The notes beneath the pieces were generated by a model, which worked only from the letters and a program-made list of their open reading frames with translations, ran no database searches and was not told where the DNA came from. 64,000 bases of DNA from the NCBI GenBank assembly GCA_021613535.1, contig CP075493.1, forward strand, positions 10,106,001-10,170,000, written 5' to 3'. This document shows, in pieces, positions 1-64,000 of this stretch (positions are counted from its first letter, which is position 1; every line of letters starts with the position of its first letter). Source of the stretch: Adineta vaga. Taxonomy: Eukaryota > Animalia > Rotifera. The translations under genes and the position numbers were made by a program.

Positions 1-416
1 AGTTAACAGGGAATCTAAATATGAAGTAAAAGATAAAATATGAAATTGAGATGTTTTGTTTTATTCGGTATGGATTGTATAGGAATTTTGAAAAAAACGT
101 TTAATAAAGTTTGGAAAACAATCATCTATTGGATTGAAATGATCAACAACATATATGATTCATACTTGAATTACGGGTATATATACGTCAGTTGATATCA
201 GTATATATCCTTCAAACGCAATCGTATAAAATAATCTCTTTTCTATCTTTCACGGGTATTGAATCTATATATTTATATACGACACAAAAATTTGCAAACT
301 TTGTCAGTAATATATCGGTTTAATAATGATACTTATTATAAATATTACCTGTTAAAATTTCAGATTCTGATGAATAATCATTATTTGTTGATAATTCTTG
401 TTGTTGCTGCTGCTGC

Positions 417-447
<31 letters not shown>

Positions 448-1237
448 CTAAAGAATAAACATGTGTTTCTATTTGTTCATTATTTACATAGTGTAATTGA
501 GATGGTGATGGTAACTGTTGTTGTTGTTGCTGATGATGTTGTTGATGTTGTTGCTCTGATGGTTGAAATGATGAAGGGATAAATTCATTTGATCGTGCAG
601 CTGAACCAGGAGGAATTGAAGTTTTCCTTGAGTGACCGCCACCACGTCGTCGACGAAACTTTTGTGGAGCAAATTCAGCTTCTTTCTGTTGCTGACGTTG
701 TTGTTGAAATCTTGGTGGTAATGGATTATAAGCAGAATAGGTATAAAGACTATATGGTATTGATGTATGTCCATTCGTTTTGAAATGATTATCTTGTTGA
801 TTTTGAGCAGATTTTGGATTATTCATTGACGATAATGAAGATGCTTGTTTAACAGGTGCAACACTTGCTTGAGGTTTTGGTGGAACAACAGATTCTTCTT
901 TTCCTAATGGCTTATCTGATGTTTTATCAAGTAATTTATTTTTATTACGTTGTTTAACGGACATAATTGATTCTTGTTCATCTTCAACATGTGTTGGAAC
1001 AGATTTGGTTTGTTCAACATTCACTGAATCATTCTGTTCTTGTTCACTATCCGATTGTTCTAAAACTGATTCTTGATCTTTTTCATTGCTTGTTTCAGCT
1101 GATGAAATTTCTTTTTCTTGTTCGTGTTGAATAGGAGTTTTGTCTACAGTTGCTATTTGTTTTCTTCGATTCGCATTTCGACCATTTTTTCGTCGACTTT
1201 TTGCATTATTACGTTGGCTTTGTTGCTCGTGATTCAT
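1..1237 (-). CDS. Low-complexity Q/S/E-rich protein of unknown function; 5' part, probably continues past the window start
   Basis: 305-aa ORF from ATG 1237 with polyQ tracts. GT donor at 348; candidate AG acceptors give exon starts at 264 and 14. Probable 5'UTR intron at ~1277-1588. Confidence 0.6.
397..447 (-). repeat. (CAA)n/(CAG)n coding microsatellite (polyglutamine)
   Basis: Runs of gtt/gct triplets on the + strand encode the long Q tract in ORF 320..1237. Confidence 0.9.
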
Positions 1238-2754
1238 TCGATGATGTTTTCCGTTTATTCAAATACGTTAATCAACCTAAAAATGAAATAATATTTATAA
1301 ATATCAGTAGCCACATACAACAATCACTATGTCCATCGACAGACCAGCTGACTGTATGACTGTCATCGTTTTCGTCTTATCTATAATGATAAACACGCAT
1401 AAAATATCACGCTTCGATCGATGTCTTTTATTTATAGTGTGCTCAACTGTGACGAAAGAAAAAAAAACGGAGAAAGAAGGAAAGAAACTTGAACGAATAC
1501 AGAAAAAAATATCTATACACACGCCTACTAAATCATGGAGTAGGAGAGATGTGAATATGCATGCGTAATAGCAAACATGCGACACATACCTGTAGAGAGA
1601 GAGAGAGAGAAAAAAATCAGAGACATGTATTCAGTATTATGTATAAGAAAGAACAAAAAAGTGACTAGTTGAGGAAGTGTGTAGAAGCGCGAAAGGAGAT
1701 TGTTGCCTCTTGAACCAAAAGTTTAATTCTTTCTTCTTTTTTTCTCTCGTTTATTTACATAAGTTTTGAGAAAAAAAAATGAAAGAAGAAATCGAATGAA
1801 CTTATATAAACAAAAATACTATAACGACTGCTCTATTGTATGAATACGTCATCTGAGGGTTAAAAAAACGAGATGACATGATTCAGTGTAAAAATAGTAT
1901 CAATCTATTAGTACCTTGCAGTAATAAACAAAATTAATCATAAGTGATTGATTGTATCCTGAATGATATTCTAACGTCTGCTTCCCATTTACTTTTTCTT
2001 ATATTTCAAATGTGAGACGTTTTCTCTCATTAAAACAAGTTCTATAACATGTTCTCAGACGCTTTAACTATCATCTGTAATATATTAGAAAGGGTGGTAT
2101 GATTCAAGAATAATATTTCAAGATTCTTGAGAGCTTTTTTGTCGCACCAACTTGGTCTCAGTAAAAGCATAGACATCAAAATCTATGTCGAGAAAAAAAT
2201 TTCTTTTCTAATTGAAAACAATTTCAAGGACGGATTTGAAAAATGTTTCTTTCTTCTCTTCATACCATTGAATTTTACTCAAATCAATCAAATTCACGCC
2301 GATTATTTTTGAAAATCATTCTTTTTTTGTATATAATTATTGATAAAAACTAATGGTAAAAACCAAATCTCAATTGTTTTTCAACATTTTTTTCCTTTTA
2401 TTTGCTTCAATTATGATTGCAAAGTCGCTTTCTTTAGTCATCACACATCCATTTGCCATATTTCATTGTAACACGAAAAACAAATAATTCAGACATTCAA
2501 TCCTTGAAAATGAAAAACAAAACAAGCACAAAAACAATAAGAAAAAAAATAGAAGCATGGAGAACATTCCAAAAAACACATTCGAAATTAACTTTGTGAG
2601 CACTTATCTGTAAAAAAAAGTAAGAAAAAAAATTGTAGACGACTTTATTTTATGACAAAAAAAGTACGTTTCTTGGTTCTGGATATATGCATGTATATAT
2701 ATATATATATTATATGTCAATGTCGTTACACAAACAGAAGGAAAAAAATGATGA

Positions 2755-5700
2755 TTAAACACCATAATGAATTTGAAGTCGTTGTTTTAGTGGTAAAGGA
2801 AATCGGTCTGTTAGTTGTTTCCATTGTTCATTACCAAATTCTTGTTTAAATGAATGTAAAATATCTCGAAATTTCGCATGTAATTCTACTGGAGGTTTTT
2901 CCCATGATGCAATTGCATCACATACATAAATAAAATCATTAGTAACACCTAATGGATTTAGTACAATCATATTACAGATACCACGGAAAGCTGAATCCTT
3001 TTCGTCATTATCACGTATATTACGTAATGCAACACACCATGGACGTATAAAACGTGCTAATTGTGATGAAACATCAGTTGGACAAACTAGACCTAAACGT
3101 CCAATTGTTATTGCTGTATTTTCTAATAAAGTTTTCGGTGTATTATTTCGATTAACGATTAATATTAATGATTCAAGAATAATTGATACAAATGGTTGAA
3201 TTTCAGCACCGATCTGTACAGCAATTTCACCAATAGCCCATATAGCATTATTACATACACTAACGTGATGTGGATTAAGATTTTGTGTTAATAATGGAAG
3301 GAAGAAGTTTAAATGTTTTCGAACATGATGAAAACAAGCTTTTGTTAAATCGCCTAATAAGGCAAAAGAACTTTGACGAACTTCAGCCATAGGATCCTGT
3401 GCACAACGTTCAAGTAAGGAGAGAAGATTAGATCGTTCAACAAGTGAATCAATATGAGAACCTAAATGAAAAAAAAAATCAATCAAAAAACGAGCTTCTT
3501 GTTTTGTAATATCGAGTAAGAATTTCTTTTTTTTTGTTTTTCTATATGAGTGTTCTATAGTGTGACAGAATACTTACTGAGGCCTTCTGCTAAACCTGAT
3601 AGTAAATCTAGTGCAACAATCATGAAATCTTTGTCTAATTGTGCATTTGGTCCGTTTGCTTCCAATGTTTGTTGCACTAAAACAATACATCGAACAAAAA
3701 CTGGTTCACAATAAGGTAAAAATCCTGTTTGTAATGCTGTTGCAATTGATGAAAGACATTCAAGTAAAGGAAATAAGTCTTTATCATCATTTCTCAAAAT
3801 ATTCCAACGTTCAATTAAGGGTGGCATTAATAATTCAATGTAATCTGAATGATTTAAATGTGAACCAACACTATCAGCTAATGTTCCAATAGCATCATAG
3901 AGAATTAATAAATTCTTGGCTTGATATTTACGAAAAGCATGTACTAAAGTTTCAAGAATTTGTTTTAGATAAGGAACCATTTGTACACATGCTTCTTCTT
4001 CTAATGTAGCAAATGCACTACAAGCAGCTTCTTGTACCTATAATCATATAATGGAATTTTGCAATAAATAAATAAATAAATAGAAATTCAATGTTTTTCT
4101 CTTACTTTTTTATTCGCATCTAAAATTCGTTTTAATAATTCCGACATTAAAGGAATAAGAAATTTATTTTGTTCAACTTCATTATGTACAATCCACGTTG
4201 AATATCTTGATAATGTCCAACATGTAATTGAACGTACCAATGGTTTTTGATCATTAAGACATTTAATTAAATAATCGACAAGATCTGGTAAATGTGGTGT
4301 TAGACCATATGAGCAACCTTCAGCAATAGCACCTAAAACAAGTATGCCACTTTCTTTAATTTGCCAATTATTATGAAATAACATTTCACGTAATATTGGT
4401 AATAAAATAGGTAAAATTGATTCACGAAAGACATTGGAAAGAATATCTAATGCAGCTGCTGAACATTTGCGTAAATTCCATTCAGTTGCTTGATCAGCAT
4501 TGGTACCTAAATGTAAAAGAAAAGTATAGATATTACAATTTAAATGAGGAAAAAAAAGAGTTTTGAACTCAATAGAAAACAAATTTGTTGATATCTAACC
4601 TGTTGCTTCATCGTCATCATCATCTTCTTCGTCATCATCTTGTAGATGTTGATCTGATTGACTATTTGGTGGCGTTGCTGCTGTTGTTGAATTATTATTC
4701 GTATCGGTTACATTATTTAATTGACTAGTTGAATCATCGTTATCTAATAAATTTGGTATATGTTGTCTTGTACGTGCTCGATGAAATCTTGGACGAATAT
4801 CTTCAATACGATCAGGTATATGTTCATCATCATCAATATCACCTTGTAGAATAATTACATCTATTTCTGAATATTTCATATTTTTACAAAGTATTGGTAA
4901 AAGTTTATCTAGATATGGTTGTAGAACATCTCGACATATTGGTTGATCAGCAATCATTAACCAAAATTCACATGCTTCTAATGCAACTGCATCATCACCA
5001 TCTTGTGATGTTAAAAGCATATATTCGATAATTTGTTGCATATGTGGAATTAAACGTTCAATACGAACTTCAACTAACATAACTAAAGCTCGACAAACAT
5101 GTTTACGTACATCGGAATCGGTATCATTAGCTAATTGAAAAAGATTTTCAAGAAATACATCAATGTTTGTCATTAAAGCAGTTGCACGTGGTGTAATAAA
5201 TTCATTGACACAACTAAAATAGATTTATTAAAATAAATTGATTGTTTTACTTTTCTTATTTAGTCTAATTAGAATTCAATAATTCTTCGGAGAATTGAGA
5301 TCTTAACGGAGAATTTCCCCAATGACTCAGTTTCATTATCTGTTACTGTTTTCCTTGTCAAACTATTATCAAGAAAATTTCTTACGCAATCGCATGTGAT
5401 CGAATTTTTGAATGTGAATGAAGAAAGAATTGAATAAATTTTGGAATGAGTACATTCAATGGTTGTGATTGAGCGTTCTCAAGTTGATCGGCACTATCTT
5501 CACAGATTTTTTGTAATGCTCCAAATGCACCTTCACAAAGATTAACATCCGGTGAATCCAAACATGAATAAAGATGTTCTAATAATGCTGGCCATTGTTC
5601 TAATGTACCTTTCGTAACAATTGTTGTAATCAATATGCCAACTGTTGCACGTATTAATGGAGAACGATCACCTAATGCTGATAAACATTCTTGTTTAATA

Positions 5701-5966
5701 TAAGATCGAACCTCATCAGGAAATTTTTCATAGTGAGATTTAGCATTATTTTTTAAAATTAATCCTGATAATGATCGTGTTGCTTCTTGTTCATCAAATA
5801 ATTTTGTTAATATATAAACAAGATATTTATTAAAATCAGGATATTGATTTAATGATTCTAAACGTGCTTGAACTTGCCGTTGAACTTGTGTATCAGGTGA
5901 TTGGGATTGCCGTAGTAAAGTTAAAATTTGTTGCAGATCATCAACTTGACCTGGTTGCCAACTCAT
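2755..5966 (-). CDS. TNPO1: Transportin-1 / karyopherin beta-2 (multi-exon)
   Basis: MSWQP start, [11 protein letters not shown], acidic H8 loop ([10 protein letters not shown]), [51 protein letters not shown]-terminal [11 protein letters not shown]. Confidence 0.97.
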
Positions 5967-7063
5967 CGTATATATACAAAAAAATAAAATTTCTTCGCTT
6001 GTAAGTTTGTGAAAGTTCTCTTTTGACTAGATGAGATCAAAATAAGAAACAAAATCAATATCGTTGTGAAGTAGAAATAGAAAAGAAGAAAATAATCAAA
6101 TAAATATATACTCCTACTCCACTCTACATACATATGATTCAGAAATTGATATAGATGTCGCTCGATAATTATTTTAGTTGAAAAGCATTTTTCTTGAAAA
6201 AATCATCAGTTCTATATTTGAATGGAAAATTTTACGACGAAAAACTATTTCGAGAAATAATGCAAAGAGATCTATTGATTGGCGTAGTCTTTTACCAGAA
6301 TCTCTCGGCCATCTTGAAAAATGCCACCATGAAAGAAAATTGATTTATCTTTTTTTTCTTCGTTCTCTACGCTCGAATGATTTGTAAGTGAAAAAAAATT
6401 GCGAACCGAACTATGTTACATTTTCGATTATGACAATTTTATTTAGATGTTAACAGTGACAACTATTTAATCAAATTGCTTTTGGTAAAGAAAAAACAGG
6501 TAATGAATACAACAAAAAATTACATTAGAATTCTCGCGAAAATTCAAAAAAACTAATATTCTATCATTACATGAAACATTGAGACATTATTCGTTTATTT
6601 AATAAATGAGTTGTCCTTCCTTTTGATTGCCTATGTGAAAATAGTTGATAGAATATTCAAAAGAAAAGTGTACTTTTTAAATATTTTTCGTAGATAGTTC
6701 AGATTATGAACGTTTAGACAGACAGAGAGGGTGATGTACTAGAAGGTCGGTTTTGATCTTTATAAGAAATCTGATTATTCAATTGAGACTATAGAAGAAA
6801 GAAATAGATTGTATGATTGTAAATCGTTTTAGTTCGGGAAAGAGTATATCTTAATTAAATTAGAATTGTTAGTATAAATTATTGAAATATAGGAAAATGT
6901 TAGAAAAAGAAAACCGTTGCCTCAGGATGTCAATAAAGAAAACGAAACGACGTAGAAGATCAATGTTACCCGCAAGAATATATAACACATTATTTTGTCG
7001 TCGATAGTGTATTTATATCAATAATATTGTTTTTATTTTGTTTTTTTAGGAATTTATTTAGTC

Positions 7064-8608
7064 ATGTCAAATTATAATCGAACATCACCGAATAATTTTG
7101 GTACAACACCTTTAATTAATCCACAAGTTCAAATGACAAATTCAAGTTTTATTAAATCGGAAATTGAACGTTTTGAAAGTGTTCATCCATCCATTTATTC
7201 CGTATATGAATTAGTTGATGAATTAAAAGATCAATTGAAAACACAAGCACAAATACGTGAACATGTGATGATTATTGAAGATTCATTTGTGAACAGTCAA
7301 GAATGGACTTTAAGTCGAAGTGTACTTGATATTCGTATTGGTCTATTAGGAACACTAACAAGTGGAAAATCGGCTTTAGTTCATCGATTCTTGACAGGAA
7401 CTTATATGCAAGAAGAATCTCCTGAAGGTGGAAGATTTAAAAAAGAAATCTCTATCGATAATCAAAGCTATTTACTACTCATACGCGACGAAGCTGGTAT
7501 ACCAGATACGCAAGTAAATAATCTAAGAAAAATTTTAATCATATAAAAACTTCTTTTTTTTTAAATTTATGTATATTTTTAGTTTACACATTGGGTTGAT
7601 GCTGTTATCTTTGTATTCAGTTTAGAAAGTGAAGAAAGTTTTAAAACAATTTATCAATATTATACAAAAATGAATCATTATAGAAATCTCAGCGATATGC
7701 CATTGATTCTTGTTGGTACACAAGGTTAGAGGAAAATGGATAATTATTGATTTTTATAAAAAAAAAGTTTTATTTTTGTTTTTAAGATGCTATTAGTGAA
7801 AGTAATCCACGTGTTATACATGAAGATCGAGCAAGAAAATTAGCAAATGAATTAAAACGTTGTACATATTATGAAACATGTGCTACATATGGTCTCAATA
7901 TTGAACGAATATTTCATGATGGTTTGTTATAGAAAAGAAAACGAAGAGATTTTCGATTGAATAAGAACGTTCTTTTTTTTTCTAGTTTGTCAAAAAATTA
8001 TTCATCAACGTTATATATTATCTACTTCAACATTATCATCATCTCGTTCGATTACTCCACAACAACAATCGCCTATTTCGAATCAAATTCGAATTCTATC
8101 AAGTTCACATAGTATTCCAGCTGCATCTCATCTCTCTGGAAATATCAATTTAGCTCAAACAGCACCAGCATCTGTCTTTTCATCATATCATTTCGAACAA
8201 CCACAACATCCACCACCCATACTTTCTCCTCCTACGCAAAATCTTGCTGTTGCTCAATTGGCTCAATGTATAAATAGTCAAACAATTAATGGTGTACTTA
8301 AAGATCGAAATAATCAGCAACAAATTCAAAATGATAAACGTATTCGTTCATTTAAAGATCAACAATCAATGAAATTATCTACGCTTTCCGAAACACATTC
8401 ATTACCTGTTCATGACGGACAATTACGAGTTGATACAAATGAACAAATTACGCCTACATCAACACCAACACAAAAACGAAAAGAAACAAAACGAAAATCA
8501 AATTTATTTACAGTATGTCTATGTCATAGAATGTGAAATAAACATATCGTTTCTAAGTGTAATTTCATTATGAATAGAAATCGTCGATGAGAATTTTCGG
8601 ATATGCAC

Positions 8609-8641
<33 letters not shown>

Positions 8642-10611
8642 TTATTTGAGAATCTTCGAATCAACTTATTCTCTAGTGAGACATTGTCACATGATGTTCA
8701 TACTAATCTATAGCAGTAGGTATTGTCAGAGCATGCTTGAATATATATATATATGTGTTATCATGATTATCAAATTTCAATGAAAGAAATTATTTCATTT
8801 CAAATTTTAGCCTGGAAGAAAAGACGAAGATAAAAATAAGGCCGACCGATTAGGTCATGGTCGAACAATACCAATTAAACAGGTTTTTCTTTTTTTAAAT
8901 ATGTCCTTCGAACTTCTTCTAAATCGTCTTATAATTTCAGGGATTTTTGTACAAAAAAGGCACGAACAGTATTAATCGAGATTGGAAAAAGAAATATGTT
9001 GTTTTACTCGATGACGGACGAATTATTTATCATCCATCATTTCATGTATAAGAAAAAATTCTTTCTATTCATATGCGATCTTCAATTAAAATTGATCATT
9101 TAGGATTATGAAAATGATTCTCATGGTAAAGAAATTATTCTTCAAAGAACAACAATCAAAATTCCTGGCTCAAATAAACCTCGTATTGCTTTACGTAGTT
9201 CAAGTAATGATAATAAATTAAGTGAATTAACTTCAACAGATTCATTACCAACTGGACCTGGTAATATTTATTCTAGAAATTTGTCTAAAATTTTACGGTT
9301 TTGTTTTTTTCGTAGTAGGAAAAATCGAAACACCCAATGCAAAAAAACGTCATCGCCGTCTTCAACAATCGAATACACCGAATTCAACGAATAGTTCAGG
9401 GGGATCAAAATCTTCATCAAATGCAAATGGTGGTGATGATGATGGCGATGAAAATGTTTTCATTATTGTTTCATTGGATAAGCAATGGTTTTTCGAAGCA
9501 CACTCCAATGAAGAACGTGATGAATGGGTTCAAGCAATTGAACAACAAATTCTATTTAGTTTACAAAATATTGAATCATCAAAAGCAGCACGAGCTGGAA
9601 AAAGTGGTACGTCAAATATTGCAGATTCAGCATCAGTACAAGCCATTAAACAAATACCAGGAAATGGTTTTTGTGCAGATTGTGATCAATCAAGTAAGAC
9701 GAAGAAAATAACAAAATATTTTTTAATAATTATTTGTTTTTGTTTTGTTTTAGATCCAACATGGGCTTCGCTAAATCTTGGTGCTCTAATTTGTATGGAT
9801 TGTGCATCATTACATCGAAATCTTGGTACACATTTATCACGTGTTCGATCACTTGAACTAGATGAATGGCCGTAAGTTTAGTTTCCTTATATAAGTTTTT
9901 ATTTGTGTGTTTTTTTCTTCTTTTAAACAGATCAGAACTTGTACAAGTAATGCGTTCGATTGGAAATAAACTAGCTAATTCAATCTGGGAAGTAAATATC
10001 AAAAATCGTGTCAAACCTCAACCTAATACTTCATCGTATATTAAAATTCGTTTATTTCTATGGAAATTTTCTTATAAATATTTTTCAATTCTAGATCTGA
10101 ACGAGAACGATGGATCAGAGATAAATACGAACAAAAATTATTTGTTGCACCACTACATGTTTTACCAAATCAAGCACGACAAGCACTTCTCGATGCTATA
10201 ACGAAAGAAGATTTATATACAGTTATACTTATTCTAGCTCATAGAAAGATATCAACTGAAGACGTGAATTCATCATTATTACATTTAGCTGCATTGCAAG
10301 GAAATGTTACCATTCTACAACTTCTTCTCTGGGTAAATTTGATTTTTGAAAATTTTCTTGCTGATTTATATTTTTTTTAGTACGGTGCCGATCCATTTGC
10401 AATGGATAGTAATGGTCGTACACCTCTTCAATGTGCAAATGGTGATTGCATTCGAGTTCTTCAAACCTTAACGAATAATCAAACTGATTTTCAACAACAA
10501 TTTAAACAACCTTTAAATTCTTCTCAACAGAGTACATTATCTCGACAGCGACACCAGCCAGTATCATCTCCTGCTCCACCTTATGATAAACTTCCATCTA
10601 CTGTTATTTAA
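7064..10611 (+). CDS. AGAP1: AGAP / centaurin-gamma: GTPase-like, split PH, ArfGAP and ankyrin domains
   Basis: [57 protein letters not shown] motif [13 protein letters not shown], ArfGAP CADC...[14 protein letters not shown]...[14 protein letters not shown], ankyrin-like tail. Confidence 0.95.
8608..8640. repeat. (AG)n microsatellite in an AGAP intron
   Basis: Visible AG dinucleotide run. Confidence 0.85.
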
Positions 10612-11093
10612 CTTCTATCTTTGCTCAGATATACATACGTATTGTCTTGTGTTTATGGTACGAACTTTTCTATCTTTCTTTCTCACTTGTGCAATTTTCT
10701 CATATTTTTTAAAATCTAAAAAATGTTTGGTTTTTTTTTCTCTCTCTCGCTCTCTCATTTTTATTCTTAGCATGTGTTTTCTTTTTCGTTTTGTAATCTT
10801 TTGACGTTCCGTGCTCTTATTCGTTTGTTCTGGTTGCTATAAATTCACGTTCTTTTTTGTTTATTTCGATGTTTATGATTCATTCTAATCGCTAAAATTC
10901 TTCTGTTTTACTTTATTTCAACTGTATCATATAGAAAAAAAACCAAATGCAGCAATCTCTTGTATATAAAATTGCATTTTCTCTTCGATTGAAGTTAAGC
11001 AAAAATAACATAAATATACATACCTATATATATATATATTTGTTGTTGTTGTTGTTTAGATTAATATATATATTCTAATACTTTCCATTTACA

Positions 11094-13243
11094 ATGTCTA
11101 CTGTTAAAAGTAAGAGATGATAAGATTGATTGAGTTTTAACGAATTTGTTTTCTTTTCTTTTTTTTTCAAGTTAATGTTAAATGGAATAAAGATGTATTT
11201 AAAGATATCGAAGTTGATACATCATTACCACCAGCTGTGCTCAAAGCTCAATTATTTTCAATCACAAATGTTCCAAGTGAACGACAAAAAATCATGGTGA
11301 AAGGACAAACAATCGGTGACGAAACTTGGGGCAAAGTAACATTGACGAATGGTTTAACACTATTGATGATGGGTTCAGCTGATCCAATACCAGAAATACC
11401 AACGGAAAAAGTGAAATTTTTAGAAGATATGACAGAAGCTCAACTTGCTCGACACATGCAATATCCAGGTGGTTTGAAGAATCTTGGTAAGTATATAGAC
11501 AGAAATGCCTTAAAATTTTGTTCATATGTTAAGATTCAATATTTGTTTAAACTTCATGTTTTCTATTTTAGGTAATACTTGTTATATGAATGCAACATTG
11601 CAATGTCTTAAAAGTGTATCTGAATTACGTGATGCTGTTAAACAATTTGTTCCAGCCAATGTTAGTCATTCCGGTCAAGGTGCTATGATGATTGATGGTT
11701 CACAAATGGTAACTAATGCATTGAAAACAACATATCAACAATTGGATGTAACAAGTGAAGCATTTATGCCGTTGACATTTCTTGCTACGATTCATCGAGA
11801 ATTTCCACGTTTTGCTGAAAAAGATGATCATGGACATTTAATGCAACAGGATGCCAATGAATTTTGGGTACAATTGATGCAAATTCTTCAAATGAATATT
11901 CCAGGAAAGAAATTAAATAATGAAATAGCATCGAATTCAATTGCTGATAAAAGTTTGATTGATCAATACTTTGGAATCAATACTCAAGCTATGTAAATCA
12001 TTCTTTTGAGCTTTTTCGATTAAATTAGAATATGTTTTTTGTTTTTCTAGAATGAAATGTAATGAAGCACCTGAAGAAACACCAACTGTATCTGAAGAGC
12101 GTTTACTTCAGCTCAGTTGTTTCATCAGTCAAGGTAAACTTCATTCAAATATTTCTTATTCATATATGAATTTTTCCTTTTTCTAGATGTGAAATATTTG
12201 TTAACTGGATTGAAAAATGTAAGTATTTGTTAAACATATCAAGATAGTTATATTCTCATTATGATAAATAGAGATTGGAAGAACACATAACGAAACATTC
12301 CTCGACACTTAATCGTGATGCTATTTTTACAAAATCGGTACTATAATTAGATTTCATTTTGTTATCCATGAAGAATTATTTTCCATTTTGTTTTAGACAC
12401 ATATTTCACGTTTACCTGCTTATTTGACAATTCAATTTGTACGATTTTTTTATAAAGAAAAAGAAAAAGTCAATGCGAAAATTCTTAAAGTAAAATGAAT
12501 ATATTCTTATCAAGAAAAGAATTCTCTGTTTTCTCTTTCTCTCTCTCTCTTGAAGGATGTTCAATATTCAATGGTTCTTGATGTTTTTGATTTATGTACA
12601 CCTGAATTACAAAAACGTTTGATACCAATACGCGAAAAAATCAAAGCAGCTGAAGATGCTAAACTTGATCGTGAACGCGCTAAAGTATAGAATTAATATT
12701 TTATCTGATTCAATCATAAGTTGTATCATTTAGAAACTCGGTGAACCATTTACAGAACCAAAAAATTTAACCCGATTACCAACATCATTTCCTGATGGTA
12801 ATAATCTATTCGATTGAATATTTTCAAGTACAAAAAGTGTTGTTTTGATTTTCTATTGAATAGATACTGGTTCAAATAACAGCGGTTTTTATCAATTAAA
12901 TGCTGTTCTTACACACAAGGGTCGATCTAGTTCAAGTGGACATTATGTTGCATGGGTTCGTCGTAGTCAAAGTAATAAATAAAACAACATTTTCCTTTAC
13001 ATTGATTGTTTTTTTTCTCATTACATAGCTGAATGGGTTATGTTTGATGATGAAAATGTCACACCAGTGACAGAAGAAGATGTATTAAAGTTATCAGGAG
13101 GTGGTGATTGGCATACAGCTTATCTATTAATTTATGGTCCACGAACAATTGAATATGAAGACAAATCAAATGATGGTGCAAGTGGAGAAGCCAATGTTAA
13201 TGCGATGGATACAACAACATCAGCCAATGGTGCCAAACCGTAG
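11094..13243 (+). CDS. USP14: Ubiquitin C-terminal hydrolase 14 (Ubp6 orthologue)
   Basis: UBL (VKWNK...KAQLFSITNVPSERQKIMVKG), Cys box GLKNLGNTCYMNA, QQDANE, His box THKGRSSSSGHYVAW, LSGGGDWHTAY. Confidence 0.96.
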
Positions 13244-14330
13244 ATTTTGTTATGAGTTAGCTTTTTTTCCTTCTTTTTAAAACAAATTTACATTCTGTAT
13301 GCGTGCGTGCGTGTTATCATGTTATTTTCGCGAAGCGATTTCAAACAAATAAAAATAAACAAGAAACACAATTGAGATGATTTGTTAAATATTCTAGTTG
13401 CAACTAACTTTTACATTTTGTATTTGATCAAAATGAATACTTCTCAAAATTCTGTGGTTCGATTGAGTTGGAATGAATGTTGTCATTTCAAAAATAAAAT
13501 ACTACAAAGATCAAGAACTTTAACACTTCGCATTGTTCTTTATATTTTGTTGAAAGATGTTCCAGTCAAAACGCTATTGCACATAACTACCTGCGTCATA
13601 ATTTGACTTCATATTTCTCTATAAGTACAGCGTACATCTTGTCTCTTACAAAATCTAGAACATTTTCAATTATTCTTCTTATACGAAATTCACTAATAAC
13701 ATAGAAGAAGTATTAAGATGGATTTGTCATCACAAGAGTGAAGATATAAAAGATTGTCTTATCAAATCTTCTACGATGTAAGCTCTGAGATGGTGAAAGT
13801 TGTTTAACGAACAAGACAGTTAGATCATTTTGTCTAATTGAACAGAAATCTTTTAATTAGTTAGATTTCATTGGAAATGTATTGTTATATTTTAGTCGTG
13901 TCATTTGAGAATTAGAAGCTGCTGTTTCAGTTATAGAGTGCGTTTCTTTGTTGTACGAGTTATTAAAATAACAACGTTTGGCATTGGAGTACAAAAATGC
14001 GTAAGTATAAAATAAAGTCAATTCGTGCTTAGATTTTCCGTTTAAACTATTATTTAACTTCGCATTTTTCTGTTGATTCCAAATGAGTTTTGTGCTTCTA
14101 TAATTATTTGGAGATTTTCTACTGGAGCATTTTGTCCGCAATAACTTTCAGGCTTAAAGATGGAATTCATCATCTTTCCATAGAACGTACTAGTCGAAAG
14201 AGATGAATCGCTCGACAACAATCAAATGAAAAAATCTATAAAAACTGCAGATGACAGTAACACGCACATTTAAACAAAATTAAAAGAGTAAAAACGTTCG
14301 AGGACATTTTGCATTTGAGTTTTATCACTT

Positions 14331-15404
14331 ATGTCGAACACTACTGATGCTACAACTATAGCCTTACTCAATAATATTTCTTTGCGACTGAATAGTTACA
14401 TAAACTTATTCGTATTTTTATTTGGAGTTATCGGTAATTGCTTGAGTATAGCAGTTCTTTCACAAGCAAAATTACGTAAAAATCCATGTGTACTCTATTT
14501 TCTTGGTTCATCCATATGCAGTTTAGGAATTTTACTGGTCGGTTTACCTACACGTCTCATAGCTGGATGGATATCAACCGATCCAACGAATACGAACTCA
14601 TTACTTTGTAAATTTCGTATTTATTTCCTATATTCACTTCGAACAGCATCTGTTTGGCTCATTGTCTTTGCAACAATCGATCGATGGTTAGTTAGTAGTA
14701 TTCATGTTACTAGACGACGTTTAAGTTCACGTCAATTTGCATATAAAATTATAATTGTTATTCATATCTTATCATTTATTTTATGGTTTGAATCTCTTTT
14801 TTGTTATGATACGAATGTCGCACAAGCACCACTACGATGTTATGGAATGTCTCATATTTGTCGTATTTTGAATGATCTTGTATATGCTAGTTCAACGGTG
14901 ATGATTCCGTCAATTCTAATGTTAATCTTTGGATTGTTTACCATCTATAATATCACTCGAACTCGTCGAGCAATTCAACCATTTCTTGCTACACTCACAC
15001 ATGCTGGTACATCAAATACACATAAACAGAGGCGACAACGACGAAATGAAAGTTCTCTCACTCGTATGCTAGTTCTTCAAGTCTTTTTCTTAACTTTATT
15101 TTCGTTACCACAAGCTATACATCAATTTTATTTGACATTCACTCTTGAAATAATCAAAAGTCCACTTCGTATTGCCACAGAAAACTTTATTGTTAACTTC
15201 GATTTTTCTCTTACATATTTTGGTAATGCTAGCTCGTTTTATATCTATATTCTAACTGGAACAATGTTTCGTCAAACTCTTGTTCGACTTGTTCGCTCTA
15301 TTATTCGGCAAAGCAGTCTACACTTATCTAATGCATTCGATGATTTAAAAGATTTAGTTTTTTCAATTATTCGGCAATTTTTTACACGAAGACAAGGGAA
15401 CTAA
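14331..15404 (+). CDS. Intronless rhodopsin-like (class A) GPCR
   Basis: Seven hydrophobic segments, GN in TM1, CKFR, TIDRW (DRY-like), FYIY in TM7. Confidence 0.85.
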   Translation: MSNTTDATTIALLNNISLRLNSYINLFVFLFGVIGNCLSIAVLSQAKLRKNPCVLYFLGSSICSLGILLVGLPTRLIAGWISTDPTNTNSLLCKFRIYFLYSLRTASVWLIVFATIDRWLVSSIHVTRRRLSSRQFAYKIIIVIHILSFILWFESLFCYDTNVAQAPLRCYGMSHICRILNDLVYASSTVMIPSILMLIFGLFTIYNITRTRRAIQPFLATLTHAGTSNTHKQRRQRRNESSLTRMLVLQVFFLTLFSLPQAIHQFYLTFTLEIIKSPLRIATENFIVNFDFSLTYFGNASSFYIYILTGTMFRQTLVRLVRSIIRQSSLHLSNAFDDLKDLVFSIIRQFFTRRQGN

Positions 15405-15445
15405 ATTTAAATTTTTCTATCTAAAAAAAACAAACATATGTAGAT

Positions 15446-15769
15446 CTAATAAGATTTGTCACGTGCATGTCTACGTAAATTATCTTTTTCAAATGTCGGA
15501 AATCGAAGAGCATTAGAACGATACAGAATATAGAAAGCACGAGTATCAGAATCTAGAGGAGAACATAATTGTACATTTATACTGTTGATTAACGTAAGTA
15601 ATGATCTAATGATATTAATCATTGTAGAACTTCGATACACATAATATGGTCCGACGTCAAAAAGTTCAATTAGATTTAAATACGAATTTCTAAAACGTTT
15701 CATACGCCATTATTCCTATTTTTATCGGATAAATGTCTCATCTTGGCTTGAATACTTTTTGAGATTCAT
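15446..15769 (-). pseudogene. Possible decayed coding remnant, family unknown
   Basis: Frame reads MNLKKYSSQDETFIR*K*E*WRMKRFRNSYLNLIELFDVGP, protein-like on both sides of three clustered stops. Confidence 0.3.
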
Positions 15770-16470
15770 ATTGCATAGACAACATCAATGCAGTATATCT
15801 TACTTATAATATAACTATCAATTCGTTATAGATACTACAAAAACAAATAACATCATGCTTATTTTGATACAGACTACAGTTATTCTAGCATTGAGATCTT
15901 TTTTCAAATATTGGTTACATCCTCAAGATGGAAGGAAACTATTACTCTAGAAAAAAAATTAATTGAAAGTAAGAGAAAAATGTTCATTATGTTGAAATCA
16001 TCTTTTACATCCTTACATAAAATGTATTTTCTTTTCACTTGAAAATAAAAGAGTTTCAAGAGAATTAATGCATGAAAAGCTTTAGACAGTGTATAATCAA
16101 AATTTTTCACGTTTATGCATCGATACATATGCTTCGTATGTAAGGTTTTATTGCACTTATCTAATTATTTCACCTTCAATGAATATATAATTCGTATCGT
16201 GAATACGTCATTTAGAGACAATCGCATATAAATCACTACTGATCGTTCAATGTTAAGAATTTAAAAATAATCATTAAGCTCTCATTTATCTATTTTCGGA
16301 GTGGAAAAAAACACACATTTTTTTCTATAAATTTTATTTATTTCGCTTTTTATTTTTCAAACGAAACGATTATTAAATGTATACTTATAACAAATTGCTT
16401 TAATACCTGTATGTCACTCACTCTTTACATATTTGGCATTCAGAAGAGTATATTTATTCAATCTTAAAAT

Positions 16471-16803
16471 ATGCTATGGTAACCGCTGTTTTCTTTTCCT
16501 AGTTCTTTGTTTTCATCACTTACACCTTTCCATGACATACTGCCATCTGGTAAATATAGTTGTTAGTTTTGTTCGCGCTACCCTATAGCAAGAACAGTAC
16601 ATTACTTAGCAACCATTGCCTCGCTCAAAAGAAGTGTATGTTAAAGTTGCTTACCACGACATTATAGCTTGTTGTCTGAAAGGTTGGTCGTCTTTTTTCT
16701 TTCTTTCTCTCTCTCTCTCTCGTATTTCATTGTACGAATCTAGGTTTTCTCTCTCTCTCTCGCTCTCTCGCTCTCTCTCTCTCGTCGTGTTTCTTCTATA
16801 AAT
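16471..16803 (+). promoter_or_regulatory. LC8 promoter: RFX X-box-like motifs, (CT)n tracts and a TATA box
   Basis: ATGCTATGGTAAC 16471-16483, GCTACCCTATAGCAAG 16577-16592, ATTACTTAGCAAC 16601-16613, CT repeats ~16700-16783, TATAAAT 16797-16803. Confidence 0.5.
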
Positions 16804-16937
16804 ACAGCAACTATTCATTTGTACTGTGCACTCATCATCGTCTTTATTATTTAACGTGAGTTAATCAGTAGTTTATCTTTCTTCCACTGATTATTATTAT
16901 CGATTTTTAGAAAAGCTCAATTCTCAATACAATTACC

Positions 16938-17324
<387 letters not shown>

Positions 17325-19073
17325 ACATATGATCAATCATCACCGAACTGTATTCTTAGAAAGATTCTTATTGTAAAAAAAAGACAAGACAAACAGAAAA
17401 AATAAAATCTTGTTCATCATATGTATTTGTTTTTCTTTCTATATACACGCGCGCATTCCTATCTAATGATAAAGGATAATCAATCAGAAAATCAACGAAT
17501 GATTGTTCGATAATAGAAGTGATTGTGACGTACATATGCTATCTGTGATTCATTAACTGATTACCTTTCATTCTAATACGTAATATGTCAATCAATGTAT
17601 TTACTTGAATTCATCGACACATGTTCGATATATAGAATAAGTTTCTTATTAAGGTTAATCAGAAAATATTACGATAGAATATTAATTTAGTTTTGTTTCT
17701 GTCTATTGATGTATAAGTGAAGTAAATATGATGTGATAGTTTCGGAGGAAATAAATGAAAATATCTATTGATCATCGATCTGAGAGAACTATCTATTTCA
17801 AGAAAATTCACTAACTTTTCTCTCGAAGTAGATAAACACATTCGCCGATAATTTGAATCATCAGAAGGAAACTAGCACGATTCTGATTTTTGTAGAGATA
17901 ATGAATTTAGACACAATGCTACTGTTTTGTTTTGTACTACTACGGAAATTGATGAAAAAGTTATGACAACCTAAAGCATGCTTAGACCATCGCCCCAACT
18001 GAATCTAATTTTTCCTATTTTATTATGAAGAACGAAGGGTATTAGATTATCGTTTCATGCAAGTTGTCGTTCCTACTTAGTCAAATACCATATTGATGGT
18101 ATGAATGAAGATAAATGTCTACAGGCATATTTTCAAATTCATATATTCAACATTACTACATTCTATACTTCAACTATCTTATTAAATTCAGCCGTCAGAT
18201 AAAGAAAAACGAATTGTTTCAGTTAACTTTATGATTTATTTGAAGTAGAGATTCAAGTAACGACTTGTACAAATGAACGTTATGTTCAATAAATGGATTA
18301 TGAAAAAATCAAATTTGAAAGACATGGTTGTCGAAATAGATCAACGCGTTGTTTTTATTATCGTGTTAAGAATGAATAGGTGGATTTTTTCTTAATGTTA
18401 AGATTCTACAGATTACTACTGCACTCAGACTCCTCATTTACATGACTACAAGCATTGTTAAAAGTCTAATTTAATCCTACGTGACTAAGAGTGATGCTAT
18501 TCACAATTTCGACGAAATCAAAAATGTTTGTAGTTTTTAGAAGTGTGTTAATTTTATTTCTCTCGATTTCGAATCATTTCTATCATTGACGAACGCCAAT
18601 AGTGTAATTATTCAAATCTATCTCTGTTGAATCTTATGAAATTTTAAATACACCAATAATAGAAAAGAACCCGTTTAATTGGAGAGAGAGTTTCTCCAAT
18701 GAGTATTTTTTTCTGGTTAACAAATTAAGATGAAAAATCCCAGTTTTTAAAACCTCAACAGATTATTAGAAGGCGTTGAAATTTACGATTGAAGTGAGTA
18801 AAATTATGTTTTCGATTAGTTTATTCGAGATTAAGTTTTTAGAATTATGATCTGAAGATATTTTTTATCATAGTTTTCATTTGTTGATTTAGTCTAATCA
18901 TGACTATAGAAATAGTATTTAAAACGAAAATATTCTGAATTGTTTTTATATCGATAGTTATTCATATTAGAATGAAGTTCAAATATCTCTGCTTTTTTTT
19001 CTTTTTTCTTTATTAACACGGAAATAAAAATGAAATAGTTCATATCATATTTTAAGATGAGATGTGAAACCAT

Positions 19074-19676
19074 TTATTCTGTACGTTTGTACCAACGACG
19101 AGCTTTAACAGATCCACATTCCATATCCTACAGTTACAAAATACACAAGAATTTAGAAGATTTAACTAAGAAATATGAGGAGTTACATACAATCATGTGT
19201 TGACCTTTATCATCGACATAACGAGTAACAACAGATTTTTTACCACTTTTATCGATCGAGGTGTGTACCCATTTATTGCCTTCGAAATTGATTGTTGACT
19301 AAATAAAGAAACAATATTTATTGATAATCTAAATGTGAAGGTAAGATGAAAATTACTTTGACTTCACGTCCATCAGCTGTTGTTTCGTCAAATTCTACAC
19401 CAGGTGTAAAATCATACGTAACAGTTTTAATTGCACTTTCTGTTCTCAATGTCCATTTACCACCTTCTTCACTAATAATAATACGAGGTTTAATCCCTTT
19501 TGCGGTCAAACGTAATGCCCAACCAACACCAATTTCTTTCATATATTCATCAAAATTTTCACCATCAAGCTAGAAATATTAATGTATAGATCGTAAAAAT
19601 GTATTACTTGTTTGTTTTTTCTTCTACGTACGTAATCCCAGCTACCTTTAAGACCTTGAACTCCACTGCTATCCAT
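19074..19676 (-). CDS. FABP: Fatty-acid-binding protein (iLBP family, 4 exons)
   Basis: LKGSWDY|LDGENFDEYMKEIGVG...FTPGVEFDETTADGREVK...DMECGSVKARRWYKRTE*. Confidence 0.93.
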
Positions 19677-20430
19677 ATCTATCGATTTGTACGAGAAAAA
19701 ATGAATCTAAAACAATATATGTATAGAAATCGAATGTTTACGCGTAAACAAGTGAAAACGAAATCGAAAGCGAAATGACATAGATACACGTCGTTTTCAA
19801 TCCTTAGAAGTATCATGTCCATTCGACAGCTGCATACTCTGTTAAATATATGTGTGCATATATATATATATAAAACTTAGCTAGGCGTGTATCATCGTTG
19901 CTAATGAAAAAAAAGAAACAGAAAAGAAGAAAAGAAAAGAAAAGAAATCATATTTATTATGCTAAATGTTGCGTGTGTTCTTCAAAGTTTGATGTATGAC
20001 AATAGGTTTGCACGAGAAAAAGTACACGTCATCTTCTATGACGCACTAAATTATGTTTATTAAACTGATTAATCGAAACATATTACATCAATCTATTTAA
20101 ATCAATAGATTAATGATTCATTCGGAATAAGAGTCAACATTCGTATTTTATATCAACCTGGTTAAAATAGAACGCCTTCTAGGGACATCCTTTGAAAAGA
20201 TCTACTTTTCTATTGAATTAGTTAAAGCATAATTGGTTTTTCTTATGAATAGGCATTGAAGGAAGAAAAAAAAAACACGTGCTAATGAATGATGAATAAC
20301 TATCACGTCAGTGATCATCTTGTTTTTCTACGTCGATTCAGATTACGCAGGATGACTAGATCAATTTGTATCTAAGAAATAATAATTACATAGAAAATGT
20401 TTTCTAGATTGAACTTTTCTCTTTTAAAAA

Positions 20431-21482
20431 ATGGTAGATAGCTATGAACAGACAGCAGAAGAACTCTATCATTATGTCCGTATTGAAAATTTACCATATG
20501 GAATAACTGCAAAAGATATAACATCGTTCTTTGGAATATATGGGAGAGTTCAACGTCTTTTTTTGAAGCGTCGTGTAGCGAAAGATTCTCAAGTTTTATT
20601 GACTAATCCAAAAGTTACACTCGTTTTTCCTAATCCTGAGAGTGTTGATGAAATTATGGCAAGCCGACCACTTGTTTTGGGTGATTGTAAACTATTCATA
20701 CGTCGTTGCCTTCCACTTAGTCAAAGATATCCATTAGAAGCATTTATTACTGTCACAAAAATCCTTATACGAACAAAAGCAGAAAATCAACATGATATTT
20801 TACCTGATGATACGACAATTGTGAATTATTTGTCACAAACTGGTGGAAAAATCGAGTATTTCGAAAGATTGAATGATAAAACTATCTTAGTACAATTCGA
20901 TGATTATGACACTGTGGATTACTGTTGCCTATCTCGACCTCATTTTATTGGCGATCAAGAAATTGAAATTGAGAAATGTACTAATGAAGAACTCGCAAGA
21001 ATTTCGATTGAAACACAACAGAAGTATAAGAATAATTAATGAATTCTAGTTCTCTTATTGTTATTTCTTTTAGATTAAATTCTGATTCTATTCCTACTGA
21101 TACGGATAGTGGAGTTATGGATACAATTTCACCGATTCTAACTTTATCAATTGATGACCAAATGAATCAACTACGAGCAAGTTATAATCATACGACGAAG
21201 ACTTTGGAATGTGAACATGAACAACTTATTGCATCTCTATCAGCTCAATGGGAACAAACAGCAAAAGAACGTATACGTCTTCAACGTTTAACAATAGATG
21301 GTAAACACGAATGTGAACGATTAACAAACGAAAATCGTCAATATCAAAAATTGTATAGTGAAAGTTTGAAAGAAAAACCCAATGTTCAAACTGAAGGTGA
21401 AGGAAAATTAAGTGATGCTTATCAAAAAACGAAAATAATACAAGAAAAATATGAACAATTGATACAAAATAATCGACAATAA
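20431..21482 (+). CDS. Two degenerate RRM domains plus a C-terminal coiled coil (one intron, ~21024-21074)
   Basis: YVRIENLPYGITAKDITSFFGIYGRV (RNP2-like), VQFDDYDTVD...PHFIGDQEIEIEK (hnRNP A1-like), heptad-rich tail. Confidence 0.7.
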
Positions 21483-22415
21483 TTACATTTCTTTCCTTTC
21501 TTTCAATGATTTGTTTTTCTTTAGAAATAAATCGTATGAAATAATTCCGATATAAATGAAATTGACTTTTCTATGAACCAAAACTTAAGAAAAAACGTTC
21601 CAAAGTAGAAATGAATCACTCAAGAAGAAAACAATCTGAGAATAGATTACAAAAGGTGAAGAAAAAATCGAAGTAAACTAATGTTGATTTGCATGAGTAA
21701 ACAGACATTGCCTTTTTAACTGTATTCTCCAAATATTGTTTTTATTTCATGTATAAAATTTTCGTCAAAAATAGATTCAATAGACCATTATGTAGTATAT
21801 CGTTTATTATAGTATTCAGTTTTTCCTAGGATTAGTAGTAAATTATATTTACAAAATTCATTAGAAGATTTTTTATAGTCATCAAGTTTTGACGAGACAA
21901 GACATTTTGCCATTTTTATATTTGACGTTGAGCGAGGTTTAAAATAGTGGAGGTTATTAATATTATGTTTCATCATGAAAGTGTGATTATATTTTTTTTC
22001 CGCGCATAGTCTAGAAAAGGAGAAACTACGTAAGAATAGTAAATATATGAGTATTGCAGTTAAACATGAATTACATGACTAATTGAGATACTTGAATCTA
22101 AACGAACGTCGTTATGTTAGATTCTCAGGGTAGATGCAATATAAAATAATACAAAAAAAAATTAAAATTTGTCATCACTTTTTTTGACAATACGCTGAAA
22201 TGTATCCGTCTATGTTATTACAAGAGAAATTCATTTTTTTATTTTTTTCTATATAAAAAAGTTACGTACTACTTCAGTTGTTTTTCGCGGGCGTTGTATT
22301 TTATATTGTGTCGAGGAGTAACAAACGTTATTTTATTTTTAAATTATTGAAAAGCAAAGAAAGTTTGGTCATTCAGTCGTCACTCACGGTACAATTTGAA
22401 TTGATTGATTGATTG

Positions 22416-25400
22416 ATGAGTTTGCAATCGTGTGTCAATCGACTTTTTAAACTGAATAGTAATTATTTATATGCTGATCAAGCCTTCAATCAAGCGTCTT
22501 CGTTGCAGACACTTTCAGATGATTTATACTCAGATCCACTTCGATTTCTATACGAATTGGTACAGAATGCCGACGATGCGTCAAGTACTCGCTTACAATT
22601 CGCTTTAATCGAAGGTAACTATTTGATTGTTGCTCATAATGGAAGAATCTTCAGTGAAGAAGATGTTCGAAGTTTATGCTCAATAAATAAAAGCACCAAA
22701 ACTCAAGATGCTCAAACTGTTGGTTATAAAGGTTTGGGATTTAAGGCAATTTTTGGAAAATCAGACTATGCCTTAATTATGACGAATAATGAAGCATTTC
22801 GATTCGATGCAACTCATGAATTTGAATGGACCTGGACAGATATTAATCGAAAAAAGTGGGAACGTGATAATAAACGAAAGTTTATTTATCCTTGGCAAAT
22901 TTGTCCTATTTGGACAGAACATCATGAAATTCCTGCACCTGTCCTTAGTTGGATATTGACTAATAGATTGTCAGTAAATATCATTATTCGTTTACTTAAT
23001 ATTGAAGAAACTCAGAATGCTTTTCGTCAGTTAGCTGATCAACCACATACATTTTTATTTCTTCGACATATTCGTGAATTGAAATTTAGTGAATCATTAA
23101 AATCATCAAGTATTTGTATTAAAAACGAACCAAATGAAATAATAAGATTGTTATATAATGCAAAGCAACATTCTCAATGGCTAGTATGTCGACGACAAGT
23201 TTTGGTTCCACCTGAAAAACTTGAAGATATTCGTCTGCCTAAAAAATTACGCTCGGTTCAATCTACTGAAATCATTTTAGCTGCTAAAATAAGTACACAA
23301 AATGAAAAGAAATTCATTCCTGTCTCTAATGACGATAATATTCTCTTTGCATATATACCAACTAAAATTTCAACATATAAGTTACCAATACTGGTTAATA
23401 CTAACTTTTTAACGAATGCAAATCGTGAACAGATTCATACGGATTCTACATGGAATCAATGGCTTTTTGAACGTATACCGCATGAAACAATTGAATGGAT
23501 GAAAGATATAATTATGAAACGTGAATGGGGTAGTAAAGGTTATGAACTATTACCAACTGCAGCTATGGGAAATGATATACTGACGAAAATATATAATGAC
23601 AATCGTTCACATGCTCTAAGCGATGCCAAGTTTATCTGTAACACACATGGAGAATATTTAACGGTACGCGAAGCTATTATTGATCTAACTGGTTTATCAA
23701 ATCAGCCGTTTGTTGATACTGAACTTATTCGTCAATATATTATTCACAATTATAACGGTTCCCGAATACCTTTACCAACTAATCCATTCGTTTCGTAACC
23801 CGTATTTGAGAGAACTTGGTGTTCGAATATTTGACTGGACATCTGCCATCAAAATGTTTGGTACAAGAACATTTCAAGAAAATTTTTCTCCCGATCGTGA
23901 TATGAAACTAATATCCTATTTATTTACTCACAGATCTGATGAGACTTTATCTCAGCTAATACATATTATACCATTTATTATGGATCGTAACAATGATCTA
24001 AGAAGACCAACTCATATTTACTTTCCATCAGAATTTGATGATGTAAGTTGGCATAGTTCTGATTGTCCAGAGATTATGTACATCAGGATGTAATGAATCA
24101 ACTTCAACATTCACACCGGCAGTGGCTCGAAGAACTGGGTGTAAAGATTAAAACTGATTTAACTTTTTTTCATCGAACAATTGTTCCGAATGCTGCGACA
24201 TTCATTCACCCTAACAATGCTGAATCGACAATTCAAAGATTATTTAATCTCTTTATTAATGGTGAAACAAATGTCGAACATTTACGAAGCGTTGAAAGGT
24301 TATCTTTATTAACTACAACAAATAAACTCATACCTGCAAATCGTCTATATCTATCAGCACCATATGAACCTCATTTATCATTAGATTCAGTGTTACCGTC
24401 AACATTTGATTTGTTCGTGTCACCTGTTTATTTACAACAGAATTTGCTTGGAGAGTGGAAATTATTTTTTTGCAAGTTAGGCGTTCAAGAGAACATAACT
24501 TTTGTAAAACTAAATGAAGATAATCGTTCATTTTTCACTTATAACGAAGATCAAAGAGGAATTATTTTTGGTTTAAATTCTCAACAAGTTCATGATTACA
24601 AATATAGAGAAACCTTAACTTTTCTTGAGTATACTGAACATACTTATGAATTTGCTCGATTTTTCTGGTCATATGTTATTAAGACTATCGATATACGCCG
24701 TTTAAATCGATCGGAAAGTGCTCTTTGGGGATCGCGTCATAAACGAGGTGCAACAGAAGGATCAGAGGTAAATAGTTTTCCACAATGGTTTGTACGTACA
24801 CGTTCATGCATACCAGTTTCGATCTTATTAGCAAATGGTCAATGCCAAAATGTTTGTTATTTAGCTTCTAAAGTTTTTACTGGACGGTTAAAATCTTTAA
24901 TTGGTCGATACTTACCTATATTTGATTGCATTGACAATTTAGCACTTCTAACAGATGAATGGGAAACATTTTTTCGATTTCGAACTGAACTTTCAATTGA
25001 TGATCATTTATTACTTCTCAAACAAATTTACGTACAAAATCAAAAAGGAATTGAGTACGAAGATGATATTCGTATTCAAAATATCTATGATAGTCTCTCA
25101 CACAAACTCTGTGGGATTGATCAAAATCAACGCTAATCGTATCGTGAGAAATGTCGAGCTATGAACATATGTTTATTAAGCACAACTAAACATTTTATGC
25201 CACCAGAAGAACTAAGGTTTTGGTCAATTTCTAATCTTTCAGTTCCGACTGAATTATACATAATTAAAATAGATGGAAAGAGTCGCCAACATCACTATCT
25301 ATCAGTTCTTCTATATGTACTTAATGTGGATAAGATTGATATCGATAATTTGAACTTTATACCAATTAATGCAAGTCTGTGTGATGAAATAGCCAATCGT

Positions 25401-26846
25401 TTGCAAAAATCTTACTTCCTCCAACTATTGAAATTTCATAAAATTAATCAGACAGATCAGATTCATCGATTAGATGATATTAAATTTTTTGAAGCCGAAA
25501 GATTGGAATTCTATATGAATAACGCGAACATATTCGTTGGTACTACACAAGTTCATGTCAAAAGTAATTGTTTTTATATCGTCAGACCATGGAATACTGA
25601 ACATGTGCTTGCTCAATTATCAGAAAAGATATGTATATTTCTTCAACTACCAATGATATCATTTAAAAATCACGTTGAAAAACTTTTAATCATTGAATCT
25701 GCTGATAGATACTTCATTCAACTGGGAATTCCTCTTGTGATTGAAGAAATCGTAAATAATGCTACGGAAAATCGCATTAAACAAACTAATCTTGATTTAT
25801 TTAACAAATTACCGTCAGCTACTCCTGCTGAATTATTACTTGCAGGTTTGAAAGCACAAAATTCATCTTGGACTGGATATGTTTATCACTATACGCATCT
25901 GGAAAATGCTATTTCGATTGTATGTGAACGATCAATAAAATCTCGTTATCAACTAACTCAATTGGGTAATTTTAAAGACTCATCTTCTTATGATTTTATG
26001 TCACATGTACACGATGAAGTTAATCGTTACGTTCGTTTTTATTTTCGTCCACGAACATTAACACAATATCATAACGAAAATCTTGGATCAGGTAAATGCA
26101 AGAAACGCAACGAATATACACCGATTTGTCCTGTCCCAATCTTTGTACGCATCGATCTTCAAGCAATACTCAATATTCCAAATATTCAATGGAAAGTAAG
26201 TTTAGGTGATATGTCTAGAACTCGAACCATATACGATTCAACACGGGATGTTATCGAACAATTTGATTTCGATGGTGTATTCAAAAATGATGATGCTGAA
26301 CTTAATGAGTATAGTATTCAACTTGAATTTTTGATTGAAAATGAATTGAATTTTCAACTGTTGCCAAACGATTGTATTCATCTTATTTGTCAAAATCGCG
26401 ATGCAAAAACAAGTTTAGAATGTGTTTTAAAAGAACAATTGATGGACACATATAGTCTTCAAATAGACAAAAACTATTTCTTTGAAAAAAATGATCGAAT
26501 ATTTATTAATCATGAACAAAATCAAGATCATATTTCTGTCAGAATGAATTCTGGCAATGAATGTCCTGCACGTGGCATGTTCATTGTTCAAATCAACTGC
26601 AGCCATCAACAAGAAACAATGGAATTAGCATGTAAAGGTAATAAGATATGTGCAGCGTTTCATCATGATCAGTTAACTACGATATATGGACGAGAAAAAT
26701 CAATAGATGTTTTGGTTGGCAAACAAAACTATGCAGTTTATTATCAATATGAAGGACGAATTTGGCTCATTTATACAAATCATTGTCAATATGAATTTGA
26801 TAAATTACATACTGAAAAATATGTTGAATTCGCACTATATGATTAA
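22416..26846 (+). pseudogene. Sacsin/NOV-type GHKL ATPase fused to a DarT (DUF4433)-like ADP-ribosyltransferase; intronless, ~1475 codons, two frameshifts and one stop
   Basis: GHKL motifs YELVQNADDA, AHNG, STK, VGYKGLGFKAIF. DarT-like motifs YHYTHLEN...IKSR, YVRFYFRPRT, CPVPIF, QLEFLI. ORFs 22413, 24063 and 25161 share a frame; ORF 23710 is offset by +1. Confidence 0.75.
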
Positions 26847-27738
26847 CAAAAGACAACTATCAATTGTACGACCCATTTTTTATGCATTTATTTGATAGAT
26901 ATAGTCTCACAAAGATGAAATTAAATTTAATAAAAAATTTTTAGACTTTATTTTGAATCACGCATGGAGTCTAATCAATAATGTCAAATCGAATAAAAGA
27001 AGTATTCTATTCTCCGAATATGTCATTTTAAATCCTGCGCACGCAATAGAAACAGAGAATACGATTAGAATAACAAATCATCATTCATTTCAATTGTTTT
27101 TTTCTCTCCTTGTCTTTCTCCTACGCATCGTTTTTTATATCTTATATTATGACCAATCTTATCAGTCTTATCGCCTTTTTTTTCTTCTTGAAATCATCTG
27201 ATCATATTGATTAAAGACGAATACCATATCACCTGAGTATATATATATTTTTAGATATTGACCTTTATAGACTTGACAATCTGAGAAAGATTTATGATTT
27301 CCATATGTCATTGAAACATATCACTATGTGACTTCTCTTCTATGACGAAGAATACTTTGAACATATGCTTTGACAATGAAGTTTTATGGCTTTATATCAT
27401 TAAAAAATTTAATATAAAAAGGACATACATTCCTTTATAAAAAGAAACGAATAAAACGTTACATGGAATTTGATCTCTATCAATTAAATTACCATCCATA
27501 TTGAAAGTCTGAAAGTCAATAATACAAGTTAAAAGATTGCTGTTAAATAATCGCCTCTCACCGCCCTCGGTTTTCAATTCATATCAAGATATGACTGAAG
27601 AATACGAAGGTTATCGGTACCCTACACTTGTCAATATTTACCTTTCAAACACGCGGTATCTTCGTGGAGTAGGAGTACTTTATATTCCTGTCCGTCGTTA
27701 TTTTATGTACTAGATAGAATTTACATTTTCTTTTTCAA

Positions 27739-28734
27739 ATGTCAATATTTCGTTTAGTCAATCTTCCACAAGAAATCTTCTATTTAATTTTTCGATATCT
27801 TAGTAAAGAACAACTGGCTTATGCATTCTTTGGATTAAATGACAATTTAACATTAGCAGTGAAATATTTTATTGGACAAGAATTCAATTTAACAAGCATT
27901 GAAAATGAAAACAGTTTTCAATTTTCTTTAGAAACAATTTTACCATCAATTGGATTAAATCTTCGTTATTTATCCATCGGTCTTCCATATTCATTATCGA
28001 ATTATCTTGGATATATTCAACATTATTGTCCTAATTTAAATATTCTTAATATTCATTGTCAAACACAAAATGAAGATATTCGTCGTTATGCTACTTGTTT
28101 AATTCATGCTCAATTAATGTCTTTAACTATCATGTATAATAATCAAATCGTTGGTGAAGACACAAGTATGCGTTTAATCAATCGATATGATAATCGAGCA
28201 AATCAAATAATGCCATTGACAAATTCATTGATATTCAATTTAACATCATTAAATGATTTAATTTTATTGAAACGTTTTTCGGAAAGTAGTTTTTTATCAG
28301 ATGGTTTGTATATGATTGAATGTGTGGCAACTGGTCAATGGCTTGCCGATAGTAAAGATGATTTATGTGTTATGTCGAAAAAACTTCATCGTGATAGTAT
28401 TTTTTCTATAAAACAAATTGATATTGATCAATGTACTCGAGAATATGAATTATATAATGAAGGAACTCAACGTCGATTAACAGTTTTAATTCCGTATGAA
28501 GAAGAAGAAGAACGTTGGACATCATCTTCCATTCTTTCAACTCATCGTAAAGAATCTTCACGTTCATGTTCAAGTTTTACATTGGAAAAACTTGCCAATG
28601 ATGAAATCTTCTATATTCGACCATGTTATTCACATGCTAAACGTTTGCAGATATATGGAAAACGAATTATTGTATCACGATGTGAACATGAAAATGTGGC
28701 AAATCATTATTTTAAACTTCATCGAGTATCCTAG
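27739..28734 (+). CDS. Intronless F-box-like protein with a C-terminal beta-trefoil-like region
   Basis: N-terminal LVNLPQEIFYLIFRYL (F-box consensus), LRR-like LRYLSI...CPNLNILNI, three ~45-aa Y-x-[IL]...F-x-[IL] units at the C-terminus. Confidence 0.65.
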   Translation: MSIFRLVNLPQEIFYLIFRYLSKEQLAYAFFGLNDNLTLAVKYFIGQEFNLTSIENENSFQFSLETILPSIGLNLRYLSIGLPYSLSNYLGYIQHYCPNLNILNIHCQTQNEDIRRYATCLIHAQLMSLTIMYNNQIVGEDTSMRLINRYDNRANQIMPLTNSLIFNLTSLNDLILLKRFSESSFLSDGLYMIECVATGQWLADSKDDLCVMSKKLHRDSIFSIKQIDIDQCTREYELYNEGTQRRLTVLIPYEEEEERWTSSSILSTHRKESSRSCSSFTLEKLANDEIFYIRPCYSHAKRLQIYGKRIIVSRCEHENVANHYFKLHRVS

Positions 28735-28934
28735 AATTAGTTGATCATTTCAATAAGAATTTTGACTTTGAATATTCAATTTAATAAACATGTATATTTT
28801 TCGAAACTACAAATTCCTTTTTTTACTGTTAATACAAGACCTTATCTTAACAAGTAAACAAGATATTTTTATTTTGTAAAGACAAAAAAAGAAGAGATTC
28901 TTCAATAACAATATATTTTTTTCTGTTAATCTAA

Positions 28935-30382
28935 CTATTGCCATCCATTGTCGAGTGCTATATGATTATCATAAACGATAAATTCTCGTACTACTTTCAA
29001 TGGTGGAAAGGACTTCATTGTTAAATAGTTGATAATTGTTTCATTTCTTTCAAGTGCATTATATCGACCACAATCAAATAAACGCATAGTAATCATATAA
29101 TGATAATTATTATCATCTAAACATTTGAATGCATTCTGAGATAAATGTAAACGTTCACCACTATATTGACATATTTGTCGAAGTTGTTCGTAGTTTTTCA
29201 TTTTGTGATTATCTTTTAGTAAAACTTTGTAATGAAATTCGAAATAATTTGATTCATTATTCCAGAATAGTTCTTTCTCAAGATCTTTTTCTGGTACACC
29301 TTCATTTGATGCCAAAGATTCGATTTTTAATCGTATAATATTGAATTTTTCAAAATGTTTATGAACTTCTTCTTCAAGTTTGGGTACAATCTCTGGATAT
29401 TCTCCACCATGATATGATGAAGTCATTAATTGTTGAAGCTTACGTTTTTTATTCGTGCTTTCCAAATCAATAAGTAAAACTTTATATTTTGTATTTTCAC
29501 ATGTTTTTTTCAAATTTTCAATAACTTCTTCAGTATTATGTGTACAATCAATTGTAACATGTAATTCAAATGTACCTTTGATACGATTGGTTGGTATAAG
29601 TGTATTTAACTGGGATTTGTTTTCTGCACTTTTTTCATTAACAAATTTGAGTACACTAAAAAGAAGAAGGAGACGAAGAAAGTACAATATGAAGGCAAAG
29701 TCATTCATCATAATGTTATTTACCTTTCCCAGCTATCGGTAACACTCGAATCATCACGTATTTGTTTCATTTCATTCAGCACATGTGATACACGTTTAAA
29801 ATCATGAATTGATTTTGTTTCGATCAATTGTTTCGCAATATCCAAATAACGAAAACCATGAAATAAATTTTTGAATAAATATATTTTTCCTGCTTCACTA
29901 GTTTCGGCAGGTTCACCACTACGTATTGGATACAAAGTATAATCATCAAGATTATACATTTTAACAGAGATGTAATTTTCGTAGAATGCAACTGTTTTTA
30001 TTCGTGATGGATCATAATAGTTGTCAAGATAAATTTTTTGAAAATCAATTTCTTCTTTGATTTTAAATTCAGCTGGTAAAAATACACATTCAACAGCTAA
30101 TAAATAATTTTTCTGAAGAAGTGTTTCAAAATTTTCAACAGTATGAACACAAACATCATATTGATTCCATAATTTATGTAACTCAAAGTTATGGAAATAA
30201 TCAATTTCATCTTCAAATGTTAATGGAGTATTTTTCAATGTACGTCTAACAATGAGAAGATCACGATCAGATGTTGCTGAATTAGTGCCGTATACCCATG
30301 AACCATAGTTATATATGCAAACAACTTCATCTTCTTTTATATCAAGTTCACGTAAAATTGCAGGTATAACAGAGCGATTCAT
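28935..30382 (-). CDS. Pol-beta-superfamily nucleotidyltransferase fused to an uncharacterised ExH-repeat domain (2 exons, intron 29656-29723)
   Basis: YGSWVYGT...SDRD motif with a later Asp (YDVCV). Splice GAA AG|gtaaat...ttttag|T GTA joins the two ORFs in frame. Second domain has FELHVT, RLKIE, YFEFHYK, HLSQNA, REFIVYD...LDNGW. Confidence 0.8.
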
Positions 30383-31061
30383 TTGAAATAGGAAAGAAAT
30401 ATGTTATTAACGATTTTCATATAGAAATCTTTATTTTATATAGACTTGTGTCATCATATTTTACGTGCATTGTGCAATGCCTAGGTGTAAACGTATGATT
30501 CAATCAACTTTCGTAAATGTATGAGGCAACGCGTAGTAAGAACGGAAAAAACATAATGTTGACAGAATATCAACACCAATGACGGCATCTATAATTACTT
30601 TTTTCCGCTGTTTGTTTTTTTCAAATTAATATAACAGTTAGAGTGATCAAAGGAAACGAATCGAACTTTGAATTGGAATTTTTCCGTCTAGTTTTCATTT
30701 TCACGTCAAGCTAATAATCATATTTCCCGTAGAATTATGTGAGAAAATCTCATTTCGAACAGATGAAAGTATAATTTTCATAGTCATTTGCTAGAGACAT
30801 CTGCATTAAATAGAAATGAACAACAACATCAGAGTGATCAGACTCTTTATGATGGAGTGAAAAACATACAGACGGAGATACACACCTTTTACCATTGAAT
30901 ACTTTCTTAATCATATTACGTCTGTTTGAGAGAAGAGAAGAAAAGGAGGAGATACACAGTTCGCTATCTATGATAGATAAATAGGAATATCTTAATAGTA
31001 TAAATTACGATAAACAAATCTGTTTCTTTTTTATATTGAGATAAAATATATAAATTTCAAA

Positions 31062-33669
<2,608 letters not shown>

Positions 33670-34114
33670 ATAGAAAACAAATGTTGACTTCTGTATAAAT
33701 ACGATGTCTTAATTTAATTGCATTAAATAAATCTTTAATAAATAAACTCTAAGAACTCGAAATTCATTTATAGATGGTAAATCTAAACCAATAGATGTAT
33801 CGGTCTAGACATGTACGGAAAAACACAACAACTTGATTAATTCTATTCTGTACAGAGTTTTCTTGAAAGTAGGTACGTATATCTCTTGACATATGTTTTT
33901 ATTCAAATATATGTATAGTAGGAATCGTTTCTCTCGGGATCGAACTGTTTTTGAAATTAATCTTAACATGCACTTCATTACGCACATACGTCAATGTTAG
34001 AATGTGTTTAATACCTGGATTAATATATAATATATATTGCACGAAGAATTCTCATGAGAATTCAAAAAACTATTTAATTCAATAGATATTTGTTTTGTTT
34101 ACATTTCATGGAAA

Positions 34115-35804
34115 ATGTTTTCAAACATTGTCTACATTTTGTTGTTATCAAATGTCGTTTTAGTGACTAGTAACAATCATCAATATGTCATTAAATTTAA
34201 TGAAAATCTATTAACTAAATTACGATTACCAAACGATCGTTTATCATCTGCAATATCCTATCAAGATTTTGAGTTATTCAATGATTATCAATGTGCAATT
34301 GAATGTGTAAAAGATAAAAACATTTGTACTGCATATTCATTCGATAGTGCAAATAAAAAATGTTCATTATTCGATGATTCAACTTACAAAATCGATGATA
34401 ATGTCGCTGAATTGGTAAAGTATTGATATTATTCATTCATGTAAGTGTTTTATTCTTTTTTCAAATCTAGCGAGAAAAATTAACAACTAATGCATGTGAT
34501 AACGTGAAATGTAAATCTGATGCTGTTTGTATTGGTGAAATCGAACCTAGATGTATTTGTTTAAATGGAGCATCAACACCAGATGATTGTGATCGAATCG
34601 GTTCGATTTTTCTTGGATAAATTTTGCTTTATTTTGTTTCTCTTTCTTAGAAACTGGAATATGGGGTGATTTTGGTGATTGGTCTGGGTGCAGTTCTACA
34701 TGTGGAGAAGGTTATCAATATCGTAAACGACATTGTTTCTCAACACATGATAAAACAAAGATGATCTCGAGTGATACATGCACTGGTAAAGCTGTCGATA
34801 TTCAGCACTGTACAATTACAAAATGCCCAAGTAAATGAAAATCGTTCAAATTGAAAAGAAATCGAAGAACTTTTTTTTTCTAAAAGTCTATGGACAATGG
34901 ACACCGTGGACACCTTGTTCAAAATTTTGTGGTATTGGTGTTAAACAGCGTAATCGTTCATGTATACCAGCTGGATCGAATTGTGGAAATTATACCTATG
35001 AACAGCGAGCATGCGGAGAAGCAAATTGTCAACGTGTTGTTGGTATGATTTAATCATGTATTATATTGTAAATCTATCATCGATTTGTTCTCTTTCAAAT
35101 AGGTATCAAAGAAACAGAAGCGAAAAAATATCCAACTAAAGGTTATTTAGCTATTCGAGAAGGTGATATTTTATGTATTCCACAAAGTAGCAATGAAACA
35201 GCTAAATATATGGCTGATTTAGTAATAGCTCATAATAAATATCTATTTTCAAAATTATCTTTTCTTTTAATTCTTTAGGTTTGTAAAACAATCGGTTCGG
35301 ATCGTGGAGCTCAATATGGTAAGTAAATTCTTGTGAATAGTTAGTTATTTTTCCCTACTACTGATGATCTCATTTCTCAAGCTATTCTTACTTCTGTTGG
35401 AGCAAATTCAACATGTTATCCAGGCATTCTATGTGATGGCACTGAAACAAATTTTCATGAATGCAAATATGAACGATCATTAACAGCAACTAATACCAAT
35501 GATTTATTTGCAATTATTACTCGATGTATCAGTAAGATTCTTTCTTCTAGGCAAAATTCTATTCATATTACAAATAAAATCATATGTTTTAGTTGATGGT
35601 GGATTTTCTCCTTGGTCTGAATGGTCTACATGTACAAAATCATGTGATACGGGTGAACAAACTCGTTCTCGAACATGTACACAACCATCACCTTCAATTC
35701 TCGAATCTGAATTTCATTCACTTAATTCTTCATTAGTCGGTCGGAATTGTACAGGAGATTATACGCAAGTTAAAACTTGCAATGAACAAATATGTAAAAC
35801 ATAA
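34115..35804 (+). CDS. Secreted mosaic protein: signal peptide, PAN/Apple, EGF-like, TSP1 x2, SRCR-like, TSP1
   Basis: Hydrophobic N-terminus; CAIEC...CTAYSF...C (PAN); WSGCSSTCGEG, WTPCSKFCGIG and WSEWSTCTKSC (TSP1); CKTIG...CDGTETNFHEC (SRCR-like). Confidence 0.75.
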
Positions 35805-35854
35805 ACCGGTTCTTTTTTTTCTTCTTTATTTACAAAAATAAATCTCTGACATAT

Positions 35855-36848
35855 TTAACGAAAATATCCCTCTACTGTCCAAACACGATTATTAGTTGTA
35901 ATTCGTTTATGTCGATATATTGCAAATGAACCACGAAATGAAGCGTTAGTGGCAGCATATAAGATTGGAAATAGTACAGATTTCAATATGAGAATATAAT
36001 AAGTAATTTGTAATGTACGCTGAATTGTTTTTGTATTGAGAAACGTAATTAAAACTCGAACACTTATCCATGGTAAACAAAGACATAGAAATGCTAAACT
36101 TAAAATTAAAACATGCCGTGTCATTTTCTTCTGTTCTACATAATGTTTACGATCGATTGAGTCAAGTCCTCTTGGTCTTTGTTGACATAGATGATGGGCA
36201 AGTAGAATCATTCCTATGAAAATACATAAAAGTGGAAATGAATAAATAACACCAATTTCGGTATAAGCCATCCATGGTGGATGATAAATTGAAGTTGTAT
36301 ACGTTGTGCAATACGATGTAATATTTGTTGTTGATGAAGTCATTGTTAAAAGATAATTTGATGAATTGATCATAAATGGTATTCCGTAAAAAAGAAATGA
36401 AGCAATCCATGTTGTAATCAATAATATGATTATATAACGACGACGAATATTTTTCGATAATTGTTTTAAATCATATAAACGAACATATATCATAAATACA
36501 ATACTATAGATAGTACAAGCCAAAGCACATGATTCACCTATAGCTAATGCTGTACATAATCTTGATGTTAATGGATTTCCATAAGCACTAACAAAACGCA
36601 TTGGAAGAACAAAACTTCCAATAAATAGATCGATAAATGCTATACCTAAGATAAACATATTTGACCAATGTTTTCCATCTGCACGAACAATATATGTTAT
36701 AAATACACAAATCTAAAAGTTGATCTTAATAAGTCTGAAATATTCGATCGAATTCAAAACTTACATTTCCAATAATAATTGCAGCAATAAATGCTAATAA
36801 AGCAAGTTTTTCCGGTATGGATGATGAATCTTCGTATTCTACTGCCAT
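35855..36848 (-). CDS. Class A GPCR (2 exons)
   Basis: IIIGN TM1, IAFIDLFIG...LP TM2, CLPW TM6, FPILYA..N..FR TM7/helix 8; ATG at 36848. Confidence 0.8.
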
Positions 36849-37710
36849 TTTACTTTATCAATCACAAATAAAAGAAAGAGATTTTATATATATATATACA
36901 TAATGAAATTGGAAATGAAAATGCAAACTTCGTCAATCGTAATTGAAGTGGGCGAATATGTGACTTCCCTTTTAATTTACACTTTACTTATGCAAAGTGT
37001 TATATGAGCAAATAATTCAATACCATTAGAATTTAAATTGACGTCGTTTTTTTCTTCTCAACTGAATTTATATTGTCAATCAAAACTTTATAAATTATTC
37101 TTTGAAATTATATTTATTTGAAGAAGAAAAAATCGACGACATATTACAGTACGTTGTTTATTATTCATAGTGTCAATTAAATTCATATTATAAACATGTC
37201 AGAAGAAAAGGCGTCTATGAATTATTATTATCTTTATATTTATAATAGGTTGATTTTCAAACACTTTGACATTGTCGCTATGTTTGGGATAATTATTTAG
37301 TGACAATAAATTAATAACCTTTATGATTTTACTTTCAACAACTTGAACCAGAAATAAGAGGAAAACATATAATTTAATAGGTTTTAAAACTGATGACATT
37401 TAAATAAAGTTCGGCATTATAATTAAAAAAGAATAGAAAAGAAAATTGCTTAATGTATTTGTTTGCAAAATATCAATAAGGTGGACAGTTGCATCACCGA
37501 TAGTGAGTCTTGCATGTCGTTTGATTGTACTTTAGACAATCGACTCAATAATTGAAAGGCATGTGAATATCATTTGTGACCGAAAAATACGAAAAGAAAA
37601 GCTTACATATTATCTCAGTTGATTTATTATAGAATATCAGAACTAATTCATGCCGCATGCTTATATTTTCTTTCTTTTGTTATTTGTGATCGATCGTATA
37701 GTAAATTATT

Positions 37711-40700
37711 TTATTTCTTCACAGATTTAGATTGAGTCGTCGATTTTACAGCGCTCTTTTTCGTTCCAGATTTGACTCTTGCTGATGTTGAATTCACAGG
37801 CTAAAATATCAAGAGATGATATAGACAAAAATCAAGTACTCGCATACTAAAGAAGATAGTGGTCTTGAAGTGGATGCATTTAAGTTGTTGTCGTTTATAG
37901 TCAAACTTGTAACTGCTTGATTGAGTGCAGGAACTCTTCCCTTCTTATACAATACGGCATTACGATAAAGTATGCCAACAATTGATTGAGATATATAATG
38001 TAATCGCCCGTATTTCATTAGAAAATCAGGATACTTTTGTCCGTATTGCTCACGAATACTTTGAATACGTGATTTATCAATTGTATAACCAGTTTTGCCT
38101 GAATCAACTAAAACATAAATTAGACCAGATTAACAGACTGAAAATATCGAACTCTGTGCATTCGTTATCTAAAAAATCACTAAATTGAATATTCGATAAA
38201 ACTTAACATACTAGCTGATGCAAACATTCGAGCTAATTCAATAGCTAAACTTTGACAAGTACGTTGTCGATGTCCTTCACTATTTTGATCAACAACGACT
38301 GCATGTAAATTATAAACTTCGCCATAACTTGTTGCACCTAATGTTGAAAGATAATAATCAATAATATCTTCAGCTGAGATGGGTGTTGGATGTATAATCT
38401 TCTTGTCGGCTGCATAATCCAATGGAGGAACGGAATATTGAAGTTTAAATTCTGAACCCCAATAAACCTTTTTGTAAAAATAAAAAAGAATAAGTTAATA
38501 AAATAAATTAGTTATTTACAAAATATTTATCGCCATCCAAATCTGAGCCAGCAATTTTATGAAAATCAGGTCCTAACAGAATTCATCGATTTTAACCAAT
38601 ACAATCAATATATATTTTCTACTTACGATCTCCTTTCGTACTAAAAACAATAATATCATGTAAATCATACAATTCAGGTCGATCAACTGCATTTAATACC
38701 AACATATCACCAGCATACGGGCTGAAAAGAATGTAGCCTTTCATTAGAGTAAAAAGTTTGAAAGAAAATTACCAAGGATTTTTTGTCACAATGACTTGTC
38801 CTTCTACACATTTATATTGACGATTTGGTAATGATTTACCATTATGATCTAATACTTCGTAACGAATAAAACATGTTCCTGGTTTTAATATTGTTTCAAA
38901 TGCACAACCAAACATAAATCGACATTCATTTTCTGGTAAGGGAATTTTATTTTTTAATAAATGTCTAAAGACAAAGCCATCAGTATGACATGTATAAGTA
39001 ATCAGATCTTTACTCGGAATATATATAATTGGATGGAGCGTTCTGAAACCATTGTTCTTGTAGACGAAGAAATGTTTCATTTGGAACACCAAGATCTGAC
39101 ATAAGAAGAATGATTTGATTATTTAATCGTGTTGGTGCTAAATAAAAATGAAAAATAAACATATCTTATTTTCGTTGAAAATGAATAGATTCATCCTACT
39201 TGCTACACTATGCTCACAAATCTCTAAAGTCCAGTCGTTACATTCAAATTTTTTCATTGATGGTCGAATTTTAATGTAAAATTGTTCGTTGGTCGATTGA
39301 GGATCAATAATTAGAAGACCTTTACAACCTGCCATTCGAATTTGATAAGCAGATGACATTATCTTTGAAATACAAACAGAATGCTATACGAATTCATATG
39401 ATATTCGAACATACTGGAATATTTTCAGTGAAACGCTTGACTAAACCTTTCGAAATAAAGCCATTGCCATCAGTGAAACAAAATCCATTTCGTTCGATAT
39501 CATCGATACATCGAACACATATTTCTCCTTTCAGAACACGTTTGTTAAATTCTTGTTCGGTTTCACAATAAACCAATTTAATCTACAGATAGTTTTTAAA
39601 ACTTTTCTTCGATCTTATTATTTTAACTTACGCCCGTTGGAGAACTCTTACTAAACCATAGACCTAATCTTGCAGCATACGTTCCTAGATTGTCAATTTG
39701 ATTTAATTCACCTAGTTGTGATCGTTTTTGATGGACATCATTCAATGTTGATGTTTTCATAAACCAAAAAACATGTTCTTTAATCTGTGAATTGGATGAT
39801 CCAAATAAATGAAAACGATCTCGACCAATTTCAATACCAGCTCGAAATATCTGTCGAAAATTATCAGTATTATTATTGAGATATTGATTAGGAGGATCAG
39901 GTTTTAAGTAAACAAGACAAAAATTATCAGCACCACCAAATGATTCATGACGCATAGCACGATGGCCTATGGTTTCTTCTTTTGGCATTATACAGAGACG
40001 CGTTGGCGTTATATGAACAACACCAACACGAAACAATTTACTTTTGTTCTAAAGCAATAGAAGATTTGATGAAATATCGATATTTATTATTGATTTACTT
40101 TTATTGCGATTTTATTAAATTCATCTCGATTGAATATAGTTGTCAAATCGAACCAATGACATGCTTGAAGTTCACGAAAAGCTTGTAGTGCTAATTGATA
40201 GAAACGTTCTTCATTCTCTTCAGCTAAGTCAACTAGTGTGCTTTGAAGTTGATCATTCATGAGATACTTATCATCAAATACATATCCTAATGAATGAAGC
40301 ATTGCCATAGCATAACTAGTTCCACGAGTTGGATACCAATTAAATTCAATTTTATCCCATAATTTACGTACATTTTGTTCGATAGATATCTTTGTATACA
40401 AGATTTTACACCGATGTACATGTCGCAAATAATTGAGAAACTGATCAGCAACAGATTTAGGAGAAATACGTATAAGAATTTCACTACAAAGACTTATTGA
40501 TTTGATAAGTGGTTGATCACCATATAATCTAAATAGAGAGAGATGAACTGAATGTCTGTTACAAATGTTCAATTAAAATACTTTGAACTTTGCATATTAT
40601 CGATCATTTGTACTTCTTTAATCAACTTATTCATGTTTATTATGATCTCTGCACGAGTATCGTAGTCTATGACGAAGATATGTTTCTCAACATGACATAT

Positions 40701-41202
40701 AGATAAAGTGAAACAAATCGTCGTTGTCACAGTATTTTGACATTTTAGCTGCAGTGTATTTTGATCAGAAAGTGTCATTGTCCATTGAGGTGCTCCAATG
40801 TAGGATATGTCATGAATAAGAAACTTTGACGTTGAGAGTAGAGAGCCGAATGATACACGAATATCTTCGCCAATATTAGTGTTAAATTGTATAAATTTAT
40901 GTCTGCGATTGGATGGTAAATTGATTGAAAGCCAAATTTGTGGATTTTGATGAATTAACGAAGAGAATTTCAAATGGATGTCATTAGCCTGTGTTATTGA
41001 ACATGAAAAAGAAATCTCTTTTTTATTCTTAATATATCTTGTAGATAATCCAATAGATGATGAAATTGAATCAACTACATTAGCTGGTACATTATACAAT
41101 ATACAATCGATAGAATCTCTAAGTAAAACAAGAAATTAAAATTAAACGACGGAACCAGATTGGATCACCAATCCGCAAAATCACTTACTTTAATTTACTC
41201 AT
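37711..41202 (-). CDS. Eukaryotic RNAi RNA-dependent RNA polymerase (multi-exon)
   Basis: ITPTR, GSSNSQIKE, YAARLGLWFS, FTDGNGFIS, AYQIRMAGCKGLL, IRPSMKKF, VIVTKNPC, GSDLDGD (DLDGD at 38529-38543), AVDSGKTG, YPDFLMK. The introns I traced keep frame. Confidence 0.93.
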
Positions 41203-42004
41203 GCTTTGCCCGTCGTAAAAATATTGTGCTCTATGGATGTCAGACAACCATTGTTTCAAAAGCAAAATAGAGAAAGAACGAAACTACGTTTGACTTTTAC
41301 ACATGTATTTCTTTCTTTCTTTCCCTCACTTGTTGAGTTTCTTGATAAAAGAAAAATATTCAACGATAATGATTGCACAATCACTGGGAAATACTCAATA
41401 AATTCTTTGTTACAACTTTGCTAGTATTTAAAGAGTATCCATTACAACTCAATTGGTATCTGAAACATTCGGTCAGTTAGTATACACTACATGAATCACT
41501 TTTACAATCTCAAATCATAAAATTTATTTAACTTTTCAAATAACAGGTAAACTTTTGTTCATCCAATAGATATGTGTATTTTTTTTCTCATATAAATAAG
41601 TAAAATAAATCAAAGAACAAGCACAACTCAATAGAATATGAATATAACATAGATAATAAAGAAGAAACAACAACAGAAAAAAAAATACAAAAAAAAAGAA
41701 GTTAATTTTCTAATGATCATGATAACAATGATAGTATTCAAAACATTTGCATAAAATTCAAAATAAATCTAAAGTATGATTTTGTTCTTTTCGAAAATGT
41801 TCTCTTTGTTCACAAATAATGTATAGAGATTTCAATGTTCGACTAGGAAATTCTGTTAGAATAATAAATGATTAAAAGATATATGGAATGAAATTCGTAG
41901 CACACAGAAAATATGTTTAAAATGCAATAGAGAAGTAAAAAATGAAACAGAGAGTACACGAGTATCGAATGTGTGACTAAAAATTAAATCATTTCAATAA
42001 AATG

Positions 42005-45000
42005 TTATGCCGTCAACACTGCGCGTTCCAAATACCATCGTTGTTTCGAATGATTTCCTTCTTCACATGGAGCTAAAATAGAATTATGTATAGAAAATAA
42101 TTCTTTCACTTTATCATCAATTTGACTTACCAACAATTATTTTACCGGATTGTGTTTTTGAATCAACAATCATACATTGACCAGATTTAACATGTTTTAT
42201 ATGTTTTGTCTAGAATTATAAATTGTTTGAACAACAAAATAGGAAATGAATGAAGAGAACTTACTTCATTATTATAATTCCAGATTTGTTTATCATTTCC
42301 TTCGGAACATTTTTGTAGTTTAACTATTGTGTTTGCATTACTTTCAAAGCATAAATCATCGAAACGTAGTTGTCCTTTTTTGGAATAGATCAGAATCTAT
42401 AGAAAATAATATAGTAAAGAATGAGTACTTATTATTAAGAACAAAGTTAGAGTGCATAGAACAAAAAGAAATCTAGGAATTGTGAGATGTTAATGGATTA
42501 GTTTCAATGAATGCATCATGTGTTCAAAATAAACATGTATCGATTTTAAACACTTGAAAACTAGACTGTAATCAACAATTATTCATTTATGCTACTCTAA
42601 TACCGTATATATTATTAACTCATTCATATGATGATTACTTTCTAATATTCAAATTCGATGCATGCCAATTTGGTGATAAATTTAGATTCAACAACAAAAT
42701 GTTTGCATGCATAAATCACCTTTCTTTGCCCCATGGGCGAATAAGAACAACAATCAACATGCAGAAACAAGAACTCTTTTTTTTCACATGCTCTATCTTC
42801 CAACCTGATTCACGGCTGCTATAGGTGAATCGATTCGATCCAAACAAGTTTGTGTATTTATCGTTGCGGTACGATTTGCTTTTTGAGTACCGAACGCATT
42901 ATGAGCAGTCAAACAGGATTTTAATTCGTTACGTATCTGAAAATAGATGAAGAAAACAGATTAATATACACACCTGATTAGTACTATCATGTTGGCAAGG
43001 AGAAATGCCTGCATTTTGATTCACTCCATTATCGATATTATATCCCAGTGAATCAGCACAACCTTGTCCTTCATTTTTCAACTAATCAATATGAGAAATA
43101 GAGGTTCCAGATAAGAAATATAATCTGAACGATGATCAAAAAGATACAGAGACAAAAAAAATAAACTCACCGCTCCAACATGATGAAAATGTATTGGCAA
43201 AGACGTTTCAGGATAAATGTTTTCTAAATACCATTGAAAATCTTTACATTGAAGACGTTGACGTAATGCAAGACGTTCGGATACATCACCAGCGTCCACA
43301 CGTTTCAAGTCTATGTAAACAACCATAATACTCTCTCTAATTCAATCGATTATAATACAAACCAGGCATAACTGCATAGACAAAATCTTTGTATTTATCA
43401 AGCCATACTTCAACAAGACGTTTATTATTATGAAAAATAACAGTTCCTGTACCACCGGGAAACGTATATGGTGTTTGTTTACGAAATACATGACCGACAT
43501 GACTACCTTGAAAAAAGAAAGAAAACAAAAATTCAATTAAAATCTATCGATCAATATTAGACTTACATGGATGAATGAGAACTTTGCCACCACATTGCCA
43601 AACACGAAATGACATTTCTAAATTTTCACCACCCCAAACTTCCATGCCTGGATCATAAGCACCTATTTCATAAAAATATTCACGATTGATTGTAAACAAA
43701 CCACCTGCCATTGTTGGAGATCTACGAAATCAAATGGAAATATTTAAAAGAATCAAGATAAGATTAGTCTTTTTTTATTGTACAATAATGGTAATGAATG
43801 ATCACGATTTCGTCGAAGTTCTTCTCGTTGTGGAACTGGATACCAACGAAAATTTAATCTCCAATTGAATCCACCCTAAAGAATCAACGAATAATCTTAA
43901 CTGATTACGTCAGTTGAAGTTTTACAATACCCAAGTCATATCACTACCAGTTAAATAAGCAAAATCATTGTCACTAATAACATCAATTATTGGACATACA
44001 ACAGCCGTTCTAAAAATGAATTGATTTAAGAAAACGATTATCAATCGACGCGGGTACTATATTCTTCTTTGTACATACCTATCTTTCTTTACTTCGTATA
44101 ATAGATATTCAAGCCATCCAGGTGAACATTCAATATGTGCATCAAGAAACGTTAATGTATCTCCTGTAGCTATTTCAGCACCTGAAAATGCAATGAAAGA
44201 ACATAAATATATATATATGTAGGTATTCATGTTTTCATTTTGTTTACTCTACCTCGTAGACGAGATTTCATTAATCCTAACCGTTCATTATTTCTCAATA
44301 TACGAACTGTTACAGGTAAATCTTTTATAAATGTCTCCAATGTATCTTTTAGATAGGCTATAATAGAGAAAAATCGATGAAACGAAAAAAAAGATGATTA
44401 TAATAAATGCATACCACGATTGACACTAGCATCATCAACCATAATAATTTCCCTGATGTATTTTGTTGGACTTCGAAGTATAATACTTGTTAATGTACGA
44501 AGTAATGTTGAATTACCTTCGTTATGAAATACAATAACGATTGATGTTGTCGGTAAATCAACTGGAAATTTATGTGCAAGACAACTAAAATATAAAAATA
44601 AAGAAATCAGTTTTCAGATGAAATGATAATCAACAATCGAACCTTGATGATCGTTGATCTTTAATTGATCGATTTAAAGCTACAAGGTCAGAAGCGAGAA
44701 TGTTAAATTGATTTTCTGCAAAACGTTTTTTCGCTTCGCTTTGTAATTCAGAAGGAATAACAACAGCACGTCCAGCTTCACCATGCCAATTAGTTGGATT
44801 TGTTACACCTGTTATGAGAAGAAAGCTTTTCTTTTTTACCTGATATTTTATCAAATTTCATGTCAAACCTGGTGCAACTTCCCACCATCGACGAATCACG
44901 CTAGTCGTTGTTATTACATTTTGTATTCCATTAATAAATTGTGTTCTATTTCGATATTTTCTTCGATCAATAACTATTTTTGGATGTATTGGAAGACTAC

Positions 45001-45226
45001 GGTCAGATACTTGAGAATGACTATCGACTACTAAAGCTGATGTTCGTGAACAAGGAAGAATAATTTCTTTCGTACAATCAGAAAATAACATTATAAAAAA
45101 GACATCAATAAATATCCAAAATAATGATGTATAAATAACTACATGAAGATATTGACGTTTCCATAAACGAAATCGTTTAAAGAAGACTTCCGTTGGTGTT
45201 GAATGATACGGTGAAAGGGGATTCAT
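42005..45226 (-). CDS. GALNT: Polypeptide N-acetylgalactosaminyltransferase with a ricin-B lectin domain
   Basis: Type II TM anchor, [18 protein letters not shown] (DxH), [35 protein letters not shown]-terminal lectin exons. Confidence 0.96.
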
Positions 45227-46508
45227 TGAGAAGCACCAAGATTGATTATAATTTTATAGGATGTTAATATAAATGAAATAAAAATCTAAAAAGAAAATAG
45301 ACAAATAACATATATGTATGTATATATGAACCAATCTAAACGATCATCCTTGATTTGTTTATCGAGAAAAAAGAGAACTTACTGCGCAAAAGAAACTTGA
45401 TTATATTGTTGTATTGACATAGAAATTCAGAATTCTTATTCAAATAAATGATATAGAAAGAACAGCATTATTTCCTGACGGAGGCGTTTCAATGGTAAAA
45501 TAAGTAGACATGCAATGTAAATTGAGGAAATAACATACTTTCTCTCTTTCTCTCTCAAGTAGATGTTTATCTTTTCTTTGCCACGTGTACATATAAATAA
45601 AAGGTAGTATGCATTTTATCAATACACGATTAAATTCTCATTGATACTTTATTAAATATATTCTTCATAAGATGTTACTTAATTTACTGTTGTTTTGTTT
45701 GATTTGAAACCATTTTTTCTATGATGTTAAAGAACAACCAGTAGAAGACATCTTTGATAAATGATAAGAATGCGACGACATATGGTAGTATAGATGGGCT
45801 TAGTTATTGATACATAAAGAATCAAGAGAAACATTTTCTTTTCTTATGAATACAGATACTTCCTGTTAACTCATTTATAAAACGAAACAATTGTATTTTC
45901 GACGAATAGATATTTTACAGATATCAGTATTTTTCAAGCCATAAATCTTCGTCTATTGTAAATGTTTGAAACTTCTCACAAAAATTTTACAAAAAACGAT
46001 AATAGGATCCTCCACAAGGCTTTATCATGTAAATACAACAAATCAAGGTTGTTTTATCGGTTTTTATATTCTTTTAATCTCTAGCTTTTCGTAAAAAACA
46101 AATATTTACATTGTTCTTCATTTCAATTTCATTGACTAATTGCTGAATGCTTCTTCTACATCAACAATAATAGTTATAAATACACTCTTTTTCTAAAATA
46201 ATTGTTTTTAAAATTGAATTTTTTTTAATCGATATTTAATACTGAGAAGCGAATTTAAAGCTCTATTCGATTTGAAAGTATCTAGATTATAAAAGCAAAG
46301 GGATAAGTTCGTTGAAATTTTGTATTTCTGTTTGATTGAATTTTGAAGTTGTTTATTATAGCGCCTATCATTGAGACTATTGCAATGATTAAATTTGTCA
46401 AAAGTATATGAACAATTTTGAATTTGTCGCATGATCAGATTCGCCATGAATTCATAAAAGTAGGATACAAGAGTTCAGTTCACATTTATTAAGCAGAAGA
46501 AAGAAAAA

Positions 46509-46736
46509 TTAAAGTTTCGTTGATCGTGTTTCTGTTCTAAGAACTTGAATAATTTGTGCAAGTGCATCAGGATGAACACCACTTTCAAGTAATCGAACAC
46601 ATGAAGTTAATGTTTTCTTATCTAGACCAGTATTGAGCAGTTGAGATAATTCATGAAGACAATCGAGTGCTTCACGTGCTTCATTTGTTGAAGATTCACT
46701 AGCTGTTGTTGTCGAAGCTGATTTAATGATTGGCAT
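46509..46736 (-). CDS. MZT1: Mitotic-spindle organizing protein 1 (MOZART1)
   Basis: REALDCLHELSQLLNTGLD...CVRLLESGVHPDALAQIIQVLR. Confidence 0.93.
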   Translation of the reverse strand: MPIIKSASTTTASESSTNEAREALDCLHELSQLLNTGLDKKTLTSCVRLLESGVHPDALAQIIQVLRTETRSTKL

Positions 46737-46934
46737 TGTTTTTTTTGCTTATCTTAAAACAAAACAGATAAACTGAACATTTGTTTATTTAAAAGAAAAC
46801 AAATAATAAATAAATGTTTTTTTATTCACATTAAAACAAATAATAATTCCACTGTTGTACGACATAAAAAGAAAAGAAAAGAAAATAGATGAATCTGACA
46901 AGAAGAATAAAACGTTGGAAAAAGAAAAACAGAT

Positions 46935-49267
46935 CTAATTTCTTGTTCGCTTTGATAATTTCTCAATTTCTTTACTCAATGTGTCTACATTTTCTTTGAG
47001 TGTTAAATTCTTCAAAAGTGTATCTTCGAGAACGGATTGCAATTTTCCCATGATATCTAATGCTGTTTCCAATGTCATTGGTGCTGATTGATCAAATATT
47101 TTATTTGTTGTTTGATGATTAGCAGTTGTTGCTGTTGTTGTTGCACGATTATATAATGTTGCCATCAATGATGTTGATGAAGAATTTGATCGAGTTTTAT
47201 TTGCTAATTGTTGTTTGACTAAATCAGATTCATTTGATGTGTACATAAAACTTTCTTCATTCATTGCATAGGATTGAATGATTTTACGTTTATTCTGTAA
47301 ATCTTGTGTGAGTAACTGTATATGATCGTTGAGAAATTCAATTTTTTCATTACGTCGTACAAGTAGTTTTTGTTGTTTTAATAGTTTATCGATTAATTTT
47401 TGACGATCAATATCAACAATACTGACGATAACTTCTTGTTCATCATCAGCAGGAACTAATTGTTGTTGATGTTGATGACGACGATTATCCGATGAATGAG
47501 TTGATGTTTGATCAGGTGTTGAGTTGAGTATAGGAGGAGCCATATCACTTAATGAGCTATAAGAACCTGTTGGAGATCCACGACTTGATGAATTATCACC
47601 GAGATTTTCTTTAACTGGAATGCTTCTTGTTTGACTAAATTATTAGAAATATCAAGAAATCAAAATGTAATGTATATTTTTTATAAACAATTACCTAGTT
47701 TGTAAAGCAGGCGATGGCCCATCATCATTAGTTGCAGTTTTAGTTTTTTGTAATTGTTGCAATTGTTTAATTAAATCTTTCGTATTTGCTTGATGTTTCT
47801 TTTTTAATGTTTGTATTTCAACTAAACTATCATCATATTGTTTAACAATTTGTTCATGTGATTTATTTAAATTTTGTAATTTCTCATCTAACTCTTTTAT
47901 TTGATCTTTCACTGATTTTTCTATTGTTTCTAATTGTACAATTCGATTATGTTGTTCTTCATTAGTTTTTTTCATTTCTTCATGTTCTCCACTTATTTGT
48001 TGATGTAAATTTTGAAGTTGTTCATAATTTGTTTGTAGAATGGAGTTTTTCTCTGTTAACTTTTGTGTTAATTCAAGATATTGATGTTCTTTTTCAAGTA
48101 ATTGTCTTAAATCAGCATTATCAGCTAAGGTTTGATTATGGAGATTTTCGATTTGTTTTAATCGTGATATTTCAATGGAATCTTGTTCACGTGCACCTAA
48201 TAGATCATCATATAATTTTTTTGTTGTTTCTTTTTCACGAATAGAATTTTGACGAAAATTTTCAATCACATTTTCTAATGCAACACGATCTTCATCAGCC
48301 GATTTCAATTTTTCACGAAATTGATTATTTTCTTCTTGAAGATTTGTTAAGTTTGCTTTCAATGAATTATGTTCATTGAGTAAGGTATCGAAAGCTTGTG
48401 TACGTTCATCATCAGATGGAATGGCTTGAACAGCTAAATAAAAACAAGTTATTATAGAAAGAAGAAAATACAATGTGAATATGTTAGTTCTTACTATCAG
48501 TAAGTTGTTTACATTGTAAACTGAGTTGTTCATTACGTTCATGTTGTTCATTGAGATCTTTTTTTAAACGTTCATTTGATTCTCGTTGTTCTCTCAACTG
48601 TTGAGATTCTCCTTTCAAATGATTTAATGTTGATTTTAATGTTGCATCTATGGATAGATTTAATTCTTTAACTTTTTCTAAATCTTTTTTCGTTGTTGTT
48701 AATTCTCCTAATTTATTTTCATAGGCTTGTTGTAATTTCGTGTTCATTAATTTCAATTCAGCTAGTTTCATTTGTAAATTATCTCTTTCTTTGAGTAAGT
48801 CATTGTTTTTCGTCGTTAAAATTTCACAACGTTTATCCGAATCTAACTTCGATTTTTCGGCTTGAGCATACCGCATAACAGTCGATTGTTTCTCACGAGA
48901 ATATTCGTCTTTCTGACGAGCCAATACCGTTTCATAATGTTGTTGACAAGCAACAAAACGTGCATTGAGTTCAGATATTTCATTACTTTGATTTGTGACA
49001 ATTGTTGAGAGACGAGCAATTTCAAGTTGATCGGGATTTATTGTAACTTCGGTTTCTGAAAAGAAAGAAAAGTGACTGATTCGAAATACACATCGATGGA
49101 CGTACAAATTAAGAATTCGTAAATAATTCGAAGAAAAAGAAATCTTTACCTGTCTTTTCCACTTCTAAATTGTCATTGGTTGGTTCATTCTCAGATGAAT
49201 TATCTAACTTCATCTCAACTGATTGTTCTTCACCAGTAACTTCTTTTGAAGAATCACTTGCTTCCAT
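46935..49267 (-). CDS. CCDC186: Coiled-coil domain-containing protein 186-like
   Basis: Long coiled coil with VMRYAQAEK, RRNEKIEFLNDHIQ.L..DLQNKRKIIQSY and KLQSVLEDTLLKNLTLKENVDTL. Confidence 0.85.
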
Positions 49268-49648
49268 TGTGTTCTATTCTTCCAACAGATCAATTGAGAT
49301 TCATCTAGAAAGAAATATTAGTCATATTCTTCCATATCTCGATTGATTTTTTTCTGATTATTTCTCCCCGTTCAATGCACAAGACTCAACAACAGAGACA
49401 AAAAAAAATAAACAAAAAAAAGAAAATTTGTTTTTCCGTCCAAGGCATATAAAAAAAACGAAAGAAAAAAGAAAATAGTTAGTATCCGTATATATATGTT
49501 CATAAACAAAAGAATAGATTGATTAATTTTAGTCTGTCTTTCTTTTGCTTATTAGCAAAGCTATGTACATATAAAGCGACAAAATAATGTTCACAAGTAA
49601 CAAAGCGACTAGAGCTTGGAAATGAAAAATAAAGAAAGACGATGCAAG

Positions 49649-51490
49649 TTATTTTCCATACAATTGTGCAAGGAAATCTCCCAGACTGATAAATGTTGTT
49701 GGATCTGTTCTTTGAGTATGATTCCATATATAAATAGCTAATCCACTAATTGTTAATGTTACACCCCAAAGAACGATACGTGGTAATGCAGCTGGATGTT
49801 CATCGCGACCAATGATATCCAAAGATTTGTTTTCGTCATTGTCAGTTAGAGAAGAATCTTTTCCGTATCGTTTACGAAGAATAGTTTCCATCGATGGATT
49901 TTCAATAGATTCACTAAAAACAGAAAATAAGATTATTTTCTTGATTGTAAAATTGAAATTCTTCTTACCATTTTCTTCTCCATTCATCATTCAATAGATC
50001 AAGTGTATCTGGATGATGATTTCGAAATAGATGTAGAGATCTTTTAATAATCTCTTCCCAATGATTACTATCTAATTCACTAGGTAAACGTGTTAGATAT
50101 TGATGCAAGGATGGCATATCACAGTCAGTAGATAGAACTTGCTTTGAATGAAAATTAACAATCTAACAAACAAATATACAATAATTTGTTCGTACATAAA
50201 TAAATAAAGAATAAATCAATTACTTCGGCAGCAACATAAACTGGCATAAGGAAGTGCGAAACAATAAAGAGATCATACAGTCGAAGGATTGTATCAAGAT
50301 TATCTAATACATGTGAATACCATGTGATGAACCATGATAATGCAAACATAACATTTCCAACACCACCTCTATAGTCAGATGTCATATAGAAAATGTAATC
50401 GATTTTATCGTTAAAAACTCACCTCTGCATGTATTCTGCACATTCACTATTGATAGAGTTGATAAGTGGCATTAGATAATAAAGTAGATCACGCGTTTTT
50501 TCCATTGTTGATTCCATAAAATCTCTATAGTTATATGAAGAAGAAAAAACATTCAAAAACAGATCTCTTAACCATTAATAGTGATGTTTACTAGTCAACT
50601 GACATTACTCGATTAGATTAAAACAAATTGCTTGAGGGTGGGTATGGGATCGAAAAAAGATATTTACTTGAAATGCGACTTTGTTATTGTATCAATAAAT
50701 GGAAGGCATAAATCTGCACCGAGCACAAGTAAAAAAGTCAAACAAATATCATGATAACCCTTAAAATAAAAGATGAATTCTTTTTCTTCAGATGTTGATA
50801 ATATTGTTAAGACTTTACCTGATAATAATTTAGATAATCATGTTTGATTAGAATTTTAACAATAACAACAATTAATTCTTCTTGCAATTCAATGCGATCC
50901 GAATCCGAATAATCTATATCGATGAAAACAATCTTAGTTTCTATATAATATCCAAAAAAAAAGAAAAGATATCTTCATACTTGGTGGAAATCTTTTTAAC
51001 GTTCTTTCAACATCCATTCGAACTTGTCCATAGTATCGATGTGATTCAATTTGATTTTTATCTAAACATATCATTTTGTGAAATAATGATATAGAGAAAA
51101 TAGAATAATGGAAATACCTGCAGCATAAAAATCAATTCGACAAGAATATTTCTTATTTATTTGATCGAAGTCTACTGGACAATAAGTAGGACAAGGGATT
51201 AATAAAGGCCAAATCTGTTGTCGATACGATTTTGTTATCAATCCATTCATTTTCGCATATTTTTGTAATTTCTCTTTATTATTTTTCATTAGATATTTTT
51301 CAATACGATCGGATTTATTTTTAGTAACGATTAAGAAATTTTCATCATCACTTAACGATAATGATCCGTTCGTTGTTATGGATGACGAAATCATTTCGGA
51401 ATGTGCATCTTCCATTAATGCTGAATCATGATCCGAATCCGAATCCGAACTGTTTGTATCCAATTGATAATATTCATCGATTGTTACCAT
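49649..51490 (-). CDS. TBC1D20: TBC1 domain family member 20 (Rab-GAP with C-terminal TM)
   Basis: RQQIWPLL, YYQGYHDICLTFLLVLG, DFMESTMEKT, FALSWFITWYSH, RLYDLF...LMPVY, C-terminal hydrophobic helix. Confidence 0.9.
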
Positions 51491-51755
51491 CACAATAGAA
51501 AAAGAAAATCAAACTAGGATATTATCTTATCAATTCAACCGTAATAACATATGTGACAATAGGAATATGATGATGATGAATAGTTTGTTGTTTTTTTCAT
51601 TCTCATGAAATTATTTCTTTTTTGGAGCTACTTGTTATTGTAAGAAGGAAAGAGATTGTAGCTCGATCTATAATGTTGTCATTGTCGGATGTCGAACCAA
51701 TGAAATGATTTCTTAGCAAAACAAAACGAGATTTTTATTTTATTTTTCTTATTTT
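51491..51755. promoter_or_regulatory. Probable bidirectional promoter between TBC1D20 and SNX13
   Basis: The two start codons are head-to-head, only ~265 bp apart. Confidence 0.5.
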
Positions 51756-54700
51756 ATGAATGGATCTTCGATGATTGCTAAACAATTTTATCTTATCGGT
51801 GGACTATGTCTAATCTGGAGTATATTTGGTATTGAAAGAACTATTTATTGGTTATTATTGTTTCTAACCATTATTTTTGGGTTCGTTTTTTTTCATGTCT
51901 TGTTAAAGATTTCAATGTAAACCATTATAATTTAGTTTTATTTTGCATTTGATTTTTCATAAACAAACATGGTCAAAATCAAATCCACTCTATGATCATA
52001 TTAAAACATCATTTATTAAAGCAAAATTAGTTACTCATGTGAGTCAAAACTAAACTAATCGAGTACACTAGTAAAATTTCCGAGAGCAAAAGCAAATAAA
52101 TCAGACGAATCATTCATTAGCTCTAAAGATCTGGAGAAGATGAATACATGTGACTTAAGTACTTAGTTGTTGATAACATATCTAAAGATGAGATAGAGTA
52201 TCTCTAGATAAACATTTAGTGACATCAGTAAATCATATGTTGATCGAAATAGATCCTTATCGAATATTTTCATATTCAAACCGTTTATGAATTCTGACGC
52301 AGAAGAAAAAAAATCTCTTGTTTCTTTTGTATTCAAAGTGAATCGAGATTTTTCTCGTTTTAGATTACTGATATCGAATTTGATGCATCATCACGTTCGA
52401 AATCATCAAAAACATTGAATGATCGTGTGTCATTAACAGGAATATCTGATATTGATGAATCACTCTGTGAAGTAAAATTCAATTCTCTCAAAAAGTAAAG
52501 CAGAATTTTCTATTCTCTTTTCATAGTTAATCAATTTATTTGTTCGTGATTATGTTGAAATTTGGTATAAAACTCAACTAAGTTCCGATGAATTATTCAT
52601 TGACGATGTAAAAAATGGTATCTATATAACGATTCGTCATTTATCCGAAAGGTAGTATATAATCTTCTTAATTAAAATCTAATTTTTCTCTTATCGAATG
52701 TTTTCTTTCATATTAGATTACGTGAAATCGATTGGTTAGATTTTTGTACGGGAACGGTTGTCGATAGTTTTGCAACGCATGTTCGATTATATCGAAAAGC
52801 TAAAGAACGCATGCGTTTAGAACAATCGACAGATATTCGATCATGTTTTTTCGATTTGGAAGCTGAATATGAACGAGGAATTTGTCGAGATGATGTCTGT
52901 TTGGATAAAGATAAAGAAAAAGGTTAGTTCTCTTTTTTTTTAATACTGTATTCAATTAACAAATGAAACGTTTTGTTCTTCTAGAATTCCTTCGAGATAT
53001 TGTAGACGTTCTTTTGTATATACTTTTGCCAGCTAATGAATTCCGTTGTGTACCAGCTCGAATACTTATTCGAGTATGTTGAATGAAATTGATTGATTAT
53101 CATGTGACTTTTGGTTTTGAATAGGAAATTGCAGTTAATCTTGGTTTAGTACCATTTATTGATATGTATTCTGATCCTGATGCTATCAATCAATTGATTA
53201 TTAAAATGGTAAAGAAAAAGAAAAGAAAAGATGATTTCTATGTCACATTTCATATTCAGTGTCAACAAATTCCACTAACCATCGAAAATTTTCTTCTGGT
53301 TGTTCGAACTACCGATTCGAAAGTTGAATTAAGTACATTAATTGAACGACTTGATATTGAAACAAGTCGATGGCGATCTAAAGATACTGGAGGAGAGAAT
53401 GGTAAAACAAATTTTGCGTGATAGTTTGTTTATCTTACTATGAGATTAATTTCATATTTTAGATGCAGAAATTCGTGCAATATTGAATAGTTATCAATAC
53501 TTGAGGAAAATACTCAACGAACGATTAGATGTTCAAGTTCGATTAGAACCAATGATATATGTAAATGCTTTTCTTGTCAATCAAGTTTGTTGAATAACTT
53601 AGTTTTGTTTATCTCTAGGATGATGATGATATATTACCAAAAGTATCTTATCGAGAATTACCTTTAACAGAAATTTTGAACAATTGTAATGGTTTAGATT
53701 ATTTTCTAAGTAGATTTTTTTAGTATTGATCTAATCAAGTCTATTAATCAATTTATTTGTAGAATTTCTTCAATCAATTGGTGCTGTTGGTTATGGAAAT
53801 TTTTACTTGAATGCAGAAGTCAGAATGATTGATTGGATATAAACGAAAACTTCGTTTTACTTTGAATATTTAGGCATTTCGATGTGCTGGTATTACAGCC
53901 GTTCAACAAAATGCAAATGCAACAGAGGAACAACAACAAGCTAATATAGCGATTTTGCGAAATATGGCAAAAGATCTTATCGAACAATATTTTCTTCCAA
54001 CTGTAAGTATTTTATCTTTAGTCGAATCATCTAGATATCGAACATCCGTTTGTAATCGAATTGAATTCAATGTTACTTTTCTGTATTTAGGGAACAATAA
54101 AATTACCTATGGATGAAAATTTAATAAATAAAACTTTGCAAATTATACAAACAGGAACAATCGATGAAACACTACTTGATGAACTTCAAATAAAAGTATG
54201 TTTGTATTACTTTTCTTCGAATAGATGTTCTTATTTTATGTTTCATTAAATAGGTATTTGAAATTCTCTCATCCGATAAATATTATGGTCAATTTAGAAC
54301 AACACCACAATATTTAAAAGTCTTAAGCGAAATTGATTTTACTGATTCACTTCATGATAATTCCGGTGTGTTTTTATTATGACAATATCAATTGAAAACA
54401 CGAACGTTTTATGTATTTATTTATTTTTTCACTTTAGATGCTTTATCCTTATCCAGTAATAATAGTAATGAAATATTGAATGATATCAATGAACCTCATC
54501 AGTCAAGTCCTGGAGTGAGTACAGGCAGTACAACGGCATCTATACCTGATACACTAGATAATATAGAGAATTATTTGATTACTACTGAAATAAATGATTC
54601 TGGTAATAAGTTTTTCTATAATCGATCGAATTTGTACGAATATCAGTTTCTTTTTCTCAATAGGTATATGTTGTGAAAAAGGTGAAAAATATGCAATTTA

Positions 54701-56540
54701 TGTGATATCTGTATCTTGTAAACCATTACATGCAACTATGGATGATCAAACACGTGAATGGATAACATATCGTCGTTATAGTGAATTTAATGATCTTCAT
54801 ATGACTGTAAAAAAACGTTTTCCAGCTCTACGTGAATTCATTCATTTACCTAATAAAAACTTCATGAATAATACTAGCCAAGAAATACGAGTCAAACGAC
54901 AAAAAGAATTAAATGATTATTTAGCTGTATGTTGAAATATTTTCTTTTCCATCTTCGTTAAATAATTATTTTAATATTTTTTCATCTATAGACATTAACA
55001 AAACCCAAAGTTCTACTTAATAATCCAGGTCTTGGTGAACTTTTACTCAAATTCTTACGAAATCAAGCAATGGAAACATGAACAAACAGAAATATCTCGA
55101 AAGGTAAAATTCTATTTTTGAATAAGTCATTCATTCTTCTCATCATCGGATAGATACGTTTAAGTTTCTTTGATCAATTTATATTTATCTATTGATTTTA
55201 TCTTGTAGGATTTTTTTTCATCAACGGTTTGTTTCGTTTCTATAGTTTATTATCACAAGTAGTTCTGTGTGCACATATACTTTAAGGATATTGTTTTCTT
55301 TTGTTTCATGTTTTTGAAATAGTTTGTAAATTATTTTCTCAAATTTGATATATTTCTTTTTTTCTCTATTTATACAGATGGATACGTTGGTCAATCCATT
55401 CAAACAAGCATCCATTGGTATTGTTAAAGGCGTTTCAAAAATTGGTGGTGGATTAACCATTGTATCGGATAGTGTAGTAGAAAATGCTGGTAAAATCTTT
55501 CGAACCAATGGAAATAATGCGAATCGATTGAATATAAATTTGAATAAAGATTCTCAAACATTTTCTATTGTTGAAGAAACACAAGCAGAGGTAAACGAAC
55601 AAATTTGTATGTTTTATTTTCATTGTCTTAATGATGATATTAGAATGCTAAGAACATTCCACTTCGTGTATTGTTGGTGATTATGGATGAAGTTTTTGAT
55701 CTTAAACAGAAAAATATGTGGTTTCGTTCGAGATTTGTTGCGATTTTAAAACGATTTCTAAGAGCATTTATGGGCGATTCAGTCAATCGGTATATTATTT
55801 AATTTTGTATTATTCACATCGCGCTTATTTTCTTTTTCTCTCTCTTAGACGCATTGCAACGTTTGTTCAACATTGGACATCAGCAAAGAAAATTGCAAAA
55901 GAAATTTCTCGATTCATGTATGAAAGTTATTTATAATGATTTCGAATTAATTCTGATTTTTCTTTATAGAGAAGCATTCTGGCCAAATGGTGTACTAGCT
56001 GATAAACCATCTGAACGTGATGAAAGTATACGAAATGTGACACAAGTATTATGTAAAGCAAAACTACTCGGCATTGTTTCAGGTACACTATTGATTAGCG
56101 ATTCATTTTGATTACTCATATTGATGGATATTTTAGACGAACTTCGTCATATTATTGGCAGTGAAACAACTCGTCGTGGTTTATTACGTTTATTTGAATT
56201 ATTACAGAATGAAACATTTAATCGTCGATTTGTTTATATTGTTATTGAAGCTTTATTGATCAAATTATTTCGACCGAATGATTTACATTTAATATTTGAA
56301 AAACTTTATTCTCAATCTGAACGTGTTAAAGAAGAATATCGACGACGAATTTTTGAACAGGAACATTATCATAATGGTATTGTTGTCAATCAATCACATT
56401 ATGGTGATTCCAATCAACGACCTTATTATCTCAGTCGTTTATCTGTACGAACTGATGATAATATTGCTTTACATAGATCCGCTAGTATTCAACAGCAACA
56501 AAAAGTTCTTCCTCGAAGTTTTTCAAAAATATCACGATAA
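51756..56540 (+). CDS. SNX13: Sorting nexin-13 (TM, PXA, RGS, PX, Nexin_C); apparent +1 indel at ~55070
   Basis: N-terminal TM pair, VRDYVEIWY (PXA), YRRYSEFNDLH (PX), RKMDTLVNP, NIPLRVLLVIMDEVFDLK, AFWPNG, DELRHIIGSETTRRG. Confidence 0.92.
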
Positions 56541-58247
56541 ATTTTCTTTGTTTTTTTCTTCTCTTCCGGTGATTTCATTTATTTTCTCTTTCTTTCTCCG
56601 TCCAACTGAATGATCCCACTATGATTGCATATATATAAACATATATATATATATATTATTAATAATTAATTTTTTTGTAAATTGTCTGATAAATAATATT
56701 TTTCTTCTTTCTCTTTTTTCGCTATGTATATTTCTCTGATATGTGCTTGTCCTCTCTCCTTAACTATAACAGTGTAATTTGGTAATGAGTTATTTCTTCC
56801 TCTTCGAATATCATTTTGTTCTCGGTATTTCGAACCAGAATATATATCAATGACATAAGAGTATAGTTTTATTTCTTGATTTACTAACAGAAATATGAAT
56901 TATGAATAAATAAATACATAAATACATGGTCATATGATTTTCAATTGAAACTTATTACGCATACGAACATATGTTCAAAAGAATAGTTAAATATTCTTAT
57001 GTAATAAACTCATCCATCAGTCATAACAAGAATAACAATATTGTATAGTAATGGACTTGAAATGTATGTCTATATAAGTGTTACAAAAAAGATAGATCTA
57101 TTGCGATATTTTTTTACAGGATACAAACATTCGCCCCCGTTTATATCGATACTCCTACTCGTTAGAAAGATAAGATGTCCTTGATGTTATCTGGCAAAAG
57201 AAAGAAGAGTGACAGTAAATGAATATATGATTATCATCTTTTTGAGAAATAATAACGATATGAAACAAAATAAGTCTATTAATTTAACGCACGATTACAT
57301 ATTTCAATCCTTTGGTTTTTTGATTTTCAAAGAACTTTTTTGTTATTTTTCTATCTTAAGAAAAATAGAAAATAAACATTATTTACTAAGTATAGTACAG
57401 TTCTATGGATGTGTCCGGATGTTCTATTCAAAGTTCTTTTCTTTCTTTTCCTTTTGCTACTGTTATTATTATTTAGTCGTCGTTTATCTGGCCGTGAGGC
57501 GAGCGACTTTCCAATCAGCATTGGATATAACTGTACTGATATATCAGCAAGAATGAGAAGAGAGAAGAAAAGAGAAAATTGTCTCCGTATTTTTTAGGGC
57601 TGCAACTACGTACATATATAAATGCATACACACACTATCCTTCTTCTAGAATACGTTGTCGTTTTCTTCTTCTCTTTTTGTTGACGTTGTTAGTTGTCTC
57701 CAGTATCCGTGCCAGAAAAGATCAGAAAAAAAACGTTATTGCCTTTTCTTTTTGTTCTTTTTTGTACATGTTCTTTGGGATAATCGAGTTTCTCTATTCT
57801 TTTTGCCGAATAGAGTATTATTAAGAACTGGATAGTAAGAGAAAAATAGAAGATTTTCCCAAAACAACATCAGAAAGCTATCGTCGTTGTTGTCTTCGTG
57901 ATCGTGTCGATATTTAATAGGAAACACAGGAGAGAAGAAGGAACGAGAGAGGGAGCGAAGGAGGTTTTTCTCGAAAACAACTATTGAGTATATGCATTGG
58001 CTAAAACTTCTTTCAAATGTAAGACTAAGAAAATTCCATAGAGAATGTAATACATATAAATAATCAGTGTTTGTATATGAATATGTGATAACAATAATTG
58101 AGCAACTGTTCTTGCTCAATCAATCACTAGTTGTCCTCTACTTCTTTCTTCTTTTCTTTTCTTTTTTTTTTCGGAGTCTATTACGTCGTAATTATATCTT
58201 CTAAACAATCACATTGTAGAAATATCCAAATAGATTTATCAGAAATC

Positions 58248-58910
58248 ATGCGTTCATCTTACGATCCACATCATCATTCATCATTATCTTCATTGTCTAA
58301 TCGTAATTACCGTCATACAACTCCATCAACCTATTTAGATCTAGGTTCAACGATTGGTGGAAGTGAACGAGCGGAATTTCGTGATCGTTATCAAAATCGA
58401 GTAAGAAAATTTTTTTCTTTGATTTTTATATAAAAAAAAAACATTGATTTTCTTCGACAGTATGCATGGCTTGAAAAAAATCATGTCAATGAAGTTGGTT
58501 CAACATATAATACATTAGGTAAAAAAGTTGATCATAAACCATCAGCATGGAGATGTGAAGATCAAGCTGAAGCTGGAAAGTAAGATGAATTTGTATGAAA
58601 ATGAAACTAAAGAATATGATTTGTTTTGTTATTTAAGAGAATTCTTACGCATGAACGATGAATGTGCTGATAAAATATACGATATTCGTGAACAGAGTGA
58701 CATGAATCGTGAATTTCTTCTCAATGCTGATGGTGTTGCACCAAGATTTTATCAAATGGAAGCTGATGCTGTATGTAGAATAATAAAAAATTGTTTGTTT
58801 TTCGAGAAATAATTCTTTTTTTCTTTTAGTTAAAAAATCGTTACGAATTAAATAATATGAAACGTAAATTAGAGGGTATTAAACAATTACGTGCTCGTTT
58901 ATTCAAATAA
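58248..58910 (+). CDS. Small 4-exon protein of unknown function (~160 aa)
   Basis: GT-AG introns join MRSSYDPHHH...RYQNR|YAWLEKNH...EAGK|EFLRMNDEC...EADA|LKNRYEL...RLFK* in one frame. Confidence 0.7.
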
Positions 58911-60854
58911 TAATTCAATGATTTTTCACTACACTTCAACAAAAATATTTTAGTTTATTTTTAATTTGTATTTATCAATTCTGGTGACATACAAAAGCAC
59001 AACATATTAACGGTCGGAGATCGATTTAATATATAATTTGTTTTTGATTTTCTCATTTTTCTTTCGTTTCTATCTACCGTTCATTTCTTTGCTAACCCTC
59101 TACACAATTCTCTAATTTCAACAATCATAATCAAACAAACGAATATTAACAAGGTTGATCTGTTGAATTTCTCTCTCTCTTTCTCTCTCGTCTTTTTTTT
59201 GTAATAACTTTGAATGATAAAAATAAGAACACATATATCAACTATTCATATACACATACATACTTAAATAAATATCCCAGTAAAATACCCACAGATGAAC
59301 AGTTGTTGAAAATATTTGAATCAAACTACTAGATATCATTAAAGAAATTATTGATGAGACTGTGTAATTAATCGAAAGAATATGGTGTCAAATGCACACA
59401 AGAATATCATAGAATCGATCGATACCGCACCGATTAACACGGATGATTGATTTTGACTTATAAAAAACAAATCTATCATTTATTTACAAAAATTATTTTG
59501 TTTTCATTGATGAGAACCCTTTGCTAATAATTAGAGAAAATAAACTCTAAAAAAGACGCGACTCACTACATATGACCTACCAAATAATCATATGAGTAAA
59601 GCAGTTCTTATACGTCCGTAAACGGTCATGTACGACTATGCTGTTTTTTACCTGGAAACATCAAGTGTTTCAAAACTGCATTGTTTATTTTAGAAAATAA
59701 GGTTAGAAAAGAAGATCTAGAAAGATTACGATTGAAAAAACAACTGAACTGAATTATATTTTATACTTCTTTCAAAATAGTGACTTTTTGCGATCATACT
59801 GATGAAGATGATATATGCACTGAGCTATCAATGCAAGAATCTCTGCTTTTTGTTCATCATTTATCACAAGTACAGTTTGATATTGTCCATTGTCAAACAT
59901 ATAGTTTGCTTCTTGCAAGGCTATTTATGTTACGAAAATAAAATCGAAACAGAAGAAAATTTCACGAAGATGTCGAACTAAACCTAAGATCAAGTTCAAC
60001 GCAAGCAATATATCTCAACATCAACAAGGTTCACCATGGAATTCAAAAACATATTGTACATGTGCACTTTGCTTTCGACAGCAAAATATATTAAAAGGTA
60101 TAAAATCGAAAATATTGATTAAAAAACATTCCTATTATTTCTTAGAGATATGTTTGATTTAAATACAATATATTTATTACTTTCAAACATGTCGAATCAA
60201 AGTGTACGCTCTCGTATTCTGAGTCAATTGTAAAGTAGCGTGTATTATTTATGATGTGTACATCTGCCATAGCAAACAGTGTATTTCAATATTCTTTGTT
60301 AAAGTAAAAAATTTCATAGAGTGATGACTCATCATCTGTCTTATATTGAATGATTAATATAAAACATTTTCCATCAATCAAAAAGTAAACCAATAATTTT
60401 TAATTTCTTAAAATAAAATTTTCTTCGACCTTTGTACTAAAGAAATGATTTGATTTTCTATCTGACGGTGATGTCGCTAGTGTCGTTTTAGAAAAAACAC
60501 AAAGACCTCTACACATAATGAATGTCAATGTAGATCATTATGGCTGTTGATCCTCAACATTTTGTAAATGTAAAATGTGGATAATGAAGTTGGATCAGCT
60601 GGAATTTCTTTTGTCAAAAGTTCGTCAATTACAAATATTGTTTATTCTCTTTAGATTCTCTGGTCAAGCCTAACCAAAAAACTAAAAACACTATTTTATT
60701 ATCTTATTCATATTTTGCAATTGAATTATTCAATTAAGATCGACACTTTGTCATTAATTTTTATTATTAGTTTTTTTCATTTCTCTGCATTTTAATTTAT
60801 TCAAATCTCTAAACGTTAATATTCAAAATACATTCTTTTGTTTCTTCGAATCAA

Positions 60855-62021
60855 ATGGCAGCCGGCACACATATGGCTGCAACACAACAAGCAGCTGATG
60901 ATCAAGCATCATCACTTTATTTTTCTGGTATATGTCAAACAATATCAGTTAAATGTCAACATCGAAATGAAAATGGTTTACTAACATGTTCAAGAAATCT
61001 TTATGTGTCGTGTAGGCTTTTCTCTTTGGTTTTATTCATTTTCATTTAATTCGATTCAAATTTTAGGTCCACATTGTCATTTACTACTTTGTATTGATCA
61101 TATTCATGAACATGAAAATTTACTACGATATGAAATTGAACAATTAATCAATGGTATAATGATACAAATAATATTTTCTAATGTTGACGTATTGTTTTTT
61201 TCTCTTTATGAATAGAAACTAACATTGTGAAAGCAAATATTCGTGCATTATTAACAACTTCTCAGCAGCAACCATCATCAACTACTGCACAAGTTCTTGA
61301 TGAAAAACAACGTACACTATGTGAATTACTTGAACGATGGGCTACTGTTGGAAAAATTTCTATGTCACAAGCAGCACTTATTCAACACCAATGTGGTTAT
61401 ATTAGTCAAACTACTCAACAACAAGCAGCTGCAGCAGCAGCATCAACTGCAGCCGCTGCTGCTGCTGCACTTGCTGTTGGAACAACAAATCATCATGTTG
61501 CTCATCATGCAGTAACTGCACAACAAAATGGTACTGGTACGACGAATTCAAATAAACTTCCATCACATCATCAACAGCATCATACAAATAGTGCACAAGG
61601 AAATCATCATCAAACTAATTCACATCATCACGATCGATCCTCACAGCAATTAGCAGTGAATGTAGTTAAAAAAAGACGAAGTGGGAAGAATAAAATTGTT
61701 ACACTATTGATGAAAAATGCTGAAGGAGAATATGAATGTGTATGTATCTTAAATTTCCTATGAATCGAATATTTCTTGCTACTCATTTCTTAACTCAGAG
61801 ATCGTTTTCTATCTGTCTAGTCGAAGAAGGAAAATTTGTTTTGCATTAAACCATAGTGTTTTGTATATTTGCGTCAATAATTAAAAATCCTTTTTTTTTC
61901 TTTCTTTTAGCCAAATATTCAATGTCGGAAGTCTCTCAAATGTCAAGGAATCACGGCACATGTTAAAGCTTGTGCAGTTGATTGGCTGAAAGAAAATGGG
62001 CAGTATCTTAATTTAAATTAA
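60855..62021 (+). CDS. Unknown protein with an N-terminal Cys/His cluster, polyA/H/Q linker and C-terminal C2HC-type zinc finger
   Basis: PHCHLLLCIDHIHEH; spliced YEC|PNIQCRKSLKCQGITAHVKAC (C-x4-C...H-x3-C); basic KKRR patch. Confidence 0.65.
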
Positions 62022-62853
62022 CTATCATTAACAATGAGCAAAGAGACAAACAAAACTATGTTTTTGTTTTCGTTTTTGTTTTTACAAAGCTCGCATTCTT
62101 CTCCACATGTAATTGATCATCGCTGTAGTTTGTCTCTGTACATAAGTTTTTTTTCTTCTCTGTATGTTTATGTGAGTATCTTGTTCAACTTGTATACATC
62201 GTCTGTATCCTTCTTCTAGTTGATTCCTATTCTAAAATTCAACACTGATATGTATTGCGAAAATCAGACAAAAAAACTCGAAAACTTTCTTTTTCATTTA
62301 TGTGTGTATGTGTGTGCTATGTCGTCCCTTTTCTCTCTCAACTTACAGATATATGTATAAGACCGAAATGAGAGAAAATATCTTCATCTGTCTCTTTTTT
62401 TTTGTGTATGTTTCTGTTGTAACAAAGTTTTTTCTTTTCATATTCCTTTCAAATGCAACAGACAAAAAGCAGAAAACAAAATTTTTTTTTGGTTCGTTTT
62501 TTCTAGATTTTTTGTTAATAAAATGTCAACAAGAACAAAACTATTGTTCAATATTTCATATAAAATAACCATTAAAACCTTGTTATGCATATGAATATAC
62601 AGAAAAGAAATTTCATTGAATTGCGCAAGTACATTCTTTCCAACACGTGGTGAAAGAACGTTGATTTATGATTTATACGAGGTTTTGCGTGTCTGTTCTT
62701 TCTATTTTGACGCATACTGTCGTCTAATATATGAGTCATCACCCAACACGTCAGTCTCCGTATTTTTTCTCAACTATTTAAATAGCACAAAAACAAAACG
62801 ACCAATTCATTCTTCATAAAATTTCACATTAAAAAGTAACTTTACAAATTTTC

Positions 62854-64000
62854 ATGTCTCCATTAAGTGGCAAGACATTTGTACTTGAGCTTGGTCGAGA
62901 AATTCGTTTTAAAGCTAAACAAGAACTAATTAACTATTTACGTGAACAAAATGCGCAGATTTCATATATATTAACTGCTAGCGTAGGTTTTTCTCTCTCG
63001 ACATATCTGAATCATTATCGATTGAAACTTATTTTTACTCTAGACGGATTATGTTTTGGTTTCGAATGATATTGATACATATAAAACTCGTCGAGCAAAA
63101 CAACTCGGCATACCATTGGTTAATGTTGATTATATTCATGAATGTCGTAAATCAGAAGTTGGAAAAGAACCATCTGATATTAAACGATTTATTGTGACAT
63201 CAGCAGAAGATAAAGAAAACTTCTCAAAAACTGGTACTATACCAGTTTCAGGTTAATATACGAAGGTTTCTTTAGAAAACTTATATTAATACTTCTTCTT
63301 CTTTTGCATAGGAGGAGGAAGTTCGTCAGGTAGTGTAATAAAACCTGTTAAATATGATGTATCAAAAATCAAAATATGGAATTCTGATGATGTGGAATTA
63401 CCATGTTTCGATGAAATTACACATGCTGAAATTGGCAAATGGGCAATCTTCAAAGTAAAAATCTTGAGATAATCAATTGACTCTATTCATTTTCTTGCCG
63501 TTTTCAATAGGAAACAAACGATCATTCAGATATTCATTTTGCGCTTGAATTACAAATCATTTCCGAAGAATATTATCATCAACAAACAAATAATGATTAT
63601 CAATTTCGATTTCGTTATGAAAAACAAACAATTATCAGTTCGAAAGGTAAAACTTCATTAATTCAATATGCCTTCAGTCATGATATTAATGAATTACATC
63701 AATTATTTGCATCGTACTATTATCGTATTGCAACAATGCCAAGAATAACTCGAATTCGAGAATTATTACCCGATAAATTAGGTTCCAAATTATTATTACG
63801 TGTAAGTTACTTTTCTTTCTTTTGCCATAGAAAAATATATTCTTCAATTTTAGTCATTATTTCTTCATCGAATTGATACACAAATGCTCGATGATAATGT
63901 TTGTCAATTGATTGAATCACTTTGGATTGAATCGATTGGAGATTTAAATAAGATTCTTTCTGTTCAACCTGAATCGATTGCATTGAAAACAGTATGACAA
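62854..64000 (+). CDS. PARP4: PARP4 (vault PARP)-like protein, 5' part (BRCT onward), truncated by the window end
   Basis: N-terminal BRCT-like LSGKTFVL...KAKQELINYL...ISYILT...LGIPLVNVDYIHEC, then LELQ...GSKLL...VCQLIESLW. The catalytic domain is not in the window. Confidence 0.6.

Follow-up and report, generated by a model that had tools for sequence, protein, structure and literature searches.

A two-exon gene of the bdelloid rotifer Adineta vaga encodes a predicted Pol-beta-superfamily nucleotidyltransferase (NTase) joined to a second domain, here called domain X, which in many bacterial loci is found upstream of, or fused to, NTases of another family, AbiEii. By analogy with these and other relatives, the NTase may act as a writer on RNA 3' ends and domain X as a hydrolytic eraser, a tentative reading that we judge somewhat short of an even chance.

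The gene lies on the minus strand of the window (the whole 64,000-nucleotide stretch of contig CP075493.1 analyzed here) and starts with an ATG at 30382. Its 459-aa product is identical to NCBI UJR16346.1, hypothetical protein I4U23_003252 [Adineta vaga]. The features of the gene are as follows.

29724..30382, minus strand: exon 1, predicted Pol-beta-superfamily NTase core and most of the helical bundle, residues 1-219
30155..30304, minus strand: NTase catalytic motif G27-S28, D39-x-D41, D76, kept in 18/18 full-length bdelloid homologues
29849..29872, minus strand: K171/H175/R178 helix (KNLFHGFR), conserved in phage relatives
29656..29723, minus strand: intron of 68 nt, GT-AG, GTAAAT...TTTTAG, phase 2; unspliced, the junction reads AGG TAA
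28935..29655, minus strand: exon 2, last helix of the NTase bundle (to about residue 239), domain X (about residues 245-459) and stop
29313..29582, minus strand: domain X repeat 1, predicted beta-alpha-beta-beta-alpha-beta, with E250, H252, T254, K278, Q295, R328, K330 and E332, which are 88-97% conserved in 140 distant homologues
28941..29246, minus strand: domain X repeat 2 and tail, with E359, H361, K363, S392, N394, T409, R411, E444, D449, D455 and W458, which are 82-97% conserved in 140 distant homologues

Gene structure, transcripts and conservation

All motifs picked out in the first-pass annotation are present in the protein: G27-S28, D39-x-D41, D76, KNLFHGFRYL, FELHVT, RLKIE, YFEFHYK, HLSQNA, TMR and REFIVYD..LDNGW. 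The splice it proposed is also observed. Contigs from three of the four runs examined (X1, X2 and X5, from two studies) carry the joint 29655-29724, which skips exactly the 68 bases of the intron (CT..AC), with zero depth over the intron bin, and the fourth run, X11, reads through the intron as DNA would. None of the runs is on record as RNA, and we take them as such from their skipped GT-AG introns and poly(A) ends. The splice count leaves aside further runs, whose 15 listed joints, of 26, do not include 29655-29724.

The NTase-X fusion is conserved across bdelloids: a search for longer proteins returned 18 matches, 17 of them named as Adineta, Rotaria or Didymodactylos, and all share the same two-part layout. 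Crude dN/dS values against five metagenomic loci (two of them near-identical) stay below 1 in both exons, at 0.15-0.25 in exon 1 and 0.31-0.58 in exon 2. The AlphaFold model of the whole protein has a pLDDT of 83.9 and a pTM of 0.80. Metagenomic bdelloid contigs L093 and L094 hold tandem NTase-X copies, some of them broken, and two gene models of the family (P0067 and P0068) are extended by ankyrin/TPR repeats. The 18 near-invariant residues of domain X described below are all kept in the 459-aa A. vaga protein; across the 18 full-length bdelloid proteins, eight keep all of them, one keeps 17 and nine keep 8-15. These sequences suggest a family that expands, with domain X decaying in the paralogues. 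Since X residues decay in 9/18 proteins and NTase residues never do, the NTase would not always need an active X.

Neighbouring genes

The locus sits among genes whose order is kept in a metagenomic bdelloid contig: malic enzyme, NTase-X gene, F-box-like gene and DarT-like gene. On the plus strand at 31400-33669, divergent from the NTase-X gene, lies a multi-exon gene with eight RNA-verified introns, which we take to be malic enzyme. A single-ORF F-box-like gene (27739-28734, plus strand; Pfam E 0.008), syntenic in contig L092, converges on the NTase-X gene with 200 bases between the stops. In Pfam, the 3' ORF of a large gene beyond it (24063-26846, plus strand) matches a DarT-type ADP-ribosyltransferase domain at E 7.9e-16. 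This is a further domain of toxin-antitoxin type, 2 kb away from the NTase-X gene; the DarT-like ORF is also syntenic in L092, at 11303-12443. Contigs from runs X6 and X13 join 27456 to 18991 with one extra A, possibly reflecting a repeat or a paralogous 3' end.

The N-terminal nucleotidyltransferase

The N-terminal half is predicted to be an intact Pol-beta NTase. It carries the superfamily motif, hG[GS]x9-13DhD followed by a third Asp, as defined in passages of PMC3985639, and its AlphaFold model, compared by Foldseek, combines the NTase fold with a helical C-terminal bundle. G27-S28, D39, D41, D76, K171, H175 and R178 are kept in all 18 full-length bdelloid proteins, and the last three are predicted to contact the triphosphate. 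The Pfam Polbeta family matches this half at E 4.9e-5, below cut-off, and the PHROG 388 nucleotidyltransferase family at E 1.6e-8. Foldseek neighbours are minimal NTases (3c18, ANT(4') and LinB; E 4e-6 to 5e-4), a PDB sequence search with the fusion returns minimal NTases only, and Hailong HalB is the top structural row for the full model (Z 9.2, rmsd 4.5, 174 aligned). KNTase/ANT(4') and HalB, each a minimal NTase with a four-helix bundle, are the best structural matches of the N-terminal half; however, identity is 13-14%, the TM-score is about 0.4 or less, and the rotifer gene has neither an antibiotic-resistance nor a HalA context. No Pfam match above noise to the PAP-associated, OAS1_C or Mab-21 families links it to animal TUTases, OAS or cGAS.

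Phages carry relatives, with pairwise E values of 7e-9 to 3e-6 to the N-terminal half. When P0143, an intronless NTase-X fusion discussed below, is used as query, 78 phage records match one or other half; among those that match the NTase are Bacillus phages, Lak megaphages and Xoo-sp13. Three phage NTase loci were opened: one NTase lies two genes from an RNA ligase and polynucleotide kinase, another beside a tRNA cluster, and the third among NAD-salvage genes.

The suggested resemblance to RlaP does not extend to a family match. Pfam RlaP (PF10127) gives no match at E<=0.05 for exon 1, P0143 or P0055; P0123, alone among the relatives tested, passes the RlaP cut-off (27.9 bits versus 23). The rotifer NTase resembles RlaP in its Pol-beta core and helical C-domain and in phage relatives that lie near RNA ligase, kinase or tRNAs, but its exon 1 lacks the RlaP match and it is fused to domain X. 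Parts of PMC12776372 describe RlaP as adding 1-2 NMP to an RNA 3'-OH, and the rotifer enzyme may work in the same way. It also falls outside the AbiEii/MenT (DUF1814) family as defined by Pfam AbiEii, the motif II Arg and the +DxxD motif IV; neither Pfam nor PADLOC gives an AbiEii match for the rotifer protein (P0041).

Domain X: fold, conserved residues and distribution

Domain X is predicted to adopt a tandem ferredoxin-like fold. Its model (pLDDT 86.6, pTM 0.82) consists of two beta-alpha-beta-beta-alpha-beta units, and the internal duplication proposed earlier holds: the two halves match each other profile-to-profile (probability 93.9%, E 1.6e-7) with their ExH strands aligned. No Pfam family covers the domain, NCBIfam gives nothing above cut-off, and a PDB sequence search with X returns nothing. 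Solved structures give generic ferredoxin-like matches only (best Z 7.3, rmsd 4.8), so that fold searches offer no structural precedent for the chemistry of X. Matches to predicted viral structures are good, but the ten rows at E<1e-5 (TM 0.50-0.74) are all unnamed or uncharacterised, and the ESM Atlas returns 30 unnamed clusters, mostly actinobacterial, with a low recognition score. The two-unit architecture is shared with dimeric alpha+beta barrels and ferredoxin-like repeats such as aldoxime dehydratase, chlorite dismutase, sulfur oxygenase reductase and SAM lyases, but with Z at most 7.3, rmsd of 4-5 A or worse and 5-13% identity, and function is not transferable from these proteins to X. 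The 2H phosphoesterases and CYTH/TTM enzymes are marked by paired HxT/S or ExExK motifs. The second repeat of X has HxK rather than HxT. No 2H, CYTH or HIT fold occurs among the structural rows listed for X, which for 2H and CYTH number 50, though X may still belong to one of these families.

A profile search with X finds 1,902 representatives at E<=0.001, or about 1,900 clusters at 50% identity. In 140 sequences less than 40% identical to the rotifer protein, 18 residues, mostly polar, are near-invariant (86-97% conserved): E250, H252, T254, K278, Q295, R328, K330, E332, E359, H361, K363, S392, T409, R411, E444, D449, D455 and W458. These invariant polar residues suggest that X is catalytic, and phosphoesterase chemistry, as first proposed, is plausible from the sequence pattern. 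Named carriers include bacteria, phages, giant viruses, amoebozoans, a haptophyte, a foraminiferan, chytrids and bdelloids. The domain is rare and patchy in bacteria, occurring in 9/301, 1/401, 3/301 and 2/301 genomes of four phylum samples, each including its seed, or 15/1304 genomes with the four seeds counted. A literature search found no paper on domain X or on the A. vaga gene; the 2016 RlaP survey with its supplements and the PADLOC documentation, either of which may name X, were outside that search.

Domain X beside AbiEii nucleotidyltransferases in bacteria

Bacterial X occupies the slot that AbiEi/MenA3 (COG5340) antitoxins take, immediately upstream of a DUF1814 NTase. In 72/80 bacterial loci X has an AbiEii-family NTase as its immediate downstream neighbour (52) or as its fusion partner (20), although this share is inflated, the loci having been drawn with patterns of one subfamily that included an X-AbiEii fusion and being related to one another. 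In the 52 two-gene loci, the NTase follows X within 600 bases; the NTase is upstream in three of the remaining loci and absent from three, and in two the contig ends too soon. All 12 partners tested match Pfam AbiEii at E 7e-13 or better, and the R-x-x-x-D-x-D and KDLYD motifs of the partners are intact. Evenly drawn phylum samples show the link in 6/11 non-seed matches; of the five without an AbiEii neighbour, four are divergent and one is partial. Both annotated plasmid loci that were opened also show the link. No conserved effector gene accompanies X in the 80 loci.

PADLOC files X as 'AbiEi' (E 1.9e-33 for the rotifer protein), a label presumably given by position; neither the Pfam AbiEi family nor an N-terminal wHTH domain is matched in X at E<=1. 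The likeness to AbiE/MenAT systems thus lies in the place of bacterial X in the upstream antitoxin slot of an AbiEii-family (DUF1814) NTase. X differs from the antitoxins of these systems in lacking the wHTH and the Pfam AbiEi match and in its predicted tandem ferredoxin-like fold, and the rotifer NTase differs in not being DUF1814.

A further difference concerns the toxin itself. Passages of bioRxiv 10.64898/2026.01.19.700257, PMC11375011 and PMC3985639 describe AbiEii and MenT toxins as extending the tRNA CCA end and the antitoxin as inducing toxin auto-phosphorylation at AbiEii T65 or MenT1 T39, a phospho-acceptor two residues before the first catalytic Asp (D67 and D41, respectively). At this position the X-partner NTases have P (67), A (14), V (3), C (2) or I (1) and Ser/Thr in 0/87; it was readable in 87 of 88 partner matches, a set that includes related sequences and a few duplicates. 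Judged by this residue, the partners would be unable to use the known phosphorylation switch. According to parts of bioRxiv 10.64898/2026.01.19.700257 and PMC11375011, MenT4 is not phosphorylated and MenA1 can inhibit by binding alone.

Several loci from the bacterial samples are arranged differently. Two Myxococcota loci carry Ham1-X followed by AbiEii, and in two others from the Myxococcota samples (L112 and L114) a divergent X is followed immediately not by an NTase but by an ORF resembling an FAD-dependent oxidoreductase. At locus L119, an ORF at 2-1294 lies just upstream of the X-AbiEii pair; it is presumably reverse-transcriptase-like, with a YADD motif.

Fusion partners and viral domain X

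The partners of X were surveyed in 59 long representatives, chosen by length from the best 150. Seventeen are fused to a Ham1-like domain, five to a Pol-beta NTase (three of them bdelloid), three to AbiEii, two to a methyltransferase and one to an RNA ligase. The commonest Pfam-named partner is thus a degenerate Ham1 fold, the usual catalytic motifs, as generally known, being in register in 0/17. The methyltransferase fusions occur in chytrids. Eukaryotic proteins, including P0161 from Emiliania huxleyi and P0199, P0150 and P0190, fuse an AbiEii-like NTase, a degenerate Ham1 domain and X; in P0199, and probably in P0161, both of haptophyte type, a T4-type RNA ligase is fused as well, giving a toxin-repair module in one chain.

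Phages carry X alone or behind a MazG-like part (PHROG 1247, whose C-terminal half matches X at E 6e-7). An RNA ligase is annotated within 5 kb of X in three of five phage loci opened, a count made without a control for chance. Of the other two loci, one is surrounded by tRNA genes and one is close to the gene of a DUF2828 protein, which has a weak Ro60-vWA match. Phage RNA-repair clusters are described in passages of PMC7824862 as answers to host attacks on tRNA. Stand-alone X also occurs in large viral contigs (L001 5989-6630, L002, and L003 5875-6606). In L001 it lies between what are presumably a thioredoxin-like gene and a DNA polymerase region.

Origin of the rotifer gene and its intron

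Foreign genes are common in bdelloids, so transfer alone is not news. Both halves had been said to have microbial rather than metazoan affinity, and this holds: named animal matches are all bdelloid rotifers, with no other animal carrier of X named among the matches. Bdelloid X sequences group as a single clade, with SH-aLRT 99.5 in one analysis and UFBoot 100 in a second, made on 62 of 173 sequences. P0099 is sister to this clade, and the two belong to a weak group (UFBoot 82) with chytrid proteins and intronless fusions; AbiEii-linked bacterial X sequences lie elsewhere in the tree. Gene transfer into bdelloids is likely, and from these sequences the donor could as plausibly be a microbial eukaryote or a giant virus as a bacterium.

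The intron had been placed at the domain junction, but the true border between the domains comes about 25 residues further downstream. Phage NTases that stand alone run one helix further past the intron position, model helix 217-239 spans it, and stand-alone X proteins begin near G247, all of which places the intron within the NTase, in its last helix. Nor were the domains joined through the intron, because intronless fusions occur both in bdelloids, where a second clade (L100 and L101) has fused paralogues in one open frame, and beyond the bdelloid clade, in P0123 and P0143, the latter 34-38% identical to bdelloid proteins. Exon shuffling at the domain border is rejected for both reasons. The simplest history would be acquisition of an already fused gene, with the intron gained later in one lineage.

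The unspliced junction does read AGG TAA, as claimed, but no meaning of the in-frame stop is supported. GTAA is the commonest local donor (8/14 other RNA-verified introns nearby, among the introns listed, with one non-GT-AG intron excluded), and any GTAA donor in phase 2 yields a TAA stop. Six metagenomic bdelloid loci (L092-L096 and L098; L097 is a near-copy of L092) have the in-frame TAA at this position too, within a donor that reads GTAAG or GTAAA. The NTase-only isoform expected from intron retention fares no better: contigs of X1, X2 and X5 show no intron-retaining transcript, and the product would be without the last NTase helix. Regulated retention is rejected on these grounds and on the common GTAA donor. 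Of the numerous 219-aa 'NTase-only' proteins, mostly from metagenomic sources, nearly all of the 50 inspected end at the intron stop, and we take these proteins for what gene callers make of unspliced DNA. In run X4, one contig breaks off loosely within the purine-rich stretch of the intron, at 29680, and continues into unrelated sequence. The intron is ordinary.

Proposed function and alternatives

In the reading preferred here, the predicted Pol-beta NTase would extend RNA 3' ends, probably those of tRNA, by one nucleotide or a few, and domain X would be a metal-dependent hydrolase that removes or limits such additions; the rotifer pair would then be a self-editing repair enzyme for damaged RNA ends. 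An RNA substrate is suggested by the phage neighbourhoods and by analogy with the activities of RlaP and MenT/AbiEii. A hydrolase that trims RNA-end additions is favoured because two unrelated NTase families have recruited X, because X sits in the antidote slot of AbiEii-type toxins whose usual antidote chemistry is unavailable, because viruses carry X alone near repair genes such as RNA ligases, and because its conserved core looks catalytic. The first-pass annotation had raised RNA repair and a writer-eraser pair as candidates; gene neighbourhoods back that idea. Applying the bacterial logic to the rotifer takes a further inferential step, because its NTase belongs to another family and X decays in many paralogues, and any link of the gene to desiccation or infection is speculation. 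Against a writer-eraser pair, the third phage NTase locus lies among NAD genes, and rotifer X appears to group with chytrid and unassigned sequences rather than with the AbiEii-linked bacterial group (the UFBoot 82 grouping).

The commonest fusion partner, Ham1, points to free nucleotides rather than RNA, and X might accordingly be a small-molecule phosphohydrolase, acting on an NTP, an odd nucleotide or pyrophosphate and steering its partner by way of how much substrate or product is present. Every recurrent X partner, whether a Pol-beta or AbiEii NTase, a Ham1-like or MazG-like protein or an RNA ligase, handles NTPs and releases pyrophosphate. The Ham1 and MazG fusions fit this explanation better than an RNA eraser, the acidic and basic invariant residues would suit metal-phosphate binding, and weak BFVD rows name pyrophosphatase (E 0.05) and adenylate-kinase (E 0.007) proteins. 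We nevertheless consider it unlikely: the Ham1-like partners lack their usual catalytic motifs, and bacteria possess housekeeping pyrophosphatases, so that a patchy gene coupled to a toxin family looks more like a conflict module. The top structural rows contain neither a CYTH nor a pyrophosphatase fold, which in itself would not decide the matter. It is improbable that X is instead a regulator or antitoxin without catalytic activity, blocking the NTase by binding either to it or to a nucleotide, which in the rotifer would make X an auto-inhibitory or sensing domain. The antitoxin slot and the 20/80 fusions would fit such a role, as would the often regulatory nature of ACT-like ferredoxin folds and the binding of MenA1 and AbiEi to their toxins, as reported in parts of bioRxiv 10.64898/2026.01.19.700257 and PMC11375011. 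Yet X partners two NTase families of differing sequence and also stands alone in phages and giant viruses, and invariant buried-type E/H/R/K residues in all contexts are more typical of an active site than of an interface. A similarly long shot is that the NTase makes a nucleotide signal or a protein-primed oligonucleotide, as HalB does (summarised in passages of PMC13434031) or by MntA-type AMPylation, and that X degrades or reads the product. This would accord with HalB as top structural row, with SAM-AMP lyase and phage SAM lyase rows for one X repeat (Z 4.6-7.7) and with the chytrid methyltransferase fusions, but HalB is within 1 Z unit of unrelated rows and is mostly helical, the lyase rows sit amid dozens of generic ferredoxin folds, and the 80 bacterial loci share no effector gene.

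Implications of the eraser reading

In its widest form, the eraser reading would make X a new enzyme family that strips toxin-added nucleotides from tRNA 3' ends, serving as the antitoxin of a phosphorylation-independent AbiEii/MenT branch and as a viral counter-defence protein and, once domesticated by an animal, repairing RNA ends as part of a writer-eraser fusion. This full set of roles is possible but doubtful. The value of the finding lies in domain X itself, which comprises many clusters outside any Pfam family, has an invariant core like that of an enzyme and keeps to a fixed position beside AbiEii/MenT-type NTases. In the relevant passages of bioRxiv 10.64898/2026.01.19.700257, PMC11375011 and PMC3985639, AbiEii/MenT toxins are neutralised by antitoxin binding or auto-phosphorylation. 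The rotifer fusion and the two-gene pairs of harmless bacteria make the idea of a catalytic antidote cheap to test, and if it is true, an antidote of this kind, carried also by phages and giant viruses, would be both a new antitoxin mechanism and a new counter-defence protein.
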